From the NCBI GenBank assembly GCA_963787255.1, contig CAWBCJ010000029.1:608001-672000 (forward strand): a DNA stretch of 64,000 bases, given 5' to 3'. This stretch comes from Methanobacteriota archaeon (lineage in GTDB: Archaea; Methanobacteriota; Methanobacteria; Methanobacteriales; Methanobacteriaceae). Position numbers and translations under genes: made by a program. The notes under the pieces were generated by a model. That model had not been told where the DNA came from and did not search any database. It saw nothing but the letters and a program-made list of their open reading frames with translations. This document shows, one piece after another, positions 1-64,000 of the stretch (position 1 is the stretch's first letter; every line of letters begins with the position of its first letter).

Positions 1-2
1 TA

Positions 3-215
3 TTTTCCTTTAACATTGTAATGGATGCAGTAATAGCCGCAAAGGGCATAGAAAATATGGAAGGCCCCATTGAAAGACCTAAATATGCCGTTTCAGATAT
101 AAAAGAAGAAAAAGACGTAATATCTTTGTTCATTGACTACATAAATAATTTCAGAAAGGCTAAAGTAAGAAAGAACTATACCAAACACGCATATATGCAG
201 TTGTTTAAAAAATAA
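3..215 (+). CDS. 3' end of an unidentified gene, open from the window edge
   Basis: Frame is open from position 3 (FSFNIVMDAVIAAKG...) to TAA at 213-215, 6 nt before the UDG start. Confidence 0.5.
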   Translation, partial: FSFNIVMDAVIAAKGIENMEGPIERPKYAVSDIKEEKDVISLFIDYINNFRKAKVRKNYTKHAYMQLFKK

Positions 216-221
216 TTAAAT

Positions 222-767
222 ATGAAACTTAAAAGACTTTGCGAAATTGCCAGTACCTGCACAGAATGCCCTCTACATGAAAGCAGAACCAAAGTAGTTT
301 TTGGCGAGGGTCCTGAAGATGCAAAAATCATGCTTATTGGTGAAGCACCCGGAAAAAACGAGGACGAAACCGGAAGGCCCTTTATTGGAATGGCTGGGAG
401 ATTATTAAGCGAAATACTCCATGAGGCAGACCTTGATCGGTCTGAAATTTACATTACATCCATAGTTAAGTGTAGACCCGAAGGGAATAGAAAGCCTAAG
501 AAACCCGAATACAGCACTTGCATAGCGCTTTATCTGGAGAAGCAAATCGAGATAATAAATCCAAATATAATTGGATTGCTCGGAAACAGTGCAGCATATG
601 CTTTAATTGGTAAAAAGAACATTAAGCAAATCCATGGAAAAACCTACGAATTAAACGGTAGAAAATACATGGCATTGTTCCATCCTGCTGCAGCTTTATA
701 TTCTCGTGCACTCCTTCCTCAATTGAAAGATGACATGATAACTTTAAAAAGACAGATTAAATCTTAA
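222..767 (+). CDS. udg: Uracil-DNA glycosylase family 4
   Basis: CxxCPL Fe-S ligands, GEAPGxxED motif, GRPFIG, VKCRP and HPAA motif. Confidence 0.93.
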   Translation: MKLKRLCEIASTCTECPLHESRTKVVFGEGPEDAKIMLIGEAPGKNEDETGRPFIGMAGRLLSEILHEADLDRSEIYITSIVKCRPEGNRKPKKPEYSTCIALYLEKQIEIINPNIIGLLGNSAAYALIGKKNIKQIHGKTYELNGRKYMALFHPAAALYSRALLPQLKDDMITLKRQIKS

Positions 768-887
768 TTTTCCTTTTTTTATGAATTATAGATTATATAT
801 AAAATGATAATTTACTTTTATAATCGTTTTAAAAAATAGCAAGATATTCTTTTAAACATGGTTAAAGAATGAATCTCAAAATTTTAG

Positions 888-1616
888 TTAGGAATATACT
901 ATTTCTTTTAAAGCCAAACAGTTTTTGGGAGCATTGGCTTTATAATCATTATTAAAATAACAGAAACTTTTTTTTGAATCTAATTTTTTAATATTTTTTC
1001 CCCATTTCTCCAGCTCTTTTTGTGAATAGGAATAACGGTATCTATCAGGACCTTTACCGTGAAAACGGACATATGTAATATCTGAAGTGGTTATAATTTC
1101 TTCTGGAAGGTCAGAAGATGAAATTGAACAGAATCCTACATTAAATTCTTTTAAAAGCTCGTAAATTTCATCATCAAACCAGCTTAAATGTCTGAACTCT
1201 ATAATGTTGCTTTTTGAGGAATCTAACTGGTGGAGTGCATTTTTTAAAAAATCAATATCTTTAGACTTCTGGGGAGGAAACTGGAATAATATACAGCTTA
1301 ATTTGTTTTCAAGGATTTCTGCAAGCCTATAAAACCGATTTATTGCGCTTTCTGTATTTTTAAATCTTTTTCTATGTGTAATAATCTGATTAGCTTTTAA
1401 AGTAATCAAAAATTTATCTGGCGTCCTATTATACCATCCCTTAACAGTTTTTTCTGTTGGAAAGCGGTAAAATGTGTTATTCACTTCTATGGTGTTAAAA
1501 TACCTTGAATAATATTCCAGCCATTTTGATTTACTTAATTTTTCAGGGTAAAAACGCCCTTCCCAGTCGTTATAGTACCAGCCGGAACAACCTAGAAAAT
1601 ATCTATTCTCCGTCAT
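888..1616 (-). CDS. DUF72 (YecE-like) TIM-barrel protein
   Basis: GCSGWYY..W...FYP, EVNNTFY, ITH, LFQFPP, EFRHxSW, YVRFHG, YSY, YFNND. Confidence 0.92.
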   Translation of the reverse strand: MTENRYFLGCSGWYYNDWEGRFYPEKLSKSKWLEYYSRYFNTIEVNNTFYRFPTEKTVKGWYNRTPDKFLITLKANQIITHRKRFKNTESAINRFYRLAEILENKLSCILFQFPPQKSKDIDFLKNALHQLDSSKSNIIEFRHLSWFDDEIYELLKEFNVGFCSISSSDLPEEIITTSDITYVRFHGKGPDRYRYSYSQKELEKWGKNIKKLDSKKSFCYFNNDYKANAPKNCLALKEIVYS

Positions 1617-1669
1617 TATGCCTTATTTTTTTATATAATTATTTAAAATAAAAAAAGGAAATTTTTTAA

Positions 1670-1948
1670 TTATTTTATTCCATGCTGTTTTTCGTAGTTT
1701 CTCCATGATTGTGCTACTTCAGGTGCATCGCTTTCCAGGTCGTTTATTATCTCGTTTCTAAGTTCTTTAGAGCTTATTTCGTTTCGATTCATTGCAAGTT
1801 TTTCTGCATCTCTTGTAGCGTGTTCAATTGCTTTCATTTGCTTGGTTACGGTAAATCCTGCGTCTGTAACAGCACTTTCAATGGATTTCCTTAATTTTTG
1901 GGGTTTGAATTGTTCTTTTTTTCCATTTCTTTTAATAACATCTGTCAT
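1670..1948 (-). CDS. Stand-alone ATP-cone domain protein
   Basis: VIKRNG.KE.F...KL..SI..A signature, 92 aa, GAGGTG RBS upstream. Confidence 0.85.
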   Translation of the reverse strand: MTDVIKRNGKKEQFKPQKLRKSIESAVTDAGFTVTKQMKAIEHATRDAEKLAMNRNEISSKELRNEIINDLESDAPEVAQSWRNYEKQHGIK

Positions 1949-2089
1949 TTTTTTTCACCTCTCATTTTTTTAATATTATTTTAAAGTTTTTTATTACTAT
2001 GAAAAAAGAAGTATAAATATAATTTCAAACGGTAGCAAAATTAATTTTAATCAATAAACTTAAAAAATAAAAGAAAATATAATGGAATT

Positions 2090-2371
2090 TTAATATTTCA
2101 TTCCATGAGTTCTTTCGTAGTTTCTCCAGGCCTGGGCAACCTGCTGATCATCCTGTTCCAGATCCCTTAATACAGTGTCCCGTATTTGTTTAACTTCAAT
2201 TTGGTCCATTCCTCTGGCCATTTGGGTAGCATCCTGTGAGGCGTGCTCTATAATTTCTCTTTTTTCGCTAATATCGAATCCTGCATCTTTAACAGCGCCT
2301 TCTACGGACATTCTTAATTTTTCTTCTCTAAACATTTCTCTTTGGCCGTTTCTCTTTATAACATCTGTCAT
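2090..2371 (-). CDS. Stand-alone ATP-cone domain protein, tandem paralog
   Basis: MTDVIKRNGQREMF...KL; GGAGG RBS favours the ATG at 2371 over the longer track ORF; clearly paralogous to 1670..1948. Confidence 0.85.
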   Translation of the reverse strand: MTDVIKRNGQREMFREEKLRMSVEGAVKDAGFDISEKREIIEHASQDATQMARGMDQIEVKQIRDTVLRDLEQDDQQVAQAWRNYERTHGMKY

Positions 2372-2576
2372 ATAATACCTCCTTAAATCGGATCGCAAAA
2401 AATGATTTTGCAATACCAATTATATTAAATTATTTTAATTTAGTATTACTTTTTTATGATCATCAAAATATAAAAGAGTTTACATTGGCCCTAGAAAAGT
2501 ATTAAAAATAAGTGATTTAAGGGAATTATTAGGCTCAAAAAAAACCATAAATTTCTGTTATATAATAATTAGAGAT

Positions 2577-4344
2577 TTAAATTCCTTTATACATCTGTAA
2601 AATTTCATCTGTAGTGGTCGCCTGTTCGGGAGACTTTTCAGCACGCCATCTAATGAAACGGGGGAACCTTAAAGCCAGCCCCTGCTTTTCAGTGCTGTTC
2701 CAGTTGCAGGTGTGAACAGGACTTTTAGTAATTTCAGATCCAAGAACTTCTACAACATATTTTGGATTAAACCAGAAATCGGGCTCCATTTCACGAGAAA
2801 CAATAGCCCTCGCGGGTTTTCGATCTACTCTTGCATCAAGAAGCTTTTGAGGCATTTTTTCCAGTTCATCATCAGAAAATCCAGTTCCCAGCTTACAAAC
2901 AGTCTGGAATGTATCATCATCAAAATTATAAGCAGCACATAAAACCGCACCATAAGTACCGCTACGCCGACCACGTCCGGAATAAGCTCCTAAAATGACT
3001 AAATCAAGGGTATCTGAGAGTTTGGACATGTATTCTTTTTTCCATTTAATCCATGTCCAGTCTCTTCCTCCAGCATGGTAAAAAGAATCTTCTGCACATG
3101 ATTTACAGACAATACCTTCCAAATTCTTATTTAAGCATTCCTGGAAGAATTCATCTATATCATCAAGGTTGGAACTGACTTTTCGATGGGCTAAAGTAAT
3201 GTACTTTGATTTTTCTATTGTTGTTTCAAGTTTTTCACGCCTTTCAGGGTAGCTTGTATGTAAATAAGATTTTCCATCAGCATAAAGAATATCAAAAAGC
3301 ATGTATCTAACTGGAATAGTTTTCTGGTATTCCACGACTTTATATTTTCTTCTTCTCTGCATTAACTCCTGGAAAGACCCAAATATATCATTTTCAAAGT
3401 CATAAGCCATTGCTTCTCCGTCTAAAATCGTTTTTTCTATTTTAACGTACTTTTTAATGTTGTCAACAAGATCAGGAAACTGTTTGGTAACATCGGTCAG
3501 TCTACGGGAAAAAAGTTTCACATTATCATGGGATTTATGTGCCTGGATTCTCTCGCCGTCAAACTTTTCCTCAGCAGAGATATCATGGGACTTGATTTTA
3601 TGGCGTATTTCTTCAAATTTAGATACTCTTTGGGCCAGCATGGCTTTAATAGGCCGGTTAATGGTAATTTTTATATTTTTTACTCCTTTTAATCCACTTT
3701 CCTTTAAAACCTTTGCCACAAATCCTATATCTGAGCTAATGTTGTAGGCATGTTCAAGTTCTGTTTTTTTCTTTTTAGAACCAAAAAATGAGACTGACAA
3801 AGCGTTAAGAATGGTCATATCTCCTGCACCAAGCCTCATAGTGCCTTCAGCAAATCTAGCTATGTATTTTTTACCAATTTCACAGGCTTCAATAAGCATT
3901 GAAGCCAAAGTTCTGATTTTAATTTCTTGGGATCCCTTTCCTCTTGTTAAAGCGATTTTTCTAAAACCTTCAAATACATCCTTAACAGATAGTTCTCCTT
4001 TATAATCAAAATAATCTTTAAATGGATTGGGTCCCTTTTTAATCATTTGAGCGGCTACTTGCCCAATATCGCCAATGTTGCGAGTTTTTTCTTCAACTTC
4101 ACTTTTGGGAGTACTGCTTGCAAGTGATATTGCTGATTGAACCGTTTTTTCGCTTAAACCAAGCACAATATCCTCATATCCTGGTGCAATTCTGCCCATC
4201 AGCAGGTAGCAAATTTCATCTATCTCATGAGACACCTGATTTTTTAAAAATAGCAGCTAGAATGTCAACCATTTCATTTTGTGAGCTTGTTTTTTCAAGC
4301 ATTTCCAAATTCTTTGCAAATTCTTCGAATTTAATTTTTATCAC
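2577..4344 (-). CDS. lig: ATP-dependent DNA ligase with a +1 frameshift near 4240 (probable sequencing error)
   Basis: Motif I EEKFDGER, LDGE, LFDIL, EGIVCK, WIKWK, LRFPRF; N-terminus MIKIKFEEFAKNLEMLEKTSSQNEMVDILA lies in another frame from the GTG at 4344 and joins if one A is removed from an A6 tract. Confidence 0.9.
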
Positions 4345-5282
4345 CTGAATCTTTCAGGTAAATTCTTTTCAAATTGGTTCAGATTTTCAATAATGTTTGG
4401 GGGTTTACAATTTACCAGTTTTTTTGCTAAATCTTCCTCATAAAGCATTTTTTCCTTTAGAGGCAAAGATACTCCGTCTATGGTTTTTGCATCTTTCATG
4501 TGCAGAGAACCTAATGGAACACGGCTTAACTTACCTGAAGGGGTCTGTGATGGGTCTATATTAATCGAATTTCCACGTCTTTCGTGACCGCCCACAACTC
4601 TAAATTCTACCTGCTCATCAACCTTTTTAGCCCATTTACCGGTGAAATTACGTTCTGGGTCCTGCTTTGAATACTGGAAATATTTTTCATAGAATGAATT
4701 TGGTTTAGTTTCATCTAAAAAGAAGAAAACGTGGAATGAATTACCAGTCCAGCTAATAAATGGCTCAAAGTTTTCCATAAGTTCTTCAAATTCATTATCT
4801 TCATTTATAGTTTCAATAAACAAACGTGTGGCTTTCTGGACCTGTTCCGCAGAAATTCCTTCGACTCTGTCTATATCAAAGAATATACGATCTATTTCTT
4901 TACCAGGGCCTTCAGAGTTGGTGGCGTAAAAGAAATCTGCAAGTTTTCTAGGGAGAAAATACTGCCAAACTTTATTTTGGATATCATCCAACTCTTTTTT
5001 TGCATCTTTTAGATGTTCTTCTCTTGATCTAAGCTCTAAAAATTCTAAATCAACGGCTTCTATAAGTTCGTCCACGTATAAAGGCTTTAATTTGGACCCT
5101 CTTTTAAGTAAATATCTTACTTTTCCACGGGGCATCCATATCTTGCCTGCAAGTTCTTTATCCTTTAAATATTTCTTTAATTTTGTTGCAGAAACTGCAT
5201 ATAGCAGTAAAACGTCAATTTCTCCAAAAGGAGTTATCAATTTATCTAGATTTTTTTTGGCAAAGTTTAAAAGTGATGTCAT
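4341..5282 (-). CDS. LigD/NHEJ-type archaeo-eukaryotic primase-polymerase (Prim-Pol)
   Basis: DRIFFDIDR (motif I DxD), SWTGNSFHVF (motif II His), RRGNSINIDPSQTPSGKLSRVPLGSL...GVSLPL (motif III region); stop overlaps the ligase start (GTGA). Confidence 0.72.
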   Translation of the reverse strand: MTSLLNFAKKNLDKLITPFGEIDVLLLYAVSATKLKKYLKDKELAGKIWMPRGKVRYLLKRGSKLKPLYVDELIEAVDLEFLELRSREEHLKDAKKELDDIQNKVWQYFLPRKLADFFYATNSEGPGKEIDRIFFDIDRVEGISAEQVQKATRLFIETINEDNEFEELMENFEPFISWTGNSFHVFFFLDETKPNSFYEKYFQYSKQDPERNFTGKWAKKVDEQVEFRVVGGHERRGNSINIDPSQTPSGKLSRVPLGSLHMKDAKTIDGVSLPLKEKMLYEEDLAKKLVNCKPPNIIENLNQFEKNLPERFR

Positions 5283-5468
5283 AAAAATCAGCTCAATAAA
5301 GATTCAAGCTAATATATTATTATTAGTTAAATAATATTTATTATTTTCTTTTTAATAATTCAAAAATAGATGAAGATTTAAATTAAATATCATTAAAAAT
5401 GGAAAAGTCAAAATTATCTTAAAAATAGGCTTTATTAACCAAAATAAGAGTTTAATGAAATAATTAAT

Positions 5469-5978
5469 TTATACAAATTTTTTGAAACGTTCCTTTCCCA
5501 CTTTACATATTGGACATACCTCGGGTGGTTCTGCTCTTGCACATAGATATCCACAGACACTGCATCTAAATATTGGGAATTCAAGTGAAGATATTACTCC
5601 TCCAGATGGTTCTCCTTTCATTTGTTCTCGCTCTTGAGGCGCTGGTCTCCTTTCGGGGATAGATGTTAACTCTTTTTTACCCTTTAAAATATCTCCTGAA
5701 ACATAGAGGCCGCAGTAACATGTATTATATTCATTTAAATCTGGATCTCTGTAATCGCAGGGGCAGATAATATCCAGGTCTTCTTCTTTATTTCCTGATG
5801 CAAGCCTACAAGGACAAGCGCCGTAACCATATCGCTTATCATTTAATAATATATTTTTTAAAAGATATTTAGTGAATTCTACATCAGGATTCAGGTGGTA
5901 ACCGTGGGCTTCAACATCTTTTTTGACTTTTTGGTAGAATTTTTCCAGCTCTCCATCACTAATGTCATTAAAGCTCAT
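5469..5978 (-). CDS. Ferredoxin:thioredoxin/disulfide reductase catalytic subunit with C-terminal rubredoxin-like domain
   Basis: CPCR, CPC and CYCGLY motifs, plus CSVCGY...CPIC at the C-terminus. Confidence 0.88.
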   Translation of the reverse strand: MSFNDISDGELEKFYQKVKKDVEAHGYHLNPDVEFTKYLLKNILLNDKRYGYGACPCRLASGNKEEDLDIICPCDYRDPDLNEYNTCYCGLYVSGDILKGKKELTSIPERRPAPQEREQMKGEPSGGVISSLEFPIFRCSVCGYLCARAEPPEVCPICKVGKERFKKFV

Positions 5979-6256
5979 TGAAGTTTCTCCCTTATTTCAT
6001 CCTCTTTAAATCCTGTAATAACGTCTTCATTATTAATTACAACAGTGGGGAATGAAAGTTGAGGGTTCCATTTTTGTACTTCATTTATAACCTCCGATCT
6101 CTCATCGCCGGTTAAAAGATCAACATAGATATATTTAAAATCAATTCCTAATTCTTCAAGAAGCATTCTAGTCTTTTTGCACCATCCACATGTACTTAAA
6201 GCAAAAAGAACAACTTCTCCTTTGTTTTTTCCTTCAACATGTTCCATTTTCACCAT
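5975..6256 (-). CDS. Glutaredoxin (NrdH/methanoredoxin-like)
   Basis: STCGWCKK, SFPTVVI, GF; GGAG RBS before the ATG at 6256; stop overlaps the FTR start. Confidence 0.88.
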   Translation of the reverse strand: MVKMEHVEGKNKGEVVLFALSTCGWCKKTRMLLEELGIDFKYIYVDLLTGDERSEVINEVQKWNPQLSFPTVVINNEDVITGFKEDEIREKLQ

Positions 6257-6384
6257 GATCACTCCTAATATTACTCTATAAATTAAGATTTGTAATAAGA
6301 TATACAAATAACTATTTAATTATGAAATAAAACCAGAATTTTATCTGTTCAAGAAATAGAATTTTTTAATAAAATAATGTAAAG

Positions 6385-6567
6385 TTATTCTATTATCTTT
6401 TCAATTATGGATCCGCATCCAGGACATTCAAAAACTTCTAACCATCCAGTGGGATAGTCATACTCATCTATTTTTATTAATCCGCCAGATCCACAAGTTG
6501 GACATGAATCAGAGGAGTAACCACCTGTTTTTCGCATCATATTTAATCTGGATCTCATAATAATCAC
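6385..6567 (-). CDS. Small CPxCG zinc-finger protein
   Basis: CPTCG...CPGCG in 60 aa; start uncertain. Confidence 0.6.
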   Translation of the reverse strand: MIIMRSRLNMMRKTGGYSSDSCPTCGSGGLIKIDEYDYPTGWLEVFECPGCGSIIEKIIE

Positions 6568-6691
6568 CAGTAATACTATTTGTATGTTTTAGTATTTTAT
6601 TTTTTCGAAGTGAGATCATAGTATTATTAAAAAATAAAATAATTAATACAAAAATAATAGAACCATAGATTAAAATAAAAATAAGAAGCTT

Positions 6692-7966
6692 TTAACCTAA
6701 ATTATCCCTTACAATCCTTAAAGCGCAAAATTCACCGCACATGGTGCACATATCTCCAGGAGTAGATTTACTTTCCCTGTATTTACGTGGTGTTTCACTA
6801 TCGAAGGCAAGTTCAAACTGTTTTTCCCAATCAAAACATCTTCTAGCCTTGGCCATTTGAAGTTCATTTTTCCAGGCGCTTTTTATTCCATTTGCCACGT
6901 CAGCAGCCTGTGCAGCGATTTTAGACGCAACTACACCTTCTTTTACCGCTTCAACATCGGGAATGGAAAGATGTTCTCTTGGAGTAACATAACAGAGGAA
7001 ATCTGCCCCTGAAGACGCAGCTATTGCCCCGCCGATTGCAGAAGTTATGTGATCATAGCCAGGAGCAAGATCAGTTACTATAGGGCCTAAAACATAAAAT
7101 GGAGCTCCTTTACAGATCGTTTTTTGAATTTTCATGTTTGCTTGAATTTGATCAATTGGAACGTGCCCTGGACCTTCTACCATTACCTGAACTCCTGCCT
7201 CTCTTGCCCTTTCAACAAGCTGGCCAAGTATAATGAGTTCCTGCATTTGGGGAATGTCTGAAGCGTCTGCAAGACATCCTGGCCTTAAACCGTCGCCTAA
7301 ACTAAGTGTAACATCGTATTCTCTTGCCACTTCAAGTAAATAATCATAATTTCTGTAAAGCGGGTTTTCTTCTTCGTTTTGAAGTATCCATGCTGCTAAA
7401 AATGCTCCTCCACGGCTTACAATACCCATAATTCTTTCAGATTTCTTCACTTTTTCCACGGTGTCTTTAGTTATTCCACTGTGGATGGTCATAAAATCAA
7501 CCCCTTCTTTGGCCTGATTTATTATGGCATTGAACATGTCGTCTTCATCCATGTTTATAACTGCCCTTTTTTCTTCTGAAGCGCCTACAGCAGCCTCATA
7601 TATGGGTACGGTTCCAATAGGGACATTAATTGACTGCATAATCTTTTGGCGAACTAATTTTAAATTAGGACCGGTACTCAAGTCCATTACTGCATCAGCA
7701 CCGTATTCCACAGCTATTTTTGCTTTTTTAACTTCTGTTTCTATATCTTCTATTTCTGAAGACGATCCAACATTAGCATTAATTTTAGTGGTTAATCCTT
7801 TTCCAATACCTTTAGGAACAGTTTTACTGTTTAAATTCTTTGGAATTGTAATATATCCTTTTGATATTCTTCTTATAAGCTTTTGAACGTCAATATTTTC
7901 TTCTTTGGCGACTATTTCCATTTCACCGGTGATTTGACCTTTTCTGGCGGATTCTAATTGAGTCAC
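6692..7966 (-). CDS. thiC: Phosphomethylpyrimidine synthase
   Basis: KINANVGSS, MDLSTG, GTVPIY, SRGG, LGDGLRPG, EGPGH, GYDHI, C-terminal CTMCGEFC. Confidence 0.95.
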   Translation of the reverse strand: MTQLESARKGQITGEMEIVAKEENIDVQKLIRRISKGYITIPKNLNSKTVPKGIGKGLTTKINANVGSSSEIEDIETEVKKAKIAVEYGADAVMDLSTGPNLKLVRQKIMQSINVPIGTVPIYEAAVGASEEKRAVINMDEDDMFNAIINQAKEGVDFMTIHSGITKDTVEKVKKSERIMGIVSRGGAFLAAWILQNEEENPLYRNYDYLLEVAREYDVTLSLGDGLRPGCLADASDIPQMQELIILGQLVERAREAGVQVMVEGPGHVPIDQIQANMKIQKTICKGAPFYVLGPIVTDLAPGYDHITSAIGGAIAASSGADFLCYVTPREHLSIPDVEAVKEGVVASKIAAQAADVANGIKSAWKNELQMAKARRCFDWEKQFELAFDSETPRKYRESKSTPGDMCTMCGEFCALRIVRDNLG

Positions 7967-8081
7967 TTTTTATCCCTCGTGGTAAAAAAATTTAGATATA
8001 AAATAATTGTAAACACCTTAAATTTGTATTATGATTTTTCTTTCCTTATCTTAATATATAACTTAAAATACATTAAATTCT

Positions 8082-8459
8082 ATGATTAAAAAGCTAAATG
8101 CAGAGGACATAATGATTTCAGATGTTCATGTAACATCCCCAAATGACCTTGTTGCAGCCGCTAAATTGAAAATGATGCGTTGTAATGTGGGAGGATTGCC
8201 TGTTGTGGATGATAAGAAGCTCGTGGGAATTATAACTCATCGAGATGTCCTTTTAGCAGGTGGAGAGGCTCTTGGACTTAAAGTAAATGATCTTATGACT
8301 AAAGATCTTTACGTAGCAAATAAAGATACTCCTATTCTTGATATTACAAAGACAATGGCAGATAAAGGCTATCAAAGAATCCCTGTAGTTGAAAATGGGA
8401 ATCTAATCGGCCTTATAACTCAAAGCTCCCTTATACGTGCACTTGCAGGGTTGGATTAG
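8082..8459 (+). CDS. CBS domain pair protein
   Basis: Two repeats GLPVVD..LVGIIT / RIPVVE..LIGLIT. Confidence 0.9.
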   Translation: MIKKLNAEDIMISDVHVTSPNDLVAAAKLKMMRCNVGGLPVVDDKKLVGIITHRDVLLAGGEALGLKVNDLMTKDLYVANKDTPILDITKTMADKGYQRIPVVENGNLIGLITQSSLIRALAGLD

Positions 8460-8502
8460 CATCTAATATTTTTAAATATTAAAAAGAAATCAATTTTTAT
8501 TT

Positions 8503-9342
8503 TCAAATTAAAGGATCAGGTATTTTAGCGTCAGGTTTATCTTTTAATCCACCAATTTTTTCTATTCTTATTTTTAAAAAGTTTTTTCCAGCATCCGTAA
8601 CTCCGTAAATAGGTATGGAAGATCCTGCCTTGAAAACATGTCTTTTCTCACCAACTTCTCTTACATATTTAGAAGCACAGCCCGTTACAACATCAGCATT
8701 ATCAAATAAAGATTCTGCATCTCCTAGGGACATTTCGCTGACATGAGCAGCGAATATATAAATTTTAACATCTTTATGCTCATTTTCAATTTCTCTGAGC
8801 TTTTTAGCATCATCCGGAGATAATATCGTAACTGCTATATTTTTGTAGCCCATTTCAATGGCCTTTAATGCTCCTTTAATTTGATTGATTTCAGCACTTT
8901 CAGGATCAAGGACGTTATGGACCCCTACAGTATCTATAATTTTTATAATGGGGGATGTGCTTAAAAAAGCAGATATACGACCGGCCATGCCCTGAACAAA
9001 CTCAGGATCAGTCACAATTACCGTTCCGCATCCTTCACTAACAATAACAGCACAATCAATTATATTTTCATCAAGAAGAGTACCCAGTGTTTCTGATACT
9101 CCAAAGGATAAAAAATCCTTCATTTTAAGCTTTCTCTGTGGAGTACACATTCCAAAATCATGAATCCTAAATTCTATATTTTCTTTGGCTGCTTCAGGAG
9201 TGATCTCTTTAATTCCCCTATATTTATCAAAAAGAGGACAATAATTGATTTTTGGCTCTCCAACTTCCACAACTTTCCCTTTTCTTACAATAATTCTTGT
9301 TTTTCCAAGTGCTTCAATCACATGTTCGTCTTCTTTTACCAT
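8503..9342 (-). CDS. Methanogenesis marker protein 8 (DUF2099)
   Basis: HVIEALG, YCPLF, FGMCT, EGCGTV, CASK pattern. Confidence 0.85.
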   Translation of the reverse strand: MVKEDEHVIEALGKTRIIVRKGKVVEVGEPKINYCPLFDKYRGIKEITPEAAKENIEFRIHDFGMCTPQRKLKMKDFLSFGVSETLGTLLDENIIDCAVIVSEGCGTVIVTDPEFVQGMAGRISAFLSTSPIIKIIDTVGVHNVLDPESAEINQIKGALKAIEMGYKNIAVTILSPDDAKKLREIENEHKDVKIYIFAAHVSEMSLGDAESLFDNADVVTGCASKYVREVGEKRHVFKAGSSIPIYGVTDAGKNFLKIRIEKIGGLKDKPDAKIPDPLI

Positions 9343-9504
9343 GTAGCCACCATTTAAAAAAATTTGTTTATCATTTTCAATTTATAATGGTAATTATATT
9401 TAATTTCATGGATTAAATTATTAAGCAGTACAGATGAATATGTAACTAAAGAAGATTTTTTTCTAAATTTTTATAAATACATTAATGATAAAAAGAGTGA
9501 TTTT

Positions 9505-10818
9505 ATGAGTTACAAGGGAGCTTCCAAGGCATTTTTAGAATCAGCAGGTATTTCTATTGGTGACAGTGTTAAAATAATTAAGAAGGATATTTGTTATGAA
9601 GGTATGATTTTGGATAGGTCAGAAGATGCAGATGATAAACACGTGGTTTTAAAACTTGAAAATGGTTATAATATTGGTTTAGAGATAACCAATGCAGAAA
9701 TAGAACTCGTTAAAAAGGGTGAAAAACCAAAAATTGAATTAAAACATCTTAAAATTGAAAAAAATCTTAATAAACATGATATATCAATTATATCTACTGG
9801 CGGAACTGTTGCATCGGTTATTGATTATAAAACTGGGGCTGTTCACCCGGCATTTACTGCAGATGACCTTATTCGGGCAAATCCCGAACTTATGGAACAT
9901 GCAAATATTAAAGGAAACGCAGTTTTGAACATTTTAAGCGAAAACATGAAACCAGAATACTGGGTTAAATCAGCCAGGGCAGTGGCAGACGAAATAAACG
10001 ATGGAGCTCAGGGTGTTGTTGTTGCGCATGGAACAGACACCATGCATTACACTGCAGCGGCATTAAGCTTTATTTTGGACACTCCAGTTCCGGTAGTAAT
10101 TACAGGAGCACAGAGAAGCTCTGATAGGCCATCATCCGATGCATTTTTAAATCTACTAAATTCTGTAACTGCTGCTAAATCGGACATTGCGGAGGTAATG
10201 GTTTGCATGCATGCAACAGAAAATGACTCTTTCTGCCTTTTACATCAAGGAACTAAAGTGAGAAAGATGCATTCGACAAGAAGAGATGCTTTTAGAAGTA
10301 TAAATGTTTCTCCAATTGCAAAGGTTCAAAATGGCAGTGTTAGGATCCTGGATAAAGAAATGAAATATAATAAAAGAAATGAGACAGAATTAAAGCTTCA
10401 TGATTCAATTGAACCTAATGTAGCATTTATTAAGAGCTATCCTGGAATTTCTGGAGAGTTAATTGACTACCATGTGGATAAAGGATATAAAGGGATTCTT
10501 TTAGAAGGAACGGGGCTTGGACACTGTCCAGAGGATATAGTTCCTTCCTTGGAGCGTGCTAAAGACAGCGGAATACCCGTAGTAATGACTTCTCAGTGTC
10601 TTTATGGAGAAGTTAATATGCATGTTTATAGTACTGGAAGAAAGCTTATATCTGCTGGTGTGATTTCTGCAGGGGATATTCTGCCTGAAACTGCTTTTGT
10701 AAAGCTCATATGGGCTCTTGGGCAGACAGATGACATAAAAGAGATCAAAAATATAATGAAGACTAATATTGCAGGAGAAATTCAAGACAAATTGTCTTTA
10801 AAATATTTTTTAGTATAA
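9505..10818 (+). CDS. gatD: Glu-tRNA(Gln) amidotransferase subunit D
   Basis: [34 protein letters not shown]; precedes gatE. Confidence 0.96.
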
Positions 10819-10838
10819 TGAAACTTATGGTGATTTAA

Positions 10839-12708
10839 ATGTTTGATTATGAAAAACTTGGACTTAAAATGGGTCTTGAAGTACACCAACAATTAAATAC
10901 GAATGAAAAGCTTTTCTGCCCATGCAAATGCAATTTAACTGATAAAAAACCAGAATTTAAGATTTTAAGGAACCTCAGGCCAACACAGAGCGAGCTTGGG
11001 AAAATTGACAGAGCAGCATTTGAAGAGTCAAGAAGGAAATTAAATTTTATTTACGAAGCATATACTCATGAAACATGCCTTGTCGAAGCAGATGAAGAGC
11101 CACCTCACCCTTTAAACTTAGAAGCACTTGAAATATCTCTTATATTGGCAAGCTTACTTAACATGCATGTTGTAGACGAATTTCACCTCATGAGAAAGCA
11201 GGTTATTGATGGAAGTAACACTGGAGGTTTTCAAAGGACAGGATTAGTTGCAACCGAAGGAATTCTTGAAACAGAGTACGGTGAAGTTGTAATTGAGAAC
11301 CTTTGTCTGGAAGAAGATGCTGCTAGAAGAATAGGGCATGAAAAAGGCATGGTTACATTTAGACTGGACAGACTTGGAATTCCTCTTGTAGAAATAACTA
11401 CATCTCCCTCAATGAAACATCCAGAGCAAGTAAAGGATGTAGCATATCAAATTGGTCAAATATTAAGAAGTACTAAAGTTAAAAGAGGTTTAGGCACTAT
11501 ACGTCAGGATTTAAACATTTCAATTAAGGAAGGCGCAAGGGTGGAAATAAAAGGAGTTCAAGAATCTTGATCTAATGCCAAAAATGGTTGAAAATGAAGT
11601 TAAAAGGCAAATAAATCTTTTAAAAATAAGAGATGAACTACTGAAAAGAGATGCATCAGTTGAAGATGACTTGTACGATTTGACAGATGTTTTAAGTGAA
11701 ACAAGCTCTAAAATCATATCAAAAGCTGAAAGTGTCTTTGCAATTAAACTTAACGGATTTAGAGGATTAATTGGGATGGAAATACAGCCGGGAAGAAGAT
11801 TTGGAACAGAACTTGCAGTATACGCTAAAAAAATGGGAGTATCTGGCCTTTTCCATACAGACGAGCTACCAGCATATGGAATCACAGGAAGTGAAGTAGC
11901 AGCCTTAAATGATTTTATGGGCATTGGTGAAGAAGATGCATTTATTTTAGTTGCTGATAATCTCGAAAAGGTTGAAAATGCCCTGCAGGAAGTCCAAAGA
12001 AGGGCAAGAATGGCTTTAAAAGGAGTACCTGAAGAAACACGAAAAGTAACGCCTGAAGGAAACACTGAATACTTGAGACCTCTTCCCACAGCAAGTAGAA
12101 TGTACGTTGAAACGGATATTCCGGCCAAAAGTATATCCCGCGGCTTGCTTGAAGATATTAAAGCTAATTTACCCGAACTTCCAGAAGAAAAAAAAGCTAG
12201 AATAATTAAAGAGTACAATTTAAGCGAAGATCTTGCAGCACAGCTTGTAAGGACTGATAGAGTAAATAGTTTCGAAGAAATTAAAGCAGAAACAAATGCA
12301 GACTCTACAACGCTTGCTTCAACGCTTGCTTACACTTTAAAAGAATTAAAAAGAGATGGATGTTCTGTAGAGGAACTAAACAATAATGCAATGGTTGAGG
12401 CATTCAATCTTTTAGGAAATAGTAAAATTTCTAAGGATGCAATCCCTCAAATTCTGGAAAATGTATGTAAAAAAGGTAATTCGCCACAAAAAGCAGCAGA
12501 AAGTCTTAATTTGATCATGCTATCTGCAGAGGATGTTGAAAAGATAATAATTGAGATAGTAGAGTCCAATAAAGCAATGGTGGATGATCGTGGAATGGGT
12601 GCAATGGGGCCGCTCATGGGAGTGGCAATGAAAAAACTTAAGGGAAAGGCCGACGGTAAGCTGGTGAATAAACTTTTGAAAGATAAAATACAGAATATAA
12701 TAAGTTGA
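10839..12708 (+). CDS. gatE: Glu-tRNA(Gln) amidotransferase subunit E with a +1 frameshift at about 11563 (probable sequencing error)
   Basis: [51 protein letters not shown]; removing one A in GAATCTT restores KGVQDLDLMPK. Confidence 0.95.
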
Positions 12709-12806
12709 ATATCAAATCTAAAAAAAGACTTAAATGAAAAAAATAAAAAGCATTTAAATTATTAAGAAAAGCCATATTTTAGATAATAAAACATTATGGT
12801 GATAAA

Positions 12807-13718
12807 ATGGACGATTATGATATTATTATTATTGGATCGGGACCTGCAGGATTAACGGCAGGTATTTATGCTGGAAGACAGGGATTAAAAACTTTAATTC
12901 TTGAAAAGGCAGTTACAGGTGGGGCTGCATTAATGGTTCCTAATATGGAGAATTATCCGGGATTTGAAATAATTTCAGGCAAAGAATTAATTGATAGAAA
13001 GAAGAAGCAGACACTAAAATACGCCCAGATAAATGAACTTGAAGAAGTTAAAAAAATAGAAATAGAGAATGAAAATGAAATAATCGTATCATCCCAAAAA
13101 AATGATTATAAGGCTAAATCAGTTATTCTGTGTACAGGAACTACTCATAGAAAACTGGGGGTGCCAGGAGAAGCGGAATTCCTTGGAAGGGGGGTTTTTT
13201 ACTGTGCAGTCTGTGATGGGCCTCTTTTTGTAGGTAAAAGGATTTTGGTAGCTGGTGGGGGAAACACAGCAGTGCAAGGTGCTTTATATCTTGATAATAT
13301 TGGATCTTATGTGGCAATTGTTCACAGAAGAGATGAACTTAGGGCTGAAAAGTATTTGCAGGAAAAATTAAATGATAGAGAAATTGCAGTAATTTGGGAC
13401 ACTGTTATAGATGAAATAAATGGTGATATGGTCGTAGAAAAAGTTGTACTGCATAACCGGAAAACCGATGAAGAAAATGAATATGATATAGATGGAATTT
13501 TCATAGCAATTGGAGAAATACCTTCTAACAGTTTAGCAGCAGACATGGGAGTGGAAATCGATCAAGGAGGATATATATTAACTGATAAAAGACAAAAGAC
13601 CAATATCCCACGAATTTATGCTGCAGGAGACAATACTGGTGGATTTAAGCAGTGGATAGTTGCAAGTGGTGAGGGTGCTGTAGCGGCACTATCTGCCTAT
13701 GAAGATTTGCAAAAATAA
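12807..13718 (+). CDS. trxB: Thioredoxin reductase (NAD(P)/FAD-dependent)
   Basis: [33 protein letters not shown]. Confidence 0.92.
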
Positions 13719-13774
13719 GTTTCCTTTTTTATTTTAGACCATTAAACAAAATAATTTAAACGCGGTGAATTAAT

Positions 13775-14920
13775 ATGGAATGCCAGGATTACGCATTAAC
13801 AAGAAACACAGAAAGAGATAATTTAAACTTAAATCCTCTCCAGCGTGGTGGAGTACTGCCTGTAGAAGCGAGAAAAGCATTAATGGAGTATTCAGATGGG
13901 TACAGTGTCTGTGATTACTGTGCAGGTAGACTTGATCAGATACCAAATCCCTCAATAACTGGATTTTTAGACGATCTGGCCGGATTTATAAATGTTGACG
14001 AGGCAAGAACCACTCATGGTGCAAGAGAGAGTAAGTTTGCCATAATGCATGCCTTATGCGAGCCAGGAGACACAATTATTGTGGATGGAAATGCTCATTA
14101 TACAACTCATCTTGCTGCTGAACGAAACAAGCTTGAAATGATTGAAGTTCCAAATAATGGGCATCCTGAATACAGTATAACACCACAAAAATATCAGGAA
14201 ACTCTGGAAAATGCTGTTGATAAAGGAATAGATATAAAATTGGCTTTACTTACTCATGTTGATGGTAATTACGGTAATCTTACAGATGCCAAGGAAATTG
14301 GCAAAGTTGCACATAAAGCAGGGATTCCTATAATTTTAAACTGTGCATATTCAATGGGAAGACTTCCAATAGATGCTAAAGATATGAATATGGATTTCGT
14401 GGTTGGGAGCGGTCATAAAAGTATGGCGGCGTCAGGTCCAATCGGTGTAATTGGAATGAAGGAAGAATACGCTGAAACAGTGCTTGGATTATCTAAAAGA
14501 CATGCAGTTAAGGAGATTGAAATGCTTGGATGTACAAGTAGAGGTGCACCAATAGCCACCTTGATGGCATCACTTCCTCATGTTGTAGAGAGGGTCAAGC
14601 ATTGGGACGAAGAAGTTCAAAAGACACGGAATTTTGTAAGTCAAATGGAGGAAATTGAGGGGATCACACAGGTTGGAATTCGACCTAAAGAGCACGACCT
14701 CACCAGATTTGAAACTCCAGTTTTTGATGAAATAGCTCAAAAACATCCACGAAGAGGATTTTTCTTATATGAAGAACTTAAAAAGAAGAATATTGTAGGA
14801 ATAAAACGCGGACAAACAAAATGGTTTAAATGCAGTGTTTACGGATTTAGTGAAGAACAGGTAAGTTATATTGCAGACTCATTTAAGGAAATCGTTGAAA
14901 AATATAAAGAATATCTTTAA
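13775..14920 (+). CDS. pscS: O-phosphoseryl-tRNA:Cys-tRNA synthase (SepCysS)
   Basis: [26 protein letters not shown] (PLP Lys), LGCTSRG. Confidence 0.93.
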
Positions 14921-14971
14921 ATTTTATTTTTTCATATTTAATTTACTAAAAAAAGGAAATATAGGGTTTTA

Positions 14972-17900
14972 TTATAGTCCTGTTGTGAAACTGAATGTGT
15001 AAGCTGCACAATTGTTTCCTGCGCTATCTTTAATAGCTCCTGCTGGAATGTACACTTGGAATAATGTGCTAGCTGCTCTTCTATTTGTTGAGATTGTTAA
15101 AGTATTTCCTGAAATTAATTTGCTAATTGAAAGTACACTTCCTGTTTTCATGTTTTTAACGTATATTTGTGACCAATTAGTGCTTGATTTAATATTTTCA
15201 CCGAATTGAATAACTATGTTACTTCCTCTTGAAACTCCAGTAGTTCCATTTTTAGGAGTAATAGAGACCACTATCGGTGCTGTTTTATCTATTGTATATG
15301 TTTCAGTATAAACTGGAGAATGATTACCTGCTAAATCATAGGCAATAAACTTCAAGGTAGTAGTTGAACTTATTGTTATAGGTCCAGTGTACATTAAGCT
15401 TGTTTTAGTTGGTGTAGTTCCATTTAACGTGTAATAAATTGTTCCTGCTTCATTCATTGTAAGGGTAATTAATTTATCAACATTATATGTCCCTGTTTTG
15501 ATGTCTGCACTTGCTGTTGGGGGTGTGGTGTCTTGAATTGTGGTGAAATTGCTGCTGAAAGCAGTTATGTTATTTCCAGCTAAGTCAGTTATTGAGTTTG
15601 CTGGCAAATTAATAATGTATTTAGTTCCTAGAGCGTAACTTGCACTGTTAGTTAGTGTTAAAACATTACCACTAATGGATTTGGTTATGCTTGTTACTAT
15701 TGCGCCGTTATTGGTTATGTTGATATTATTGTATGCTGTTCCTGATTTTATTGCTTCATTAAAGGTTATTTTGATTATTTTGTTGACTGCAACGTTTGTA
15801 GAACCATTAGCTGGATCTACACTTGTAATGCTTGGAGCAGTTGTATCTGTAACAGGATTACCTGCTACTTCATGGTACCATTCGTTAACAGTTAATGTTT
15901 TAACTCCAATTTGAGAAATATATTGGATTAAACCACTGAAGTTGGATATGGTCCATTGCCAGTCATTAGGGTTACTTGCAACTATTTCGTGTAGTAGTAT
16001 CATGGCGGTTGTGTTTGCTGATATTGCACCATCAACAATTGATTTAGCCTGATCTAAAGTATGATATCCGGTGATTCCATTAATTTCTTTATCTGGAAGC
16101 TGTAGTAAATCCGCAGGGGGATTAGTTATATAACCTTCGTTTATTGTTCTATGAATCAGTACTCCCAATTCACGTAATACTCCTAGTAACTCATCATTAT
16201 ACGCTCCATAAGGGCTTGCAAAATAATAAGCACCATCTGAAAATCCGTTATTATTAAGCCAAGTTATAGCTGTCTGAACTTCAGAAACTTTAGCTGTCCT
16301 ACTTAATGTCGTAAGATCTATATGCTCATTGGCATGGCTTGCTATAGTCCATCCGGCATTATGTAATTCCTGAAGTTCTGCTAAAGTCATATACCAAGGA
16401 GTTCCGATATATGCAGTATTAATAAATACGGTTCCTTTGATTCCGTATTGTTTCATTATTGGGTATGCATTTAGATATATTGATTCAGCTCCGTCATCAA
16501 AGGTTATAACTATCTTGGGGGTTATGGCAGGATTTGCAGCGTTCATTGTAGTGAAATTGCTGGTAAATGCGGTTATGTTATTTCCTGCTAGGTCGGTTAT
16601 TGAATTGGCTGGCAAGTTAATAACGTATTTAGTTCCTATAGCGTAATTTGCACTATTAGTTAATGTTAAAACGCTACCGTTAATGGATTTGGTTATGCTT
16701 GATACTACTGCACCGTTATTGGTTATAGTTGATGCTATTGTATGCTGTTCCTGCTTTTATTGGTTCATTAAATGTTATGTTGATAATTTTATTAAGTGGA
16801 ACGTTTACTGCATTGTTTACTGGGTCAATACCTGTTATTGTAGGCGGTACATTATCTTGAATTGTGGTGAAGTTGCTGGTGAAGGCAGTTATGTTATTTC
16901 CTGCTAGGTCGGTTATTGAGTTTACAGGCAAGTTAATAACGTATTTTGTTCCTATAGCGTAACTTGCGCTGTTAGTTAGTGTTAAAACATTACCAGCTAA
17001 TGGATTTGGTTATGCTTGATACTATTGCGCCGTTATTGGTTATATTGATGCTATTGTATGCTGTTCCTGCTTTTATTGCTTCATTAAAGGTTATTTTGAT
17101 TACTTTATTGACTGCAACGTTTATAGCACTATTAGCTGGATCAACACTTGTAATATTTGGAGCAGTTGTATCTGTAACAGGATTACCTGTTACTTCCTGG
17201 TACCATTCGTTAACGGTTAATGTTTTAACTCCAGTTTGAGAAATATATTGAATTAATCCATTAAAATTAGCTTACACTCCACTGCCAGTTCGCCATCTTC
17301 ACCAGAAGCAATTACTGGAAGTATTTCGTGTAGTAGTATGATAGCGGTTGTGTTTGTGGATATTGCACCATCAACAATTGATTTAGCCTGAGCTAAAGTA
17401 TGATATCCGTCAACTCCATTTATTTCTTTATCTGGGAGTCGTAATAAATCAGCAGGAGGATTTGTAATGTAACCATCTTCTACTGTTCGATGGATTTTTA
17501 TTCCTAATTGACGTAATACATCCAATACTTCATCATCGTATGATCCATATGGTCTTGCAAAATAATATGCACCATCTCCAAATCCATTACTATTAAGCCA
17601 ATTTATAGCTGTTTGAACTTCAGAAACTTTATTTGCTCTACTTAATGTTGTAAGATCTAAATGTTCATTTCCATGGTTTGCTACGGTCCATCCGGCATTA
17701 TGTAATTCTTGAAGTTCTGCTAGGGTCATATACCAATCGTCTCCAATAAAAGCCGGATTGACAAATACGGTTCCTTTGATTCCGTATTGTTGCATTATGG
17801 GATATGCGTAGGTATATACTGATTCAGCTCCATCATCAAAGGTTAAAACTATTGTTCCATTTACACTGTTGGCTGCAGCTAATGCTGATACACTACTTTC

Positions 17901-18264
17901 AGTGTAAGTTAATTCTTGGGTTGGACTAGAACTAGTGGTTACTGCCGAATTATTGGAAGAATCAGCCACATCTTCATTAGTTTTTTGTGTAGGCGTTGTA
18001 TTTGAGGATGCAGTAGTTAGTGTTTTGTTTGATTCGCTTGTTGGTGTAGGGGACGAATTTTGGGTATTATCATAATTTGTGGTGTTCGTTATTGTAGAAT
18101 TGTTATTTCCAGAATCATTAGCATAAGTATTGTCTCCAGTAACTGCAGAAACTTCACTAATACTTATGCTGAATGCCAAAGTCAGGAGCAACAAAAAAAT
18201 AATGATTTTATTTTTATGTCTAAAATTTGTAAAATTACTTAAAATTTCACGATTTTTAATTCAT
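14972..18264 (-). CDS. Large secreted protein with two NodB/CE4 polysaccharide deacetylase domains, Ig-like (Big_5-type) repeats and a chitobiase/Fn3-like domain; split by several +1 insertions
   Basis: Signal peptide and S/T-rich linker; two TFDDG...H...H...PYG...LLHEI domains; Ig repeats IxFNExI...GNxLT...ITDLAGN; IYYTLNG domain. Single-base insertions near 18260, 17288, 17272, 16996 and 16727 break the frame; GGAGG RBS before the ATG at 18264. Confidence 0.8.
15531..17850. repeat. Intragenic duplication of about 1 kb (deacetylase plus Ig unit): about 15531-16510 and about 16855-17850
   Basis: Near-identical DNA at offset about 1325, e.g. agcagttgtatctgtaacaggattacctg at 15836 and 17161. 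Confidence 0.88.
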
Positions 18265-18656
18265 ATTCCCTCCAATCGCTTTTTTAGATAAAAACTTGAT
18301 TTATTAAAAGTTATTTTGTTTAATAAAGAGATTAAATATCTAAAATTTAAGATACAGCCCGTAATTTTAGATATTAATATTATGGTAGTATATTATTACT
18401 AATATATAATAAATTAAGGTAATAAATAGTTAACTATTAGTAATAAAATAAAGAATATTATTTTTTTAAAGGAGACACTTTTTTACGGTATCTTGCAAAG
18501 TTTAGACTTGTTTATCAGGCAAAAATGGAAATAAATAATGATAAAAATATTAAAAAGTTGATAACTCAACTCGCTTATGAAAACATAAGTCGACATATTC
18601 CTCTATCTAACATGAATTACAAATTAAATATACAAAACTAATTAGGATTTTAATAT

Positions 18657-19460
18657 ATGAAAATTCGAGAAATAGAATCTAAATCAATTTTCTCAAAAAC
18701 CGGAATTCCAGTTGCAGATTATGTAATAAATCCTTATGTAGGTTGCATTCATTCTTGTATGTTCTGTTACGCACGTTTTATGAAAAGATTTACTGGACAT
18801 CAAGAAGAATGGGGAGACTTTATAGATGTTAAAATAAATGCCCCTGACTTAATCCCTAAAAAAGCCACTAAATATAAAGGTAAATACATCTTTCTTTCAT
18901 CTGTAACTGATCCATATCTACCTTTAGAACGTAAATACAAACTAACACGTAGAATAATAGAAAAATTAATTCCATTAAAGCCAGTTTTAGGAATTCTCAC
19001 CAAATCGGATTTAATTTTAAGAGATATTGATTTAATAAAACAATTCCAATCATCAGAGGTTGGATTTTCATTTTCAACCCTTGATGAAAAAATAAGAAAG
19101 AAAGTGGAACCCGGAGCAAAACCTGTTAAAATGAGAATAAAAGCATTAAAAGAAATTCATGATGCCGAAATAAAAACCTATGTTTTTATAAGTCCTATTT
19201 TACCTTATTTAACAGATTGGGAAGATATAGTTGAAAAAACAAGAGATCATGCTGATTATTTCATGTTTGAAAATCTAAACGTCACTGGAACTGTATGGGC
19301 TTCTGTTAAACGTTTTTTAGAAGAAAAATATCCGGATTTGACTCAAAAATACAGAGAAATCTATTTTAAAGATAATCCATACTGGGAAATTGTTGAAGAA
19401 GAAATAATTGAATTTTGTAAAAATGAGAATCTTGAATGCAAAATGTATTTCCATCACTAA
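18657..19460 (+). CDS. Radical SAM protein, spore photoproduct lyase (SplB)-like family
   Basis: INPYVGCIHSCMFCYARFM, SSVTDPY, LTKS, EPGA, SPILP. Confidence 0.85.
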   Translation: MKIREIESKSIFSKTGIPVADYVINPYVGCIHSCMFCYARFMKRFTGHQEEWGDFIDVKINAPDLIPKKATKYKGKYIFLSSVTDPYLPLERKYKLTRRIIEKLIPLKPVLGILTKSDLILRDIDLIKQFQSSEVGFSFSTLDEKIRKKVEPGAKPVKMRIKALKEIHDAEIKTYVFISPILPYLTDWEDIVEKTRDHADYFMFENLNVTGTVWASVKRFLEEKYPDLTQKYREIYFKDNPYWEIVEEEIIEFCKNENLECKMYFHH

Positions 19461-19474
19461 AAAAAAGGAAATGG

Positions 19475-19939
19475 TTATTTATTAATTTTAATTACTGGAA
19501 ATTGTACCTCTGTAAGCAGTTCTTCAGGTTTTACTTCGTTTGGACTATTTAGATAAACCTCAGTAACAGGTCCTATTATGTCATAACCATTTTCTATAGC
19601 ATATTTAGCTAATCCATCAATTATTGGTCCTACTTGGTCATAAGGACCATTATGCATGGTTGCAACTACTGTATGCTCTGGAATTATTTTAACCTGAACG
19701 TTTCCTTCATCACTAGCAGTACCTTCAAATGAAGCCCCTATTTCATAGAAAAGTTCTTCTGGCGGTACATCATCAGGCCTATTGAAATAAGCTCCGTAAA
19801 TCATTCCGGTCATATTAAGGTTTTTATTCATCACCCATTCTATTACTTCGCCCATAAGTTCTGGAATCTTATCATAAGGTCCTCTATATCTTATAAATGC
19901 CACTTGTGTGTCTTGCATCCTTTTTTCTTCTACTTCCAT
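19475..19939 (-). CDS. GyrI-like small-molecule-binding protein
   Basis: Duplicated GPYD motifs, EVYLNSP, TEVQFP. Confidence 0.88.
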   Translation of the reverse strand: MEVEEKRMQDTQVAFIRYRGPYDKIPELMGEVIEWVMNKNLNMTGMIYGAYFNRPDDVPPEELFYEIGASFEGTASDEGNVQVKIIPEHTVVATMHNGPYDQVGPIIDGLAKYAIENGYDIIGPVTEVYLNSPNEVKPEELLTEVQFPVIKINK

Positions 19940-20237
19940 AATAAAATCCTCCAGTAAACTTTTGAATATTGAACTTTAATAATTTTTTGGATACTGAACT
20001 ATTTTCAATTATAAAAGTCATAATATATTTTTCAGCTACTTTTTTTGAGTTTAATTGCAAGATTTGACCTTTCCATGGCCAAACCCAATTTGTAAACATA
20101 TTGAACTCAGATTTTCAAGAAAGCTTCACTTATAATGTCCATTTTGCCATACAATAAATAGTTACATCCTAAGATGGAAATAAGGTATTTAAATGTATAT
20201 TATAGTATTAAAAAAGTAAATTAAAAAAAATTGAATT

Positions 20238-20501
20238 TTATTCTACAATTCTAACTTCCTGTATTGCAGGTTTGGCTATAGCTCTAGCAATAATTACTGT
20301 TGCTACAACTGCAATTATGGTAATTAAAACTGCATAAATAAGCAGACCAGTAATTCCGCCCTGTTTTGGGAATAATTCCAGAATGATTGCTTTAATTGCT
20401 TCATTCCATGCTAGTGCGGCGATTAATCCAAAAGCGGTTGTCATTAATGTTGCTATTGTTGCAAGCACCTGGCCTTTCATTTCTACAACTGTTTCTTTCA
20501 T
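20238..20501 (-). CDS. Small membrane protein (DUF5654-like)
   Basis: TAFGLIAALAWNEAIK, two TM helices, GGAGG RBS. Confidence 0.75.
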   Translation of the reverse strand: MKETVVEMKGQVLATIATLMTTAFGLIAALAWNEAIKAIILELFPKQGGITGLLIYAVLITIIAVVATVIIARAIAKPAIQEVRIVE

Positions 20502-20639
20502 TTTAATATACCTCCTAAAAATAAAAGTTAGTATTATATTACTATGTTAGTAAATAAATACATTTTGGTTTTTAAGGAGTATTATTTATTTATAAGTTGA
20601 TTTTAGAAATTTTATACGGATATAACTGATATTAATAAA

Positions 20640-21353
20640 TTATTTACCATCATTATCCTCGTAATCAGTCATGAGTTCGATTTCCTCGTCTAAAAGTGAC
20701 GGTCCGCCTTTTTTCTCATGTCTAATTAAGAGCCATAAACCAAAAGTAGCACCTATAAGTGCACCCACTATGTCTAGAATCAGATCAGTCATTGTATCAG
20801 TAAAAGGGTCTAATATTGGAGATCCTTGAGTTAAAACACCTCTAGAGATATAAAAATTCGTAGCAGGACCTATAAACTGATCATAAATATATTCTATTAC
20901 TTCTATTATGCCTCCAAGCCCAATTGTAACCAGAACTATTATACCAAATGCCAATGCATAACTGGCTTTGAATTTACCGAATCGATAACCAATATAAACC
21001 AGCAGCATTCCTACAAATGATGTTATAGTAGGAACCAGGGCATGCTGAAACTTGTCATAATATTCAAATCTCCAATAAAAACCCAATGAATTAGCAATTA
21101 CATACTCAAAGGTCACTATTAAAAGGAAAAGAATTTCAACTTCAAGGGGAATAAAGATATGCTGACGTGTTAAAATTGTAGGAAGCAGAATAAGAAACAC
21201 TGCAATAAGGATCATAATGCCAAAAACAGGAAATCCAAAGAGGATCTCATAAATTCCAAACGATATAAGAAATATCCTCAAACTCCAGGCAACAGTAACA
21301 CTTGTTTTGTGATTTTTAAAGAGAGAATTTTCCATTTCAAACATATTCTGCAC
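20640..21353 (-). CDS. Multi-pass membrane protein
   Basis: Several TM helices with YDKFQH, EVIEY and DTMTDL motifs. Confidence 0.75.
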   Translation of the reverse strand: MQNMFEMENSLFKNHKTSVTVAWSLRIFLISFGIYEILFGFPVFGIMILIAVFLILLPTILTRQHIFIPLEVEILFLLIVTFEYVIANSLGFYWRFEYYDKFQHALVPTITSFVGMLLVYIGYRFGKFKASYALAFGIIVLVTIGLGGIIEVIEYIYDQFIGPATNFYISRGVLTQGSPILDPFTDTMTDLILDIVGALIGATFGLWLLIRHEKKGGPSLLDEEIELMTDYEDNDGK

Positions 21354-21557
21354 CTGAAATATTTGATATTGAGGTTATAGTACTACAATTATAATAGATT
21401 TTTCTAATTTTTTTTGCTTAAATTGATTTTTTTTCAATCATTCTTTTATTATCTATTTTTAAAAGAAAAAAAATATTATCTGTAAATTTATAAAATAAAT
21501 TAGGAAAAAGAATATGATTTAATATTCTATGAGATAATGCCTTTTTGAAAAATAAGA

Positions 21558-22055
21558 CTATTTAGCAGCTCCAGGATTTGCATCAGTATTTAAGACTATT
21601 GCATTGTCTGCAGAGTTTTTTAAGGCTATGCTGAAGCCTGGTTCGGCGCCAATAACTATGGTTTCTTTTCCATTTTCTTTAGCGATGTTTATTAAAGGTA
21701 AAAAGTCTGCATTACGTGTCATCAATGCAATAACATCTATATTAGGATTATAAATTAGTTCGAAAGCCTCTACAGCTAGCTGAACATCAACATCGCCTGC
21801 AACTATTATGGGGGAAAAACCTTGGTTTACAACAGCTTCAATTAGCTTATCTGAAGCATACTGGTTCATCAAAACCTTTGCCACTTTTAATTTACCTGTT
21901 TCGTTTACTATCTCTTTTATTATTTCCAAATCCAGATGGAATTCATTCCGGAGCATATTGGGTCCATCTATTAATAATCCCACGTTTTTATCTCCAGATT
22001 TTCGTGTTAAGGGAATATACTCCTTAAACGAAGTTAATTTTTCTAAATTACGCAC
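21558..22055 (-). CDS. NYN domain protein (TIGR00288 family)
   Basis: [32 protein letters not shown]. Confidence 0.88.
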
Positions 22056-22304
22056 GTTTTCACTCCTATGGTTTTAAATTGTTTGATGATTATAACATTA
22101 AATTGAATAAATTAAATGTTCATACTTTTTTATATGTATTAATATATGTGTTCAAAGCCTATAAATATATGCCAAGTTCTCACCAAAATTCAAAAAGGAA
22201 CTACTAAAAAAATTTGAGTAAAATACATTAAAATGATTTATGGATACTTAAAATATGCTCAATTCATTTATAACCGTATTTTAAGTTATTTTATACTATA
22301 TTAA

Positions 22305-22878
22305 TCATTTGTGCACTTTGTTTTTCTTTAAAACCATAAATACGTCTTTTCCATCCTTACAGTCTCCAGGTGCATATTCTTCAATATGTTCTTGTCTATA
22401 ATATTTTTCAGGTTCAAAAACGGACTCAACAAATCCTATTTTCTTATATGATTTTATAGCCCGAATATTTTTTGCGCAGGGTCTGATAATCAGAGTATCA
22501 AAGATTTTCTTCAACAATTCAGAGCTTAAAATCTTTAAAGCAGATGTTCCGTATCCTTTACCTGTGTAATCAAGTGATTTAAGCCATATGTCTAGTTCAG
22601 CAACGCCTTCCATTAAACCAAAACCGGTATAGGATATAAATCCAATTTCTTTTTCTTCATCATTCTCTTTTAGTATAATTATGTAAGCGCGCCCTTTTTC
22701 TGGGCTTGAATCATTAAAAAAGAAATCTTCGTAATCGTCTTTAAATTCCTGAAAAGCTGGAATAGTATCGGGGGAATATCCCGTTAATTCATTGAGGAAT
22801 GGGGAGAAAGTCTGAGAAATATAGCCATTCATATGCATTTTTCCTATCCTCTAGTCCTGCGCCTTTTAAATAGATCAT
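22305..22878 (-). CDS. GNAT family acetyltransferase with a +1 frameshift near 22808
   Basis: ELDIW...GKGYGT...NIRAIKSYKKIGF; upstream ATG at 22878 gives MIYLKGAGLEDRKNAYEWLYFSD, which joins FSPFLNEL if one T is removed. Confidence 0.78.
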
Positions 22879-23056
22879 GTTACACCTATAAATCTGATTA
22901 AAGCAATGGATTTAATTTTGGTTTTGATACTTATTCAAGATTTCGAAAGAACCAAAAAAGATATATATTTTAACCTACTTATTATTCTTAACTTTCAGAA
23001 AATACTGAAAATTATAAAAGTAATGAAAGTTATTAATATGTTCAAGGTGAAAAAAA

Positions 23057-23608
23057 ATGAATCCCATATTAGAAAATATAAAAAACAGAAGAAGCGTACG
23101 AAAATACAAAAATGAGCAAATAAAGGACGAAGAACTGGATAAAATATTAGAAGCAGCCATATATGCACCCACAGGACATAATGACCAGCCATGGCACTTC
23201 ACCATAATCCAAAATGAGGATCTAATCAATAAAATTAGTGAGGGTGCAAAAGCAGTGATGAGAAAGATGGATATAGAATGGATAGCGCAAATGGGCGCAA
23301 TGGAAACGCTAAATATATTTCATAGGGCACCTACAGCCGTAATTGTATCTGGAAAGAAAAATGCAGTTACTCCAATGGTAGACTGTTCGGCTGCAGTTCA
23401 AAACATGCTTCTTGCAGCTGAAAGCATGGATATAGGATCCTGCTGGATAGGATTTGCCAAGTTCTTTTTCATGAACCCCGAAAACATGAAAAAATTCAAA
23501 ATTCCAGAAGATCACGAAGTCCATTTCGGAGTATCCTTAGGTTACAAAGTAAAAGAAAACCCTAAAGCTCTAAAAAGGAACAAAAATGTATTTAATTATT
23601 TCAAATAA
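23057..23608 (+). CDS. Nitroreductase family protein
   Basis: RRSVRKY, APTGHNDQPWHF, QNMLLAA..IGSCWIG. Confidence 0.92.
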   Translation: MNPILENIKNRRSVRKYKNEQIKDEELDKILEAAIYAPTGHNDQPWHFTIIQNEDLINKISEGAKAVMRKMDIEWIAQMGAMETLNIFHRAPTAVIVSGKKNAVTPMVDCSAAVQNMLLAAESMDIGSCWIGFAKFFFMNPENMKKFKIPEDHEVHFGVSLGYKVKENPKALKRNKNVFNYFK

Positions 23609-23633
23609 CCATTTAAACCGGATTTGATAAAAA

Positions 23634-24134
23634 ATGGCATTTAAAAAAGTATCTCCCCAAGAAGAATTCAGAGAAGTAGTATATGAAAGCTGCAAAGCGC
23701 TTGGACTGGAAGATTTCCCTTCCAGGCTACTTTCAGTCCTTCAAAGCGAGGCGAAAGAAATATCCTTAGGCGAACTTGCAGAAATAACAGGATACAGCTT
23801 ATCCGGACTCAGCACGACCCTAAAAGCCCTAGAACAAAGAGGGCTGGTAAAGCGGTTTAAAAAACCAAAGTCAAGAAAGGTCTTTATTTCAATGGATAAG
23901 GATATAACTACCTATTTCATCATGTTACAAAAAAATAGGCTTATAAATAGCATGAAAACTTCTTTAGAAAAAATTCCAGTCATAATAGAAAAATATAAGA
24001 AAATGGAAGACGTTGGGGAAGAACTAGAAATATTAGAAGACTATTACGAGCAGGTGCTGTTAATTGCAGAAGAAAGCAGGAAATACATTGAAGCTCTAGA
24101 AAAAAGGAGAGAAGAATTTAGAAAATTGAAATAA
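23634..24134 (+). CDS. GbsR/MarR-family transcriptional regulator
   Basis: Winged HTH SLGELAEITGYSLSGLSTTLKALE..GLV.R...P.SRK. Confidence 0.8.
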   Translation: MAFKKVSPQEEFREVVYESCKALGLEDFPSRLLSVLQSEAKEISLGELAEITGYSLSGLSTTLKALEQRGLVKRFKKPKSRKVFISMDKDITTYFIMLQKNRLINSMKTSLEKIPVIIEKYKKMEDVGEELEILEDYYEQVLLIAEESRKYIEALEKRREEFRKLK

Positions 24135-24155
24135 AAATAAATTAGAGGTTTAAAT

Positions 24156-25091
24156 ATGGAAACAAAAATTAAGAACATCAATACTCAATCAGACATAAAA
24201 AATAGCGCTAATTGTTCTCCAATTAGTTCTATAGTCTCAAATGTTAAAATTAGAATTACTGGAGGATTAAATGAAAAAGATCTAAATGAACTTTACAAAT
24301 GCAATTTATGCAACAACTGCCACATGGCAGGCTTTAATCATGGTGCAAGGGAAAGAGCAGTGAATAAAAGTATTGTAATGCCCCATCTAAATGTTATCCG
24401 ACAAAATATCAGCGAGTTTGGTAATCCTTACGGTATAGACCACATACGTGAAGGTGATGGAAAAGAAAATATTGAAACTGTGCTTTTTAGAGGATGCACA
24501 CCGTCATACAAAACTTCAGAGACACTTGAATCTGTAAAAAGCCTACTTAATCGCGAAAGCATAAATTATGGCTTGATAGATAATGAAACATGCTGCGGTA
24601 ACATTTTATTTAATCTGGGAGACAATGAATCAGGATTGGAGGTAGTAAAGAAAAATGTGGAAAAATTCAAAGCATCAGGAGTTAAAAGAATTATAACAAT
24701 ATGTCCTGGTTGTTATAATGCATTTAATAAATATTATAAAGGATACAACGGATTCAATCCTGAAATCATACTTGCTGTTGATCTATTAGATGAATTATCA
24801 ATTTCTGGAGAATTTATTGTTCAAGATCCATGTCATGCTAAAGAAAAAAGCAGTACCGTACGCAGAATACTTGGGGATGCAAAAAATGGAAACTTAAGTC
24901 AATGCTGCGGGGCTGGAGGTGGTGTAATCGCACATGATGAGCAGACAGCTATTTCAAGAGCAACAAAAGCCGTTGAAAACAGTTCTAATAAAATAGTCAC
25001 CTACTGTCCATTTTGCTATCTTAACCTATCATCTGTAAATTCTGATAAAGTAATAGATATCTACATGTTGTTAAATGAATCTGGTTATTAA
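24156..25091 (+). CDS. CCG-domain Fe-S protein (HdrD/GlpC-like)
   Basis: CNLCNNC, FRGC, TCCG, CPGC, DPCH, QCCGAGGG, CPFC. Confidence 0.85.
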   Translation: METKIKNINTQSDIKNSANCSPISSIVSNVKIRITGGLNEKDLNELYKCNLCNNCHMAGFNHGARERAVNKSIVMPHLNVIRQNISEFGNPYGIDHIREGDGKENIETVLFRGCTPSYKTSETLESVKSLLNRESINYGLIDNETCCGNILFNLGDNESGLEVVKKNVEKFKASGVKRIITICPGCYNAFNKYYKGYNGFNPEIILAVDLLDELSISGEFIVQDPCHAKEKSSTVRRILGDAKNGNLSQCCGAGGGVIAHDEQTAISRATKAVENSSNKIVTYCPFCYLNLSSVNSDKVIDIYMLLNESGY

Positions 25092-25291
25092 ACTGGTGTT
25101 ATAATGGAACGGAATTTAAAATTATGTTTGAAGAATTGAAAAATCAAAAGATGGTATACATTATCCATCTTTTCAAAAAATAGAAGTAATTAAATTTAAG
25201 GATTTTTTTTAAAATTTGTATATAATTTTTACTTGTTTTTTATTTTTTGGTGTTGAACTTACATTTTAGGAAAAACTTTAAATATTAAACT

Positions 25292-25303
25292 GACTAATCA
25301 GTC
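25292..25303. promoter_or_regulatory. Probable TetR operator (GACT-N4-AGTC)
   Basis: Inverted repeat about 45 nt upstream of the TetR start; TetR regulators commonly autoregulate through such dyads. Confidence 0.4.
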
Positions 25304-25346
25304 TACTAAATAAAATATTATGCATAAAAATTAGGATGTCAAAAAA

Positions 25347-25908
25347 ATGAAGGAAAAAGAACGAAAAATACTGGATACATCCCTTAAACTTTTTGTTGAA
25401 AGAGGATTTCACGGAACTATCCACTGCAGAAATTGCAAAAACTGCAGGAGTCGCTACTGGCACGCTTTTCCACTATTTTAAGACCAAAGAAGAACTCATT
25501 GACAACCTATACATCTACACTAAAGAAAGCATACTAGAAGAAGTAGACAACGATTACAACAGTGAAAAAACATTTAAAGAGAATGTTAAATCATTATGGC
25601 TGAAATTTGTGTGTTTTGGTATAAAAAATCCCTATAAATTCAGTTTTATACTTACATTCCACTGTTCCCCATATATTACAGCATTTACAAAAGAAAGGAT
25701 AGAAAACAGATTTGCAGAACTCCTTGAAGTATATAAAAAAGGCTTTAGAGAGCATGAAATCAAGGAAATGTATGATGAACTCCTCATTGACTATTTCTGG
25801 GGAAATATATTCAATACAGTAATGCATTTTGAGAAATATCCTGATAAAAAGATTGAAGAGAATATAGAACTTTCATTTAAACTCTTCTGGAACGGAATTT
25901 CAAAATAA
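25347..25908 (+). CDS. TetR/AcrR family regulator with a +1 frameshift near 25419
   Basis: [24 protein letters not shown] joins [26 protein letters not shown] if one A is removed. Confidence 0.85.
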
Positions 25909-25967
25909 ATATTTTTTTGACAAATTTTTAATTTGATTATTTAATCTTAAAAAAATGAGGTATTAAG

Positions 25968-27208
25968 ATGCAATATAGAAAGATTGAAAAGAACGGTGAT
26001 GAAATTTCGGCACTTGGATTCGGTGCAATGAGGCTTCCCACAAAAACCGGTAGGATTGATAAAGAACACGCAAGAGAACAAATATATTACGCAATAGACC
26101 ACGGCGTGAACTTTATTGACACTGCATTTCCTTATCATGGCGGTTCAAGTGAATCATTTTTAGGAGAAATCCTTAAAGACGGATACCGGGAAAAAGTAAA
26201 GCTCTGCACCAAAATGCCTTCATGGTCCATTAAAAAATACGAAGACATGGAGAAATATCTGGAAATACAACTTGAAAAGCTCCAGACGGACCATATTGAC
26301 TATTATCTGATCCATGCTCTAGGTAAAGGTAGCTTTGAAAAGCTTAAAGAAATTGGAGTTTTAAAGTTTTTAGAAGAAGCTAAGACAAATGGAAAAATAA
26401 AAAATATTGGATTCTCTTTTCATGACAACAGCGAAGCATTTAAAGAAATAGTGGACGCTTACAACTGGGATGCATGTTTAATCCAGTATAATTATTTAGA
26501 TGAAAAGAATCAGGCAGGTACTGAAGGAGTTAAATATGCAGCTTCAAAAGGAATGGGAGTATTTATTATGGAACCTTTAAAAGGCGGTATTCTCGCTGGA
26601 GAAGTGCCTGAGGAAGCACAAAAAATATGGGATAAAGCAAGTGTTAAAAGAAGTGCTGCAGACTGGGCTTTAAGATGGGTATTAAACCATCCTGAAGTTA
26701 CATGTGTAGTTTCTGGAATGGGCGAATTAGACCAAATTAAAGAAAATATTGGCGTAGCAGAAGAAACTTTGCCCAGTTCATTAACTGCAGATGAGTTAAA
26801 ACTCTATGATGAGGTCAAAGAAGTTTATAATGGTCTTATGAAAATTGACTGTACTGCATGTGGTTACTGTATGCCCTGCCCTAGTGGAGTGGATATACCT
26901 GAATGCTTCAATGTATATAATCATAAATACATGTTTAAAAAAAGAGGAGCATCTTTTATATATATACAACGTTTTGGGGGCTTATTCAGTGGAAATGAAT
27001 CACATGCAGGGCTTTGTACGAATGTGGAGAATGTGTGAAGGCATGCCCGCAAAAACTAGAAATTCCTGAGCTTTTAGGGGATGTTTCCAAAGAATTAGGG
27101 GGAAGAGGATTTAAATACAAAGTAAAAATTGCTGAAACTGTCCTGGTACCTCTTATGAACACACTTTTATCTTTAAATGATAAACTTTCAAGAAGATCTA
27201 GTTCATAA
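25968..27208 (+). CDS. Aldo/keto reductase with C-terminal 4Fe-4S dicluster; -1 frameshift near 27020
   Basis: [29 protein letters not shown]; [11 protein letters not shown] and C(T)[11 protein letters not shown] across the shift. Confidence 0.88.
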
Positions 27209-27315
27209 CAAAAAAAATAGTTTATATTAAAAAAACCCTGAAAAGGTCTAATTGTTTTCAAAAAGATTTTGGTGGGGGATATAAATAAATAAACTAATGC
27301 CCAATATTAATATAG

Positions 27316-27603
27316 GTGATATTGTTGGTAAAAGTAGTAAAAAGAAAGGGCAAAATTGAATCATATACTCCTAATAAGATTAGAGGCGCTCTCGAGAAAG
27401 CGACCATCGATGCTGGTTACACTGTGGAAGAAAAGAAGGATTTAATAGATGAAATATATACTAAAATCAATAAAAAGTTTGAAAAAGAAGGGAAAATTAA
27501 GAGCGAAAATATCAGGATGTGTCTTCTAACTGAACTGGATGAATGCGAACCATACATAGCTAAATCGTGGAGAACATTTGACAAAAGATATAAATCACAA
27601 TAA
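27316..27603 (+). CDS. Stand-alone ATP-cone domain protein, third paralog
   Basis: VVKRKGKIESY...KI..AL..A..DAG...IAKSWR; start may be the TTG at 27325. Confidence 0.82.
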   Translation: MILLVKVVKRKGKIESYTPNKIRGALEKATIDAGYTVEEKKDLIDEIYTKINKKFEKEGKIKSENIRMCLLTELDECEPYIAKSWRTFDKRYKSQ

Positions 27604-27855
27604 ATCGCATCTAAAAAATTTATTTAATTTATCCATCTTCTTTTATTAATTCTATAAACTTATCCATATCTTTAACATTGAAAATAAAGTTATGAGCCGC
27701 ATTTTTGGGCCATGGACATTAAACAGCACACAGCAGATTCCCTTTGAAAATGGTCAAAAATACTTTCAAACCACTCTGCATCTTATTTCCTTTTTAAATG
27801 TAATTTCCATAATATTCGAATGCTTCTTTATAGTACAATTTTTATTCTTTAATAC

Positions 27856-28390
27856 TTATTTTAATTCAGGATTATTTATGATGTTGATTAAGGCGAGTAT
27901 GGCTACAAATACCATGGTAAAGATGGTTATCAGGGCCATATCTATTGTAATATCATTAAACTGGTAAAATATGGATAATATAGTGCCTAGAGCCATTATG
28001 CCATAAAGTACTGGTGCTTCACTCCAGAAAGGTTTATTAGAAAGATAATATGATTTTTTCAGTGTAATATAGTCACGTTTGGAAAGATATAACGCAATTA
28101 TCTGGAAGAAGATGTATACAACTAAGAACCATCCGAAGTAATTGGAGATAGGAACGCCGAAATATGCTCGGGATTTGTCCATACCCAGAGGCCTTGTAAA
28201 GTTGCAGAAATGGAATCAATGGTTAAGTCCCACATTACCATTATAAATGTCGCTATAAATGGTACTAAAATATTTGTTTTTCTTCAAGTTTTTTACTATA
28301 CTGTCCAGTTAATATGTTTGCTAAAATCCATGATAGATATCCCATTGCAAAATATTCAAAGATTATGATTAGGGGAACAGGTAAAATCCC
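27856..28390 (-). pseudogene. Fragmented CruF/DUF422 (carotenoid biosynthesis family) membrane protein
   Basis: VPLIIIFEYFAMGY...MVMWDLTID...LWVW...YFGVPISNYFGWF spread over several frames; normal N-terminus not evident. Confidence 0.55.
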
Positions 28391-28565
28391 TAAAGTAGAC
28401 CAATAATCCTATAATTCCTATAAGTAACTGCCAGAGCCACGTAGGCTGAAAATACCAGTATAGGGCCGGATTTAAATAGGAAATCAGCCAGTTAAATGCT
28501 CCTACTATTGCTGCTAGAATCAGGCCGGGAACCCAAAATTTGCCAAAATTATTTCTTATTTCCAC
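28356..28565 (-). CDS. Small hydrophobic ORF or N-terminal fragment
   Basis: GGAGG RBS and two hydrophobic segments; runs into the CruF-like remnant. Confidence 0.4.
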   Translation of the reverse strand: MEIRNNFGKFWVPGLILAAIVGAFNWLISYLNPALYWYFQPTWLWQLLIGIIGLLVYFRDFTCSPNHNL

Positions 28566-28948
28566 AAAAATCCCTCCATTTTCAAATAATAGTTTTATTA
28601 TTTAATTAACTTAAATCTGCAGATCTTTTTGTTTTAATTTCTCTTTCCGATAAGTTTTAAATGATGCATAAGTGATTCCCAGTGCCAAAGGAGCCTATAA
28701 ATGTGGTCATGAAACTAAAATTGCCAACACGGTGATTAAAGATTAGACTCGTTATTAAATTATCAATAAAAGAATTAAAAAGCTAAAAAACTGGCACAAA
28801 TTACATTTTTATTTGCTTATTTTTACTAGAAATACGTATATTGTTTATATATTGATTTTGATAGTAAGTATTAGTTTATAACTGACACGAAATTAAATTT
28901 AGTTAGAATGTGTATTTAATCTAATTCAACATTAATAAGGAGGATAAA

Positions 28949-29245
28949 ATGGCAGATTACGGTGTTACAGGTGTTAAATATAATGGTATAGGGAAATACA
29001 TTGAATGGGTTAAAGTAGGTAAATTCACAGGCAGTTCATTTGGGATGCGCGAGAATTGGCTGCGAACTAAGGTTATCTCAGAGTTAGAAAACGGTAAAAC
29101 ATTCATAACAGTTCTTAAACACGGCGATAGATTAAAAAAAGGCGCAGAAATCCATGTAATTAATGTGAATGGAAAAAAATATATACGTACTGATAATGAC
29201 AACGATGCTTCTGATAATCTGGAAGGTCTGCCTGAATTTGTATAA
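28949..29245 (+). CDS. DUF3892-like protein
   Basis: C-terminal KYIRTDND....DNL..LPEF signature; AGGAGG RBS. Confidence 0.78.
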   Translation: MADYGVTGVKYNGIGKYIEWVKVGKFTGSSFGMRENWLRTKVISELENGKTFITVLKHGDRLKKGAEIHVINVNGKKYIRTDNDNDASDNLEGLPEFV

Positions 29246-29260
29246 TGATAATACTTAGTA

Positions 29261-29860
29261 TCATTTTAATTTTGGAATTAACATTGGAGTCTTTTTTGCA
29301 TAGTTCTCGTAATCTTCTCCAAATTTAGCAATTAATTCACTTTCTTCTTTTCTTATTCTAATTCTTAAGGCAATTAAAACTAGAATAAAAAATAGAAGAC
29401 CGTAAAAGTTCCAGGGAATAACTGCAATTCCCAGAAATATAATCAAAATAGACAGATAAAATGGATGCCTCACTCTCGAGTAAATACCTTCAGTAACAAG
29501 CTCTTGATTTTCTGTTGTTTTTGAAAGAGGAACCCAATTTTTCCCTAAATTTGCCCTTACAATGAAGTTAAATCCCATTCCAATAAACATCAGTATAAAA
29601 CCAATTAATACTGGAAGCAGCTCATAAATTCCGTTATAGAGGACGATTATCACGTTGAAAAAAAGACCTGTTTGAGGAATTACAAGAAGAAAGAGGGTAT
29701 AGTCTCTAGTTCTTATTGCAGTTGGCCAACCTACTATCTTAGCGCCGTATTTGCGTGAAATATACAATCCAATGTAACTATAGGCTAAAAAAATTATAAG
29801 AAAGGAATAAAGTAAAATTTCGTTTTCTGTCACTAAAATACATCCACTATTTCTTTTCAA
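29261..29860 (-). CDS. Isoprenylcysteine carboxyl methyltransferase family membrane protein
   Basis: [30 protein letters not shown]. Confidence 0.88.
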
Positions 29861-29896
29861 TCAATACTATCTGTTAGCTCTATAAAAGTCTAAACT

Positions 29897-30250
29897 TCAT
29901 TTTGGAGCTGTTTTTACGCCATGATATTTTATATAGCCGTAGAACCATCTTATGGACCATAAAAGATGGAATGCAGACCACCACCAAATTCCAATATAAA
30001 TATAAGAAATTACTCCCATAAAGACGTTTAATAAAGCTATCAGCAGAAATGTAATGGGATTTCTAATAAAAAATGAGAAAGTGCCGATAAAACTTTGAAT
30101 TCCTGATGAATAAATCAGTGTGGGAGAAATACCTGTAAAAAACCAAAATAAAAAGATTAAAAAGCCAAGAATTATTCTAAATACTGCCTTAGGCCGGGAT
30201 ATTTCTTTATCCATCTTTGAATATAGTTCTTTGTTATTTTTATCAGTCAT
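29897..30250 (-). CDS. Hypothetical membrane protein
   Basis: About three TM segments; ATG at 30250 has a GAGG RBS (track ORF extends to 30310). Confidence 0.6.
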   Translation of the reverse strand: MTDKNNKELYSKMDKEISRPKAVFRIILGFLIFLFWFFTGISPTLIYSSGIQSFIGTFSFFIRNPITFLLIALLNVFMGVISYIYIGIWWWSAFHLLWSIRWFYGYIKYHGVKTAPK

Positions 30251-30306
30251 AAAACCCTCTATAGAAATATTTATCAAATTTAACTTTTCATTTTTTTTGA
30301 AATATC

Positions 30307-30975
30307 TCACCAGTATCCGTCGGTGAACCTGATTCTAACCCAGTCTTCTCCTCTGCTTGTAAGGTAACCTCCCAGGGCAATAAGATAGAAGAGCACGGGA
30401 TAGACAATGAATCTTTCAGTGCCGCCAATACCTAAAAAGGCTATGAGCGGATTAGTGGTTCCAGAACCTAAAATGAATAAGGATAAAATAAGTAAAAGGG
30501 ACATTAAACCTGTTACCATGGACACTATGACCATGGGGATATTAAGGCCCAGCCGATAGCTGAATATGGCTGCCAGACTTCCAAAGAGGAATGTTAACAG
30601 AGCAAAGAATATATGGGCGCTTCCAGTGTATTCTGGGAATAATCCAACTCCTACAGCACCTATTGAAGAAATAGCAAGACAGGATGAGAAAAGACGACAG
30701 CCGCCGCTTTTGAGGATTAAATAAACAGTTACAAGGCCTAAAATTCCAAGAATAATAACGCTGATGTTGAAAATGATGGCTGATGGTTCTACAGGAGGTA
30801 CTGTTCCTCCAAGATCGCTTAAAGTGTTTTTTGCAACGCTATAACCTGGAAACTGTGTTTCGGCCAAATTAACTGCCAGAAGAAATTGTAAGCATCCTAT
30901 TAGTAGAATAATTCCTGCAATTTTATAGTATTCCTTTTCAGGTTTGAATATACTTCCTCTTTGAAATTTCATCAC
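30307..30975 (-). CDS. DUF998 family membrane protein
   Basis: PGYS...NTLSDLG, GVGLFPE, H, GGTERFIVYP. Confidence 0.8.
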   Translation of the reverse strand: MMKFQRGSIFKPEKEYYKIAGIILLIGCLQFLLAVNLAETQFPGYSVAKNTLSDLGGTVPPVEPSAIIFNISVIILGILGLVTVYLILKSGGCRLFSSCLAISSIGAVGVGLFPEYTGSAHIFFALLTFLFGSLAAIFSYRLGLNIPMVIVSMVTGLMSLLLILSLFILGSGTTNPLIAFLGIGGTERFIVYPVLFYLIALGGYLTSRGEDWVRIRFTDGYW

Positions 30976-31035
30976 TTCACCCTCCCTATAATGAATATCT
31001 TCTGATTATATATTCGTGTATGGGGTTCACTATTA

Positions 31036-31755
31036 TTACATTTTATGCTTAGCGTATTGCTTTTCAAGCAATTCACGGCTAATTCCTTTCCCATGGCCCG
31101 GTAAAAATAACTTACAATCAGTTTCAAGAAGTTTTTTCCAGCTTTCAATCATGGTTTCAGTGTCATCTGCAAAAGGTGGAAATATTGAATTTCCAAACAC
31201 ACCAAACATGGTATCACCTACAATAGCTATTTCATCATCAATAATAATACTCATAGAACCTTTAGAATGCCCGGAAGTGTGAATTATATGCGTATTGAAT
31301 CTAAATACGTATAAATCAAGTTTTTCACCCACAAGAGTGTCAGGGCTGGTAGATTCATATTTATATCTTGATTGCATCTTTTTTCCAAGTACATCTACTA
31401 TGAATCCGGTGACTAAATTGGCACCTTTTGGTAGGGGTGCATTGCCGCGTTTTAAATAGTCTGCTTCGCTTTCATGAACAATTATTTTGCAATTATATTT
31501 CTTTTTTAAGCGATTAGCGTTTTCAACATGGTCAAAATGAGTATGGGTTAATATTAAGCAGGATAATTCATTTTCACCTAAAAGCTCTTCAAGTTTGGCG
31601 GTTAGTTCTTTCCATGAGTTTCTACGACCAGTATCAATAAGAATGTAGTTATTTTCTTGATTAACTAAAAAGGAATTACTTCTGCCTTCTAAAACTTGGT
31701 AAATTGTGCAGTTGCTTGTAGTCCACTTTTGCATGTTTTGATTATTTGATCTCAT
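31036..31755 (-). CDS. MBL-fold metallo-hydrolase
   Basis: LIDTG, THTHFDH, GHS.GS, GD, PGHG. Confidence 0.92.
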   Translation of the reverse strand: MRSNNQNMQKWTTSNCTIYQVLEGRSNSFLVNQENNYILIDTGRRNSWKELTAKLEELLGENELSCLILTHTHFDHVENANRLKKKYNCKIIVHESEADYLKRGNAPLPKGANLVTGFIVDVLGKKMQSRYKYESTSPDTLVGEKLDLYVFRFNTHIIHTSGHSKGSMSIIIDDEIAIVGDTMFGVFGNSIFPPFADDTETMIESWKKLLETDCKLFLPGHGKGISRELLEKQYAKHKM

Positions 31756-31796
31756 CTAAAAAAAGTTTTTATGGTTTATTTAGAAAAAAAGTTATT

Positions 31797-32000
31797 ATGA
31801 ATATTTATTATTTAATAGTTGGAATAGGTTTTGTAATGGTATCAATAGCACATTTTTTATCGATAAAAAAAGGACGTGGAATTTATTTCTGGGATAAATA
31901 TTCAAGTTATGAATCAACAAAGCGAGATTTTAAAGTTTTAATTTTATTTGAGCTTTTAACTGGCATTGTGCTTATTTTTTTGGCTATTATTCCTATTTAA
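31797..32000 (+). CDS. Small two-TM hypothetical protein
   Basis: MNIYYLIVGIG... with two hydrophobic helices. Confidence 0.45.
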   Translation: MNIYYLIVGIGFVMVSIAHFLSIKKGRGIYFWDKYSSYESTKRDFKVLILFELLTGIVLIFLAIIPI

Positions 32001-32019
32001 CATAAATGGAGGAAAGAAT

Positions 32020-32487
32020 ATGGATTGGTTTTTAATATTGCTAGCGGTTACCGTGGCGGTCCGTGGTCTAGGGGCGGGTATTATTTATGACGTGGCGCTG
32101 GTAAGTCTACCTGTACGGCGGCAAATTGGCGTGATTCCTTATGCCCATTATGTCCGAGCTACTTATCATGGTAATGGCGTCAAGACATACACAACAGTCT
32201 CGATTCTAGGGGCATTGCTTACAATTGCTATCACAATTGGCGCGTTTGTTGGGGGAGAATCAGCAATAGTAATTTGGTCGATAGTAATTTCCCTTATAGC
32301 AACATTTATAGCATTTATTGGCACTTCTAAAGCCCTTCCAGCCATGTTAAGTCTGCAGGAAGCTCCAGATGACGAAGCAAGTCTTTCAAAAATTTTGGAT
32401 CGCTTTGCACGCTGGCACACTTTTAGTACATTATGGCAAGTGGTTGCATTCATTGCTCTTGTCGTTGCATTAGCGTACCAATCATGA
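32020..32487 (+). CDS. Four-TM membrane protein, DUF1772 (anthrone oxygenase-like)
   Basis: GGAGG RBS; GLGAG....VSLP.R and RFARWH patterns. Confidence 0.6.
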   Translation: MDWFLILLAVTVAVRGLGAGIIYDVALVSLPVRRQIGVIPYAHYVRATYHGNGVKTYTTVSILGALLTIAITIGAFVGGESAIVIWSIVISLIATFIAFIGTSKALPAMLSLQEAPDDEASLSKILDRFARWHTFSTLWQVVAFIALVVALAYQS

Positions 32488-32804
32488 ATGACAATTAGAT
32501 TGGCGGTATCTTCATTACACTGCCCCTTTCTTTTTTCGTTTTATTAATACTTCTTTCAACCACATTTTTCCTCTTGTTTTTCGGCTTTATTTTTGGGATA
32601 TTATCTATTTTAACAGGTTTTAGTTAATACTTTACAAAAAAATAGAATATATGAGTTTTACTGTAATATAGAAGACTATTTTTAGCCACAAGGTCGCTTA
32701 TTAAAAAAAAATAAAATAAAAGAAAGATAACATTATAATTAAGGATTAGCATGTTTTGTAAAAAATGACATAACTTTAAAAAACATCACGGAGAAAGGCA
32801 AAAA

Positions 32805-33269
32805 ATGCGAGATAAACGATTTATAGCGGAACATCGGGGCGGACCTCTAAAAAAGGAACAGCATTACCAGCTAATTCAATGGGCTTGTGACTGCTCGGAG
32901 CATGTACTACATCTTTTCGGTGAAAAAATAGATGAACGACTAAAAAATGCACTAAATGTGGCTAAAAAGTGGAAACAAGGAAATGCTTCAGTTGGTGATG
33001 CAAGAAAAGCTTCATTAGGTGCAATTACGGTAGCAAACGAATCTTCAAACTTGACTGCAATTGCAGTGGCTCGTTCTGTTGGACACGCTGTTGCAACTGC
33101 TCATATGGCTGACCATTCATTAGGAGCAGCGTGGTATGCTTTGAAAGCAGTAAAAAATGCAGGTAAATCAATAGATGCAGAAAGAAAATGGCAAGATGAA
33201 CAATTACCCTCAGAAATTAAGGAGCTAGTCTTAACTGCAAGGAAAGCAAAAAAATTTAAAAAGATATAG
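32805..33269 (+). CDS. Putative immunity protein (Imm5-like)
   Basis: WA.DC.EHVL..F, AR..GHAVATAHMADH..GAA.YA.KA, ER.WQ...LP. Confidence 0.75.
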   Translation: MRDKRFIAEHRGGPLKKEQHYQLIQWACDCSEHVLHLFGEKIDERLKNALNVAKKWKQGNASVGDARKASLGAITVANESSNLTAIAVARSVGHAVATAHMADHSLGAAWYALKAVKNAGKSIDAERKWQDEQLPSEIKELVLTARKAKKFKKI

Positions 33270-33466
33270 ATGAAAAAAAGTAATATGTTTCGATTCACTA
33301 TTATTTCTGAGCTATAAGTCGAGAGCAAGTTTTGGTTATTTACTTCTCTAACTCCTATTTTAGCCATAATTGTCGTTATAGTTTGAGAGAATTAATTAAA
33401 ATAAAGAATTATAGATGAATAATATTCCTATATTCCTTTAGAAAAATATTCATCCATAGAATTGTA

Positions 33467-33694
33467 TTAAATTGTTTTTTCTATTTCATCAAGGTAAGTA
33501 ACTCTTTCTATTTTGGCGCCTACATTTTCTAGAGTTTTTTGTACAGATTTTGATTCCATGTACTTTTTTGTATTTTCCTTATTGTCCCACTTAAATAAAA
33601 TCTCAACTTCATGGGGGTCATCGGAGTTACGGAAGAGACGAGCTTCTTCTTCGCCATTTTCTTTACGTGCAGTTGATCTTTCATTAAAAACGGA
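33467..33694 (-). pseudogene. N-terminally truncated ABM/cyclase-like small protein
   Basis: 75 open codons SVFNERSTARKENG...RLFRNSDDPHEVEILFKWD...; preceded by an in-frame TAA with no start codon. Confidence 0.55.
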
Positions 33695-33997
33695 TTAATA
33701 TTCAAATATTATAATGAAATTTAAACAAAATAATTCAAAATTAGAATTTATTAGAATTAGAACGATAATTAAAATTAGAATTCACTTTAATTTCTTCTTT
33801 CGCTCTCTTTTTATATCAGTTTTTAAATAGCCACTAGGTTTTTAATATAGAAATATTATCGTTAGATATCTGAATTTCATTCTGTTAGGATTTAGATTTT
33901 ATTTTTGAAAGAGAAGTAATATATCAAAAGTTAAACATAACATTATTAAATTTAGTAATACAATTAAATTGAAAATTAATTATTTAGAGGTTAAATA

Positions 33998-34759
33998 ATG
34001 AAAAAAACTGATTATTACGACTCCATATTTAAAAGAAAGTCAGTTAGAAATTACGACTTAACTCCACTTGATGGTGATACACTTACAAAGATTTCGGAGC
34101 ATTTAGATAACCTGGAACCCATGTATTATGACATCAAAACTGAAGTAAAGATTATATCCTCAGATGAGGTTGAATCCAGGAAAATGAAAAAATCAAGGCA
34201 TTATATTGCTGTATTTTCAGACACCAGTGGAGATTATTTAACTAATGTGGGTTTTATGCTGCAGCAAACGGATCTATATCTATCTGCAAATGGAATTGGA
34301 TGTTGCTGGCAAGGATCTCCTCAACCAAAAGAAGAAGTGTTTGAAACTTCAGATCTGGAATTTATCATTTTACTGGCGTTTGGTAAACCTAATGAACCTC
34401 TGCACAGGGATATTTCAGAATTTAGGAGAAAATCTCTTCAGGAGATAACTGACATTGAAGGTGCAGATGATTTTCTGGAAGCAGCGCGTCTTGCCCCATC
34501 CGCAGGTAACAGTCAACCGTGGTTTTTTAAAGGTAATAAAAGCTTAATTCATGCTTACACCTCTAAAGCATATCCTGTTAAGAAATATCCTGCAGAAATA
34601 GTAAAAAAATACAACACCATAAGTATGGGCGCTGCTATTTATCATTTGAATGTTACGGCAGAGCATTTTGGGAAAAATATGGATATTTTGTTTGATAAAA
34701 CTGCAAAAGAGAATGTTCCTGAGGGGTATGAGTATACTGCAAGTCTAAAAATTGGCTAG
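33998..34759 (+). CDS. Nitroreductase family protein (two-domain)
   Basis: KRKSVRNY, GIGCCW, AARLAPSAGNSQPW. Confidence 0.88.
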   Translation: MKKTDYYDSIFKRKSVRNYDLTPLDGDTLTKISEHLDNLEPMYYDIKTEVKIISSDEVESRKMKKSRHYIAVFSDTSGDYLTNVGFMLQQTDLYLSANGIGCCWQGSPQPKEEVFETSDLEFIILLAFGKPNEPLHRDISEFRRKSLQEITDIEGADDFLEAARLAPSAGNSQPWFFKGNKSLIHAYTSKAYPVKKYPAEIVKKYNTISMGAAIYHLNVTAEHFGKNMDILFDKTAKENVPEGYEYTASLKIG

Positions 34760-35068
34760 AAAATATTCTTTAAATTATTCTAGTATAAAAACATTCTAAA
34801 ATTTGATTAGTTTTAGGATATGCAAGTATGATTAAAGTGTTTCTTTTAATCATTAGTATTTCATACTTAAATCACATAACTTTTCATCCTGTTATAGCTA
34901 AGATGTCTTATTAATAATTTTATTGCTCATGCTTTGAATTTTAGCCAATCAATTTTTATCATTCATTTTCTTTATAGTTCCAGTACATACTGACGGTTTA
35001 TTGACTATTATTGAAATTTTCTAAACTATAAATGCCGTGTAAAATGATAAAAGAAATGGTGAATAAAT

Positions 35069-35689
35069 TTGATCAAAAATAAACCAATTGCAATTATCTT
35101 AGCAGTTTTAACATTTATAGTTGGAAGTATTTTACTGACATGGATTATCTTTTATCTTGCTAAAATACCTCTTTCTTCTATCTGGGAAGGTCAGAATCAG
35201 CTCTATGTATTCACTGCAATTCTAGCGAGTGTAATACTTGCATCTATGGTTTATGGTCGCGGTAGCAAGCAAAGAGCATCTGATGTCACAAAATTTTTAA
35301 ATGAATCTTTAGAATTGGAGCTTAAAGAGAAGGATGTTTATGGATGGTTGCGGAAGTTTGAGCGAATTCCTATATTCGTAGTAAATTTGTATATTTCTAT
35401 GAATATAAATGTAGTAAAGGAATTTGAAGGTCAAATGGAAGAAAATTATGGGCATCTAACTGATGAAAGCATTTTAAAAATAAAGAAAGTAATGAATGAA
35501 CTGACTGATGAAGACCTTTTAAAAATAAGGAAAATTCTGGAAATGCCTGTTCCAGAACTTCAAAATTTATTGAATGAACTCTATTTGATAACTAACATCG
35601 AACAGTTTAAGATATTGGCTGAACCCAAAGCAGAGTCATTAATTGAACTAAACGTGGAAGAACTAAAAAGGATTCTATTTAATGATTAA
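35069..35689 (+). CDS. Hypothetical membrane-anchored protein
   Basis: Two N-terminal TM helices and a soluble C-terminus with a 15-aa tandem duplication. Confidence 0.65.
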   Translation: MIKNKPIAIILAVLTFIVGSILLTWIIFYLAKIPLSSIWEGQNQLYVFTAILASVILASMVYGRGSKQRASDVTKFLNESLELELKEKDVYGWLRKFERIPIFVVNLYISMNINVVKEFEGQMEENYGHLTDESILKIKKVMNELTDEDLLKIRKILEMPVPELQNLLNELYLITNIEQFKILAEPKAESLIELNVEELKRILFND

Positions 35690-35918
35690 ACTTCTACTAA
35701 ATTAAGATATAATATAAAAGGGTATGAATTTTGAAAAACTGAATCTATCTAATTACAATAAGACTTAAAGAAGGTAAAAACATATGAAGATTTTCGTAGG
35801 GTATGGTACCATACTGTCGGGTTTGGAACTTCCAGTAAACTATTGTCGCGCTTAATGTCCATATGCGATGGTTTAAAGAAGTATTTAAAACTAGAAAAAA
35901 AATGTTTTTATAATGTGG

Positions 35919-36004
<86 letters not shown>

Positions 36005-36030
36005 AAAAGAGTATATAAAGCTAAAGGGTA

Positions 36031-36339
36031 TTAGCTTTTGAGTTCTATTTCTATACTTACGTTATCAGGAACGTTTACTTTCATGACCTGTCTCATTGCC
36101 CTTTCATCAGCTTCGATTCCGACAAGTCTTTTATGTATTCTAAGTTCCCATTTTTCCCATGTAGCTTTCCCTTCTCCATCTGGAGATTTTCTGGTTGGTA
36201 CTACTAATTTTTTGGTTGGGAGTGGGATTGGACCTGACATATCTACACCTGTTCTTTCTGCGATTCTTCTTAATTGTTCGCATACGTAGGCGAGTTTGTC
36301 TGGGTCTGTCCCTGTAAGTTTAATTCTTGCTTTATGCAT
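36031..36339 (-). CDS. rpsJ: 30S ribosomal protein S10 (uS10)
   Basis: [21 protein letters not shown]. Confidence 0.97.
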
Positions 36340-36392
36340 TTAAATCCTCCATAAAAATAAAAAGAAGGTTTAGGAAATAGTTCCTATAACTT

Positions 36393-37634
<1,242 letters not shown>

Positions 37635-37802
37635 TTAATTAACCTCCATTCTAAATCTATATATCGATTAGTTTGAGAATATCATTATTTTGGAATGATC
37701 TCATTTAAAATTTATGGTTTTGATTCCAAAAATTTTCCTTTTGGGCGAGGACAAAATTTTTTTTTGTCTGATCCAAAAAAAAGGGTGATATGGATTTTTT
37801 TA

Positions 37803-39995
37803 TTAGCCTATGTAATGGTCAGGACCATATGGTTCTGGGCTTAATCCTTTCCTATCTCTTATTTGTCTTACAATTTGCTTTTGAAGCTCAACAGGTAATC
37901 TTTCGAAACCTGCACTTTCTGTTGACCATAAACATCTACCTTCAGTTGCAGATCTTATGTCTCCAGCAAATCCGAACATTTCTGCGACAGGGACTTTTGA
38001 TTCTAGTGTCATCATGTCACCTTCTTGTTCCATATCCAGGATTTGGCCTCTTCTGTTTTGGACTTCTCTTGTTGCTGAACCCATGTAGTCTTGTGGAGTA
38101 TTGATGAATACTTTTTGTTTAGGTTCGAGTAGTGTTGGGTTTGCTAGCATGATGGATCCGTATACTGCTTTTCTTATTGCTGGTAGAACCTGTGCCGGTC
38201 CTCTGTGCACTGCATCTTCGTGAATCTTTGCATCCATGAGCCTTATTTTTATACCCATAACCCTTTCCCTTGCGATTGGGCCGTCATCCATTGCACTTTC
38301 GAAACCTTCAAGGAGAAGTTCTTTAATTTCGTCCAGGTACTGTATACCACGGGTCATGTTTATGAATAAACTGCGCTCGTACACATCCCATACCCTTCTA
38401 GCTTCATCTTTTTCCAGACCGTATTCCATGAATGTTGATGCCATTTCTTTTCCTTTTACTCTGCCTTCTTTGATCTTCTTATCCTGCAGGGCCTGGAACA
38501 TTTCGTCTTCTAATGGTTCAATTTCAATGTAGAATCTGTTGTGCTTGTTAGGTGATTTACCTTCAACTGGTCCGGCTTTACCGGCAATTGTTTCTCTGTA
38601 AACAACAATTGGTGGTGAAGTTTCTATTTCCACACCTTTTTCATCGATTCTGTAAGTGATGATTTCAAGGTGGAGTTCACCCATACCTGCTATGAGGTGC
38701 TCACCTGTTTCTTCATTAATTTCAATCCGTACTGTTGGGTCTTCCTTTCCAACCTGTCTTAAAACTTCTATAAGTTTTGGAAGATCTTTGGTATTTTTAG
38801 CTTCAACAGCAACTGTAACTACTGGCTCGGATATGTGTTCTAATCCTTCAAACGCTTTAATTTTTCTTTCTGGCTCGGAGACTGTTTCTCCTGCAACCGC
38901 GTTTCTTGCACCGGTAATTGCTACAATATTTCCTGCTGGAACCTTGTCGGTATTGATCCTTTCTGGACCCATGTACACTCCAACTTGCTGAGTTCTTGCT
39001 TTACCCATGGAACCTACGAAGTAGATTTCAGTACCTTTTTCTATTGTTCCACCGTAAACACGACCGGTTGCAATTTCACCAGCATGCTTGTCTATACTGA
39101 TGTTGGTAACCATTACAGCTAAGGGTGAGTCTGGATCGGTATTTATCATACCCTGTCCTTCTTCACTTTCAATATCTCCGTTCCATATGCTTGGAACTCT
39201 GTATCTTTGTGATATGTCAGGGCTTGGTAAGTGCTCTATAACCATATCAAGTAAAACATCGGTAATTGGTGCCTTTTCAGCTAATTCTTTCTGGTTTTCA
39301 CCTTTACAGTATTCATAAATATCTTTAAAAGTTATACCTGTTAGCTTCATAATCGGGACATTTATAGCCCAGTTATGGTATGCAGAACCAAAAGCAACAC
39401 TTCCATCTTCTACCTTGGCAAGCCAGTCCGCTCGAAGTTCTTCTGGAGCCATTGATTTTATAATCTTATTTGCAGAAGCAATGATTTTTATAAATCTCTG
39501 TTGAAGTTCTTCACTGTCTAATTTTAACTCATTTATGAGACGATCAACCTTGTTAATAAATAACACTGGTTTAACGTTTTCTTTAAGAGCCTGTCTTAGT
39601 ACAGTTTCTGTTTGGGGCATAATTCCTTCAACAGCACATATTACAACTACTGCACCGTCAACTGCCCTCATTGCACGTGTCACGTCTCCACCAAAGTCAA
39701 CGTGACCTGGTGTATCGATAAGGTTAATTAGGTATTCTCCATTTTTGTATTTGTGCACCATGGACACGTTTGCCGCGTCGATGGTAATTCCTCTTGCCTG
39801 TTCTTGCTCGTCAAAATCAAGGAATCTTTGATCTCCTGCAAGTTCAGCGGATATCATTCCTGCACCAGCAAGTAAGTTATCAGAAAGTGTAGTTTTCCCG
39901 TGATCGATGTGGGCTACAATCCCAATATTTCTTATGTTTTTGGGCTGATACATCAACTCTTTAATCTTATTAATCATTTTAGTACGTCTACTCAC
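37803..39995 (-). CDS. fusA: Translation elongation factor EF-2
   Basis: [23 protein letters not shown], diphthamide loop HEDAVHRG; GTG start at 39995 behind AGGTGA. Confidence 0.98.
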
Positions 39996-40129
39996 TATAA
40001 TCACCTGGTAATTATAAAATAGTTAAAAAGCAGATATTTAAGGCATTATATTCATTGATTTTATAGTATAATTAATAGGTTGATATGCCTTGTCTTTACT
40101 GTATATACATTAACTTATATATTTTAGCC

Positions 40130-40155
40130 CCAGTTTAGATTGCAATCTAAACTGG
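40130..40155. promoter_or_regulatory. Perfect 26-bp palindrome CCAGTTTAGATTGCAATCTAAACTGG in the rps7-fusA spacer
   Basis: Sequence equals its own reverse complement; adjacent to a TATA-like element at 40114-40121; function inferred. Confidence 0.55.
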
Positions 40156-40222
40156 ATTAAATATTATTTGCACTGGTTTTTTTATACCTTAAGTATCAGC
40201 TTAATTTTTAAGATTTAATTTA

Positions 40223-40783
40223 TTAGTGCGCAGATCTTGCAATTCTTTCTTTTTCGTCTTTCTTTCCAATTGCAAAACTTCTTGTATCATATTCAGCTGC
40301 AAGTAATAATTCATCAGCTAAACATTCTGCTGCAGATCTTTTCCTTTTAAATGAGGACTGTAGAGCGCCTCTTGTTATAAATCCAAGTGCTAAATCCACT
40401 CTTCTTTGAGGAGCAATATCTACGGCTACCTGGTATCCTATACCACCGTATTTTACCCTTGTGATTTCTTCCCTTGGGGCAGCGTTTTCAACTGCTTTAA
40501 CCAATATCTTCACAGGGTTTTCCTTTGATTTTTTACTTACCACTTCAAGAGATTCTTTCACGATGCTGTAAGCTTTATTTTTCTTTCCTGAGTTTATATG
40601 TGTCCTCATGACTTTATTCATTAGTCTTTCCACGATTGAAACTCTTGATTTTGCGAACTGTCTCTTGACGTGTCTTCCTAAGGTGTGTGGAACTAGTATT
40701 TCGTCTAAGCAAATATAATTTACGAGACCAAAGTCCTCTACTTTCACCTCTTCTAAATCCCATTTATCAAAAACCTTACTCAT
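40223..40783 (-). CDS. rpsG: 30S ribosomal protein S7 (uS7)
   Basis: PHTLGRH, IVERL, ENAAPRE, AVDIAPQRR, ERIARS. Confidence 0.97.
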   Translation of the reverse strand: MSKVFDKWDLEEVKVEDFGLVNYICLDEILVPHTLGRHVKRQFAKSRVSIVERLMNKVMRTHINSGKKNKAYSIVKESLEVVSKKSKENPVKILVKAVENAAPREEITRVKYGGIGYQVAVDIAPQRRVDLALGFITRGALQSSFKRKRSAAECLADELLLAAEYDTRSFAIGKKDEKERIARSAH

Positions 40784-40829
40784 TAAATTACCTCACTGGT
40801 TTTCTTTTATTAGTGTAAATTCAGTTAGT

Positions 40830-41255
40830 TTATCTAACTGGTTTTTCAATTTTACCTTTAACCATTTGTTCTAAGGATACGTTGTTTACTTTGGTAACCT
40901 TCCATCTTACTCCAGGAATATCTCCCATGGATCTTCCGGATGGTCCTCCGATTCCTTCAATCATAACTTCATCGTGCTCATCAATAAATCCGATAGCGCC
41001 GTCTCCAGGAGCAAATGCAGTTAGCTGCTTCCCGTTTTTTATGAGTTGAACCCTTACACATTTCCTTATAGCTGAGTTAGGCTGTTTTGCTTCAATACCC
41101 ACTTTTTCAATAACGATTCCTCTTGCTTGAGGTGCGCCTTCTAATGGGTCAGCTTTAACATCTAACCGTAGTGCTTTCCTTTTGTATTCTACATCCTTCC
41201 ATCTGAAGTTCTGTCTATTTTTTTTAAGTTTCTTTGCTGCAAAAAGTCCCGGCAA
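40830..41255 (-). CDS. rpsL: 30S ribosomal protein S12 (uS12)
   Basis: [19 protein letters not shown]; TTG start at 41255 behind GGAGG. Confidence 0.97.
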
Positions 41256-41329
41256 ACGTGATTCCTCCTTAATTAGCATTATTATTAGCAAAATAGCATG
41301 TTAGTATCATTAACTAAATGGTATCTAAA

Positions 41330-41761
41330 TTATTTTATCACAATGTTATTTATATTGTGCTGTCTTTTTGCTAAAAGTCTTGCTCTTTCTATATTTTTAC
41401 CGCCTTTTCCGATGGCAGTCCTTTTATTCCTTGGATCTGTCTCTATTGTGGCGATTTTTTCTCCATTTTCCTTTTGAAGTATTCTGATACTTCTAACTTT
41501 GGCTGGAGCCATTAAATTAGTGATAAATTCCACAGGATCTTCGGAGTGTTCTATGACTTCAACACCTTTATCAACGGTTTTTTGAACTTTAGTAACGGTA
41601 CTTCCTCTTTTTCCAATTGCAAGTCCCATATCTCCTCTTTTAACGAGAAAAGTTATTTTACCGCCTTCTTCATCAACAATACAGTCCTTGACCATTGCAC
41701 CGGTCATACTCTCAAAGAGAGCTATGTATCTTATATCGTTTGTTGTAAATTTTATAGTCAC
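41330..41761 (-). CDS. nusA: Archaeal NusA (KH domains)
   Basis: AIGKRG and AIGKGG KH motifs; conserved operon position. Confidence 0.95.
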   Translation of the reverse strand: MTIKFTTNDIRYIALFESMTGAMVKDCIVDEEGGKITFLVKRGDMGLAIGKRGSTVTKVQKTVDKGVEVIEHSEDPVEFITNLMAPAKVRSIRILQKENGEKIATIETDPRNKRTAIGKGGKNIERARLLAKRQHNINNIVIK

Positions 41762-41765
41762 AGAA

Positions 41766-42062
41766 TTACCCCATAACTTCTAATATTGTAGAATCTCCTT
41801 GATCCCTAATAATAAGTGTAGCAACAGTAAATGGTTTACCGCATACTGAACCAAGATCTACACTTGAACCTTCGTATGTGTAAACAGGAATTTCTGATAA
41901 TTTTGAATAGTACATTACATCTTCCCTAACTTCTTCAGGGCAATTCTTTGCAATGATCACCAGTTTTCCTTTGCCTAACTTTAAAGCCTGAACAGATTTA
42001 TCAGACCCTAATGTAACGGTTCCTGTATCCACAGCAACCCTAACTCCTCTATCTACGTCCAT
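41766..42062 (-). CDS. rpl30e: 50S ribosomal protein L30e
   Basis: TG.V.LG, IIAKNCP, LGSVCGKPF. Confidence 0.96.
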   Translation of the reverse strand: MDVDRGVRVAVDTGTVTLGSDKSVQALKLGKGKLVIIAKNCPEEVREDVMYYSKLSEIPVYTYEGSSVDLGSVCGKPFTVATLIIRDQGDSTILEVMG

Positions 42063-42123
42063 GTATTGCCTCCTATCTCTCGTTTGTCATGAGTCATTTG
42101 AATAAGCTTTCACTTATGCATTT

Positions 42124-43278
42124 CTACTCTTTTTGTTTCATAATGACGCCAACAGAACCTGTTCCGAGAGGTATCGGTTGACCTATTATAATATTTTCAA
42201 TTATTCCGGTAAGATGATCAATTTCTCCTCTTATACTGGCCCTTAAGAGGTGTTTTCCAGTCTCTTCAAAAGAAGCTCTTGCCAGTACACTTGCTTTCTC
42301 ACCGCTTATACCATGTCTTCCTATGGATTTTACAGAACCATCTGCAGTCATCATATCTGCAACCAGCATGATATGCCTTACATCCACCGTAAGACCTTGT
42401 TCTTCCATTGTATTTTGAGCTTCCAGTATTACTGAGTTTCTGGCAGCTTCAATTCCTAGAACTTTTTCGACTTCATGAATGTCATTTGTACTGGTTCTGA
42501 CTTTATCAATACCTTCCATTTTTAAAACGGATCCAAGATTTGAACCTTCTGTGTGTATAACCCACTCAACACCTTCTTTACTAATAACTACCTTACCAAT
42601 GTTTTTTACACCACTGATTTGAAGGTCTCGGACTTTGTCAGCAAGAAGTCTTAATTCTCTTATACTTGGTGCTGGAGGTTCAAAACTTAGTATATTGTTA
42701 TCTATTTGAACTCTTTTAAAAGCTTTTTCTATCCTCTTCATGATGTCATCAAGATCAAGTCTTTTGTCCTCGATCTTTTCTAAATCGAGTTCAACCACAA
42801 TATTCATATCAGCATAATTGAGGTTAAAGCTGCTTAAAATATCATTCATATTACTTTTACCAATCTGGTTGGCTATCCTTCTTACAAACTCTTCATCAGT
42901 TCCATATTCTTCTTCAAAATAGATAGCCATAGTTGGTGTTGATATTTTCTTTCTGGCATCCACAATTTCAATCAGTCTTGGAAGACCGAGAGTAACGTTT
43001 AATTCTGCTACCCCTGCATAGTGAAATGTTCTCATGGTCATCTGAGTACCAGGTTCACCAACAGATTGAGCTGCAACTGTACCTACAGCTTCCCCGTCTT
43101 CAACGGTCGCTCTGTCGTAGGCTTTTTTAATTATGTCAATTAACTCGTCCAGTTCGGCTTTATTCAGCTTATGCCTTTCACTGGCATCAGCAATTTCTTC
43201 GATCAAGCTTTCAGGAAAGTCAGCCTTCTTCTTCTTCAAAATTCTAGTGATACTTTTTACATCCGGCACAATAACCAC
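42124..43278 (-). CDS. rpoA2: RNA polymerase subunit A''
   Basis: [32 protein letters not shown]. Confidence 0.97.
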
Positions 43279-43282
43279 CCAC

Positions 43283-45904
43283 CTATTTACCTGATTTAAT
43301 CCTTATCTCTTCAATTACCCTGTCAATATCCACTACTCTACCGTAATCACTCTTTGCAGGATCCACTTTATCTTCACCATACATGGTCTGGATTATAACG
43401 CCTCTGTTATCCCTCACGGTTCCGTCAGGTTTAACACTTAAATCCTGGAGAGCGTTTACAAGTCTACGCTGCATGTAACCACTTTGCGCGGTACGTATCG
43501 CTGTATCTACAAGACCTTCTCTACCACCCATAGCGTGGAAGAAAAATTCCAGCGGATCAAGCCCGGTCTTGTAACTTGAATGAACAAATCCACGTGCCTT
43601 CGCACCTAATTCACGTTTCTTAAAGTGTGGAAGTGTCCTTTCACTGTAACCTCTTTCAATACGGCCACCACGAACAGATTGTTGACCTACACATGCTGCT
43701 ATCTGAGTAAGGTTAAGCATTGAACCTCTTGCTCCTGTAAGTGCCATAATTACAGCATGGTTTTCGTTAATATCAAAGTAACTTTCTGCTAATACACCCG
43801 ATTTGTCCCTCGCTTCTCCAAGCTCCTGCATTATCTTCATCTCAAGGGTTTCCTCAAGACTTCTTCCAGGGAGAGCTTCAAGTTCCTCGTTTTCGTATGC
43901 TTCAATGAGCAGTTCAACCCTTCCTTCAGCCCGGGATAAAAGTTCTTCAATTCTCTCTTTTGCTTCTTGAGGAATCTCTTCATCGTCGGTACTGGTTGTA
44001 AATCCTTTCTTCATTATTCCAGAAATTGCAAGTTTGGTCGCTGAATCAAGGAATTCCCTGGCCCTGTCAGTACCATATTCTTTAACTATAGAGTCGAGAA
44101 TCTTACCTGAAAATGATCCGAATGCTTTATCGTCCATTACACCGCTCTTTAAATTACCGTCTTCAATTACAACATATGCATCGTTTTTACATTCTTGTTT
44201 AAGGCATTCATCACATTTTCTGCAGATTTCTGCCTGGTAAACCATGTTCATATCTTCAGGGAGTAAAAATGAGAATATTTCTTTTCCAGTCCATGAAGTA
44301 CCTCTTGGGTCAGGTAGAGGTATATTTGCTCTTTTTAGAATCTGGAAAACTTCATCATCTTCAAATACACTGCTTTGTCTAGTTAAAAGATAAGCACCTG
44401 ATATGTGGTCGTGTATTCCACCAATAATCGGGCCCCCGAATCTTGGTGAAAGAATGTGTTCTTGAACCCTCATTAATGATTTTGCTTCTGCACGTGATTC
44501 TTCTGTCTGGAAAACGTGCATGTTCATTTCGTCACCGTCAAAATCAGCGTTGTAAGGAGGACATACACAAAGGTTAAGTCTGAAAGTCTTGTGTGGTAAA
44601 ACTCTAACTTCATGAGCCATCATCGACATTCTGTGCAGTGAAGGCTGTCTGTTGAATAATACAATATCCCCATCTATTAAATGTCTTTCAACTCTGAAAC
44701 CAACCTCTAATTTTTCAATTATGGCTTCTTTAGTTTCTTCGTATACTCTTACCTTTCTTCCGTCAGGTCTTTCTACATAGTTTGCTCCAGGGTGTACGCT
44801 GGGACCGTTTCTGATGTAATCTTTCATCTTTTCAATATTCCATGGAGTCACGTATATTGGCACGGTGACTTCTGTGGCAATCATTTTAGGAACACCGACT
44901 TCGTTAATACTTATGTTTGGATCAGGGGATATAACCGTCCTTGCGGAGAAGTTAACCCTTTTACCTGATAAGTTACTTCTGAAACGTCCTTCTTTACCTT
45001 TAAGCCTCTGAGCAAGTGTTTTTAGAGGTCTTCCTGACCTGTGTCTTGCTGGAGGTACACCTGATGCTTCGTTATCAAAATAAGTTGTAACGTGATATTG
45101 TAAAAGTTCCCAGAGGTCCTCTACAATGAGTTGAGGAGCCCCAGCTTCCATATTCTCCTTTAATCTCTGGTTAATTCTTAAAATATCCACTAATTTGTGA
45201 GTTAAATCATCCTCAGATCTTTCACCGGTTTCCAGTGTAATTGATGGTCTTACAGTAACTGGAGGAACTGGTAAAACAGTTAGAACCATCCATTCCGGTT
45301 TTGCAACCTTTGGGTTTATTCCCAGGAGCAGATGATCTTCTTCTGGTATTTTTTCGAGCCTTTCCCTTACTTCACTTGGAGTTAACTTGTAACTTCCTTC
45401 AACAATGGATACGGGCTTGTCAATTTTGACATCTTCCTGTTCTTCTTCGCAGTGGGGACATTTATCCCTTCTTGCAACAGTGTATATCTCTTTAATGATA
45501 GCGGTCAAGCTTTCTTCATTCTTGATCATTGCATTCATTTTGTCTTTATAATCAACAATCTCTGTATCAGTTAATAAAACTCTTGCACATTCTTTACATG
45601 ATGATCTGAGTATTTTATGAATTGTATCAGCAAAACCAACGTGAATTACAGGCCTTGCTATATTTATGTGACCAAAGTGCCCCTGACAGTCTCCACCTTT
45701 TGAACCACAGGACCTACATTTGAGTCCTGGGTCGATAACTCCGAGTCTTGGATCCATTAGCCCTGCTTCAATTGGATATCCATCCTCGTCGTAGGTATCT
45801 GGAGTTACTATCTTGGTAACTGACATTTTCCTTATGTCTTCTGGAGACATCAGACCAAAATTAATCTGAGCGATTTTCTTTAAAATTCCTTTCAAAATAT
45901 TCAC
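43283..45904 (-). CDS. rpoA1: RNA polymerase subunit A'
   Basis: Catalytic NADFDGD, N-terminal Zn finger, GREGLVDTA; start may be the TTG at 45895. Confidence 0.98.
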
Positions 45905-45995
45905 TCCTCCCCTCTATAATATCAAATATTTGAAATTTGTGATTTCGATTCCACGAAAGCATAAACTTTCGTAGGTTATCTTTAAATTAATCATA

Positions 45996-47810
45996 TTATG
46001 CTTTATCTTCAAGTACAAGCTTTGGGAATATGCATAGGCTCTTAAGCTCGTCTAATAAAAGCTTAAATGCGTATGAAATCTCAACTGGGAATGAATCTGA
46101 GTCCCCGCATATTGGACAGTACTTTCTTCCTCTTATTCTGTCGAAAACACCAATCATACCACACTCGTCACATACAATAGCTTCATATTTATCTGATTCA
46201 TCAAGAAGCCTTTCTTTAAGTGATAATGCAGCACCATGAGCAATAAGACAGTCTCTTTCCATTTCCCCAAACCTTAAACCACCTTCTCTGGCTCTACCTT
46301 CTGTAGGTTGCCTTGTTAAAACCTGCACAGGTCCTCTTGACCTTGCATATACCTTATCTGAAGTCATGTGGTGTAATTTCTGGTAGAAAGCAACTCCTAT
46401 GAATATTTCAGCTTCAATTCTTTCACCGGTTATTCCGTTGTAGAGTGATTCACGACCTGCGGTTTCAAATCCGTTTTCTTTAAGAAGGTCTTTAATCAAC
46501 TCTTCTCCATCCGCCCCGGTAAATGGAGTTCCATCCATTCTTCTCCCTTCCATTGCGCCTGCTTTTCCTGCAAGCATCTCAATAACCTGACCAACGGACA
46601 TCCTTGATGGGATAGCGTGTGGGTTTACAATTAAATCTGGAACCACACCGTCGGCGGTGAATGGTACGTTTTCCTGTGAAACTATGAGTCCTACAACACC
46701 CTTCTGACCGTGCCTTGATGCGAATTTATCACCAAATTCAGGTTGTCTCTGGTCACGGACCCTTATTTTGGTGAGTTTACTTCCTTCAACGGTTTCTGTA
46801 ACCAGTACAGCGTCAATAGTACCTTTTTCACCGTGTCTTACAGTAATGGATGTTTCACGTCTTCGCTCTGCAGGTGTTCCAAATTCGTCTATTTCTTCAA
46901 GGAACCTTGGAGGTGAAGTTTTACCAATTAAAACGTCTCCTGATTTAACTACTACTTCTGGATTTATTATACCGTCTTCGTCTAGATGCCTGTAAACTTC
47001 TTCTGATCTATATCCTCTAACAGTTTTTTCTGGTAATTCGAACTTATCTTCCTGTCCACCAGGATATCTTCTCTCTGAAGCTTCATATGATCTAAAGAAT
47101 GATGATCTTGAAAGTCCCCTTTCAATAGATGCCTTGTTAAGTATCAATGCATCTTCCATGTTGTATCCTTCGTAAGACATAACCGCAACCACGAAATTCT
47201 GGCCGGACGGCCTTGCATCGTAATTTGTAGCGTCTATTGACCTTGTTTTAACCAAGGGTAACTGGGGATGATGTAAAAGATGGGCTCTTGTATCTGTTCT
47301 TAAACTGTAATTTGAAACGTAAAGACCTAAAGCTTGTTTTGTCATCCCTGCTTCCATTGTATTTCTTGGGGATGAGTTATGGTTAGCGTAAGGAATGATA
47401 CCCGCACATATTCCAAGCATTGTGGATGGGTCAATTTCGAGATGTGTATGCTCTTCAGTTAACCAGTCATCAAACATGGCAATATAAGTGTTTTCCTCTT
47501 CTTCAGCGTCAAGATATTCAATTATACCTTGATTTACAATGTCATCCCAGTTCATTTCGCCAGATTCAAGAGCGTCAATGTGTTCATCTTTAAATGTTGA
47601 TTCCCCGTCTTTGACTACAATGAGTGGCCTTCGTGTTCTTCCGGGATCGTTGAAAATAAAAATTTCATCTGTTTCTGGATAATAGGTGATGTTCATTTCG
47701 TGGGAAATTTCCCCACTCCGCCTTTTTTCCCTCATTTCTTCAACAAAAATGTCGGGATCGTCACAAACTCCTATGAGCTTACCGTTAATATAAATTTTGC
47801 ACTTTTTCAC
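45996..47810 (-). CDS. rpoB1: RNA polymerase subunit B'
   Basis: [32 protein letters not shown]-terminal Zn ribbon. Confidence 0.97.
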
Positions 47811-47822
47811 GCTTTAACCCCT

Positions 47823-49316
47823 TTATTTAGAACTTAAAACTCCCATTTTCTTAATCACGTTTTCAATTTCCTTTGGATCAGACCCTTCAGATATCTTGGC
47901 CAGCAGTGCCAGGTTTTTAACGAGCCCACAATTTGGTCCCTCTGGGGTCTCGTTTGGACATATCTTTCCAAACTGTGTTGGATGCAAATCACGAGCTTCA
48001 AAGTGAGGTTGGCTCCTGCTTAAAGGGGATACAACCCTTTTAAGGTGGGATAATGTTCCCATGTAACTGGTTCTGTCCAGCAACTGGCTTACACCTGCCC
48101 TTCCACCAACCCAGTTTCCTGTGGCGATGGCGTGTTTAATATTTTCTGTTAGAACATCAGATCTCACAGCCTGCTTTACAGAAGGTTCTTTACCTCTAGC
48201 AAGGCTTCTTTCAAGCTGATAAGTCATGTCTCTAGTCAAACTGGTAAATGCAACTCTGAATAAATCTTCCATGAGATCTCCGGATACTCTGAGCCTTTTG
48301 TTAGCGTAATGATCCTTGTCGTGTGGTTCACGTTTTTCAAAAATAACTTGAAGTAACATTTCGGTCATTTCAGCTAAATAAGTAGATTTATCTGCTCTAT
48401 CTTCAGGAGTAACTCCCATATGAGGTAGTAGATATCTGTCAATTACGTCTTCCGCTCTTTTAATTCTGTATTCTTCAGTCATACCTTTAGCGACCCTGTT
48501 ACCGATGTATTTAACAGCGTCGTACCTGTTCATTACTTCTGAAGTTTGTATATCGTCTATAAGAAGGAATTGTAAGTCACTTTTGTCTGAAACACTGGTT
48601 ACTAATTCTTCGTCAGTTTCCAGTCCTAGCGCACGTAATAAAACAACAAGTGGTATTTCTCCTGGAACGTAAGGGAATGATATTCTAAGGAATACACCTT
48701 TTTTCCTTGGCTTTCTGTATTCAAGGGTTATTCTAGCTCTAAATCCACTTTTAATTGAAGTAACAATTGCTCTTGCTCTTCTATCTCCTTTTTCACCAAT
48801 ACGTTCAAGAATGATCTTATTTGGAGCTATTTCTTCCATGGTAACGATTGCTCTTTCAGAACCGTTTACAATGAAATATCCACCAGGATCCTGTGGATCT
48901 TCTCCTTTTTCTTCTAATTCTTTTTCATTTAATCCATTTAGATGGCATATATTTGATTTAAGCATTACTGGCAGTTCACCAATATATACAGGTTCTAAAG
49001 TTGGATTTTCTTCCCCTTGTTTGACCAAGGCCATTTCAAGGTACATATGTGCAGAATAAGTTAAGTTTCTAAGTCTTGCTTCTGTTGGATATATTACACT
49101 TTTTGATCCGTCAGCTTCTTTAATAAATGGCTTTCTAATCTCTAATTTACCTGTTTCTACTCTGTATTCGCCCTGTTCAAGAACAATGTTTTCTGTAATG
49201 TCAATTATGTCCTGTATTCTGTGGTTTACAAAGTCGTTGTAGGATTTTATATGATGATCTACCAGATTGTACTGATCAAAAAATGCATCAACCAGTCCCC
49301 ATGCATTTTTTTCCAT
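47823..49316 (-). CDS. rpoB2: RNA polymerase subunit B''
   Basis: EARLRNLTY, GGYFIVNGSE, ETPEGPNCGLVKN. Confidence 0.97.
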   Translation of the reverse strand: MEKNAWGLVDAFFDQYNLVDHHIKSYNDFVNHRIQDIIDITENIVLEQGEYRVETGKLEIRKPFIKEADGSKSVIYPTEARLRNLTYSAHMYLEMALVKQGEENPTLEPVYIGELPVMLKSNICHLNGLNEKELEEKGEDPQDPGGYFIVNGSERAIVTMEEIAPNKIILERIGEKGDRRARAIVTSIKSGFRARITLEYRKPRKKGVFLRISFPYVPGEIPLVVLLRALGLETDEELVTSVSDKSDLQFLLIDDIQTSEVMNRYDAVKYIGNRVAKGMTEEYRIKRAEDVIDRYLLPHMGVTPEDRADKSTYLAEMTEMLLQVIFEKREPHDKDHYANKRLRVSGDLMEDLFRVAFTSLTRDMTYQLERSLARGKEPSVKQAVRSDVLTENIKHAIATGNWVGGRAGVSQLLDRTSYMGTLSHLKRVVSPLSRSQPHFEARDLHPTQFGKICPNETPEGPNCGLVKNLALLAKISEGSDPKEIENVIKKMGVLSSK

Positions 49317-49341
49317 TAAATTCCTCCAAAAAATAAATCAA

Positions 49342-49575
49342 TTAGTCTAATACTAGTCGATAAGTTACAAACTTTCCGGCAGTATGGCTTTTTCGTGTTA
49401 TTTTTAAAATATCTCCTGATTTAGCTTCAATTGCCTTACAAACAGGATCGTCCTGTTTTATCTTGGGAAGCTGTTCGGGATGAATATCTAATTCTTTTAT
49501 TACTTTATTTATTTCAGATTTTGACAAAATAGTATGTTCTGGAACTAATTTGTGTTTTAAGATATCTTTTTTCAC
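49342..49575 (-). CDS. rpoH: RNA polymerase subunit H
   Basis: HKLVPEH, LPKI...DP, ITRKS.TAG..YR. Confidence 0.96.
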   Translation of the reverse strand: MKKDILKHKLVPEHTILSKSEINKVIKELDIHPEQLPKIKQDDPVCKAIEAKSGDILKITRKSHTAGKFVTYRLVLD

Positions 49576-49604
49576 ACTTTATCCTCCAGTTAAAAATCAA
49601 AGAA

Positions 49605-49678
<74 letters not shown>

Positions 49679-49689
49679 ATATAATACAA

Positions 49690-49761
49690 CGCCCTGGCCG
49701 GGATTTGAACCCGAGTCGTGGGCTCGACAGGCCCACATGATAGCCCCTACACCACCAGGGC
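49690..49761 (-). tRNA. tRNA-Asp(GTC)
   Basis: GCCCTGG stem; TGGGC-CT-GTC-GA-GCCCA anticodon arm. Confidence 0.96.
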
Positions 49762-49875
49762 AGCTCTTAAGAATGAGAGTATAATTGGATATACGTATAC
49801 ATACTTAAATACTTTTCTAATTCTTCTAGTATATAACTTTTGTTATTTATTTTCCGGAGTATTTTAATAATAAAA

Positions 49876-49949
49876 TCCCGCCTGCCGGACTTGAACCAGC
49901 AACCCTCGGATCTACAGTCCGATGCTCTGCCAAATTGAGCTAAGGCGGG
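49876..49949 (-). tRNA. tRNA-Tyr(GTA)
   Basis: C1-G72 archaeal Tyr acceptor CCCGCC; TCGGA-CT-GTA-GA-TCCGA anticodon arm. Confidence 0.96.
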
Positions 49950-49988
49950 AATATGAAATTATTTTTTGACTCCAACTATAAAAAATGG

Positions 49989-50064
<76 letters not shown>

Positions 50065-50102
50065 AAATGAAGTTCACTTATACTGTTATTAAATGGAACT
50101 AA

Positions 50103-50180
<78 letters not shown>

Positions 50181-50200
50181 ATAGGTATCTTGTATTTTCA

Positions 50201-50216
50201 CTTATAAAGTTTTGGG
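50201..50216 (-). promoter_or_regulatory. BRE/TATA box of the tRNA cluster
   Basis: CCCAAAAC-TTTATAAG on the minus strand about 25 nt upstream of tRNA-Thr. Confidence 0.55.
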
Positions 50217-50310
50217 TATTCAATCAAAGACTACTACATAATTACAGTAAATAGTAAGTTTGGAATTTAATAATTTACTGCTTTAGGTATAAAAAGTTAA
50301 TGGTAAATTT

Positions 50311-51554
50311 TTATTTTAATCCCTTTGATGCTACTTCCTGAAGCACTTCCACCACCGGAAGTTTTTCACCAGCAAGTAAATTAATGGATGCCCCGCCGCC
50401 GCTGCTTATATGGGTTATGCCTGAAGACAAGCCCATATGACTGGCTGCCGCAGCTAAATGCCCCCCTCCAATTATAGAATTTGCATTTGACGAAGCAATT
50501 GCATTTAAAAGGTCTTCTGTACCTATATTAAACCCTTCTTTCTCGAAAACTCCTGCAGGACCGTTTGCAAATATGGTTTTTGCATGCCTAATACATTTAG
50601 CATATTCAGTAATGGTATCAGTCCCTATATCAAATATAGGATTGTTTGGAATATTTTCAACGTTGTATTCTTCTCTTTTATCGTCTATACAAACAGCAAC
50701 ATCTATAGGAATTTTTATCTGACCTTTAAATTCCTTTAGCATCTTTTTACCCTTTTTAACAAAGTCACAGTAGTCTCTATCTTTTATAAACTCCTTATTA
50801 TACTTTCTTATGTTAATTCCAGATGCCCATAAAAATATATTGGCAACCAGACCAGTTGTGAGTATATAATCTGCACTCCCGTTTCTTAAAACGTTTTCCA
50901 TAACCATTATGGAGTCATCTACCTTTACACCACCCAGTACATAAACACAAGGTTTTTCAGCATTATTCATGGCATTATATAAAGAATTAAGTTCAGTTTC
51001 CATTACTCTTCCTGCACCTGAGGGTAACGTTAATGCAAATCCCACAAGTGATGGCTGTGATCTATGTGCAGCTGCAAAAGCATCATTTATGAAATAATCT
51101 GCAACAGGCGTTAATTTCTGAACCATATGAGTTTTAGCCTGCTCCTTAGGATCTCTTTTAAGAATTTCCTCAGAATAAAAACGAACATTCTCTAAAAGAA
51201 GAATATCTCCCTTTTTCATTTTCTTTATTCTTCCCCTGGCGTTACTTCCAAATATGTCATCAACGTAATCTACGGGCCGTTTTAAAAGATTAGAAAGGGA
51301 ATGAGCATGCTGCTGGAGAGTAGTAAAATCATTTTTACCAGGACGGCTCTGGTGAGCAAGTATAACAGTTTTTGCACCCTTCTTTGAAATTTCATCAATG
51401 GTCCCAGCGTGCAGTTTGATTCTGGTATCATCTAGAAGAGATCCCGTATTTGGATCTACCGGCGAATTAATATCCACCCTTACCAGAACAGTCTTATCAT
51501 TCATATCAAAGTCGTCAATGGTATAAAATTGAAGGGACATTTTTTTCCTCACCA

Positions 51555-51555
<1 letters not shown>
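50311..51555 (-). CDS. pgk: Phosphoglycerate kinase
   Basis: VRVDINSP, AHQSRPG, LLENVRF, NDAFAAAHR, NGPAGVFE, ISSGGGA. Confidence 0.97.
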
Positions 51556-52238
<683 letters not shown>

Positions 52239-52485
52239 TTATCCTCCAAAAACAGATATGCTAATTATATTATGATATTATATTTTTTCAACATAAAAAT
52301 ATTTGTGGAAATAAATTTTTTTTTAAATTATCAAATATAAACCATTAATTGGTTATAATGCTGATTTTGGCTTTAAAATGTAAAAATAAGCCTATTCTAT
52401 AAAAAAAAGAAAATTAAAAAAGAAAGTAAGTTTAAATCATTGATAATTATTGTGATTTATCGAGTGTATCAGAAGTTATCAGTTA

Positions 52486-53163
52486 TTATACGAATAGATA
52501 ATTGTATCCGTAACTTCTGTAAGGAACTGTTTGCCATGCGCCATTTAAGAATACTTGAACGGATCTGTGTTGGCTTGAGTAGCTTGTTGCATATTGAATA
52601 ATTCTTGACTGATATCCTGCTGCCTGGAATTTACTGTTCAGATAATCGCTCATTGCCCAGCAATCACCAGCACCATACTTTGCTATGTCAGCACCTGTGT
52701 GATAAGCACTGCTGTATCCAAATCCACTACCTGATCTCATTATAGCGTCTAAAGTTGGATCATTACTCCATGATCCTGAACTGCTTGTTGGTGTATTGAC
52801 GGTTTTTGTTGTTGAATAAGCAGAAACACTGCTGTAGGATTTTTTATAAACCCATTTGTATCTCCATTTACCTTTGTATCGGTACTTGACCCTAACTTTG
52901 GTGTACTTAACTTTCGCTTTCTTGTAAGTTTTCTTGTAAGTCTTTTTAGTGGCTTTTACTTTCTTTGTGGCTTTTTTAGTCTTTGCCTTGACTTTTTTCT
53001 TTTTAGAAGCTGCATTAACTTCTAAAACATTTTTATCTTCTTTTAAACCAATTTTTGCAATATTGTCCGATGCAACCTGGTTTTCTGTCCCTACTGCTGA
53101 GGGAATTATGCACATTGTCATACAAATTATTAGTAGCAATGCACATGATGTGTGTCGCTTAAT
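52486..53163 (-). CDS. Secreted Lys-rich protein with a C-terminal transglutaminase/papain-like Cys-protease domain
   Basis: Signal peptide, K/T-rich basic stretch, GDCWAMS...SRIIQY...HRSVQV..NG.W; start either ATT at 53163 (behind GGAGG) or ATG at 53184. Confidence 0.72.
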   Translation of the reverse strand: MKRHTSCALLLIICMTMCIIPSAVGTENQVASDNIAKIGLKEDKNVLEVNAASKKKKVKAKTKKATKKVKATKKTYKKTYKKAKVKYTKVRVKYRYKGKWRYKWVYKKSYSSVSAYSTTKTVNTPTSSSGSWSNDPTLDAIMRSGSGFGYSSAYHTGADIAKYGAGDCWAMSDYLNSKFQAAGYQSRIIQYATSYSSQHRSVQVFLNGAWQTVPYRSYGYNYLFV

Positions 53164-53248
53164 TGTACCGCCTCCGAGTTCCATAGTACTTAATGCACTC
53201 GTTGGAACGTTTTGGACAATATTTAATCAAATTAAGATCATATATAAA
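53164..53248 (-). promoter_or_regulatory. TATA box plus structured 5' leader with RBS
   Basis: TTTATATA at 53248-53241; GTTCCA/TGGAAC and AGTGC/GTACT stems; GGAGG at 53175-53171. Confidence 0.5.
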
Positions 53249-53667
53249 TCTTTTGATTTAATTTTCCATAAAAGGCGCTTACAAAGTCGTTTTTTCGATA
53301 TAACGCACGCTTAGAGTCATTTTATGATTTATATTAAGAAGAAAGAAACTTGTTTTCATTTTATAATTAACTAGCTTCATTTAAACTTCATTTCTTAAAA
53401 AAAGGAATATCCGATGTTATATCATATTCACTTAATTCTTTCAAATTATACCTTAATGTTTATAGAAACCTATATATTGCATTAAGAGGTATTTATCCAT
53501 TTCTTTTGATAAATAACCATTATCAGTGCTATATATGTCATAAGGACAATTTATATTCAAAATTTAAGAAACAAGGCATTACTTTAAATTTAATGTTATA
53601 TATTAATTGAATTGACTGAAAATTTATAAAAATTTTATAAAAATAAATTGAACAGGTAATAATTATT

Positions 53668-54582
53668 ATGTCACTTTCAGATGAAGATCTCCAAAAACTA
53701 GAAAAAATGGGTTACCGATTTGTGGGTAATAATCGGCATGCAGCAGCAAAAGTATGTCATTGGACCAAAAAAAGCATTCTTGATGATGGAGAGTGCTACA
53801 AACAGAAATTTTATGGTATAGAAAGTCACAGATGCTTGCAAATGTCTCCAAGTATTCCATTCTGCCATCAGAAGTGTTTATTCTGCTGGAGAGATCTTTC
53901 AGTTACTGAGACTAAGTGGAAAGGAGAATATGATGAACCGAGAGAAATAATTGACGGGTGCATCAGTGCCCAGAGAGACCTTCTCTGCGGGTTTTTTGGA
54001 AATGAAAAAGCCAATAAAAAGAAGCTGGATGAATCACAGGATCCTAAAAATGCTGCAATTTCCCTTGCAGGAGAACCGATGATTTACCCCCAAATAGAAG
54101 GATTAATTGAGGAATTTCACAGGAGAGACTTTACAACATTCCTGGTTACAAATGGAATGACACCAGAGAAGCTTGAAAATTTAAGGGAAGAACCAACACA
54201 GCTTTACATTTCCCTTGATGCACCTCATAAAAAAATATTTGAAAAATTATGCAATCCTCAAATTGAAAATGGCTGGCAAAATCTAAATAAAAGCCTTGAT
54301 TTACTTTCAAGCTTTGATTGCAGGAAAGTATTGAGGATGACCTGTGTTAAGGACTTTAACATGCAAAATGCTGATGAATACGCCAGTATCATTAAAAAAA
54401 GCAGTCCTGACTTTGTTGAGATCAAAGCATACATGTTTGTGGGATATTCCAGAAGGAGATTAAAATGGGAGAATATGCCTTCAAATCAGGAAATATATGA
54501 TTTTGCAAGTTCTGTTGCGGAAAAATGCGATCTTGAAATAATTGACAAAGCTTACGAAAGCAGAGTAGTGCTTTTGGGTTAA
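53668..54582 (+). CDS. taw1: 4-demethylwyosine synthase TYW1/Taw1 (radical SAM)
   Basis: KVCHWT, CYKQKFYGI.SHRC.QM, CHQKCLFCWR, AISLAGEP, EIKAYM.VG.SR. Confidence 0.94.
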   Translation: MSLSDEDLQKLEKMGYRFVGNNRHAAAKVCHWTKKSILDDGECYKQKFYGIESHRCLQMSPSIPFCHQKCLFCWRDLSVTETKWKGEYDEPREIIDGCISAQRDLLCGFFGNEKANKKKLDESQDPKNAAISLAGEPMIYPQIEGLIEEFHRRDFTTFLVTNGMTPEKLENLREEPTQLYISLDAPHKKIFEKLCNPQIENGWQNLNKSLDLLSSFDCRKVLRMTCVKDFNMQNADEYASIIKKSSPDFVEIKAYMFVGYSRRRLKWENMPSNQEIYDFASSVAEKCDLEIIDKAYESRVVLLG

Positions 54583-54686
54583 AGAAGAAATTCAGCAAAT
54601 TAATAAATGAAATTGTTAAAATCATATCTTAAAACCACATTATTTTTATTAAAGTAGCGTATAAAAGAAAATTTAGAGGTGGTTTA

Positions 54687-55550
54687 ATGAAAAAACTGAT
54701 AGTGGGGATTTTAATTATATTCATGGCTTTAAGCCCCATATACGGAGCTTCAGGATTTGCAATAACATTTGGAGAAACTACTTATGCTAATCCTCAATGG
54801 AAAAGCTCAACATTGGATTATTTCCAGTCACATACTGATAAAAAGGTTACCAATGCTACAACTAAGGTTATAACCGCATCTGAAGTAAACCAAATAGCTA
54901 AAGGCATTACTGGAAGAACATATTCTTCAAAACAAATATTTTCGTGTGCAATGGTTGATTTAAGCTACAATCAAGGAATTAAAATAATTGTAGATAAAAG
55001 TAAAATCGGCGTTGTTACACCAAAAATGTATGCAAATGCTTTAAAATCCTCTGGAATTGAAAATGGATACGTTGTCGTCACAGCCCCAGTTCAATCCTCT
55101 GGAGAAGCAGCCTTAACCGGAGTTTTAAAATCTTATGAGACTGCAGTAGGTGCTCCAATACCAGAGAGCGCTAAAAAAGCTGCAACAGAAGAATTATACA
55201 CTGAAGATCAAATAGCAAATCAAACAGGTCAAAATCCTGATAAAGTTGCGGATCTATTTGAACAAGTTAAAAATGAAGTTCAAAAACAAAATTTACAGGA
55301 TCCAGCTCAGATTAAGATTATTGTAATTAATATAGCCAACAATATGAATATCAATATAAACGACCAGCAAGCCCAGCAAATTGCAGATTCCATTGCAAAT
55401 TCTCAGAAAGTTCAGGCCGATCTTGCAGGATTTAAACAACAGCTTCAAAGTGTTTCAAGTCAGGTTAATCAGTCTGGAATTCTGGATCAAATAATGGCAT
55501 ATTTCCAGGCCGCTGTTGATTACATCAAAGGATTGATATATGGACAATAA
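54687..55550 (+). CDS. Secreted DUF1002 family protein
   Basis: Signal peptide; VTPKMYANAL..SGI....V.V.AP...SGEAALTGV.K.YE. Confidence 0.85.
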   Translation: MKKLIVGILIIFMALSPIYGASGFAITFGETTYANPQWKSSTLDYFQSHTDKKVTNATTKVITASEVNQIAKGITGRTYSSKQIFSCAMVDLSYNQGIKIIVDKSKIGVVTPKMYANALKSSGIENGYVVVTAPVQSSGEAALTGVLKSYETAVGAPIPESAKKAATEELYTEDQIANQTGQNPDKVADLFEQVKNEVQKQNLQDPAQIKIIVINIANNMNININDQQAQQIADSIANSQKVQADLAGFKQQLQSVSSQVNQSGILDQIMAYFQAAVDYIKGLIYGQ

Positions 55551-55727
55551 AAAAAACTTATGTTGATTGATATGTGCAGTAGAGAATAAATGTACTGAAA
55601 CTGCATCTATCAGTAAAATTTTCTCTTTATTTACGGATAAGATTATATTCTACTAAAAACAAGATTACTTACAAAATATTAAGAATTAAAGAATTATCTG
55701 GGATGCTCAGACAATCAGTGTGATAAC

Positions 55728-56810
55728 ATGTTACTTGCAGAGAATCATCTTCAACTTATACTCGAATTCGCGATTATTGTACATCTGGGAGTTATACTCC
55801 TTTTCAATGTCATTTCAATACCTTTAAGTATGGTACTTTTCATTGCACTTGTTTTAACTGTTCTTCTTGCGGTTGTTTTTGGAGTTGATGCAAGTTTTCT
55901 TTTCCTTCCATTTGTTTCTCATCATGAATTCACACATCCATTTGGGGCAATTGCAGTTTTTGCATGGGTAACTCTTGCAGCATCTGCAAGTCTCTTAAGC
56001 GAAGTAGAAATCAAATCCACATCAATTCATGCATTATCACTCATTCTTTTTGGAGTAATAGCTATTGTAGGTGGATTAATGCACCAATCATTTTTAATTC
56101 TCTGGTTCCTGGGATGGATAATTGGAACTCTTATCATGTCTAAGAGCTTTAAAAGGAGCTCAAGGTTAACTCCCAAAACAATTATGGCAGTAGGAGTAGC
56201 AGCAATAGCTGGTTTTGGAATTTTGGAATTATTATCCCGGGTTTTTAACGCGGCCATATTAAGTCCACTTTTAAGATTTACAAGAATTGAGGAATATTCT
56301 CTTCCAAGCATTACCATGGTATTAAAAAATACCACCATTTGGGGTCATGTTCAGGGGTCCTGTTATTGGGGAGCGCAATGTCTGGGAGGATCAGATGGAT
56401 ACGTTTCGCTGCCGATGGGTCTTCTTCACTTTTTAACCTTGCCTTTTCCTCTCTTTTATGGTGTTCTAGTCACAAAAAAAGATTATATTGATTACATGTT
56501 GCCCGGAATATTTGGTATTTCATTTGATTTCGGATACATAGCGTTGTTGGCGCTGATTGGCTGGATAATGGTGGTAGTTTGCACAGGGTTCTTTATTCTA
56601 AGAAAATATCGGAGTAAAAGGAAAAATGGGAGCCGAATGTACCTTGGAAGGGAAGCTATGCTTATTGGGGCGCTTGCCGCGTTTATAACTCAGACAATTG
56701 TGGGTCTTTTCATATTTAACAGGACTTTTAACGGTGCTGCAATGATAGGCTTCATATTTCTTTCTGCGTTGGTTATGGCACATGCAGTAACTATAAGAAG
56801 AACTCTTTAA
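55728..56810 (+). CDS. Multi-pass membrane protein with one large extracytoplasmic loop
   Basis: About 9-10 hydrophobic helices; loop RIEEYS...WGHVQG...DYMLPG...DFG. Confidence 0.8.
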   Translation: MLLAENHLQLILEFAIIVHLGVILLFNVISIPLSMVLFIALVLTVLLAVVFGVDASFLFLPFVSHHEFTHPFGAIAVFAWVTLAASASLLSEVEIKSTSIHALSLILFGVIAIVGGLMHQSFLILWFLGWIIGTLIMSKSFKRSSRLTPKTIMAVGVAAIAGFGILELLSRVFNAAILSPLLRFTRIEEYSLPSITMVLKNTTIWGHVQGSCYWGAQCLGGSDGYVSLPMGLLHFLTLPFPLFYGVLVTKKDYIDYMLPGIFGISFDFGYIALLALIGWIMVVVCTGFFILRKYRSKRKNGSRMYLGREAMLIGALAAFITQTIVGLFIFNRTFNGAAMIGFIFLSALVMAHAVTIRRTL

Positions 56811-57170
56811 ACACTTTTTTAGGGCATTAATTTTATTTGAATATTTTACAGATAGTATCTATTTTAAATAAAGTCTATGAATTATAATATAAAGTGTTAA
56901 TTAGATGTATATTACATAATTCTAAATGTTAATGGCGTTAATTAGTCAATTACGTCTGCATCTATCTTTTCTGCACTTTAAATTTAAATTGCATTTTTAA
57001 TACTATTATTTAGCAAGAAACAGCAATAAACTAAACCCAATCCAAACAGTTATATACTTCTGTATAAGATTTTTTTTAAAAGTATAACGAATTATTGGTG
57101 CCAAATAAGTGATTAGTAATGAAAATCTGACTTTCGATATTAATTATACAATCTAATTAAGGGGTTTAAG

Positions 57171-57965
57171 ATGAAAAAACAGGGAAAAATTATAATTTTA
57201 GTAGCATCATTGATTATTTTACTTTCTACAGTTGCAGTGTTTTCATTTTTCCCGCAACTAACAAATACAGATTTTAAATTTATGGATAACGGAGCTACTA
57301 ATAATACAAATTCAGATAACTTAAATAAAACAAGTAATGAATCAGGACAGGGTACAGTTACCCCAGAAAGGACTTCCAGCCCTTCTAACAATATACTTGG
57401 AACTAGGGAGTATGGAATGGTTGTAAAAGAAGGACCTTATGGTAATAAGAATTCTGCTATAAAAGTGGCTTATATAGTTGGAGTACATCCCTTGGAGTCC
57501 AATGCTCATAGAGCTGCCATTGAATCAATTAAAAGTGATGATAATTCCTTAAAAAAATGTTATTACATATATAATGTTGTAGTTACTCAAAATGCAAACG
57601 ATTACAATAAAGGACGAATGAATGGCCAATTGCTGGCTAATGCATTTATTGTGCCAGACATTAAAAGCCAGGGCTTCCAGCTTGCAGTGGATGTACACTC
57701 TAACAGAGGAAATTATGGGGAAAATAGATTTGTATTCGCTCCTGTTCAAGGAGGTAAGTCTGAATCCATTGCACGAAACGTTGTAAACAGTATTCCCGGA
57801 TTAGCATATCACGTTCCTTTCTCACAGACAAGTCCGCAATATGTGACTATTCCTCTTATTAACGCAGGAACACCAGCCATCATCTTTGAAACGCTTATTA
57901 ATGAGCCTTACAGCACAACAAAAAGCTATGTTGACAGATTAGTTCGGGCAGTGGATAATATATGA
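57171..57965 (+). CDS. Membrane-anchored protein with an M14/AstE-like zinc peptidase pattern
   Basis: N-terminal TM helix, N/S/T-rich linker, IVGVHPLE (HxxE), VDVHS, PAIIFE. Confidence 0.65.
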   Translation: MKKQGKIIILVASLIILLSTVAVFSFFPQLTNTDFKFMDNGATNNTNSDNLNKTSNESGQGTVTPERTSSPSNNILGTREYGMVVKEGPYGNKNSAIKVAYIVGVHPLESNAHRAAIESIKSDDNSLKKCYYIYNVVVTQNANDYNKGRMNGQLLANAFIVPDIKSQGFQLAVDVHSNRGNYGENRFVFAPVQGGKSESIARNVVNSIPGLAYHVPFSQTSPQYVTIPLINAGTPAIIFETLINEPYSTTKSYVDRLVRAVDNI

Positions 57966-58037
57966 TCAAAAAATTTTGAAGTCTTAATATTCCAATTAGT
58001 TTTTTTGCACCTCCAATGAAAAAAAAATAAATTAGTT

Positions 58038-58844
58038 TTAATTTTTCTTTTTTAATTTAATTAAAATGATCTCTGGAGGTGCAAAAATCCTTAAAGGTGC
58101 TATAATGGTTCCGATACCATTACTTATCACTAAAGTTGTGTTGTCTAACTTTTTTACTCCAGTTAAGTACTGCTGCCCGTATTTAGAGTGTGTAATTGGC
58201 GCCCATAATCCCAATAAAGTAATTTGTCCACCGTGTGTATGCCCTGAAAGCATTAAATCAACTCTTGATTTATCTACTTCTGGAAAATAGTCAGGATTGT
58301 GGGATACAAGTATTACAAAGTCATTTTTATCTGCATCACCTATTGCCATGCTCTGGTCTTGGGAATCCCGTATATAATCTCCCACACCACCAGCACGGAT
58401 TTTTGCACTATTATTTTTAATCTATAACCCTTTATTTCCGATGTATGTTATATTTGCATTTTTCATGGCAATAATTGATAATTCAGGAGGATCATTATTT
58501 CATAAAACTCCATAAACGCCTAGAGGAGCTTTTAATTTTGATAATTTATTAAAGCAAGAATTTACTTCAGGCGAATCATCACTTACATAATCCCCTCCAA
58601 GAAGGATCATGTCTGGATTTAGTTCATTCACTTGGCTAACCAGATCTTCTGTTCGGCGATCATTAAAAAATAAGCTTTGATGAATATCAGTTATAAAAAC
58701 AATTTTCTTACCGTCAAAATCTGTGGGAATGTCATTTGATTCTATAATTATTTCTTTTGTTTGAATAAAGTAAGGTTCCATTAAACCATAAATTAAAAAT
58801 GTAATCATAATAATTATGAGAGCTGTAATGATTTTTTTGAGCAT
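58038..58844 (-). pseudogene. YkuE-like calcineurin-type metallophosphoesterase with two in-frame stops
   Basis: TDIH, GGDY, GVL*NND (TGA at 58502-58500), GL*I (TAG at 58424-58422), SHNPD, SGHTHGGQ, SNGIG, all in one frame. Confidence 0.82.
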
Positions 58845-59005
58845 ATCTTATCCCTTACTTATTTTCACTGTTTGGCATCTTCATCAAAATTATAAATTAA
58901 TTCATAAATCATTATAAAAGACTCTAATTTCATGAATATTTATATAATATTTTCTATTAATTGAAAATATTCATATTATTTAAAACATATTAATTTTAGA
59001 AAAGC

Positions 59006-59377
59006 ATGAATAACAGGAATTCAGGAAATAAAAGTAAAGATTCTAATAAAAAGTATAAAAAATCATTAATATGTCATAGAAGACCTGATAGGACATTTAA
59101 AATTAAGGATTATTATTTTCCAGTTTGTTCAAGATGCACAGGAATATATATTGGCGCGATTTCATTTTTTGTTTATTCCTATATATTTGAAGTAGATTAT
59201 AGCATATTTACACTTTTAACCTCTGTTTTAATATTAATTCTTGCATTTTTGGATGCATTAACTCAATATTATAGTATTAGAAATAGTAATAACACAATAC
59301 GATTCGTTACAGGCCTAATTGCAGGAATTGGAGTTATTATTTTCATTAAATCATTAAAATTTGTTTCAATTGGTTAA
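59006..59377 (+). CDS. DUF2085 family membrane protein
   Basis: CHRRPDRTF...PVCSRCTGIY...D..TQ...R.SNN..R..TG. Confidence 0.85.
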   Translation: MNNRNSGNKSKDSNKKYKKSLICHRRPDRTFKIKDYYFPVCSRCTGIYIGAISFFVYSYIFEVDYSIFTLLTSVLILILAFLDALTQYYSIRNSNNTIRFVTGLIAGIGVIIFIKSLKFVSIG

Positions 59378-59454
59378 TGTAACTTTTTTTTGTTAATAAA
59401 AAATTTTTCTTGTTTAAAAAATAAAGATATATATTAGTTTTAGAGGTAGTACAA

Positions 59455-59874
59455 ATGTTTGGAATGACAAAAAAACAGTTTTTAAAGAGAAGTAAAAAAA
59501 CTTTGAATCAAACTGGTGGTTTGCTTCTTTTAATTAGAGGAATAATGGATAAAGAAAGTAGCGGAAATATCAATAATGAAGAGATCTCTAAACAAATTGA
59601 TAGTATCCGGAAAAACATAGAATCTATTTTTTTTGAATTTGAAAAAATAAATCCTCCCTCTAAATATGTTACAATGCATTTGAGGATTTTAAGGGCGCTA
59701 GTTGATCTGCAGGAAGTTGTAACTTTGAATTCTGAATATTTATCTGCCGCTAAAGATGGTTTAGAAGAAAAAGCGAAGGATAAATTAAAAGAATCCCGAA
59801 ATCGGCTGGAAAAATTCAGAAAAGAGTTCCATAGCATAGCTAATGAGGTCAACACTCTTTTACTAGAAAAATGA
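59455..59874 (+). CDS. Hypothetical helical protein
   Basis: 139-aa ORF with a GAGGT RBS. Confidence 0.65.
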   Translation: MFGMTKKQFLKRSKKTLNQTGGLLLLIRGIMDKESSGNINNEEISKQIDSIRKNIESIFFEFEKINPPSKYVTMHLRILRALVDLQEVVTLNSEYLSAAKDGLEEKAKDKLKESRNRLEKFRKEFHSIANEVNTLLLEK

Positions 59875-60117
59875 CTGTTTTTATGATTACATGATATAAG
59901 GCTTTCTATTTAAGTGGAATAGTAAATTATGGTATTATTAAAATTTAAATGAATTATAAGAAATAGATGTAATACCAGAAAAGGCGTATTTGCAGCTAAT
60001 AATATGATGAAAACTCTTTCAAAGCCTTAAAATTAAAATATCAGCATTAAATTTAAGAATAACTCAACTGACAGCGAATTCAGTCATTTTCATTATTACA
60101 AATTATGAAATTGGGAA

Positions 60118-60777
60118 TTGGTGCAGATGTTAAGAGATCTTTTAATTAACAAGGAATTATTTGATAAAATCAGAGAAAAAGCTTTAAAGGAATGGGAAGA
60201 AGATGATGCACTCCTAAAAGTGGAAGCACTGGAAAAGAGGGTCTTTAAGAAACTAAGAAAGAAGAGATCACTTAAAAAACTAAAAAAAATAGGAATTAAA
60301 AAAACAGATCTTAAACAAATAATAGAACTTTCAGATATTGTAAGTTTAGAGCTATTTGGAGATCTTTCTGATTATCAGATTACAGAAGAACACCCCGAAT
60401 GGTGTAGTCACTGTGGCACCTGCTGCACTCAATCGTCTCCAATATTTATTCATAGAGATGAAATAAATCCCATACTTCTTTTTAGTCCCAATTTAAAAGG
60501 GGAAATAGTAAAAAATAAGGATTATCCTGAGCACTTCATGTTTAAAGAGGATTTACCCTGTAAATTCCATAATTCGGAGACTAAAAGGTGCAAAATATAT
60601 GATGTCAGGCCGCAAGTTTGTAGAACTTATCCTTTAGTCTTGATTGGGGATGATAAGCCACGTTATATTATTGATTTACGTCATAAATGTGATTATTCAA
60701 CGAGGATAGTATTAGAAAAAGCTATAATATTGTTTGACGAGGCAGTAAAGCGTCTTGAAAGGGTCAATAAAAAATAA
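60118..60777 (+). CDS. YkgJ family cysteine-cluster protein
   Basis: CSHCGTCC, PCKF...CKIYDVRPQVCRTYP. Confidence 0.88.
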   Translation: MVQMLRDLLINKELFDKIREKALKEWEEDDALLKVEALEKRVFKKLRKKRSLKKLKKIGIKKTDLKQIIELSDIVSLELFGDLSDYQITEEHPEWCSHCGTCCTQSSPIFIHRDEINPILLFSPNLKGEIVKNKDYPEHFMFKEDLPCKFHNSETKRCKIYDVRPQVCRTYPLVLIGDDKPRYIIDLRHKCDYSTRIVLEKAIILFDEAVKRLERVNKK

Positions 60778-60792
60778 AATAACTGATTAAAA

Positions 60793-61899
60793 TTAATTTA
60801 AACTCTCACACAGCTCAACAGCTTTCTTTGCAGCGGCTTCCATTGAGGTTTCATAGGAAACGCCCGCTTCAGTTAAAATACGCTGTCCTTCTTCTTCATT
60901 AGTGCCAGTAAGCCTTATAACAAGTGGAACTTTACGTTCAGCACCATTTAAAACATCTATAACTCCGTTTGCGACATCATCTGCACGAGTTATCCCACCA
61001 AGCACGTTTAAAAAGATTACTTTAACATTGGGTTCGTTGAGTACAAGATTTAATGCCTTGGCGATATTTTCCTGGGATGAACCACCACCGATATCTAAAA
61101 ATGTGGCTGGTTTCCCACCATATAGGTTAATCATGTCCATTCCAGTTAAAGTAAGCCCTGCACCGTTTCCTATAACTGCAATGTCGCCGTCAAGGGTTAC
61201 ATATGCAAATTCATCTTTCCTGGCTTCTTCAAGCTCTGCAAACTCTTTATGTCTCCACAGCGAATCATCGTCAATTTCAAGCTTTGCATCAGCTGCAATA
61301 AGTCCTTCAGGAGTTAAAACAAGTGGATTTATTTCGGCTATGGTAGCGTCATATTTTTGAAATACATTGAACAATTTCCAAATGAATCCGCCCATTTGTG
61401 AAATCATTTGGTTTGAAACTCCCATTTTTCTGGCTATTTCACGTGCTTCGTAAGGCATAAATACTTCCAAAGGATTTACATGACATTTAACAATTTTTTC
61501 AGGAGTGTTACTTGCAACTTCCTCAATATCAACGCCTCCTTGAAGACTTGCCATTATAAGCGGTTTTTTAGCGGATCTATCCATAACAACGCTTATATAA
61601 AATTCTGATTGAATATTGATTTTTTCTTCAACAAGAACTTTATTGACCTTCTCTCCTTTAATTTCCATTCTTAAAAGCTCTTTTGCAACATTCTTAGCAT
61701 CTTTGGGAGAATTTGCAAATTTTATTCCTCCAGCTTTTCCCCTTCCACCAATAAGAACCTGAGATTTTAATGCAACTGGTTTGTTTATCTTTGCTGTGGC
61801 CTTTCGTGCCTCTTTTACATTTACTGCAACATAACTTTCTGGCACGGGAATTCCTTCCCTTTTAAATATCTCTTTCGCGCTGTATTCAAAGAATTTCAA
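60793..61899 (-). CDS. sucC: Succinyl-CoA synthetase beta subunit
   Basis: GGRGKAGG, GGVDIEE, EINPL, GNGAGL, FLDIGG, RLTGTN. Confidence 0.95.
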   Translation of the reverse strand: MKFFEYSAKEIFKREGIPVPESYVAVNVKEARKATAKINKPVALKSQVLIGGRGKAGGIKFANSPKDAKNVAKELLRMEIKGEKVNKVLVEEKINIQSEFYISVVMDRSAKKPLIMASLQGGVDIEEVASNTPEKIVKCHVNPLEVFMPYEAREIARKMGVSNQMISQMGGFIWKLFNVFQKYDATIAEINPLVLTPEGLIAADAKLEIDDDSLWRHKEFAELEEARKDEFAYVTLDGDIAVIGNGAGLTLTGMDMINLYGGKPATFLDIGGGSSQENIAKALNLVLNEPNVKVIFLNVLGGITRADDVANGVIDVLNGAERKVPLVIRLTGTNEEEGQRILTEAGVSYETSMEAAAKKAVELCESLN

Positions 61900-61902
61900 C
61901 TT

Positions 61903-62457
61903 TTAACCCCCATCTATAAGTTCCAACCCGGCTTCAAAGGCAGCAATATTTTTCTTTTCTGTTCCTGGCGGCACACTTTCAGCTATAGCATTTCTTGCAG
62001 CCTCTTCAGACACAACTCTAGTTGCCCTTGTTATGGCCCCAATCATAACAATATTGGCTACTATGCCAAGTCCAATTTTTTCAGTGGCAGTTTTTGTTGC
62101 TGGAGCTTTAAAATAATTAATATTATGTTTTTCAATAAATGGAAGTATTTCTTCTTCCTTAATCATATCCGGATCAACTATTAATATTCCACCGTCTTTC
62201 AAGTCGTCTAAATATTTTATTAATGCCTCATGGGACATGGCAACGAATATATCTGGATGCTGTACCTTTGGATAATCTATTTCACTGTCACTGATCACTA
62301 CTTCTGTCCTTGAAGCCCCTCCTCTTGCTTCTGGACCGTAAGACTGTGTTTGAACAGCAAATACATTATCATAAATGGAAGCAGCTTTACCTATGACAAT
62401 TCCGGCAAGAATTATCCCTTGTCCACCAAATCCTGCAATTCTTATATCTTTTCGCAA
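61903..62457 (-). CDS. korC: 2-oxoglutarate:ferredoxin oxidoreductase gamma subunit
   Basis: GFGGQG, QSYGPEARGG; located between korB and sucC. Confidence 0.9.
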   Translation of the reverse strand: MRKDIRIAGFGGQGIILAGIVIGKAASIYDNVFAVQTQSYGPEARGGASRTEVVISDSEIDYPKVQHPDIFVAMSHEALIKYLDDLKDGGILIVDPDMIKEEEILPFIEKHNINYFKAPATKTATEKIGLGIVANIVMIGAITRATRVVSEEAARNAIAESVPPGTEKKNIAAFEAGLELIDGG

Positions 62458-62487
62458 TTTAAACCCTCTTATGATTAGTTAAATGTA

Positions 62488-63360
62488 TTAGAATTCAGTT
62501 TTATAAGCTGATTTACGGGATGCAGGTGTTCCATTTTCGCATTGTTGATTAACCATTTCACATAGTCCTTCTGAAAACTCAAGCCTGCTTCTATCTGCAA
62601 AATCACCTACAATAATCTTTCCTTCAAGCTCTTCTTCGCTCATTGTGTCAGCTTTTCTTTTAACCACACTATTTTCTTTCATCCATTTCATCATGTCAAC
62701 TGGAGACCGCATTTTATTTTTTCGCCCAAAGTAAGTTGGACACTGGGATATAACTTCAATAAATGAAAATCCTTTATTCTGTAGGCCCTTTTTAATGGCA
62801 TTTGAAAGCTGTACTGGATGTGCAGTAGTCCATCTTGAAACGTAGCTTGCCCCCGCAGCAGTTACAAGTTCTGCTAAATCAAAAGGTGATTCAAGCGCTC
62901 CATAAGGCGCTGTACTTCCAAAACTTCCTTTTGGTGATGTAGGACTTATTTGTCCTCCGGTCATTCCGTAAATACTGTTGTTTATACAAATTACTGTAAG
63001 GTCTATGTTTCTTCTTGCACCGTGAATTAAATGATTTCCTCCAATTGCTGCAGTGTCACCGTCTCCACTTATTACTACAACATCCATTTCGGGATTTGCT
63101 AATTTAACTCCTGTTGCAAATGCAATTGGCCTTCCATGTGTGGTATGAAGTGAATCGCATCTAATGTAACCAGGTATTCTTGAGGAACATCCTATTCCTG
63201 AAACCATTGTAATGTTATCAAGGTCTTTTTCTGCCAGTTCCATGCCGTTAAAGAATGTGTTTATGACAATTCCATTTCCACATCCAGCACAAAAGATGGT
63301 AGGCATCCTTTCTCTTCTTAAATAGCTCATAAAACGATTTCCTTTCGTTTTATCATTCAT
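62488..63360 (-). CDS. korB: 2-oxoglutarate:ferredoxin oxidoreductase beta subunit
   Basis: CAGCG, SGIGCS, HGR, TPP motif GDGD...NN.IYGMTGGQ.SPT. Confidence 0.92.
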   Translation of the reverse strand: MNDKTKGNRFMSYLRRERMPTIFCAGCGNGIVINTFFNGMELAEKDLDNITMVSGIGCSSRIPGYIRCDSLHTTHGRPIAFATGVKLANPEMDVVVISGDGDTAAIGGNHLIHGARRNIDLTVICINNSIYGMTGGQISPTSPKGSFGSTAPYGALESPFDLAELVTAAGASYVSRWTTAHPVQLSNAIKKGLQNKGFSFIEVISQCPTYFGRKNKMRSPVDMMKWMKENSVVKRKADTMSEEELEGKIIVGDFADRSRLEFSEGLCEMVNQQCENGTPASRKSAYKTEF

Positions 63361-63396
63361 TTCTTCATCTCCTAATAGATTAAGTAAACAGACTGT

Positions 63397-64000
63397 TTAT
63401 TTGCATGATTCAATTTCTTTTAGAATTTCATCTGGACGGTGCATTTCTCCACCTATTTTTGGAAGTAGAGATACTTCAGCATCACATTTCGCAACTCTTT
63501 CCACTTCATGAACAATTTGACCAAGGTTCATTTCAGCAACAATAATATGATTCGCATGCTTGGCTACAGAATCTAATGACTTTATCTGGGAAAGGCCACA
63601 CAATTTCTAATTTAACATGCCCTGCCTTAATACCTTCATCACGTGCTTTTTTTACTGCAGTAATTGCAGATCGAGATGGTGCCCCGTATGATACTACAAT
63701 AACATCTGCGTCTTCGGTATAAAGCTCCTTAACTTGAGTTAATTCATCTCTATGCTTAAGTATTTTATTACACAATCTTTTAACAAGTTTTGAATGAGTT
63801 TCAGGATTTGATGCATCAGGATAACCCCTTTCATCATGAGTAAGTCCTGTAATATGCATTTTATAACCCGCTCCAAATGGTGGCATTGGTGAAACTCCAT
63901 CAGGCTCTGCCTTATATGGTAAAAACGTTTCTGGCCCTTCTTCAGGCATTTTCCGTGGAATAATATCTACAGTCTCAGGTATGACTATTTTTTCTCTCAT
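63397..64000 (-). CDS. korA: 2-oxoglutarate:ferredoxin oxidoreductase alpha subunit, 3' part, with a +1 frameshift near 63575
   Basis: TGLTHDE.G.P, SYG, WPFP, then AEMNLGQ in the next frame; gene continues beyond the window. Confidence 0.88.

Follow-up and report, generated by a model that had tools for sequence, protein, structure and literature searches.

The region at positions 222..5282 of a 64,000-nt stretch of DNA from a Methanobacteriota archaeon (the whole stretch is hereafter called the window) raises the question of whether a polymerase and a ligase lying among base excision repair (BER) genes can form a gap-repair system that does without Ku. The gene content listed in a preliminary description of the region was found in full, namely UDG4, a family-4 uracil-DNA glycosylase (222..767, forward strand), which converges on a DUF72 protein (888..1616), two stand-alone ATP-cone proteins (1670..1948 and 2090..2371), a second ATP-dependent DNA ligase, Lig2 (2577..4344), and an unannotated 313-aa open reading frame designated AEPx (4341..5282), all of these except UDG4 being encoded on the reverse strand. 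On balance, the predicted fold and the gene order lead us to favor the view that AEPx and Lig2, expressed from one transcript, fill and seal short excision-repair gaps independently of Ku. A small-gap, Ku-independent repair system is probable because of the LigD-like predicted fold of AEPx, its overlap with the start of Lig2 and the BER genes surrounding the pair.

AEPx represents a divergent LigD-PolDom-like family with the archaeo-eukaryotic-primase fold. Unlike the polymerase domains (PolDoms) of PF21686, it has no match in Pfam, even at an E-value of 10, none of the NCBIfam models matches it and a PDB sequence search returned zero matches, so that the LigD-type polymerase claimed earlier is unsupported by sequence models and holds at the level of the fold; the assignment is supported by the predicted structure and by motifs in register. 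The AF2 model (pLDDT 92.3, pTM 0.90) was matched to 2r9l by Foldseek with an E-value of 3.9e-7, and the best VIA-align matches are the LigD PolDom of M. tuberculosis (2iru_B; Z 17.5 over 236 aligned residues at rmsd 3.5), the LigD polymerase of P. aeruginosa (Z 16.9), Prim-PolC (Z 16.4) and the polymerase of the Methanocella paludicola Ku-Lig-Pol-PE system for non-homologous end joining (NHEJ; Z 15.8), with PriS primases forming the next tier (Z ≤12.7). Matches about 1 Z apart are nearly tied, and the gap-filling type represented by Prim-PolC is not separable by Z from the end-joining type represented by PolDom. The model also contains an additional helical insert at residues ~65–110.

The residues D136, D138, H184 and D243 (DxD, SFH and D243) are invariant in 43/43 sequences, and in a weak hhalign alignment with the canonical archaeal PolDom (Prob 5%, E 0.0074) the three motifs and an N-terminal segment are in register. 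In this weak alignment a Gly-Glu pair of AEPx lies opposite the Thr-Lys opening the aligned N-terminal segment of the canonical PolDom, the lysine of which we take to be one of the PolDom 5′-phosphate-pocket lysines. The AEPx orthologue from Methanocellales scores 26.3 bits against PF21686 (cut-off 27.4) over model positions 4–240 of 254, PF21686 is assigned to 11% of the members of the top-scoring ESM Atlas cluster for AEPx, and no canonical PolDoms were reached by the AEPx-family profile among 1.84 billion proteins. PolDom systems and AEPx have recurrent partners in common, a ligase and the LigD-type phosphoesterase (PE), although no fusion to either was ever found in the AEPx family. Taken at the level of the model, AEPx is predicted to be catalytically intact and related, though very divergently, to the LigD/Prim-PolC class of primase-polymerases.

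Lig2 is a three-domain ligase of the Lig1/DB-NT-OB type, with the Pfam domains DNA_ligase_A_N, _M and _C found on 2577–4235, a score of 479 bits against TIGR00574 and a KxDGxR lysine invariant in 16/16 orthologues; its identity to the neighboring housekeeping ligase Lig1 is about 30%. The stop codon of AEPx (TGA, 4343–4341) overlaps the start codon of Lig2 (GTG, 4344–4342) in a GTGA at 4341..4344 on the reverse strand, which is kept in 7/7 aligned relatives and replaced with a 33–54 nt spacer at four other loci. The coupling of a polymerase to a full-length ligase is accordingly real as regards the overlap, but the window's version of the ligase frame is broken. Upstream of AEPx, an A/T-rich spacer of 186 nt (5283..5468, reverse strand; GC 0.25 in 5001–5500) probably holds the promoter of the pair, and the T8 run at 2537..2544 on the same strand, ~35 nt past the Lig2 stop, could serve the transcript as an archaeal terminator.

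The surroundings of the pair belong largely to BER. UDG4 is recognized by Pfam UDG (E 3e-34) and NCBIfam TIGR00758 (177 bits, cut-off 125.3), and its position is unchanged in 13 of the 14 Methanobacterium loci that reach so far. The housekeeping ligase sought in the rest of the genome was found 2–3 kb left of the window, Lig1 and an Fpg/Nei gene together occupying the 0.3–3 kb beyond its edge, where neither Ku nor PE, which would have pointed to ordinary NHEJ, is located. The stated absence of Ku and phosphoesterase extends to the whole 95%-complete assembly for Ku, whereas for PE it is true of the window, a single LigD-type PE gene being present in the genome 151 kb from the island. Candidate AP endonucleases are also encoded elsewhere in the genome, so the island does not stand as a pathway on its own, and its earlier readings as a complete or a stationary-phase pathway were inferential.

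In a sample of 201 genomes AEPx was detected in genus g1 only (10/12 genomes and, in addition, the one that carries the window), and since the island is confined to this one Methanobacterium genus out of the 28 genera of the order searched, it is not a trait of Methanobacteriales. The polymerase–ligase pairing does recur, with Lig2 directly after AEPx at 12/14 Methanobacterium loci and at 2/66 loci outside the genus (L038 and L047). The synteny of the polymerase with UDG4, DUF72 and Fpg likewise recurs in the distant archaeon carrying L047, where UDG4, PRTase, an M50-like gene, DUF72, PE, AEPx, Fpg and Lig2 form a run of eight co-directional genes. Among the 66 loci outside Methanobacterium, PE is located directly upstream of AEPx on the same strand in five, and an HhH-GPD glycosylase within 3 kb in seven.

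In the route that we infer from the glycosylase through to the ligase, a damaged base would be removed by UDG4 or Fpg/Nei, and the lyase activity of Fpg/Nei would leave a one-nucleotide gap with 3′- and 5′-phosphates. The 3′ end would then be cleaned by the LigD-type PE, unlinked in this genome, or by an AP endonuclease, AEPx would bind the gap and add one or a few nucleotides, and the nick would be sealed by Lig2 or, where Lig2 is missing, by Lig1. Such a route would resemble both the BER of mycobacterial Prim-PolC/LigC and that of mammalian NEIL–PNKP. In mammals, the NEIL glycosylase-lyase, of the Fpg/Nei family, is followed by the 3′-phosphatase PNKP, the gap-filling polymerase Pol beta and Lig III, and the L047 gene run encodes a corresponding enzyme set, though the 3′-phosphatase (PE) and the polymerase (AEP) come from different enzyme families and the archaeal side is known from genes.

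The mycobacterial parallel drawn in the preliminary description is apt: Prim-PolC is described as filling 1–3 nt 5′-phosphorylated gaps and as binding LigC1 and not Ku, and Prim-PolC/LigC as sharing a transcript with FPG in certain mycobacteria (PMC5663958). Both systems combine a LigD-like Prim-Pol with an adjoining ATP-dependent ligase independently of Ku, and both are linked in the genome to Fpg and other BER genes. They differ in that Lig2 is a three-domain ligase of the Lig1/LigB type whereas LigC is minimal, and in that Prim-PolC's C-terminal extension has no counterpart in AEPx (11–13% identity in the structural alignment). The AEPx–Lig2 pair, known from genes and a predicted fold, has archaeal hosts and often PE as a partner.

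It is possible, but in our judgment unlikely, that AEPx, PE and the ligase instead serve a Ku-independent, NHEJ-like end joining or microhomology-mediated repair of double-strand breaks and not the filling of excision-repair gaps. The top structural matches of AEPx are indeed NHEJ PolDoms (Z 16.9–17.5), its most recurrent repair neighbor is PE, the end-processing module of LigD (≤1.7 kb away in 12/66 loci outside Methanobacterium), and a three-domain ligase is described as able to act with no scaffold (PMC7470946). The genes clustered with AEPx are, however, the glycosylases UDG4, Fpg and HhH-GPD, and Ku was found neither in the assembly nor in four of the five other AEPx genomes tested. AEPx occurs alongside canonical NHEJ genes in G205 and G209, and in G205 Ku is accompanied by a canonical PolDom and ligase of its own, at a distance from AEPx.

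Somewhat less probable still is that the neighborhood is a genus-specific accident, with AEPx used for repriming, translesion or primer synthesis and Lig2 being a spare or alternative replicative ligase. No ligase adjoins AEPx in 64/66 loci outside Methanobacterium, genera g7 and g9 possess Lig2-type ligases without AEPx, and AEPx is kept both in L006, the nearest relative of the window, where Lig2 is entirely lost, and in L017, where it is reduced to a remnant, so Lig2 is dispensable for AEPx. Against this, the overlap or short spacer is kept at 12/14 Methanobacterium loci, and both the L047 run and the association with PE and HhH-GPD seen beyond the genus have origins separate from Methanobacterium. 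The helicase and zinc-finger domains typical of repriming Prim-Pols were not seen in the AEPx family, the longest member of which has 355 aa.

There is also a small chance that the pair is decaying in this strain and that Lig2 is a pseudogene. In the assembly, its frame from GTG 4344 ends after 39 codons at TGA 4226–4224, the remaining 552 codons lying in the +1 frame (4235–2577), and the loss of Lig2 in L006 and its remnant in L017 are in line with decay. The break is due to a single extra base at 4232..4234 on the reverse strand, which is probably an assembly error because it is missing from 7/7 relatives and from the contigs of all three public runs covering the site (X1, X4 and X6, from three studies; a fourth, X8, does not cover it). 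The X1 contig, possibly from the sample behind the window's assembly, is identical to the window over 436 nt apart from this base, and it has one more base in the homopolymer (T8) run at 2536. A +1 insertion relative to 5/5 relatives is present in this assembly's Lig1 too, which is presumably essential, and together these differences fit a pattern of assembly indel errors. It is very improbable that AEPx serves an integrated virus or mobile element as its replicase. Mobile elements do encode many stand-alone AEPs (PMC5862659), and the ESM Atlas feature matches at ranks 3–6 are mostly viral clusters (scores 0.93–0.94). However, AEPx occupies the same chromosomal place throughout the genus, searches of 2.9 million viral contigs (IMG/VR), 50,697 phage records and 72,556 plasmids gave no relatives, and no integrase or helicase recurs among its neighbor clusters.

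Gap filling by AEPx in excision repair can also be compared with the distribution of PolX, a polymerase of an unrelated fold with the same proposed role in BER, the filling of short gaps after a glycosylase and a lyase. Within the order, the distribution of PolX is complementary to that of AEPx: PolX was found in 1/12 genomes of g1 and not in the window's own genome, but in 3/4 genomes of g2, 4/4 of g3, 19/20 of g4, 3/3 of g7, 13/13 of g9, 18/19 of g10 and 5/5 of g15, a pattern equivalent to about one event in evolution. Both genes are present in G148, and two g1 genomes carry neither. Judging by this distribution, AEPx may stand in for PolX in this genus.

The DUF72 protein (Pfam DUF72, 232 bits) is a TIM barrel of the xylose-isomerase-like/EndoIV/UVDE superfamily, the model of which (pLDDT 88.9) aligns in VIA-align with solved DUF72 structures at Z 26.3 and 23.8 and, in the next tier (Z 13–16), with a mix of sugar epimerases, EndoIV, ASFV AP endonuclease and UVDE. 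The AP nuclease function proposed for it is compatible with this fold, and it may serve as an accessory nuclease. The ATP-cone proteins were assigned by Pfam at 43.4 bits (1670..1948, 92 aa) and 42.1 bits (2090..2371, residues 20–105 of the 109-aa form), the ATG of the latter at 2371 being preceded by AAGGAGG, while its longest ORF starts from TTG at 2419. A regulatory role in nucleotide sensing is unsupported outside the genus, where ATP-cones adjoin AEPx at 0/66 loci with the query used, and within it the paralogues vary from one to five per Methanobacterium locus (with the 1670..1948 protein as the query). Oligo-T runs and A/T-rich spacers lie between the ATP-cone genes and Lig2, and the ATP-cone genes are probably units separate from AEPx–Lig2.

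In the window, which is G000:C29:608001-672000, the island at 222-5282 consists of six ORFs. A family-4 uracil-DNA glycosylase (UDG4), which matches the Pfam UDG model with an E value of 3e-34 and TIGR00758 with 177 bits (above the cut-off of 125.3), is encoded at 222-767 (+), and the other five genes, all on the minus strand, code for a DUF72 protein (888-1616; Pfam, 232 bits), two stand-alone ATP-cone proteins (1670-1948 and 2090-2371; Pfam, 43.4 and 42.1 bits), the ligase Lig2 and the 313-aa product of the ORF designated AEPx (4341-5282). The content listed in the preliminary description, namely UDG, DUF72, two ATP-cones, a ligase and a 313-aa ORF, was thus recovered in full as ORFs, and all but the 313-aa ORF have family matches. 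Lig2 possesses the N, M and C DNA ligase domains of Pfam and scores 479 bits with TIGR00574 (Lig1 / DB-NT-OB type), with the lysine of its KxDGxR adenylation motif being invariant in 16 out of 16 sequences.

Directly upstream of AEPx, at 5469-6307 (-), there are genes coding for a ferredoxin:thioredoxin-reductase-like (FTR-like) protein that carries a rubredoxin tail, and for a glutaredoxin-like (Grx) protein. Their position is kept in the genus (Grx in 13 loci, FTR-like in 14 of 14), and in genus g7 the same pair is located upstream of Lig2 without AEPx. In the genus, stand-alone ATP-cones make up a small family of paralogues, with 1 to 5 tandem copies in the island of each Methanobacterium locus, and a third such ORF of the window, a 95-aa open frame, is found at 27331-27567 (+).

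A separate housekeeping ligase, proposed earlier as a target for a search, does exist: a second Lig1-type ligase (Lig1), with 76-89% identity to the Lig1 of relatives and about 30% to Lig2, is encoded 2-3 kb left of the window, and the interval between this gene and the window contains a Fpg/Nei glycosylase gene. Between Fpg and UDG4 there is a 101-aa ORF lacking any Pfam match (L005:13910-14215, continuing into 3-215 (+) of the window). A fourth match to DNA_ligase_A_M, weak at 27.5 bits and barely above the cut-off, is located at G000:C29:162968-163435 (L004) in a 423-aa open frame, which may code for another nucleotidyl-transferase-type ligase. No match to Ku (PF02735) was detected in the 95%-complete genome, and none had been visible in the window. 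The parallel claim that there is no LigD-type phosphoesterase (PE) is correct for the window but not for the genome, which contains a single PE gene at C29:456966-457301, 151 kb away. AP_endonuc_2 and ExoIII-family genes are also present elsewhere in the genome. As for DUF72, structure comparison places it in the TIM-barrel superfamily holding EndoIV and UVDE, with Z values of 16.0 for a sugar epimerase, 15.1 for the ASFV AP endonuclease, 14.7 for M. tuberculosis EndoIV and 13.5 for UVDE, so that sugar epimerases score as high as nucleases and the two groups are not separable by Z.

The AEPx stop codon TGA (4343-4341) overlaps a GTG codon (4344-4342), and this GTGA overlap, already read between polymerase and ligase in the preliminary description, is kept in seven out of seven Methanobacterium relatives. 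The GTG at 4344 opens a frame with a typical ligase N-terminus, which is ended after 39 codons by TGA at 4226-4224, while the remaining 552 Lig2 codons are in the +1 frame from 4235, so the ligase is not full-length as written in the window. The interruption is caused by one extra base at 4232-4234. All seven relatives are one base shorter in this stretch, and so are the Logan contigs of all three public runs covering it (three studies; run X8 has 4174-4275 uncovered and was left outside the count). One of these contigs, from run X1, is otherwise identical to the window over 436 nt and also differs from it in a homopolymer run at 2536; since X1 is possibly the source sample of the assembly, it is not considered independent evidence on the extra base. 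Lig1 (L005:11068-12748, about 605.1-606.7 kb of G000:C29) is likewise split into two overlapping frames, near L005:11640, by a +1 insertion relative to five out of five relatives, which points to indel errors being general in this assembly. Given the Lig1 insertion and the homopolymer difference in X1, the break in Lig2 is very probably an assembly indel rather than the mark of a pseudogene. The Fpg gene of a related MAG is also in two overlapping pieces (L007:14120-14903), probably another assembly frameshift.

We infer that AEPx and Lig2 are carried on one transcript. A run of eight T residues is read in the sequence 3' of Lig2 (2537-2544), and each ATP-cone gene and the DUF72 gene are preceded by A/T-rich spacers with TATA-like and Shine-Dalgarno-like elements; together these features suggest that the ATP-cone and DUF72 genes are units separate from AEPx-Lig2. 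A sigma-70 promoter and hairpin scan of 1-5600, using a model that is not archaeal, remained at the chance level (18 against 22.1 expected, and 3 against 3.2). Metatranscriptome run X20 contains few of the words of 3900-4700 (a share of 0.09), which has no bearing on expression, and the complex prediction for the Lig2 and AEPx pair from M. oryzae gave a score of 0.00, which speaks neither for nor against binding.

At the sequence level, AEPx has no Pfam match even at E 10 and no NCBIfam match, and searches against PDB sequences with the single sequence and with a profile produced chance matches only (E 0.12 for a glycosyl hydrolase, E 0.7 for an NK receptor). There are 355 homologues at E ≤1e-3; among the 120 listed, those shown with a source name are all called 'hypothetical protein', and no precomputed Pfam domain is attached to any of the 120. 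FFDxDR (D136, D138), WTGxSFH (H184) and IDPSQ (D243), which we take to be motif I (DxD), motif II with its invariant His and the motif III Asp, respectively, as well as GHE and the extended IDPSQxPxGK, are invariant in all 43 aligned sequences. AEPx consequently carries the motifs required for membership in the archaeo-eukaryotic primase (AEP / Prim-Pol) superfamily.

The links to canonical LigD / NHEJ polymerase domains (PolDoms) are faint in sequence. Among 1.84 billion proteins, the AEPx family profile retrieved 112 cluster representatives, which are at most 355 aa long; it did not reach canonical PolDoms, which are expected to comprise far more than 112 clusters. With one canonical archaeal PolDom, hhalign reached Prob 5% and E 0.0074 and placed DxD, SxH, D..Q..GK and the N-terminal segment in register, and with a second one (L091) it gave no alignment, the template being a single sequence in both cases. 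PF21686 (LigD_Prim-Pol) matches nothing in the genome of the window, and AEPx itself, without a hit up to E 10, does not reach its gathering threshold; the orthologue from Methanocellales reaches 26.3 bits over model positions 4-240 of 254, below the cut-off of 27.4, and in the best-scoring ESM Atlas cluster PF21686 is assigned to 11% of members.

The AlphaFold2 model of AEPx (pLDDT 92.3, pTM 0.90) retrieves M. tuberculosis LigD polymerase-domain entries first in Foldseek (E 3.9e-7, TM 0.55-0.64), and VIA-align places it nearer to PolDom and Prim-PolC structures (Z 15.8-17.5) than to other AEPs: the best score belongs to the LigD PolDom 2iru_B (Z 17.5, 236 residues aligned, rmsd 3.5), followed by P. 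aeruginosa LigD polymerase (16.9), Prim-PolC (16.4) and the Methanocella NHEJ polymerase (15.8), with PriS primase catalytic subunits scoring 10-12.7 and CAPP 10.9. The model also contains a helical insert at about residues 65-110. AEPx is accordingly predicted to have the AEP catalytic fold with intact catalytic motifs and, with its highest structural scores against PolDom and Prim-PolC entries and faint sequence links, is read as a far-diverged branch of the LigD/Prim-PolC class and not as a new fold. The earlier designation of a LigD-type polymerase is therefore backed by the predicted fold but not by the sequence models of Pfam, NCBIfam and PDB, which give no match.

The scan of genome contigs resulted in 100 stretches encoding an AEPx relative, the best 80 of which were kept, including 14 loci from Methanobacterium and 66 from Micrarchaeota, Aenigmatarchaeota, Woesearchaeota, Pacearchaeota, Nanoarchaeia, Altiarchaeia, Hadarchaeota, Hydrothermarchaeota, Methanocellales, Methanosarcinales, Archaeoglobales and Bathyarchaeia. 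The 14 Methanobacterium loci have the common order Grx, FTR-like, AEPx, Lig2, ATP-cones and DUF72, with UDG4 and Fpg on the opposite strand and then Lig1. Lig2 follows AEPx directly in 12 of them; its start overlaps the AEPx stop in L007, L008, L010, L013, L018 and the window, and lies 33-54 nt downstream in L009, L014, L015 and L019. It is deleted in the nearest relative of the window (L006) and present as a remnant in L017.

Outside the genus, L038 from Hadarchaeota and L047 are the only loci where AEPx is followed by a Lig2-type ligase (two of the 66 loci, among the best 80 of 100 relatives). L047 is the key independent case of island linkage, with eight co-directional genes coding for UDG4, a phosphoribosyltransferase, an M50-like protein, DUF72, PE, AEPx, Fpg and Lig2. 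A survey of gene neighbourhoods had been named earlier as a check, and its outcome is mixed: UDG4, DUF72, Fpg and Lig2 do accompany AEPx in L047, but an adjacent ligase outside the genus is otherwise confined to L038. In 12 of the 66 outside loci a PE gene is no more than 1.7 kb from AEPx (directly upstream on the same strand in five), and in seven an HhH-GPD glycosylase gene is found within 3 kb. The genomic linkage of AEPx to PE, ligase and glycosylases is recurrent, and Ku was not found, both in agreement with the initial reading of a Ku-less repair module; the ATP-cones, however, do not belong to the recurrent part, as none was found near AEPx in the 66 loci (one 92-aa tblastn query, E 1e-5).

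Among the 201 genomes sampled from 28 genera of the order, AEPx is present in 11, all from the Methanobacterium genus g1 (ten out of 12 and the window's own). Being confined to one of the 28 genera, it does not make the module a trait of Methanobacteriales. Lig2-type ligases (at least 55% identity) are found in nine of the 12 g1, two of the three g7 and five of the 13 g9 genomes, and the g7 locus comprises Grx, the FTR-like gene, Lig2, UDG4 and Lig1 (plus Fpg in L089) without AEPx, ATP-cones or DUF72. PE is present in nine of the ten AEPx-positive g1 genomes and in neither of the two AEPx-negative ones, as well as in seven of the 13 g9 genomes, none of them Lig2-positive. A quick tree unites the Methanobacterium AEPx proteins in a single clade (aLRT 99), with which L038 and L047 are loosely grouped; its deep forks are weak, and gain of the AEPx-Lig2 pair by gene transfer would fit this grouping.

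The thumb domain of family X polymerase (PolX) was detected in 85 of the 201 genomes and is nearly universal in g2, g3, g4, g7, g9, g10, g15, g27 and g28, with g1 having it in one of 12 genomes and the window's genome in none. The sole AEPx genus is the one PolX-poor genus among PolX-bearing relatives, which is suggestive and amounts to about one evolutionary event. PolX is also missing from nine of ten AEPx genomes of other phyla, a count of little weight given unspecified MAG completeness and no base rate. In these phyla Ku is absent from four of five AEPx genomes, the fifth having it in a canonical Ku-ligase-PolDom cluster of its own, and a canonical PolDom co-occurs with AEPx in two of the five. 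The Ku-bearing genome is from Hydrothermarchaeota, with its canonical ligase-Ku-PolDom cluster at G205:C2:136212-138672 (L092), so that two Prim-Pols are found together in it, like PolDom and Prim-PolC in mycobacteria. AEPx is kept even in very small DPANN genomes of about 0.7-1.0 Mb, and the three DPANN genomes tested contain one full-length ligase match each, 39-42% identical to Lig2.

The closest known counterpart is mycobacterial Prim-PolC/LigC, for which PMC5663958 describes binding to 5'-phosphorylated gaps of 1-3 nt, interaction with LigC1 and not with Ku, repair in vitro of U and 8-oxoG substrates after FPG and 3'-end processing, co-transcription with FPG in some species, and, at the C-terminus of Prim-PolC, a conserved extension made of a helix and Loop 3 (aa 294-336). 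Both systems have a Prim-Pol adjoining an ATP-dependent ligase, but the ligase here is of the Lig1 and not the LigC type, and the Prim-PolC extension has no counterpart in the predicted AEPx model, because the structural alignment takes in all of the model (residues 1-313) and goes no further than Prim-PolC residue 293.

A wider proposal, made tentatively, is that AEPx may be a hitherto unrecognised polymerase for short-gap repair in DPANN archaea, in one Methanobacterium genus and in members of Hadarchaeota, Altiarchaeia and other archaeal lineages, namely a Ku-free LigD-derived Prim-Pol which would partner PE, Fpg/Nei or HhH-GPD glycosylases and any Lig1-type ligase in an AP-endonuclease-independent, NEIL/PNKP-like base excision repair (BER), replacing PolX where it is missing. 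On the main reading, short gaps would arise from UDG4 or Fpg/Nei action, the 3' end would be cleaned by PE or an AP endonuclease before filling by AEPx, and the nick would be sealed by Lig2 or Lig1. LigD PE is known to have 3'-phosphatase activity. The same partner suits Ku-independent end joining, a possible role in view of PE being the commonest repair partner of AEPx and of PolDom scoring slightly above Prim-PolC in Z; of the features of prokaryotic NHEJ, the PE partner was found and a Ku gene linked to AEPx was not. It is also possible that the role of AEPx is unrelated to Lig2, since an adjacent ligase is missing for most AEPx genes and, in two Methanobacterium genomes, AEPx persists although Lig2 does not, to be set beside the direct succession of the two genes in most loci of the genus. 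A mobile-element origin is unlikely, as searches of viral, phage and plasmid collections gave no AEPx relatives and the gene keeps a fixed place on the chromosome.

To our knowledge, the gap-filling polymerase of archaeal BER is not settled for most lineages, and the links of AEPx to PE, ligase and glycosylases make the short-gap repair polymerase proposed here a testable candidate, with a cultured host, M. oryzae DSM 11106 (L008), at hand. Polymerases of the LigD/Prim-PolC class are already known from repair without Ku; the novelty lies in the divergent archaeal subfamily, in its pairing with a three-domain ligase and a stand-alone PE, and in a possible replacement of PolX. The Prim-PolC/LigC idea would thereby be carried from actinobacteria over to archaea. 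The full-text literature searched, with most subscription-journal papers outside it, contained no description of the AEPx family or of an archaeal Prim-Pol paired with a Lig1-type ligase. According to the statements in PMC12019639, very few archaea have Ku, and Ku-independent NHEJ was unreported in Archaea as of 2025.

Two further neighbours recur in the 66 outside loci, a PF18894 metallopeptidase in ten and a NUDIX gene in seven. The former, annotated as 'putative phage metallopeptidase', is small and encoded on the same strand 3' of AEPx (L044, L049, L055, L057, L061, L065, L067, L068, L073 and L074); these loci belong to Woesearchaeota, Pacearchaeota and Nanoarchaeia and often have a divergent NUDIX gene upstream.
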